Source: Candidatus Thorarchaeota archaeon (GTDB lineage: Archaea; Asgardarchaeota; Thorarchaeia; Thorarchaeales; Thorarchaeaceae). From it: a stretch of DNA of 12,050 bases. Numbering within the stretch: position 1 is the first letter of the stretch; each line of letters starts with the position of its first letter. Made by a program: the position numbers and the translations under genes. The notes below the pieces were generated by a model. The model saw only the letters and a program-made list of their open reading frames with translations, had not been told where the DNA came from and searched no databases. Shown here piece by piece: positions 1 to 12,050 of this stretch. Location: NCBI GenBank assembly GCA_048882325.1, contig JBHLRS010000066.1, positions 1-12,050 of the forward strand, read 5' to 3'.

Positions 1-534
1 GCATTAAGGACCCAGCAGGTACTGGCCCATGAGAGTGGAGCAGCTAATACAATCGATCCACTCGCTGGCTCCTATTATGTCGAAGCACTGACCAACGAGT
101 TGGAAGAGGAGGCCTACAAGTACTTCGAAAAGGTTGAAGCTCTTGGAGGGGTGGTTGAGGCCATCGAGAAAGGATTCTTCCAGAGAGAAATTGCTGAGGC
201 TTCATACCGTTATCAGAAGGAGATTGAAACAAAAGAGCGAACAATAGTTGGTGTCAACGACTTCGTTCTTGAAGGTGAGGAGATTACAATCCCTGTCCTG
301 AAGATAGACGCGGAGGTTGAACGCCGCCAGATTGAGCGGACCCAGAAGGTCCGAAAGGAACGTGATAACAAGAAGGTCGAGTCAGCTCTTGATGGTCTCA
401 GAAAGGCCTCAGAAGGTGAGGATAATGTTATGCCTCATGTTGTTAATGCAGTTCGAGAGTACGCAACGATCGGTGAGATTTTCGAGGTCTGGCGTGAGCT
501 CTGGGGTGAGTGGGACGAGCCCAAGATATTCTAA
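1..534 (+). CDS. Methylmalonyl-CoA mutase family (acyl-CoA mutase) large, substrate-binding subunit; 3' part, truncated at window start
   Basis: Frame 1 is open from base 1: ALRTQQVLAHESGAANTIDPLAGSYYVEALTNELEEEA...LGGVVEAIEKGFFQREI...IVGVNDF...ATIGEI..WGEW, all hallmark segments of this family. It stops at TAA 532-534 with no DxHxxG cobalamin-binding domain, indicating the split archaeal-type enzyme. Confidence 0.95.
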   Translation, partial: ALRTQQVLAHESGAANTIDPLAGSYYVEALTNELEEEAYKYFEKVEALGGVVEAIEKGFFQREIAEASYRYQKEIETKERTIVGVNDFVLEGEEITIPVLKIDAEVERRQIERTQKVRKERDNKKVESALDGLRKASEGEDNVMPHVVNAVREYATIGEIFEVWRELWGEWDEPKIF

Positions 535-541
535 TTTCCTG

Positions 542-709
542 CTAACTGTGACCCTGCACTCTCAATAGTATCATCATAATGATAGACACCGAACCAACAA
601 TTACAACAATGATTACTGAAGGAGATAGTCCTTCGTCTGTTGCTTTACAGATGCAGTCTATGTTGGTCCGACTATAGTGGATCTTGAGGATAAAATCGAG
701 CTCTTGCAC
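542..709 (-). CDS. Possible 55-aa single-pass membrane microprotein or gene remnant
   Basis: Manual translation from GTG 709 to TAG 542 gives MQELDFILKIHYSRTNIDCICKATDEGLSPSVIIVVIVGSVSIIMMILLRVQGHS, with a clean hydrophobic stretch of about 19 aa. It fills an otherwise empty gap and is absent from the ORF track. Confidence 0.3.
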   Translation of the reverse strand: MQELDFILKIHYSRTNIDCICKATDEGLSPSVIIVVIVGSVSIIMMILLRVQGHS

Positions 710-803
710 ACAGTTTCAGACCGAAACCATAATATGTGCGTATTATAGCGGGTGCCGGGAAGCATCGACGTCTTCGAGCACAACTGCGGAGTGCACCTTA
801 GAC

Positions 804-1034
804 ATGAACACTGATTGCCCTGATGGTCTTTGTAAGATCAAGATTCAAGCCGTTGACCGAGCAATAGGACACCATAAGAATGAGTGGTCAGTTCTTCTTA
901 ATGCGACAAAGAATAGTAAGGATGTCGAACATGCCTTACGTTTTTGCGAGCTTTTCAAACTAGAACCAAAAGTGAAAGTTGAGAATGACAACTATGTTGT
1001 CCTTTTCAAGAACGACCTACTAAGAGTCCTTTGA
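804..1034 (+). CDS. Small hypothetical protein with CPDGLC motif, possibly a divergent TusA/SirA-like fold
   Basis: ATG 804 has GGAG at 788-791 upstream; the frame is open back to TTG 684, so the start is uncertain. The pattern TLD...CP...D......FC......K.E...Y..L.K resembles TusA-family spacing. Confidence 0.55.
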   Translation: MNTDCPDGLCKIKIQAVDRAIGHHKNEWSVLLNATKNSKDVEHALRFCELFKLEPKVKVENDNYVVLFKNDLLRVL

Positions 1035-1040
1035 TGCTGA

Positions 1041-3194
1041 CTATCTCCCGAATCTCCTTCTCGCATAGACCGCGGTGAAGATAACAAGTAGTCCACCAAA
1101 CATGCCGGAGGCAATAACCGCTTGTTGAGGAGATAATTCAAACAATCCCTTAGTTTTGGTGGTGTTGCTTATACCAGTGCTAGTCGAGTTTGGTTGCATG
1201 CTCTCCACAAAGCTTGGGAAGTGGTCGATGTCATCATCATCGATGTAATAGTATTCCTCAGCACTCTGCAGGTCGCTCCAGCTGTTTCCCTGATCAATCT
1301 CGTTGTCCCAGCGATTTTCGGAACCTGTACATAGAGCGTTGTCTAGATTGTCAAAGACATTACCAATTATATGATTCCTGCCTGAAAGCCGATTAAGATA
1401 GATGCCAAGTTCGTTCTCAACAATCTCATTATTTCCAATCATTGTTTCATTTGTACGAAGAATGTAAATTCCAATACCATTGTATCTTATTGAATTCGAC
1501 TCAATGGCGGAACCATGAGCACCGATTAACATGATTCCGTCTTCATTATCAAGGACCTGGCAACGATATACCCGTGTTTCAAGTGACTCGTCGAATAATA
1601 TCCCAAAGCCATTACCCTGGATAATACTTCGATAGACCGAACACTGTGTAGACTGGTCAATGTAGATGCCTACCTCGTTGCTTCTTGCTTCAATATAGCT
1701 AAATAAAATATCAGTAGAATAAAGGACGTAGATGCCCCTGACTGCTTGACTGATAGTTACACCAACAATCTCACACTCTTCACTATGAAACAGAGTGATT
1801 CCTGATAGCTCGCCACTAGTGATCACAACCTCGGAGCAGACAGCCAAAATGATCTGTTCAAAATCAGCTCCGTTTAAGACAATTCTGGATTCATTGAAGA
1901 AATACCCTAGCAACCCTCCATTCACAATGTTTCCTGTGATCTCTTGGTCAAACGCACTAGGGTCTGTGACTTGGAACAATATGCCACAATCCACAAAGGT
2001 ATTGTTTGCTATAACTGAATCGATTGGCGGACCGACCTCATAGCCTATTCCAGGATACTCTTCCAAACTCACTGCGTTCAGACAATCGTACACATTGTTC
2101 TCGATGACCTGTGTGTTAATCCCCCCTTGCAGTTGAAATGCAGTGCTTACTTCATGCATCTCATTCCATCGTATCAGAGATTGTCGCGTAACTCTTGTCT
2201 TTATCCCGATAGTGCTACCCCGCGCCCCTGAAATGTCATTCAACTCAATTATGCAACTATTCGATATCTGAACATCGATACCCATGTTCTGCGCTCGAAT
2301 CCTATTGCTCGTAACGAGTGCATTTGTGGTACGTAATTGGACACCTGTCCAGACACTATACAGTGTATTATTGTCAATCTGATTGTCTATTCCATACAGA
2401 ATCTCGATACCTGATTCAAACCCATCAAACACGTTTCCTCTTATAATACCATTCAGGGACTCTCTGAAGATAAGACCAAACTGACCTATAGTTGGCATAC
2501 CTGCAATTTGGAAATAGTTGTCCTCAACGGTGCAATCAAATCCAAAAGCGAGTCTGATCGCATCAGCAGTAACATCACTAAAGAGGTTGTCTCGAATGGT
2601 CAGTCCACTGGTATACTGAACATGGATAGGGAATTGAATGTTTGAGTGTCCCTGACTGTTGCCTGAGAAAACTGAATTGTTCAGATTGTATGCCAGAAAT
2701 CCTAGAACTTGGCTTCTCAGTTGGTTGCCAGTAAAAGAACAGTTTGCTGAGTCGTATATGGTGATAGCACTATGTATCGCTGAAATATTGGAAGTACTGA
2801 TGGTGCCATGAGAAACATTATCAAATGTGACCACACCGTTTCCCCAAACAACGCCGCTTCCTGATAGCCAGCAATCACGAATCACAAAAAACTTGGATGT
2901 ATTCGCAACGGATATTGATGTGACTGAGGTCGTTATGTTCAGGTCCTCAATAATGTATGGACTTCCTTGAGTGCCCAGACCTGGCCACCCCTGCGAGTCA
3001 AAGTCTGAGTCGTTTCTTATAATGATGGGTTGGTGAGGTGAATAACTCACTAGACGAGGTTGGTCTATAATCTCATCTCTTGAACTATTGTATTCAGATT
3101 CCTTACCAATGCTGGAGATTGAAAACATCAAGAATACAACTAGTGCGCAAGTGACTGCTTTCTGCAATCGAGTGGGAGAGAGTGAATAATTCAC
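1041..3194 (-). CDS. Membrane-anchored right-handed parallel beta-helix (NosD/CASH-like) cell-surface protein
   Basis: N-terminal hydrophobic signal (AVTCALVVFLMFS), an HQPIIIRNDSDF..QGWPGLGT..SPYIIEDLNI cap, many GIxL..(S)....I..N.I..N repeats, an NRWD...GNSWSD...D.FP end cap, a Ser/Thr linker and a C-terminal TM helix followed by RRRFGR. The start is uncertain (3242, GTG 3194 or TTG 3167); the AT-rich TATA-like stretch at about 3215-3229 favours the shorter starts. Confidence 0.88.
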   Translation of the reverse strand: MNYSLSPTRLQKAVTCALVVFLMFSISSIGKESEYNSSRDEIIDQPRLVSYSPHQPIIIRNDSDFDSQGWPGLGTQGSPYIIEDLNITTSVTSISVANTSKFFVIRDCWLSGSGVVWGNGVVTFDNVSHGTISTSNISAIHSAITIYDSANCSFTGNQLRSQVLGFLAYNLNNSVFSGNSQGHSNIQFPIHVQYTSGLTIRDNLFSDVTADAIRLAFGFDCTVEDNYFQIAGMPTIGQFGLIFRESLNGIIRGNVFDGFESGIEILYGIDNQIDNNTLYSVWTGVQLRTTNALVTSNRIRAQNMGIDVQISNSCIIELNDISGARGSTIGIKTRVTRQSLIRWNEMHEVSTAFQLQGGINTQVIENNVYDCLNAVSLEEYPGIGYEVGPPIDSVIANNTFVDCGILFQVTDPSAFDQEITGNIVNGGLLGYFFNESRIVLNGADFEQIILAVCSEVVITSGELSGITLFHSEECEIVGVTISQAVRGIYVLYSTDILFSYIEARSNEVGIYIDQSTQCSVYRSIIQGNGFGILFDESLETRVYRCQVLDNEDGIMLIGAHGSAIESNSIRYNGIGIYILRTNETMIGNNEIVENELGIYLNRLSGRNHIIGNVFDNLDNALCTGSENRWDNEIDQGNSWSDLQSAEEYYYIDDDDIDHFPSFVESMQPNSTSTGISNTTKTKGLFELSPQQAVIASGMFGGLLVIFTAVYARRRFGR

Positions 3195-3306
3195 AAACTG
3201 AAAGGCATGGATTGCAATATAATATAATTGCCCCTGACGCAAATGCTCAATGTCACGCGAACCTTAAAACGAAAGATATGCTCAGTCAAAACGAGGCACG
3301 TTAGGA

Positions 3307-4575
3307 TTGCAAGGCCAGAACATCCAAGCCATTCTCATCATGGAGCGTGGAGGAATTCCGCTATTCTTCATGAAGATTGATCCTCGGGCTCAGGACTTAG
3401 ACCCGATGCTTGTGTCTGGGTTCTTCACCGCAATCCAGACTTTTTCCAAGGAGGTTGTGGACCGTCGTAGTTCTAGGTTTCAGGTTGACTATGGTGCTCG
3501 TCTGTTCACAGTTCTCTCAGGCGAGTCGACCGATCTCGTTGCTGTGAGTATGGGCGAATGTGAGGAAGATGTCATCCTAACCCTTACATCTCTTCTCGAG
3601 GAGTTTGAAGGCGTCTGGATCAAGGACCTTACTCGTGAAAAGATGGACACACTCGATATCAACACCGAGTTCTCTGACTTCAGGGAAGGTGTTCTACAAA
3701 ATCTCTCATTCAAGCAAGTTATGGGAAGCTGGATTCCGTTCTTTGTGGGGAGTCCTACTTCTAAGACAACGGAGAGTATAGTTGTCCCATTCATAGATGG
3801 TAGTAGGAATGTGGATGAGATTGTTAAAGAGAGTGGATTGAATCGTGAGGATGTAACTTTTGAAATAACTCGACTCTGGGCTTTAGGAGTTCTTCAGTTT
3901 CGTAGCATTCTTGCCCCTAGTGATGTGGTTGTGTCTACATCGAGACTCGACAGATTTCTCCAATCCTCGTCTTCGCAAAGGGAAGAGCTAGCTCGGACAA
4001 ATCCTGAATTACTTGCACTTCTTCCTCGTATGTCCACACTTTTCGATGGCCGAAGAACTGTGGGTGCAATAACCAGATTTCTCTCAGAGCAGTATTCAGA
4101 GCGTGCACTTATGCAAGCTTTCGATCTCTTGATGGAGAGTAAAGCAATCGATGTGCTTACCCCAGAAAAGAGAAGAATTCTGTTGACCAAAGAGGCCACG
4201 GAGATTGCCATCAAAGTAGCTGAGAATGTCTACTCTGAGGAGAAAGCCTACGAATATCTCGAAACTGCGCTTGCGAAAGTTGCGGTCCCAGAGGTTGTGG
4301 GTGAGGTCCATCTCACTGATGGTAAATGGGAACTGACCTATGGTTCTCGACTTCTCGAAGGACTTGATCCACGAAGATTAATGGAGCTCTATGCTGACTG
4401 GATAAAGCTGCTTGCTCAGTTTTTAGGCGCTATAGACAAGTCGAAGATAAGGACCTATGCTGAAGGTTTGACAGACGCCTACTCATCCTACCTCTTGAAA
4501 AGATACACAGCTGATGATCTAAGGGGATTCGAGGAGATCTCCTACTGGCTCGAGCTAAACTGTGTTGGGAAGTGA
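3307..4575 (+). CDS. Longin-domain protein with tandem winged-helix units (NPRL2/Npr2-like) and a C-terminal helical domain
   Basis: The N-terminal ~130 aa show the Asgard longin pattern IxAILIMxxGGIPLF...DPMLVSGFFTAIQTFSKE followed by three strands and a helix. Two DGxRxVxxI units follow (PFIDGSRNVDEI at aa 161 and FDGRRTVGAI at aa 246). TTG start with GAGG at 3293-3296. Confidence 0.8.
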   Translation: MQGQNIQAILIMERGGIPLFFMKIDPRAQDLDPMLVSGFFTAIQTFSKEVVDRRSSRFQVDYGARLFTVLSGESTDLVAVSMGECEEDVILTLTSLLEEFEGVWIKDLTREKMDTLDINTEFSDFREGVLQNLSFKQVMGSWIPFFVGSPTSKTTESIVVPFIDGSRNVDEIVKESGLNREDVTFEITRLWALGVLQFRSILAPSDVVVSTSRLDRFLQSSSSQREELARTNPELLALLPRMSTLFDGRRTVGAITRFLSEQYSERALMQAFDLLMESKAIDVLTPEKRRILLTKEATEIAIKVAENVYSEEKAYEYLETALAKVAVPEVVGEVHLTDGKWELTYGSRLLEGLDPRRLMELYADWIKLLAQFLGAIDKSKIRTYAEGLTDAYSSYLLKRYTADDLRGFEEISYWLELNCVGK

Positions 4576-4581
4576 AAAAAG

Positions 4582-4911
4582 ATGACAGAAGCTGAAAGAC
4601 CAATTCGAAAGCTCGCAGAAATACTCAGCAGAAGAGGCCAGACAATCTATGGCAGACAAACAATAGTGGAACTCTGCTCTAAGGCAGGTGTGTCCCTCAT
4701 GAATACATTTGATGTAGGAGACCCCGACACAGACGAATCCCTTCAAAACTTCCTAGTTCAGTATTCAAGGCTCAATCCTGCGGCCAAGCTGACCATCCTC
4801 ATCCTCTCTAAGCAATACGGTGTTTCACTCCCTGAAAACCTACTTGGGAAGAAGAAAGGGCTCAAAGACCGTCTTGAATCGCTACAGGACTACCTTCCGT
4901 GGTCTCCATAG
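4582..4911 (+). CDS. Hypothetical mostly alpha-helical protein, 109 aa
   Basis: ATG lies 6 nt after the upstream stop in the same orientation. It has amphipathic helices and no recognised catalytic motif. Confidence 0.8.
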   Translation: MTEAERPIRKLAEILSRRGQTIYGRQTIVELCSKAGVSLMNTFDVGDPDTDESLQNFLVQYSRLNPAAKLTILILSKQYGVSLPENLLGKKKGLKDRLESLQDYLPWSP

Positions 4912-4975
4912 ATTTCTCTCCTTCTTCAGAAAGATTGAACTACTCTCTAGCACTCCGCAGACATGGTCGTGTGGA

Positions 4976-5488
4976 ATGAGTCCATCATATCTTTACAAGA
5001 TTGTGACAGTGGGGTCCTCAGCAGTGGGGAAGACCTCTATCATCATCCGTTACACCACAGGCAAATTCAGGGAGTACTATGCTCCAACACTTGGTGCTGA
5101 CTTTTCAGTGAAGAGCATGGAGATCGGAAGTAATCGAGTCAAGTTACAGATCTGGGACTTGGGGTCTCAGGACTTCCTTGGACATGTAAGAGCTGGTTAT
5201 TATCATGGTGCACGAGGCGTCATCTACATGTTCGATGTAACACGCCCCAATAGTCTTGAAGAGCTATGGGCGTGGAAGAAGGAGGTCGACTCCCAATTGA
5301 AGGGTGTCAAGGTTCTTGTTGTTGCAAACAAGACAGATCTCGATAAGGACAGGAGGGTGTCCCGTGAAGAGGGAGAAAAGTTTGCCAAGAAGTTCCTAGC
5401 AGAGTATGTGGAAACCTCGGTGAAACTGAACAAGGGCGTTGATGACACCTTCACAATCATGGCAAAGCGCTTGATGGTAGATGCATAG
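4976..5488 (+). CDS. Rab-like small GTPase (Ras superfamily), 170 aa
   Basis: G1 GSSAVGKTS, G2 YAPTLG, G3 WDLGSQ, G4 NKTD, G5 ETSVK. RabF-like motifs LGADF, KLQIW, YYHGA and YMFDVT are present. The start is reassigned to ATG 4976 (MSPSYLYKIVTVG). There is no C-terminal prenylation Cys. Confidence 0.95.
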   Translation: MSPSYLYKIVTVGSSAVGKTSIIIRYTTGKFREYYAPTLGADFSVKSMEIGSNRVKLQIWDLGSQDFLGHVRAGYYHGARGVIYMFDVTRPNSLEELWAWKKEVDSQLKGVKVLVVANKTDLDKDRRVSREEGEKFAKKFLAEYVETSVKLNKGVDDTFTIMAKRLMVDA

Positions 5489-5567
5489 TTTAGCTAAAGC
5501 CATCATTTTCTAATGTTGGCTGTAAGCACACATGATTACTGATAGACTCAATTTTCATTTGAGGTGG

Positions 5568-7517
5568 TTAACCGAGGATTTCTGAGAACAAATCCCTGCT
5601 CAGCTCCTGTTCAACCAGACTGACTTGCTGCTTATTCCTTCGATAATCTCGAAATGCAATGATTGCAACCACAATAATGATCTCAATCGATGCCGCAGAA
5701 ATCCCCAAAGTCGCAGCACCTAACCAATTAGGATCAGTGTTTGTGGATACATCTGGGGGTATTGTTGGAATCGCGGTGGATGGAGATGTTTCCGAAACTT
5801 CGTCAGCAGGGAGAAAGTGATAGTGTGAGTTCTTTGTCAGAGTATATGTATTTCCTGAATCATACTCTAAGAAGATATACGGGCCGCATGTGACATGAGG
5901 GTGCGTGGGATTGAAACCCGGATTCCAGTCTTCCCAATCATCAAAGCCAACAGCTCCATACTCACTGAACACATGTTTCGGCAGTATCTTGATGAAGGCG
6001 AAGTTGTTTAAGTGCCAATACGACTCAGATCCGAATTCGATTACCACTCGATAAGGTTGTTGAGCATATGCTGCGTAGAGGTCTCCAAAGGGGAGCCCTA
6101 GAGCGTGATAATGTGCACCACTCTCTAAAATGTAGGAAAAGGTGTTTGCTACATCTTCTGCTGTAAGAGGTGTTCCATCAGTCCAAGTTGCGTTTTGGAT
6201 GATATCGATGATGTACCTTTGATGATTCTCAGGTACTGCAGGGTTGTCACTATGGGTCTGAACAATACAACTTGTTGCCAGATCCATGACAGGATGTTGG
6301 GCTGGATCAAGTCTGAACAGGGAAGAATATAGACTGTCCATGACATCTTGCCAAACTCTTCCTGATCCTGTGAATACATTCAGGGTCTCAATCTCCTGAG
6401 GTATCGCGATAGGAACTATTCCTCCCGGATTGCCATCGATTCTCTTTATGTGCCTAAGGGTCCATTGGCCACTGATGTATTTTCTCAGGTCCCTGATATG
6501 GTCTTTGAATCTGTCATTCCTGTATGCCTGCATGTAGGTTGTCTCGTACACAACTAGTCTGGGTACGTTCTCATGCAGAATCATCTGCATGTGCGCAGCC
6601 GCCTCATAGACTTCATCATAGGTCACTCCATGAAGGAGCTGGTCAATCCAACCGTCGTATGTTTCATTCACGAAGTTCGTTGGGTTGCAATATGGCACAG
6701 AGGCGTGATCTCCCCTAAACTCGTATGCGAGCCACTCGACATCATTTCCAGGGTACTCACTGACATAGAAGACCATGTCAAAGTCCCCATGTTGGTCCAG
6801 TCTTGAGATGTATTCGTTGGGTGGAGTAGGACGAGTTGTCGCGTTGACATCTAAAGCCCTGAGGGCGTCGACACCAATCTGAGCTGTACCCCCGGCAATC
6901 TCAGGTGATGATGAGGCATATTCAATGACTACGTTGAATGGTGACTCATCAGGAGCCAGCCTGTAGCCTGAACCAGGGTCGATGGTGAAGCCTGCTCTAT
7001 CCAGGATCTGATTGCCTCTATCTACTTGCGCTGTATAATAGTGGTAAGGCATATCGTCCTCGATGCACCAGCCGCTAGTATAAGGCACAAGTGAGTCATG
7101 TTCCTGTGAAAAACCGTCTTTGATCTCTGACGTGACTGCGGTCTTGTCGAAAGCATACGCAAAGGCTCTTCTGAATGCACTGATATTTAATGGATACTTT
7201 CGACAGTTGATTGTAAGATGGCCGTATCCATTTTGGAGTGCAGAGAAGATATCTATTTCATAATCCCAATCTAGTGTGTTTAGATGAACAGGATCAAAGA
7301 ACGAATGGTCAATCTCAATATCCCCCTCTTGTATTGCTAGCATCCTTTGGTCTGCTAAAGGTATGACGGTATACTCGATATTATCAATATGTGGGCCTGA
7401 GTTTGGACTATGTGGAAGGGTATATCCATAATGAGTCGAAGCTGAAACCACACTGAGCCCTGACACACACACAAGAAGAAGAACGACTCCTACTGCGCTA
7501 TGGAATCTCCAATCCAC
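5568..7517 (-). CDS. ABC-type substrate-binding protein, family 5 (DppA/OppA-like), circularly permuted, with C-terminal TM anchor
   Basis: Family-5 motifs FRRAFAYAFDK, ATWTDGTPLTAEDV and VTCGPY...LTKNSHY. Signal peptide, Ser/Thr/Pro linker, TM helix and a ~27-aa tail. GTG start with GAGGAG upstream. Confidence 0.92.
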   Translation of the reverse strand: MDWRFHSAVGVVLLLVCVSGLSVVSASTHYGYTLPHSPNSGPHIDNIEYTVIPLADQRMLAIQEGDIEIDHSFFDPVHLNTLDWDYEIDIFSALQNGYGHLTINCRKYPLNISAFRRAFAYAFDKTAVTSEIKDGFSQEHDSLVPYTSGWCIEDDMPYHYYTAQVDRGNQILDRAGFTIDPGSGYRLAPDESPFNVVIEYASSSPEIAGGTAQIGVDALRALDVNATTRPTPPNEYISRLDQHGDFDMVFYVSEYPGNDVEWLAYEFRGDHASVPYCNPTNFVNETYDGWIDQLLHGVTYDEVYEAAAHMQMILHENVPRLVVYETTYMQAYRNDRFKDHIRDLRKYISGQWTLRHIKRIDGNPGGIVPIAIPQEIETLNVFTGSGRVWQDVMDSLYSSLFRLDPAQHPVMDLATSCIVQTHSDNPAVPENHQRYIIDIIQNATWTDGTPLTAEDVANTFSYILESGAHYHALGLPFGDLYAAYAQQPYRVVIEFGSESYWHLNNFAFIKILPKHVFSEYGAVGFDDWEDWNPGFNPTHPHVTCGPYIFLEYDSGNTYTLTKNSHYHFLPADEVSETSPSTAIPTIPPDVSTNTDPNWLGAATLGISAASIEIIIVVAIIAFRDYRRNKQQVSLVEQELSRDLFSEILG

Positions 7518-7588
7518 ACCTGTCTCCTCAAGTGAATTAGGGAGTTAACAGTGAAGTATCTTTGTTTCTGTGTATCTGCGGACACATT
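7517..7588 (-). promoter_or_regulatory. Upstream region of SBP paralog 1: RBS, conserved AACAAAGATACTT core and TGTGT-N8-ACACA palindrome (7569-7586)
   Basis: These blocks are conserved at near-identical spacing in 9807-9877 while the intervening bases differ. Confidence 0.65.
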
Positions 7589-7599
7589 TTGAGCGACTT

Positions 7600-9807
7600 C
7601 TATGCTTGATCTTGAGTGTCTGAACCAAAGATCTCAGCAAACCAGTCAACTGGATTCTCTTCAGGTATGCTTTCTTTCGTTAGACGCCACTTCTTGTAGT
7701 CCCGCCTGGAAACACAAGCCACCCAGAGGAATACCTGAATTGATACAACAGAAATCGCGATTGCAACTGCTCGCATAGGGGACACTGGTTGTCCTGGAAG
7801 AGGACCTAGGTCAGATAGTACATGAACCTGAACAGAACTTGACTCAGAGTATCCTCCGTCATATTCAACATCCAACGTAAACACATAGTTACCCACATCG
7901 AGACCGTCGATAGGACACACAAGAGGTCCTCCCTCCCACCTTCCAATCGCCACTACGTCAGAATTCCTGTACAAAGTGTATGATGCATTCTGGTTCAGGA
8001 TTGTACTCCACTCAATGGTGTTTCCTTCCGAACCAACGAAGTACGTAATTTCCTCCAGCGATCTGATGAAGGTTTCTGAGTAGTGAGGGTTGTAGTAATA
8101 TCTCGGGTTTTGGGTCAACTCATAGAAAGGCAAGTCTATGTATCGGAAAGTTTTGTATCCCTGTCCAGCACTGGTGAGTATAAACGGTCCACTTGTCACA
8201 AGGAGATCGGATGGATTGCGCACTGGATTCCATATGTCCCAGTTTGCATACCCAATACCATCCTGATCGTTGAAAATGTGCTTGGGGATTATCTTGACAA
8301 ATGCAAAACTGTTGAAGTGCCAGTAAAACTCGGAATTGAACTCCAACCTCACAGTGTATGGTCCCAAGGCGATGGCTGATTGTAGGTCTTCTAGTTGACT
8401 AGACATGGGATTTCCATATGTGCCACTTTCCAGAATGTAGGTGAAGGTAAAAGCCACGTCTTCTGCTGTCAGAGGTGTTCCATCACTCCAGGTTGCATTA
8501 TGGATGATGTTGATAGTGAATCGAGTGTGACCCTCAGGAACATCTGAATTGTCGCTATGTGTTTCTGTGGTTAAGGTAGTGGCCAGATCACCAATTGGAT
8601 GCTGACTGGGGTCCCTCACATATAATGATGAATAAAGGTTGTCGAGAATAAAATAGGTGTGTGCATCTGCATCTTCGAGAAAGATGTTGAAGGTGTCTGT
8701 ATATTCAGGCAATGCGATTGTTGGAATCCTGTTCCGAGGTTCTATTTCATGTATGTTCCTCATTGTCCAAGGACCAGCGATGTATCTAGCTAGGTCTGGG
8801 ACATGACCTGTGAATATGTCGTTTCTATACATCTGCATGTTCGTGTTTTCGTATGCCACTAACCATGGAACATTGTAGTGTATAATCTTTTGAATCTCAG
8901 AAACTGCATCGTGAACCTGTTGAGCGTCTGTACTATGGAGAAATTGATCCCTATACAGGTCGAGTGTCTGATTTACAAATTGTGCAATGTTATGATAGGG
9001 TAAGTCTGCATTTGGAGACCAAAACTCATCTATCAGCCACAAAGGCTCTGTATCATAGAAATCAATCTCTTGAAATAGAATATCAAATTCATGATATCCA
9101 TCACATCTGACAATGTATTCATTGAACTCTACGCCCCTTATCGCTGCATCAACAGAAAGTGCGTGCAATGCATCAATCCCGATTTGGCAGGTTGTTTCTG
9201 CAATTATTGAATGAATAGGGTACTCGATAACAATGCTAAATGGCGAACCATCAGGAGCCTCCCTCCATCCTGTTGTTCCGTTGATCGCAAAACCTGCTGC
9301 ATTGAGAATCTCGTTACCAACTTCTGGTTGGGCAGTGTAGTAGTGGAAATCGAGCTCATCCTCTATGCACCAATCGCTGATATAGGGTATGATTGAATCG
9401 TGTTCCTGGGAGAAACCATCCATAGCATAAGCAGTGACTGCGGTCTTGTCGAAGGCATAGGCAAACGCTCTTCGTAAAGCACTGATATTGAGTGGGTATT
9501 GTGAACAGTTTATTGTGAAGTAGCCATACCCGTTTCTGAGCGCGCTAAATATGTCGATATCTAAATCATCTAATGTAGGTAAATGGGCCGGGTCAACGAA
9601 CCCTGTTTGCATCTCGAACTCACCTGCTTGGAGGCCAAGGATAGTCAAATCTTTGTTCTCCTGTTCAAAGAAGACAAGTCTATCAACGTATGGTCCAATC
9701 TGAAGATCTTCTGGTACGATAACTGCGTCTATTGCAGAAACCTGAGATGAAACAAGTATTCCCAAAAGTAGCAGTATTCCCACTACTCTGAAGACTCTCC
9801 AGTCCAC
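7600..9807 (-). CDS. ABC-type substrate-binding protein, family 5, circularly permuted, with Ig-like domain and C-terminal TM anchor; tandem paralog of 5568-7517
   Basis: Motifs LRRAFAYAFDK, ATWSDGTPLTAEDV and VTSGPF...LTQNPRY. It has an extra beta-rich domain (GNTIEW...YTLYRN...GRW...DGLDVGNYVFTLDV) before the TM helix, and the same MDWR start and GAGGAG RBS as the paralog. Confidence 0.92.
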   Translation of the reverse strand: MDWRVFRVVGILLLLGILVSSQVSAIDAVIVPEDLQIGPYVDRLVFFEQENKDLTILGLQAGEFEMQTGFVDPAHLPTLDDLDIDIFSALRNGYGYFTINCSQYPLNISALRRAFAYAFDKTAVTAYAMDGFSQEHDSIIPYISDWCIEDELDFHYYTAQPEVGNEILNAAGFAINGTTGWREAPDGSPFSIVIEYPIHSIIAETTCQIGIDALHALSVDAAIRGVEFNEYIVRCDGYHEFDILFQEIDFYDTEPLWLIDEFWSPNADLPYHNIAQFVNQTLDLYRDQFLHSTDAQQVHDAVSEIQKIIHYNVPWLVAYENTNMQMYRNDIFTGHVPDLARYIAGPWTMRNIHEIEPRNRIPTIALPEYTDTFNIFLEDADAHTYFILDNLYSSLYVRDPSQHPIGDLATTLTTETHSDNSDVPEGHTRFTINIIHNATWSDGTPLTAEDVAFTFTYILESGTYGNPMSSQLEDLQSAIALGPYTVRLEFNSEFYWHFNSFAFVKIIPKHIFNDQDGIGYANWDIWNPVRNPSDLLVTSGPFILTSAGQGYKTFRYIDLPFYELTQNPRYYYNPHYSETFIRSLEEITYFVGSEGNTIEWSTILNQNASYTLYRNSDVVAIGRWEGGPLVCPIDGLDVGNYVFTLDVEYDGGYSESSSVQVHVLSDLGPLPGQPVSPMRAVAIAISVVSIQVFLWVACVSRRDYKKWRLTKESIPEENPVDWFAEIFGSDTQDQA

Positions 9808-9877
9808 AACTATCTCCTCAAGATAATATCCGGAGGATGGTAAAGTATCTTTGTTCCTGTGTAACCACTAACACATT
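9807..9877 (-). promoter_or_regulatory. Upstream region of SBP paralog 2: RBS, conserved AACAAAGATACTT core and TGTGT-N8-ACACA palindrome (9858-9875)
   Basis: AAGTATCTTTGTT at 9843-9855 is identical to 7554-7566. TCTCCTCAAG and the palindrome arms are identical in both copies. Confidence 0.65.
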
Positions 9878-9886
9878 CCAAAGGCA

Positions 9887-10762
9887 TTATCCGCTATAAT
9901 CTACAATATTGGGCTCATCCTCTATGAACTCAGCAGATAGGCCTAATCTATCAAAGAATTTCAGCACTGCAATGCATGCAAACTTCTCAGTAGAATAGTG
10001 AGTAGCGGAAATCACATTGATCTTGTGCTCCTCGCATAGCTCATGGAACCTCAATGAAGGTTCATAATTTGCAACCTTCATTGTGACCCCAGTGATGAAA
10101 TTCCTAACATCCGTACCAGAAATCTCCTCCGCAATCTCTGGATAGTTGCCACCACCCGCTACTAGGGCAACTCTCTGGTTTGAAATCTCAGGTGAGCCAT
10201 ATGCCCATGTTCTCACAGGGTGACCTACCGAATCTTCGAATTGCGCGACTAGATTGGAGACAGTTTTGCATTCAGTCTTTCCAATGATGCCTGCCTTCAC
10301 GCCAAAATAATCAAAGAATTCATCCTCGATGTCTATCTCGATAGCTTTTGCAAGTGATACAGTTGTACTGTAGGGTCCATTCCTGTCCAGTGGTACATGG
10401 ATTGAGTAATATGAGATTGCTCGCTTCTTGAGTTGGTCCAAATATCGGTGCGGGATGTTCCTGAAAGGGTGTTCTCCAGGACGTGGATCCCATATCATCG
10501 GATGGTGGGTGAAGAGAAGGACATTCCGCTCATCTGACGATATTATTCTATCAAGCACACGTTCACTTGGAAACACTGCAGTGTAGACATTGTGAATCTC
10601 GTCTGTGTTATCTAATGCAAGCCCCATCCTTGTAGTCTTGAAATTCTCTGTGATATTATCTCCCAGATCTAAGTTACCCCACTCATCATCAGTGAGTTTA
10701 TCCAGTTCAAACTCCTCATCCAAACTCGCAAATAGCTGCTCCGCTTTCATTTTCCTTACCAT
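9887..10762 (-). CDS. NIF3/YbgI-family dinuclear metal-centre protein
   Basis: Family metal-ligand motifs LFTHHP, YSIHVPLD and ATHYSTE, plus VALVAGGG; 291 aa. Confidence 0.9.
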   Translation of the reverse strand: MVRKMKAEQLFASLDEEFELDKLTDDEWGNLDLGDNITENFKTTRMGLALDNTDEIHNVYTAVFPSERVLDRIISSDERNVLLFTHHPMIWDPRPGEHPFRNIPHRYLDQLKKRAISYYSIHVPLDRNGPYSTTVSLAKAIEIDIEDEFFDYFGVKAGIIGKTECKTVSNLVAQFEDSVGHPVRTWAYGSPEISNQRVALVAGGGNYPEIAEEISGTDVRNFITGVTMKVANYEPSLRFHELCEEHKINVISATHYSTEKFACIAVLKFFDRLGLSAEFIEDEPNIVDYSG

Positions 10763-10819
10763 TTCTGGATACCCATAGTACAGGATCTGAAAGCATCATA
10801 TTAGTATTCAGCATTGAAA

Positions 10820-11128
10820 CTATTCACGAGCTTCCATCATTTCGGGATTTATAGACCAACAGCGTTTTTCCAAAAACTCTGATGAAACGATCAATCCTCT
10901 CTCTTCCATGTTCTCAAGATGTTCCCTGAACTCTTTACAGGTGAGGGCGACACCTTTCGTCAAAAGGAGGAACTTTTCATAAAGCGTCGCTTCGAACTCG
11001 ATTATTGCGTGACCGAAGGACAGTATGATTTTATCCTCAATAAGAGGAGGTACCGTGCTGAGTATAATCTTTTCACCGGTTGGGGTTTCTACAGTGTGCG
11101 CGTTCAATGGTAACACCTGAGAATACAT
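10820..11128 (-). CDS. Small hypothetical protein, probable winged-helix fold
   Basis: The C-terminal EFREHLENMEERGLIVSSEFLEKRCWSI fits a recognition helix, GLI and beta-wing pattern. The start may instead be TTG 11107, which has AGGTG 6 nt upstream. Confidence 0.6.
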   Translation of the reverse strand: MYSQVLPLNAHTVETPTGEKIILSTVPPLIEDKIILSFGHAIIEFEATLYEKFLLLTKGVALTCKEFREHLENMEERGLIVSSEFLEKRCWSINPEMMEARE

Positions 11129-11137
11129 GATACTAAT

Positions 11138-11151
11138 TCATTATATAATGA
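11138..11151. promoter_or_regulatory. Perfect 14-bp palindrome TCATTATATAATGA containing TTATATAA (TATA box and/or operator)
   Basis: Self-complementary sequence in the divergent intergenic region between the wHTH-like gene and the cysteine synthase. Confidence 0.5.
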
Positions 11152-11325
11152 CCATGAATCATGCTTGCATCAGAAGGGTGAAAGAAGCACTCATAAACCT
11201 CTAAATCAAAAATCACGCTTTATTAAAGTTCATAACAGTTCGATGAGCGGGATTTAGCTTGTAAATTGTCGGCAAAAATTGCAGAGAACCCTATTAATGT
11301 AGATTTCTTTAGAATATTGAAGAAA

Positions 11326-12050
11326 ATGAAATTCTACAATGATGTAAGCCAAATGATAGGTCGGACACCACTTGTCAGAATTACGCGTCACAATCCATAT
11401 CCAGAGGTCACGTTACTGGCAAAGATTGAAGGCAACAATCCAGGCGGCAGTGTGAAAGATAGAATTGTAAAGTATATGATTGATGATGCTATAGAAAGTG
11501 GTAACTTAACAAGAGACAAGACAGTGATTGAGGCAACAAGTGGAAACACTGGAATAGCTATCGCCATGCTTAGTGCAGTCAGAGGATATCGTTGTGAATT
11601 GGTGATGCCTGAGTCGATGTCTATTGAACGTAGAAAAATAATGGAAGCCTATGGGGCTACTGTCACTTTGATTCCAGCTGAACTCGGTATCGATGGGGCT
11701 CAGGACTACGTGAACAGCAAGATCGAAGAGTATCCAGACAGTTATCACCAACTCAACCAATATGACAATCCACTAAACTGGATTGCGCATTATGAAACCA
11801 CCGCTCAAGAAATCATTGAAGATACAGATGGGGAAGTGACTCACTTTGTTGCAGGTCTAGGAACATCAGGTACATTGATGGGTGTGGGTCGAGGTCTGAA
11901 AGAGAAGATTCCTGATGTAAAGATCATTTCAGTAGAGCCTGAGTCTGGTTCTTTGATTCAGGGTCTAAAGGACTTGAGAACTCAATATGTTCCAGGAATA
12001 TTCGACGAATCTATTCTTGACCAACGAGTCTTTGTTGATGATTGCTCAGC
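11326..12050 (+). CDS. cysM: PLP-dependent cysteine synthase (CysM/CysK family), truncated at window end
   Basis: Manual translation (absent from the ORF track): MKFYNDVSQMIGRTPLVRI...AKIEGNNPGGSVKDR (PLP lysine), IEATSGNTGIA, MPESMSIERR, NQYDNPLN..AHYETTAQEI and VAGLGTSGTLMG. The KxEGNNP motif is CysM-like. Confidence 0.92.
   Translation, partial: MKFYNDVSQMIGRTPLVRITRHNPYPEVTLLAKIEGNNPGGSVKDRIVKYMIDDAIESGNLTRDKTVIEATSGNTGIAIAMLSAVRGYRCELVMPESMSIERRKIMEAYGATVTLIPAELGIDGAQDYVNSKIEEYPDSYHQLNQYDNPLNWIAHYETTAQEIIEDTDGEVTHFVAGLGTSGTLMGVGRGLKEKIPDVKIISVEPESGSLIQGLKDLRTQYVPGIFDESILDQRVFVDDCS

Follow-up and report, generated by a model that had tools for sequence, protein, structure and literature searches.

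A conserved Thorarchaeota gene cluster pairing an NPRL2-like longin protein and its detachable C-terminal module with a private clade of Rab-like GTPases

Described systems and the locus

In GATOR1, the GAP for RagA, the catalytic role falls to the longin subunit NPRL2. Asgard genomes encode many longin and NPRL2-like proteins, together with dozens of small GTPases. An Asgard NPRL2-like family was reported by Liu et al. (bioRxiv 10.1101/2020.10.19.343400; Nature 2021), with a distribution, in the available text, that agrees with the one seen here for protein A of the locus described below. That text describes the domain organisation of the family, and makes no mention of protein B, of a fusion between A and B, of a private GTPase, or of a form linked to ODP, the oxygen-binding di-iron protein family PF19583. 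The same source also describes a conserved Asgard operon of a LAMTOR1-like roadblock protein, a Rab-like GTPase, and a DENN protein. That operon likewise sets longin/roadblock-type regulators beside a Rab-like GTPase, but the protein families differ from those at our locus. A further parallel is MglA-MglB of bacteria and archaea, again a prokaryotic small GTPase whose gene stands beside that of a roadblock/longin-superfamily partner. That partner, the roadblock-fold GAP MglB, figures among the VIA fold matches of A but, unlike A, consists of one roadblock domain and homodimerises.

The window, by which we mean the whole stretch of DNA analysed, is 12,050 nt long and comes from Candidatus Thorarchaeota archaeon (GCA_048882325.1, contig JBHLRS010000066.1, positions 1 to 12,050, forward strand). 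The same DNA is present in sediment metagenomes from two separate studies, and is therefore no artefact of a single assembly. An earlier reading of the sequence alone had noted three co-oriented genes between opposite-strand flanks, with gaps of 6 and 64 nt, and the ORF listing and translation give the same layout, with the gaps at 4576-4581 (A to B) and 4912-4975 (B to C):

1041-3242, minus strand: upstream flank, NosD/right-handed beta-helix protein of 733 aa (Pfam NosD, 3.3e-41), divergent from A
3307-4575, plus strand: gene A, NPRL2-like protein of 422 aa, TTG start (ORF listing, translation)
4582-4911, plus strand: gene B, helical protein of 109 aa, detachable tail or adaptor of A
4976-5488, plus strand: gene C, Rab-like small GTPase of 170 aa, ATG start
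5568-7517, minus strand: downstream flank, family-5 solute-binding protein (Pfam SBP_bac_5, 7.2e-42), convergent with C

Residues 1-11 are conserved in orthologs, which speaks for the TTG start of A. The NosD and SBP_bac_5 flanks are outside the module. The NosD flank is a recurrent neighbour of the module within the genus only, and the SBP_bac_5 gene, in same-genus relatives, stands upstream of A, not downstream of C. A role for the solute-binding protein as the amino-acid sensor of a GATOR1-like module was considered and rejected, since SBP-like and NosD-like genes are restricted to the genus, switch sides, and are missing from distant loci.

Protein A, its kinship with NPRL2, and the place of protein B

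Three regions are distinguished in A, whose AlphaFold model has a pLDDT of 86.3 and a pTM of 0.82:

aa 6-135, nt 3322-3711, plus strand: longin domain, topology b-b-a-b-b-b-a-a (AlphaFold model)
aa 143-283, nt 3733-4155, plus strand: winged-helix region (AlphaFold model, NPRL2 profile match)
aa 286-419, nt 4162-4563, plus strand: extra helical C-terminal domain

By predicted fold and by sequence profile, A is homologous to NPRL2. In a Foldseek search with A, all 13 matches at E <= 0.001 were NPRL2, NPRL3, Npr2 or Npr3 chains of GATOR1/SEACIT, with E-values from 2.4e-7 to 2.3e-4. In VIA comparisons, the longin domain of A matched synbindin, Sec22b and sedlin at Z 10-12.3 (rmsd about 3 Å over 110-125 residues), and A matched the NPRL2 chain 9v0j_A at Z 10.3 over 246 residues. 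The longin domain proposed from the sequence alone is thus borne out by VIA scores and by model topology, and the proposal that A is an NPRL2-like regulator holds for architecture and sequence profile. Besides the Foldseek result, the family profile A1 matched human NPRL2 at E 1.4e-8, with profile positions 79-288 corresponding to NPRL2 118-328, and yeast Npr2 at E 0.012. Differences in domain arrangement keep the TM-scores between A and GATOR1 chains low, at about 0.25. No Pfam model matched A above threshold, NPR2 (PF06218) and NPR3/HTH_NPRL3 included; among 40 A homologs, one matched NPR2 (1.1e-3) and nine matched HTH_NPRL3 (2.4e-4 or weaker), all below threshold. A longin-only profile, A4, found no NPRL2 or FLCN match among PDB sequences.

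Set against GATOR1/SEACIT, where NPRL2-NPRL3 (Npr2-Npr3) is the GAP for RagA/Gtr1, A is alike in having a winged-helix region after its longin domain. It differs in carrying about 134 extra helical residues, plus B, and the GTPases differ as well: Rag has a roadblock domain, whereas C is single-domain and Rab-like. The model for DEPDC5/Iml1, PF12257, had no match in genome G000, nor in any control genome.

Protein B had been described, from the sequence alone, as an uncharacterised third subunit. Comparative evidence recasts it instead as a detachable C-terminal module of A. Fusions that place B at the C-terminus of A occur in 18 loci, including L029 and a paralog encoded in the same genome:

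L031:3288-4874: fused A~B paralog, same genome, 528 aa

Because the two are fused in this same-genome paralog, A and B are taken to be one functional unit. The reverse order is seen in P0130, in which B is fused N-terminally to a longin protein. The model of B (pLDDT 80) has 4-6 helices, and fold searches with it returned nothing better than E 2.5 in Foldseek and, across VIA, a best Z of 5.5; this last match, to helices at the N-terminus of an H-NOX domain, is no stronger than noise when the query is helical. B had no match in Pfam or NCBIfam, and in the protein atlas it matched only unnamed clusters, with scores below 0.9; the family is rare, with 33 clusters among 1.84 billion representatives. 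The idea that B is a repeat of the C-terminal domain of A was dropped as unsupported (hhalign E 0.26).

Linkage of the GTPase to A and B

B lies directly 3' of A in 28 of the 28 split-type loci with sequence available after A; 26 of these also have C after B on one contig, and the other two, L016 and L049, stop at a contig break or end; the gene arrangement is therefore not due to chance. The module-linked GTPases, 40 of which were placed in a tree, form a private clade (SH-aLRT 100) apart from the genome's 20 other small GTPases. This clade numbers 78 genes in 61 related genomes, with 73 encoded within 4 kb of an A gene and three more at contig breaks. C and GTPase-type A occur in exactly the same genera, and the module is conserved across ten genera. 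Linkage persists even where another gene has been inserted between B and C. Fusion-linked GTPases form one clade and fused A proteins form one clade, each with support of 100; as read from the A and C trees, the whole module has duplicated together. The sequence-only reading had called A, B and C a cognate set and proposed gene-neighbourhood conservation across Asgard genomes as a check. The genes do prove to be linked in related genomes, and near-obligate linkage, the private GTPase clade and the duplication of the module all bear out the cognate set.

Some loci depart from the common form. In G320 and G362, C adjoins a mere stump of A, 38-50 aa in length, and L060 and L062 encode a fused A~B with no GTPase within 3 kb. 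A search for longer proteins found none that fuse a C-type GTPase with A or B, although this is weak evidence. Co-occurrence of the paralogs is incomplete, with only the fused type in genera g9 and g12 and only the split type in genus g16. Because split and fused paralogs are not always found together, an obligate paralog heterodimer in the style of NPRL2/NPRL3 is unlikely.

We infer that A and B together (A·B) bind C and affect its nucleotide state. A and B would be the two pieces of a single NPRL2-like protein, in which B docks as the C-terminal tail of A, and A·B would be the dedicated physical partner of C, controlling its GTP/GDP cycle; we put the chances of this proposal at about even. 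The module names a one-to-one partner set, small and soluble, of three proteins (two where A and B are fused), which lends itself to expression and to assays of binding, GAP activity and GEF activity.

The genes might instead be co-regulated neighbours whose products make no direct contact, held together by a common pathway or by transcription. Such an account could accommodate the unrelated genes that sit between B and C in some loci, where a beta-lactamase-family gene or an 856-aa gene is tolerated, and the possibility that C has a promoter of its own, suggested by a feature of the B-C spacer:

4928-4947, plus strand: conserved block AGAAAGATTGAA-TACT-TC in the B-C spacer

Across eight same-genus orthologs, 18 of the 20 columns of this block are invariant, while the start of the spacer and nearby third codon positions vary. 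The block is a possible internal promoter or regulatory site, perhaps the promoter of C itself. Promoter words common to the regions upstream of A and of C did not rise above chance, and a sigma-70 promoter/terminator scan was set aside as inapplicable to archaea. We consider neighbours without contact an improbable explanation, however, since physical partners usually leave just these traces: a private GTPase clade tied to one protein family in ten genera, duplication of the module as a whole, and phyletic patterns that match.

C matches Pfam Ras at E 1.7e-44, and its nearest solved structures are Rab21, Rab8A, and Thor-Rab 7EZB (E about 1e-34 to 2e-33). It consists of a G domain only, with no C-terminal roadblock dimerisation domain of the Rag/Gtr kind, and a weak match to Gtr1_RagA (8.4e-5) is confined to the G domain. 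The Ras match, the nearest solved structures and the length of 170 aa uphold the earlier description of C as Rab-like rather than Rag-like and free of a roadblock C-terminal domain. The protein ends ...RLMVDA, without a C-terminal Cys for prenylation, a residue that Asgard Rab-like proteins usually lack. Its motifs are GSSAVGKT (G1), W-D-L-G-S-Q (G3, nt 5153-5170), NKTD (G4) and TSVK (G5).

Switch II is where the family stands apart. Forty-one of 42 module-linked GTPases read D-[LM]-G-S instead of DxxG, with Ser at the position of Ras G60, whereas DxxG is kept in 20 of the 20 other GTPases of the same genome. In Ras, the DxxG glycine makes contact with the gamma-phosphate and serves as the pivot of switch II. 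The substitution would suit a crippled or slow pseudo-GTPase-like switch, serving as a constitutive structural subunit of A·B in the manner of the non-cycling GTPase-fold subunits of some eukaryotic complexes. We give this possibility little credence, because G1, G4, the catalytic Gln and the Thr of switch I show no variation, a point in favour of genuine binding and hydrolysis of nucleotide, and because one member has D-L-G-G. Under the preferred reading, in which A·B controls the nucleotide cycle of C, C would be a switch in need of a partner: the catalytic Gln is retained, switch II has a derived form, and Pro37, directly preceding the switch I Thr, occupies the position at which MglA, by our reading of the alignment of Tran et al., has its intrinsic switch I Arg.

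For the activity of A·B on C, we tentatively favour GAP-type action or engagement specific to the GTP state; GEF-type action is less favoured and appears unlikely. Two sites in the longin domain of A are of note here:

3352-3360, plus strand: G16-I17-P18, b1-b2 loop of the longin domain of A, site of the "GP motif" in GAP-type longins
3499-3501, plus strand: Arg65 of A, b3-b4 turn, motif D-Y-G-A-R-L, candidate functional residue

In GAP-type longins the GP motif lies at the end of the b1-b2 loop (PMC12290439); A reads G-x-P there, not G-P. G16 is invariant and P18 is present in at least 90% of 40 A homologs, and among GTPase-linked A proteins 47 of 49 have Gly at position 16 and 46 of 49 have Pro at position 18. 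Arg65 occurs in 45 of 49 GTPase-linked A proteins, versus only 7 of 13 that are ODP-linked. FLCN R164 and SMCR8 R147 are Arg fingers in the b4-b5 loop of the longin domain. Here A departs from GATOR1: its predicted b4-b5 loop (aa 72-74) conserves Gly72, varies at positions 73 and 74, and lacks a conserved Arg, the site being set by FLCN and SMCR8 rather than by a residue-level alignment with NPRL2 R78. Conserved basic residues, R65 and R/K14, are found elsewhere in the longin domain. Judged from sequence and model, no Arg finger of the FLCN/SMCR8 type is evident in A.

ODP-linked sister modules

The A+B pair is found linked to ODP genes of PF19583 (E 1e-51 to 1e-55) in families f1, f9, f13 and f21. 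A and B are in close linkage throughout, recorded as adjacent in every locus type, and ODP modules are ordered A-ODP-B or ODP-B-A. The ODP-B-A modules hold the same A and B families in a tight cluster, differing in that the third gene encodes a di-iron sensor, not a GTPase. An unrooted tree groups the GTPase-linked A proteins in one clade, and all come from a single Asgard family. Linkage to ODP marks the deeper relatives of A and B, so the GTPase-linked form is probably derived. The "primordial" GTPase switch of the sequence-only reading is unlikely, with GTPase-linked A confined to one clade in one family and ODP-linked A+B present in four.

This distribution lends itself to a different account, which we think possible without thinking it likely: A·B would be a receiver or effector platform rather than a regulator, taking in the sister modules the signal of an ODP di-iron sensor of O2/Fe, C would have replaced an ODP sensor as the upstream switch, and B would be the adaptor for the variable partner. 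The occurrence of the same pair with ODP in four families and the single GTPase-linked clade among ODP-linked relatives both fit, as do three further observations. Genome G000 has no close ODP, its best match scoring 77.7 bits in a frame of roughly 400 aa, versus 174-186 bits for module ODPs; B adjoins the variable partner, GTPase or ODP, in all three gene orders; and A has no evident Arg finger. However, A·B has no known output domain, the NPRL2 homologs and longin platforms characterised so far work on the cycle of a GTPase, and the direction of the swap is read from an unrooted tree. The two kinds of module may moreover cooperate, as an ODP-type and a GTPase-type module lie side by side in G324.

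A broader and rather doubtful proposal is that A·B serves as a signalling hub with exchangeable front ends, either an ODP di-iron sensor of O2/Fe or, in one thorarchaeal family, the private GTPase with its remodelled switch II, and with B as the adaptor that holds the variable partner; both front ends in G324 may act in one pathway. If true, such a hub would prefigure, in archaea, the logic of GATOR, where an NPRL2-type core is the meeting point of sensors and a GTPase. The pairing of an NPRL2-type protein with a Rab-like, not Rag-like, GTPase bears on the origin of GATOR1-Rag nutrient signalling, as does the tie of the same A·B platform, elsewhere, to an oxygen/iron sensor. The tail of B is basic, rich in K/R, in ODP-type modules, versus amphipathic in the GTPase type.

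The three-gene module and its NPRL2-like protein

The window is contig C66 of the source genome G000 (3.6 Mb, 93% complete), and its features are as follows.

Features of the window
1-534, methylmalonyl-CoA mutase, C-terminal part (PF01642, 1.1e-59)
1041-3242, minus, NosD/beta-helix gene, flanking the trio
3307-4575, plus, A, NPRL2-like protein (422 aa, TTG start)
4582-4911, plus, B, small helical partner (109 aa)
4976-5488, plus, C, Rab-like GTPase (170 aa)
5568-7517, minus, family-5 solute-binding protein, flanking the trio
7600-9807, second family-5 solute-binding protein
9887-10762, NIF3/DUF34 gene
11266-12048, PLP-dependent enzyme, start (PALP, 2.3e-59)

Coordinates and strands bear out the sequence-only reading of three co-oriented genes, with gaps of 6 nt (A-B) and 64 nt (B-C), between opposite-strand neighbors. 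Named homologs are labeled 'Candidatus Thorarchaeota' throughout, with the exception of one 'Lokiarchaeota', and the same DNA is present in sediment metagenomes from two separate studies. Because the B-C spacer contains a conserved 20-nt block (4928-4947; 18 of 20 positions invariant within the genus), C may additionally have its own promoter. The two solute-binding proteins downstream are paralogous and carry signal and anchor segments; in relatives from the same genus (L008, L010/L047, L015), similar genes are instead found upstream of A, an association seen within the genus only and varying in position.

Protein A has no above-threshold match in Pfam or NCBIfam. Its structure model, built from a 40-sequence alignment (pLDDT 86, pTM 0.82), predicts three regions: a longin domain at aa 6-135 (b-b-a-b-b-b-a-a), winged helices at aa 143-283 and a helical C-terminal domain at aa 286-419. 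All 13 Foldseek matches at E <= 0.001 are NPRL2, NPRL3, Npr2 or Npr3 chains of GATOR1/SEACIT (E 2.4e-7 to 2.3e-4, 326-490 columns), with TM only ~0.25 because the domain arrangement differs. VIA-align bears out the longin fold with Z 10-12.3, and its alignment to NPRL2 spans 246 residues (A 4..284). As a separate line of evidence, the family profile matches human NPRL2 at E 1.4e-8 (NPRL2 118-328) and, more weakly, yeast Npr2 (E 0.012); HTH_NPRL3 matches, all sub-threshold, occur in 9 of 40 family members. The Foldseek, VIA-align and profile matches together show that A was rightly called NPRL2-like.

Protein B as a tail of A

Modeled with four to six helices, B has no significant relative by sequence (Pfam, NCBIfam) or by fold, and its family amounts to no more than 33 clusters out of 1.84 billion protein representatives. 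It lies immediately 3' of A in 28/28 loci of the split type (A and B as separate genes) with sequence available past A. In the paralogous module of G000 (contig C3; L031, 3288-4874), A and B form a single ORF of 528 aa with a linker of ~20 residues; the fusion is seen in 17 other loci, and P0130 is the reverse, with B at the N-terminus of a longin protein. This adjacency and the fusions in both orders make B a detachable tail of A rather than the uncharacterized third subunit first proposed; the window contributes the split form, in which B is a gene of its own.

At locus L066 (G337:C121), a 265-aa gene (2553-3350) between the A-B fusion and its GTPase resembles only the C-terminal helical domain of A (aa 277-417, 31% identity); upstream, at 5411-5908, is another small-GTPase gene, unrelated to the first. 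Genus g12 (L060 in G368, L062 in G370) has a second fused paralog with no GTPase within ~3 kb.

A GTPase clade linked to A and B

C is a G domain of the Ras family (Pfam Ras 1.7e-44), nearest to Rab21, Rab8A and the crystallized Thor-Rab, and lacks a roadblock domain, as had been predicted, and a C-terminal Cys. In 41 of 42 clade members the switch II sequence is D-[LM]-G-S-Q, Ser occupying the position of Ras G60, and DxxG is kept in 20/20 other small GTPases of G000; the motif is a synapomorphy of the C clade, whose members share invariant G1 and G4 motifs, switch I Thr and catalytic Gln.

Scored against the module profile, C (290 bits) and the GTPase beside the fused paralog (272) lead the ~22 small GTPases of G000, the next best reaching 178. 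The GTPase tree sets the 40 module-linked GTPases apart from 20 others as a single clade (SH-aLRT 100), with the fusion-linked GTPases as a sub-clade (support 100). The A tree mirrors this, placing 47/47 GTPase-linked A proteins in one clade (100) with fused A as a sub-clade (100), so the entire A/B/C module was duplicated as a block.

A census of 86 genomes of the family found 78 C-clade genes (members >= 51% identity). For 73 of these, an A gene lies on the same contig less than 4 kb away, so the predicted conservation of gene neighborhood holds; three are at contig breaks, and two adjoin a 38-50 aa stump of A, a deletion scar. At L075 (G320:C1, 5080-5747) and L077 (G362:C4, 2866-3497), an N-terminal stump of A precedes a C-clade GTPase and B is gone: C was retained, A and B lost. 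G362 additionally carries an intact fused module. Linkage persists despite insertion between B and C of a PF00144 serine beta-lactamase-family gene (~420 aa) or a gene for an 856-aa Big_7 protein (L047, 5020-6282; L048, 3237-4496; L078, 1859-4429). C and GTPase-type A occupy an identical set of genera (g1, 3, 5, 6, 7, 8, 9, 11, 12, 16), and C is absent from g2, 4, 10, 13, 14 and 15. This co-distribution and linkage point to C as the private partner of A/B.

Liu et al. (10.1101/2020.10.19.343400) already described the A family, as well as Asgard operons of the longin/roadblock-GTPase kind that involve other families. The searchable part of the literature yielded no mention of B, the A-B fusion, the private GTPase clade or the alternation of GTPase with the di-iron protein described below.

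Di-iron relatives and the role of the module

Even the more distant A homologs (21-38% identity), from four Asgard families, are accompanied by B; their third gene encodes a ~245-aa oxygen-binding di-iron protein (ODP; PF19583, E 1e-51 to 1e-55), and the genes are arranged as A-ODP-B or as ODP-B-A. No close ODP was found in G000. Because ODP-linked A copies are the deeper branches of the A tree (unrooted) and GTPase-linked A is confined to one family, the GTPase-linked form looks derived, and a 'primordial' switch is unlikely. Locus L038 (G324:C6:18000-29000, 1756-8274) combines both module types on the same strand: ODP-B-A (1756-2487, 2475-2792, 2822-4048), then, ~2 kb downstream, A-B-C, with A in two frames (5958-6461 and 6500-7348; either a frameshift or an assembly error), B at 7352-7684 and C at 7759-8274.

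NPRL2 serves as a GAP subunit; regulating small GTPases is the general role of longin platforms. Given this background and the linkage data, A and B most likely act as a joint unit, a cognate partner that would set or read the nucleotide state of C. The exchange of ODP for GTPase between modules suggests a rival model, in which A and B would form a receiver platform, with B as adaptor for a variable input. Bearing on the cognate-partner reading, a G-x-P of A (Gly invariant, Pro near-invariant) falls at the site of the GP motif described for GAP-type longins (PMC12290439). FLCN and SMCR8 have an Arg finger in the b4-b5 loop, whereas no conserved Arg was found in that loop of A homologs. R65 of A (Arg in 45/49 GTPase-linked vs 7/13 ODP-linked proteins) and the likewise conserved R/K14 are candidates only for functional residues.

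Two opposite-strand small-GTPase genes with the canonical DxxGQ flank a distant A at L037 (G010:C211, 2018-4703), and at L074 (G083:C72, 2757-4485), a Roadblock/LC7 gene precedes a distant A homolog. Tandem plus-strand small-GTPase genes in G000 (C7:6592-8197; 6592-7170 and 7171-7713) adjoin a 266-aa minus-strand frame weakly matching the C-terminal part of Pfam NPR2 (E 0.013), and may represent a further GTPase and NPRL2-like pairing. Histidine kinases stand beside the modules at L032 (5413-6792, HisKA/HATPase) and L075 (1240-4632, a 1130-aa multi-PAS kinase), consistent with the link between NPRL2-like longins and two-component parts remarked on by Liu et al. (10.1101/2020.10.19.343400).

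Follow-up and report, generated by a model that had tools for sequence, protein, structure and literature searches.

Two neighbouring genes on the minus strand of a 12,050-nucleotide stretch from a Candidatus Thorarchaeota genome (the window, meaning the whole stretch analysed), here SBP-A and SBP-B, belong to a large Thorarchaeial family of OppA/DppA-type (family 5) binding proteins that are circularly permuted and membrane-anchored, and both are 'orphan' paralogs within it. Both end in a cytoplasmic tail of defined anatomy that arose once, is under purifying selection at the protein level and is confined to one lineage. We tentatively favour a reading that is plausible rather than probable – that the tail and one face of the preceding membrane helix together make up a private protein-contact module, carried by a transport binding protein that has kept its role in peptide uptake. 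The features to which we refer are these:

5568..7517, minus strand: SBP-A gene (649 aa), with signal peptide, circularly permuted family-5 binding domain, Ser/Thr/Pro stalk, membrane helix and cytoplasmic tail (ORF, PF00496, AF2 model)
7437..7517, minus strand: SBP-A N-terminal signal peptide VDWRFHSAVGVVLLLVCVSGLSVVSAS, of probable extent (translation; hydrophobic model helix 3-19)
5709..5807, minus strand: SBP-A stalk, rich in Ser/Thr/Pro, weakly conserved (translation; pairwise identity 0.17; pLDDT <50 at 581-598)
5652..5708, minus strand: SBP-A membrane helix LGISAASIEIIIVVAIIAF with S607, S610 and E612, the last at 5682-5684 (translation, alignment)
5631..5651, minus strand: SBP-A juxtamembrane basic box RDYRRNK (translation, alignment of 14 tails)
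5598..5630, minus strand: SBP-A spacer QQVSLVEQELS, 11 residues, variable, mostly acidic (translation; identity 0.21)
5571..5597, minus strand: SBP-A terminal box RDLFSEILG (translation; identity 0.68), including the earlier note's DLFSEILG at 5571-5594
7600..9807, minus strand: SBP-B gene (735 aa), laid out like SBP-A with an extra ~100-aa domain preceding the membrane helix (ORF; PF00496 E=5.6e-36)
7765..8094, minus strand: SBP-B extra domain, putatively beta-rich and perhaps Ig-like, and short stalk, neither present in SBP-A (tail-clade alignment)
7708..7764, minus strand: SBP-B membrane helix AIAISVVSIQVFLWVACVS with Q691 at 7735-7737 (translation, alignment)
7687..7707, minus strand: SBP-B juxtamembrane box RRDYKKW (translation, alignment)
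7651..7686, minus strand: SBP-B spacer RLTKESIPEENP, containing two prolines (translation; coil at residues 32-39 of a 53-aa model)
7624..7650, minus strand: SBP-B terminal box VDWFAEIFG (translation, alignment), including the earlier note's DWFAEIFG at 7624-7647
7603..7623, minus strand: SBP-B post-box residues SDTQDQA, seven, unconserved (translation, alignment)
3307-5488: NPRL2-like / small protein / Rab-like GTPase operon, adjoining the pair

Profile comparison places both proteins in family 5, cluster C, with scores of 144.3 and 124.9 bits against PF00496 (OppA/DppA/NikA; cut-off 32.4). A profile search against solved chains returned 82 matches at E<=0.001, the best to AppA (1xoc, 1.6e-25) and others to OppA, DppA and NikA. 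The AF2 model of SBP-A (mean pLDDT 89, pTM 0.80) has the two-lobed cluster C fold, with 172 PDB matches at E<=0.001 headed by DppA (5f1q), NikA and AppA. These structural alignments span only 287-343 columns (TM by query 0.35-0.41) because a permutant was aligned sequentially, as expected. Segment order departs from the canonical one: query residues 360-563 correspond to AppA 19-207 and residues 39-305 to AppA 212-478, a swap also visible in the PF00496 coordinates (SBP-A, E=7.2e-42). The fold is a circular permutant of family 5, not another fold. An NCBIfam scan of both proteins returned binding-protein models only and no CTERM sorting-domain model. SBP-A and SBP-B are 49% identical over 548 aligned columns, and the extra domain of SBP-B also occurs in tail-less paralogs of ~710 aa.

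The two C-termini share one layout, in which a Ser-x-x-Ser-x-Glu/Gln helix face is followed by RDY[RK][RK], a spacer of 11-12 residues and [RV]D[LW]F.EI[LF]G. In the SBP-A model a helix at 599-639, predicted to extend 18 residues past the membrane, is followed by a break (640-642) and a short helix (643-648). The SBP-B tail, modelled alone as 53 aa, gives the same helix/break/helix pattern, with the box as a short predicted helix at residues 40-45 (pLDDT ~60). The earlier note's C-termini and motif coordinates agree with the minus-strand translation, each sub-part having been re-translated individually, and its description of identical spacing is borne out by the gap-free alignment of the two tails.

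Conservation was measured as mean pairwise identity among the 14 full-length tail-bearers in hand at that stage, and was 0.61 for the ectodomain, 0.17 for the stalk, 0.42 for the membrane helix, 0.50 for the juxtamembrane segment, 0.21 for the spacer and 0.68 for the terminal box. The box thus stands out from flanks at 0.17-0.21. Of 528 nine-column ectodomain windows, however, 186 equal or exceed the box, so its conservation is typical of a folded core rather than exceptional. Tails of the 14 different proteins align without gaps; the metagenomic relative L031 has a spacer longer by 4 residues. Position 9 of the helix is polar in 14/14 tails (E in 4, Q in 9, T in 1), as the earlier note's polar membrane residue had implied; S7 is invariant, S4 is conserved in at least 90%, and the juxtamembrane net charge is +2 in 11/14. 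Across 8 genes the conserved box residues vary in synonymous codons (R AGG/AGA/CGG, D GAT/GAC, F TTC/TTT, E GAA/GAG, I ATC/ATA/ATT, G GGT/GGA). The D and E of the box are invariant or nearly so, more in keeping with contact to a protein than with insertion into lipid. Many members have 1-14 residues beyond the box, which is therefore not always the extreme C-terminus.

We saw 21 distinct tails, belonging to 15 full-length proteins and 6 fragments. The earlier note had considered that the motif might be shared only through recent duplication and be missing from further orthologues; instead it is present in 15/15 and 6/6, some copies being degenerate (DWLTAVFG in P0004; last G replaced by W in P0057 and P0076 and by D in P0130 and P0122), and the shared motif is not a relic of recent duplication. 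Tail-bearers form one side of a branch in an ectodomain-only FastTree of 119 rows (support 97) and a clade in an IQ-TREE analysis of 44 ectodomains (UFBoot/SH-aLRT 100/97). Sister lineages end immediately past the basic stop-transfer cluster, whereas the tail lineage continues for ~20-30 residues; 102/120 homologues have just 0-9 residues beyond the helix. Strong tail matches were found in 5/28 genomes of one genus and 0/372 other Asgard genomes – a rarity that makes the tail dispensable for the family's main job. An obligatory A/B pair is disfavoured, since the SBP-A type occurs alone in G357 and G359 and the SBP-B type alone in G345 (genomes 74-93% complete).

Neither a permease nor an ATPase gene lies beside the pair, a statement of the earlier note that holds at the scale of the 12-kb contig. 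Its further step, from orphan status to receptors rather than transport subunits, is weakened because that status is common: 7/8 paralogs in the genome have no permease neighbour. The eighth (C4) has three permease genes beside it and two ATPase genes opposite, which together make a complete Opp/Dpp-type operon. There is precedent for one translocator serving several orphan binding proteins, described in the available portion of PMC4206461 for Pseudomonas aeruginosa, where DppA1-A5 share DppBCDF. As there, several family-5 paralogs occur per genome, most of them away from a single permease/ATPase operon; DppA1-A5, as that portion presents them, are soluble periplasmic proteins with neither anchor nor tail, and SBP-A and SBP-B have both. 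Among 41 proteins of the operon-encoded class, whose ectodomains average 75% identity, 33 share exactly the same 25-residue anchor, and the class adjoins an OppB-like permease in 11/13 loci of the genus, as against 0/11 for other classes. Anchors in this family are not passive. The anchor of the operon-encoded paralog is quite unlike the tail type, and so does not demonstrate that the tail type contacts a translocator. Neighbours at related loci include genes for hydrolases anchored in the membrane, one of them with a beta-lactamase fold, which fits peptide scavenging.

The general architecture has archaeal precedent. According to the accessible text of PMC3387779, oligopeptide-class binding proteins of Sulfolobus solfataricus and Aeropyrum pernix have an N-terminal signal peptide, a Ser/Thr stalk and a C-terminal membrane segment. 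SBP-A and SBP-B resemble them, as there described, in their signal peptide, family-5 domain, poorly conserved stalk, single C-terminal helix and ABC-transporter context, but differ in being circularly permuted, in the conserved Ser-x-x-Ser-x-Glu/Gln face and in the ~20-30 conserved residues past the basic cluster at which such anchors usually end. The tails also recall the tripartite PGF-CTERM/archaeosortase sorting signals (Haft et al. 2012, cited in PMC3387779) as a conserved C-terminal module with a hydrophobic helix and basic residues. In the account given there, PGF-CTERM signals carry their signature ahead of the helix, stop past it with a few basic residues and occur on many unrelated proteins, unlike the tails described here; they also need a sortase. 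Among 24,229 stop-to-stop frames of at least 50 aa in the six-frame set of the genome, D[WYL]F.E[IV][FL]G and RDY[RK][RK][WN] each occur only in SBP-A and SBP-B. A search of 1.84 billion representatives gave 8 matches, 5 to family members or fragments and 3 to unrelated repeat proteins, and in a 5.8-billion collection 15/15 matches carry PF00496 or are fragments. Within these sets the motif thus marks no other protein family, and its confinement to one lineage of one family disfavours a general sorting signal.

The account towards which the earlier note leaned makes these proteins single-pass nutrient receptors or sorted cargo, their tail docking on a trafficking or signalling protein such as a product of the adjacent operon; such docking would either relay external peptide binding to the cell interior or direct the protein to a destination such as vesicles. 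Eukaryotic cargo receptors carry short acidic/aromatic adaptor-binding motifs that recur on many cargo families. The SBP box is likewise short, acidic and aromatic and ends the short tail of a type I membrane protein; unlike those motifs it is restricted to a single lineage, in an organism with no known adaptor. A sorted-cargo signal would be expected on several unrelated proteins. The operon GTPase does lie 0-3 genes from the tail gene in 5/6 loci (the window, G357, G359, G345 and L031), and the 422-aa neighbour family has weak matches to NPR2 and HTH_NPRL3 in 9/24 and 2/24 members (best E 0.005 and 0.001), all under Pfam cut-offs; NPRL2-like proteins of Thorarchaeota are described in the accessible part of 10.1101/2020.10.19.343400. 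Precedents appear in the portions available of PMC3387779, for the chemotactic archaeal binding-protein homologues BasA and CosA, and of PMC10927574, for Haloferax, whose vesicles form through the action of a small GTPase and have a proteome dominated by binding proteins, though the window GTPase is presumably outside the ArvA family as described there. Against docking on the neighbours, the operon and SBP genes are convergent and not co-transcribed, and operon orthologues occur in 17/28 genomes of the genus versus 5/28 for the tail. G341 (91% complete) has both tailed genes and, in place of the operon orthologue, no more than a paralog with 40% identity to the operon protein; the same locus holds tail-less paralogs in G361, G354 and G348; and none of the 9 operon loci in 6 other genera lies near a binding protein of the family. 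The tail and the GTPase module thus show neither co-occurrence nor conserved linkage, and their association is synteny within the genus only. The earlier interpretation is supported in part, as to a selected, functional tail and a conserved polar helix residue, and its helix pairing through E/Q and its cytoplasmic binding partner are plausible; receptor, sorted cargo and docking on the neighbouring GTPase are unsupported or weakened, and we regard this account as very improbable. The conserved tail is real but rare, and conversion of these proteins into receptors is so far unsupported.

The tail could instead act without a partner, as a structural or biogenesis element in which a longer, capped helix and basic collar fix the anchor's topology, depth or tilt, or in which the tail lies on the inner membrane surface. 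The collar agrees with the positive-inside pattern, the predicted helix continues past the membrane, the W/F/I/F residues of the box could occupy the interface, and our analysis turned up no partner. Yet the helical hydrophobic moment near the box exceeds that of shuffles in just 1/14 tails, the acidic spacer and conserved D and E would be poor lipid binders, and prolines interrupt the helix in SBP-B and P0057, which nonetheless keep the box; the many homologues that cope with 0-9 post-helix residues indicate no general anchoring need. We consider a partnerless element unlikely, though less so than a signal for turnover or shedding, in which the polar, small-residue outer half of the helix and the box would target intramembrane cleavage or a cytoplasmic protease, releasing the ectodomain or adjusting protein level. 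Small and polar helix-destabilising residues typify rhomboid substrates, which the outer half may resemble, and C-terminal hydrophobic boxes can serve as degrons. Partial release of some C-terminally anchored archaeal enzymes, by a mechanism not yet known, is noted in the available text of PMC3387779. However, a search for rhomboid PF01694 in this 93%-complete genome gave no match, with the control positive in 14/14 genomes, and a search of G000 (93% complete) for exosortase/archaeosortase PF09721 also gave none, though there the control was positive in just 1/14; the residues that follow the box in many members also count against such a signal, which we hold to be improbable.

The contact-module reading starts from the single gain of a C-terminal extension in the SBP-A/SBP-B lineage. 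The tail consists of a helix prolonged from the membrane, an acid-rich spacer of near-fixed length and a short terminal helix bearing the box, with consensus [R]-D-[W/Y/L]-F-x-E-[I/V]-[F/L]-G, and the Ser-x-x-Ser-x-Glu/Gln face lies in the outer half of the membrane-spanning helix. Strongly polar residues within single membrane helices promote helix association. By analogy, the arrangement may recall T-cell receptor/CD3 and DAP12-type subunits, which likewise combine ligand binding by a single-pass subunit with a strongly polar helix residue and a short cytoplasmic tail, although the SBP pair is not homologous to them and has no known signalling partner of complementary helix; assembly of immune receptors through such residues is treated in the accessible part of PMC13107469. 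The helix face may pack laterally on another membrane helix while the box docks onto a cytoplasmic surface, and together they would retain the binding protein within a defined complex in the membrane. The likeliest candidate partners are a shared Opp/Dpp translocator encoded elsewhere – sharing that we assume – or more copies of the binding protein, and SBP-A and SBP-B would still act in peptide uptake.

The SBP-A and SBP-B genes lie in tandem on the minus strand, SBP-A 82 bp downstream of SBP-B, and the window that holds them is the entire 12,050-bp contig of a 93% complete, 3.6 Mb draft genome. The two proteins are 49% identical across 548 aligned columns and share a layout – hydrophobic signal peptide, binding domain, Ser/Thr/Pro stalk, membrane helix and cytoplasmic tail. 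The membrane helix presents a polar face (Ser-x-x-Ser-x-Glu in SBP-A, Ser-x-x-Ser-x-Gln in SBP-B), and each tail consists of an RDY[RK][RK] collar, a spacer of 11-12 residues and a terminal box. Re-translating each part reproduced the C-terminal strings and coordinates that had been read from the sequence in the earlier note. The binding-protein features discussed here are:

7600-9807, minus strand: SBP-B gene, an ORF of 735 aa (Pfam SBP_bac_5, E 6e-36)
7765-8094, minus strand: extra beta-rich domain of SBP-B, ~100 residues between binding domain and stalk, without counterpart in SBP-A
7624-7650, minus strand: SBP-B terminal box VDWFAEIFG, re-translated part by part
5568-7517, minus strand: SBP-A gene, an ORF of 649 aa (Pfam SBP_bac_5, E 7e-42)
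5571-5597, minus strand: SBP-A terminal box RDLFSEILG, re-translated part by part
G000:C4:37106-39136 (fetched locus L070, 7107-8966): operon-encoded paralog on another contig of the same genome, with a near-invariant Gly/Ala-rich anchor

The extra domain of SBP-B matched no Pfam family and also occurs in tail-less paralogs of ~710 aa. We dismissed a weak Pfam match to Strep_his_triad, at 16.6 bits against a cut-off of 27. A promoter and terminator scan of 5300-10000 scored at shuffle level with models that are bacterial and ill-suited to archaea.

We examined the ends of the 120 best of 604 proteins that passed E<=1e-10 with SBP-A as query. Thirteen of these 120 extend 24-38 residues beyond the last hydrophobic stretch, and in all 13 the box is present, intact or decayed. 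Another 102 end within 0-9 residues of that stretch; in the remaining five, the sequence is truncated or a crude hydrophobicity scale called no helix. Adding SBP-B, the homologue P0130, five fragments and one metagenomic locus brought the set to 21 distinct tails (15 full-length, 6 partial). The identical spacing first noticed between SBP-A and SBP-B extends to 14 tails, which align without gaps from helix through box; a relative at locus L031 has four additional spacer residues. Among 14 tail-bearers, mean pairwise identity was 0.68 in the box, 0.61 in the ectodomain, 0.50 in the juxtamembrane segment, 0.42 in the helix, 0.21 in the spacer and 0.17 in the stalk. The comparison of box and flanks proposed in the earlier note thus came out in favor of the motif, which is conserved like the folded core between fast-evolving stretches, though not exceptionally so – 186 of 528 nine-column ectodomain windows equal or exceed it. 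Synonymous codons differ at conserved box residues across eight genes, so that selection acts at the protein level. With the box or its decayed form retained in further homologues, these observations make the tail more than a relic of recent duplication.

Structure prediction placed the box just beyond a long helix. The full-length AF2 model of SBP-A is confident (pLDDT 89, pTM 0.80), with a helix at residues 599-639 that comprises the membrane helix and 17 cytoplasmic residues (pLDDT 79-89 from residue 611), a break at Ser-Arg-Asp (640-642) and a short final helix at 643-648, the last block having pLDDT 73. The 53-residue end of SBP-B, folded alone with 15 tails, gave a helix at 2-31, coil across the proline-bearing spacer and, at low confidence, a short helix over WFAEIF. 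We rejected an amphipathic-helix reading of the box, as the hydrophobic moment rose above shuffles in only 1 of 14 tails. With the tail as query, the best ESM Atlas feature score was 0.75, below lead level, and structural matches were only to single long helices.

To place the origin of the tail, we used two unrooted trees built from ectodomain columns only. Tail-bearers formed one side of a branch both in FastTree (119 rows; SH-like support 97) and in IQ-TREE LG+G4 (44 rows, made up of every one of the 14 tail-bearers, the 12 nearest rows and a random draw of 18 from the remaining 93; UFBoot/SH-aLRT 100/97, and 100% of 200 bootstrap trees). In alignment, the C-termini of sister lineages fall just past the basic cluster, where the tail begins; because of this coincidence we infer a C-terminal extension with a single gain. 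Since the other 102 homologues end so soon after the helix, 'gained' is favored over 'lost elsewhere', as far as unrooted trees allow. Among the tail-bearers, B-like forms (about 710-745 aa, Gln in the helix, extra domain) gave rise to an A-type group with Glu in the helix and a length of about 650 aa. The homologue P0005 groups with the A type in the tree, yet keeps the B layout.

The tail is confined to a small lineage. When 400 Asgard genomes were searched with a 48-position profile of helix and tail, only five had strong matches (73-87 bits), and all five belong to the window's genus (28 genomes including the window's own); the remaining matches scored 18-22 bits, mostly over the hydrophobic part. 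The same profile had eight matches at E<=0.001 among 1.84 billion representative proteins – five to SBP-B, family fragments or a chimera, and three to unrelated repeat proteins (P0125, P0127 and P0128), in which only repeated D-W-[LF]-x-E/G-like stretches match and which we set aside as chance. In a 5.8-billion collection, all 15 matches carried PF00496 or were fragments of such proteins. Within the window's own genome, SBP-A and SBP-B alone contain the box and the collar RDY[RK][RK][WN], among 24,229 six-frame ORFs. A pattern search from a 6-tail alignment returned 28 matches and two confirmed loci, L031, a true relative, and L032, a bacterial false match. Being private to one small lineage, the tail is unlike a general sorting signal, which speaks against the earlier proposal that these proteins are sorted cargo. 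An obligatory A/B heterodimer was also set aside, since strong matches were of A type only in genomes G357 and G359 and of B type only in G345, these being incomplete genomes. Together, these analyses reveal a lineage-private cytoplasmic C-terminal box that is under selection and whose distance from the polar-faced membrane helix hardly varies; in other respects, the proteins that carry it resemble functional ABC binding proteins.

Two further sequences resemble parts of this arrangement. P0124, a 116-aa protein from the representative search, joins the C-terminal part of a NIF3-like protein in frame to the second half of an A-type helix and a full tail; it arose either through natural deletion of the binding domain or as a chimera of the assembly. 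A NIF3-like gene of the same family adjoins the binding proteins in the window (9887-10762). At locus L068 of genome G348 (3300-5336), directly upstream of an NPRL2-like gene, a 678-aa paralog has a similar helix and collar (…ISSISGFVIVVFSYRSY…) and a different tail of 28 residues, ending …IPWEEVSEGIGNHREED; this tail may be a diverged relative of the box-bearing one or a second, independent extension.

The wider family gave clues to how anchors are used. Its profile aligned to solved AppA as two segments in exchanged order (query 360-563 on chain 19-207, query 39-305 on chain 212-478), and the whole family is on this alignment a circular permutant of the family-5 (OppA/DppA) fold, its N-terminal ~340 residues corresponding to the C-terminal part of canonical proteins and vice versa. 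The best PDB matches of the SBP-A model were DppA, NikA and AppA, but only ~300-340 columns could be aligned in sequence order, as expected of a permutant. Collinear matches at E<=1e-60 occurred in 72 of the other 85 genomes of the window's taxonomic family, in 1/1 of a sister family and in 0 of 313 other Asgard genomes; circular permutation was not mentioned among the literature matches listed.

The window's genome encodes eight paralogs of this family, six with short basic tails. Only one, on contig C4, is operon-encoded – it immediately follows three OppB/C-type permease genes and lies opposite two OppD/F-type ATPase genes – so that orphan status, offered earlier as a mark of receptors, is the rule among the eight and does not single out the tailed pair. 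We fetched 30 loci, leaving out 5 that our script could not class; the operon-encoded class adjoins an OppB-like permease in 11/13 loci of the genus and the other classes in 0/11. The anchor of this class has an identical run of 25 residues in 33 of 41 proteins, at a mean ectodomain identity of 75%, and itself has the look of an element for specific helix-helix contact or for sorting. Anchors in the family thus seem to carry specific information, which is our main reason for reading the tailed anchor as a contact module.

We next considered the genes around the tailed pair. SBP-A is convergent with a three-gene operon (3307-5488, plus strand) within a variable region that, in this genus, forms an island of secreted membrane-anchored proteins, each with a C-terminal membrane helix. 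Such a set of proteins would suit the degradation of peptides or polymers outside the cell. Searches for rhomboid and exosortase genes in the window's genome gave no match. The neighbouring features are:

within 3307-5488, plus strand: 422-aa protein of the operon, weak sub-threshold NPR2/HTH_NPRL3 matches
within 3307-5488, plus strand: 109-aa protein of the operon, homologous to residues 445-527 (about the last 85) of a 528-aa paralog
within 3307-5488, plus strand: Ras/Rab-like GTPase of the operon (PF00071, E 4e-44)
1041-3242, minus strand: NosD/beta-helix protein of the secreted-protein island
L027 14350-15603: beta-lactamase-fold serine hydrolase, about 417-440 aa, same island
L029 10807-11790: ThuA/BPL_N-like protein, about 330 aa, same island
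10820-11128, minus strand: 102-aa ORF without Pfam or NCBIfam match

The 102-aa ORF stays beside the NIF3-like gene in most related loci (64-74% identity). The homology of the 109-aa protein to the end of the 528-aa paralog indicates that the 422-aa/109-aa pair is a split form; an NPRL2-like family of Thorarchaeota is described in a published account (10.1101/2020.10.19.343400).

Mechanistically, the polar helix face would pack against another membrane helix while the terminal box would dock onto a cytoplasmic surface. Our guess at the partner, by falling odds, is a shared Opp/Dpp translocator, self-association, something else and, last, the adjacent GTPase module. Coupling to that module would suit the position of tail-bearing genes within three genes of the operon in the window, G357, G359, G345 and L031, though not in G341, which has both tailed genes yet only a 40% paralog of the 422-aa protein. 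Further observations count against this coupling. Orthologues of that protein (at least 58% identity) occur in 17 of the 28 genomes of the genus, against five with the tail. Moreover, the same locus in G361, G354 and G348 is held by tail-less or differently tailed paralogs, which in the tree have long branches and lie close to the tail clade without belonging to it. Some family paralog sits at 9/12 operon loci examined in the genus but at 0/9 in six other genera, where the operon trio is intact in 9/9. The link between tail and operon is synteny within one genus, explained by shared descent. We consider it very improbable that the tail forms the cytoplasmic terminus of a primitive nutrient receptor, in which a peptide-binding ectodomain and polar-faced helix would end in a box docking on the NPRL2-like longin protein, its detachable tail protein or the Rab-like GTPase. 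Were it true, an Asgard archaeon would signal outside peptides to a GTPase switch, much as in eukaryotic amino-acid sensing, or would rely on that switch for sorting of the binding protein into vesicles.

The closest described proteins are crenarchaeal oligopeptide-binding proteins, which combine a signal peptide and a C-terminal membrane segment with a glycosylated Ser/Thr stalk (PMC3387779). The tailed Thorarchaeal lineage extends this plan by two conserved features, the helix face and the cytoplasmic extension. Our literature search turned up no binding protein described as having such a conserved tail in archaea, Asgard or Thorarchaeota, which is limited evidence of absence.

For now, the tail is a rare genus-level variation, real and tidy, and of modest interest until its partner is known; wider interest would follow only from a partner among the eukaryote-like GTPases or trafficking proteins. 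The binding proteins of ABC importers are usually regarded as passive, tethered ligand catchers. The selection on tail and polar face, together with the near-invariant anchor of the permease-adjoining sister class, suggests that the anchor of these archaeal proteins itself helps assemble or regulate the uptake machinery. A partner, if found, would reveal how a binding protein on the surface of an Asgard cell connects to the cell interior.
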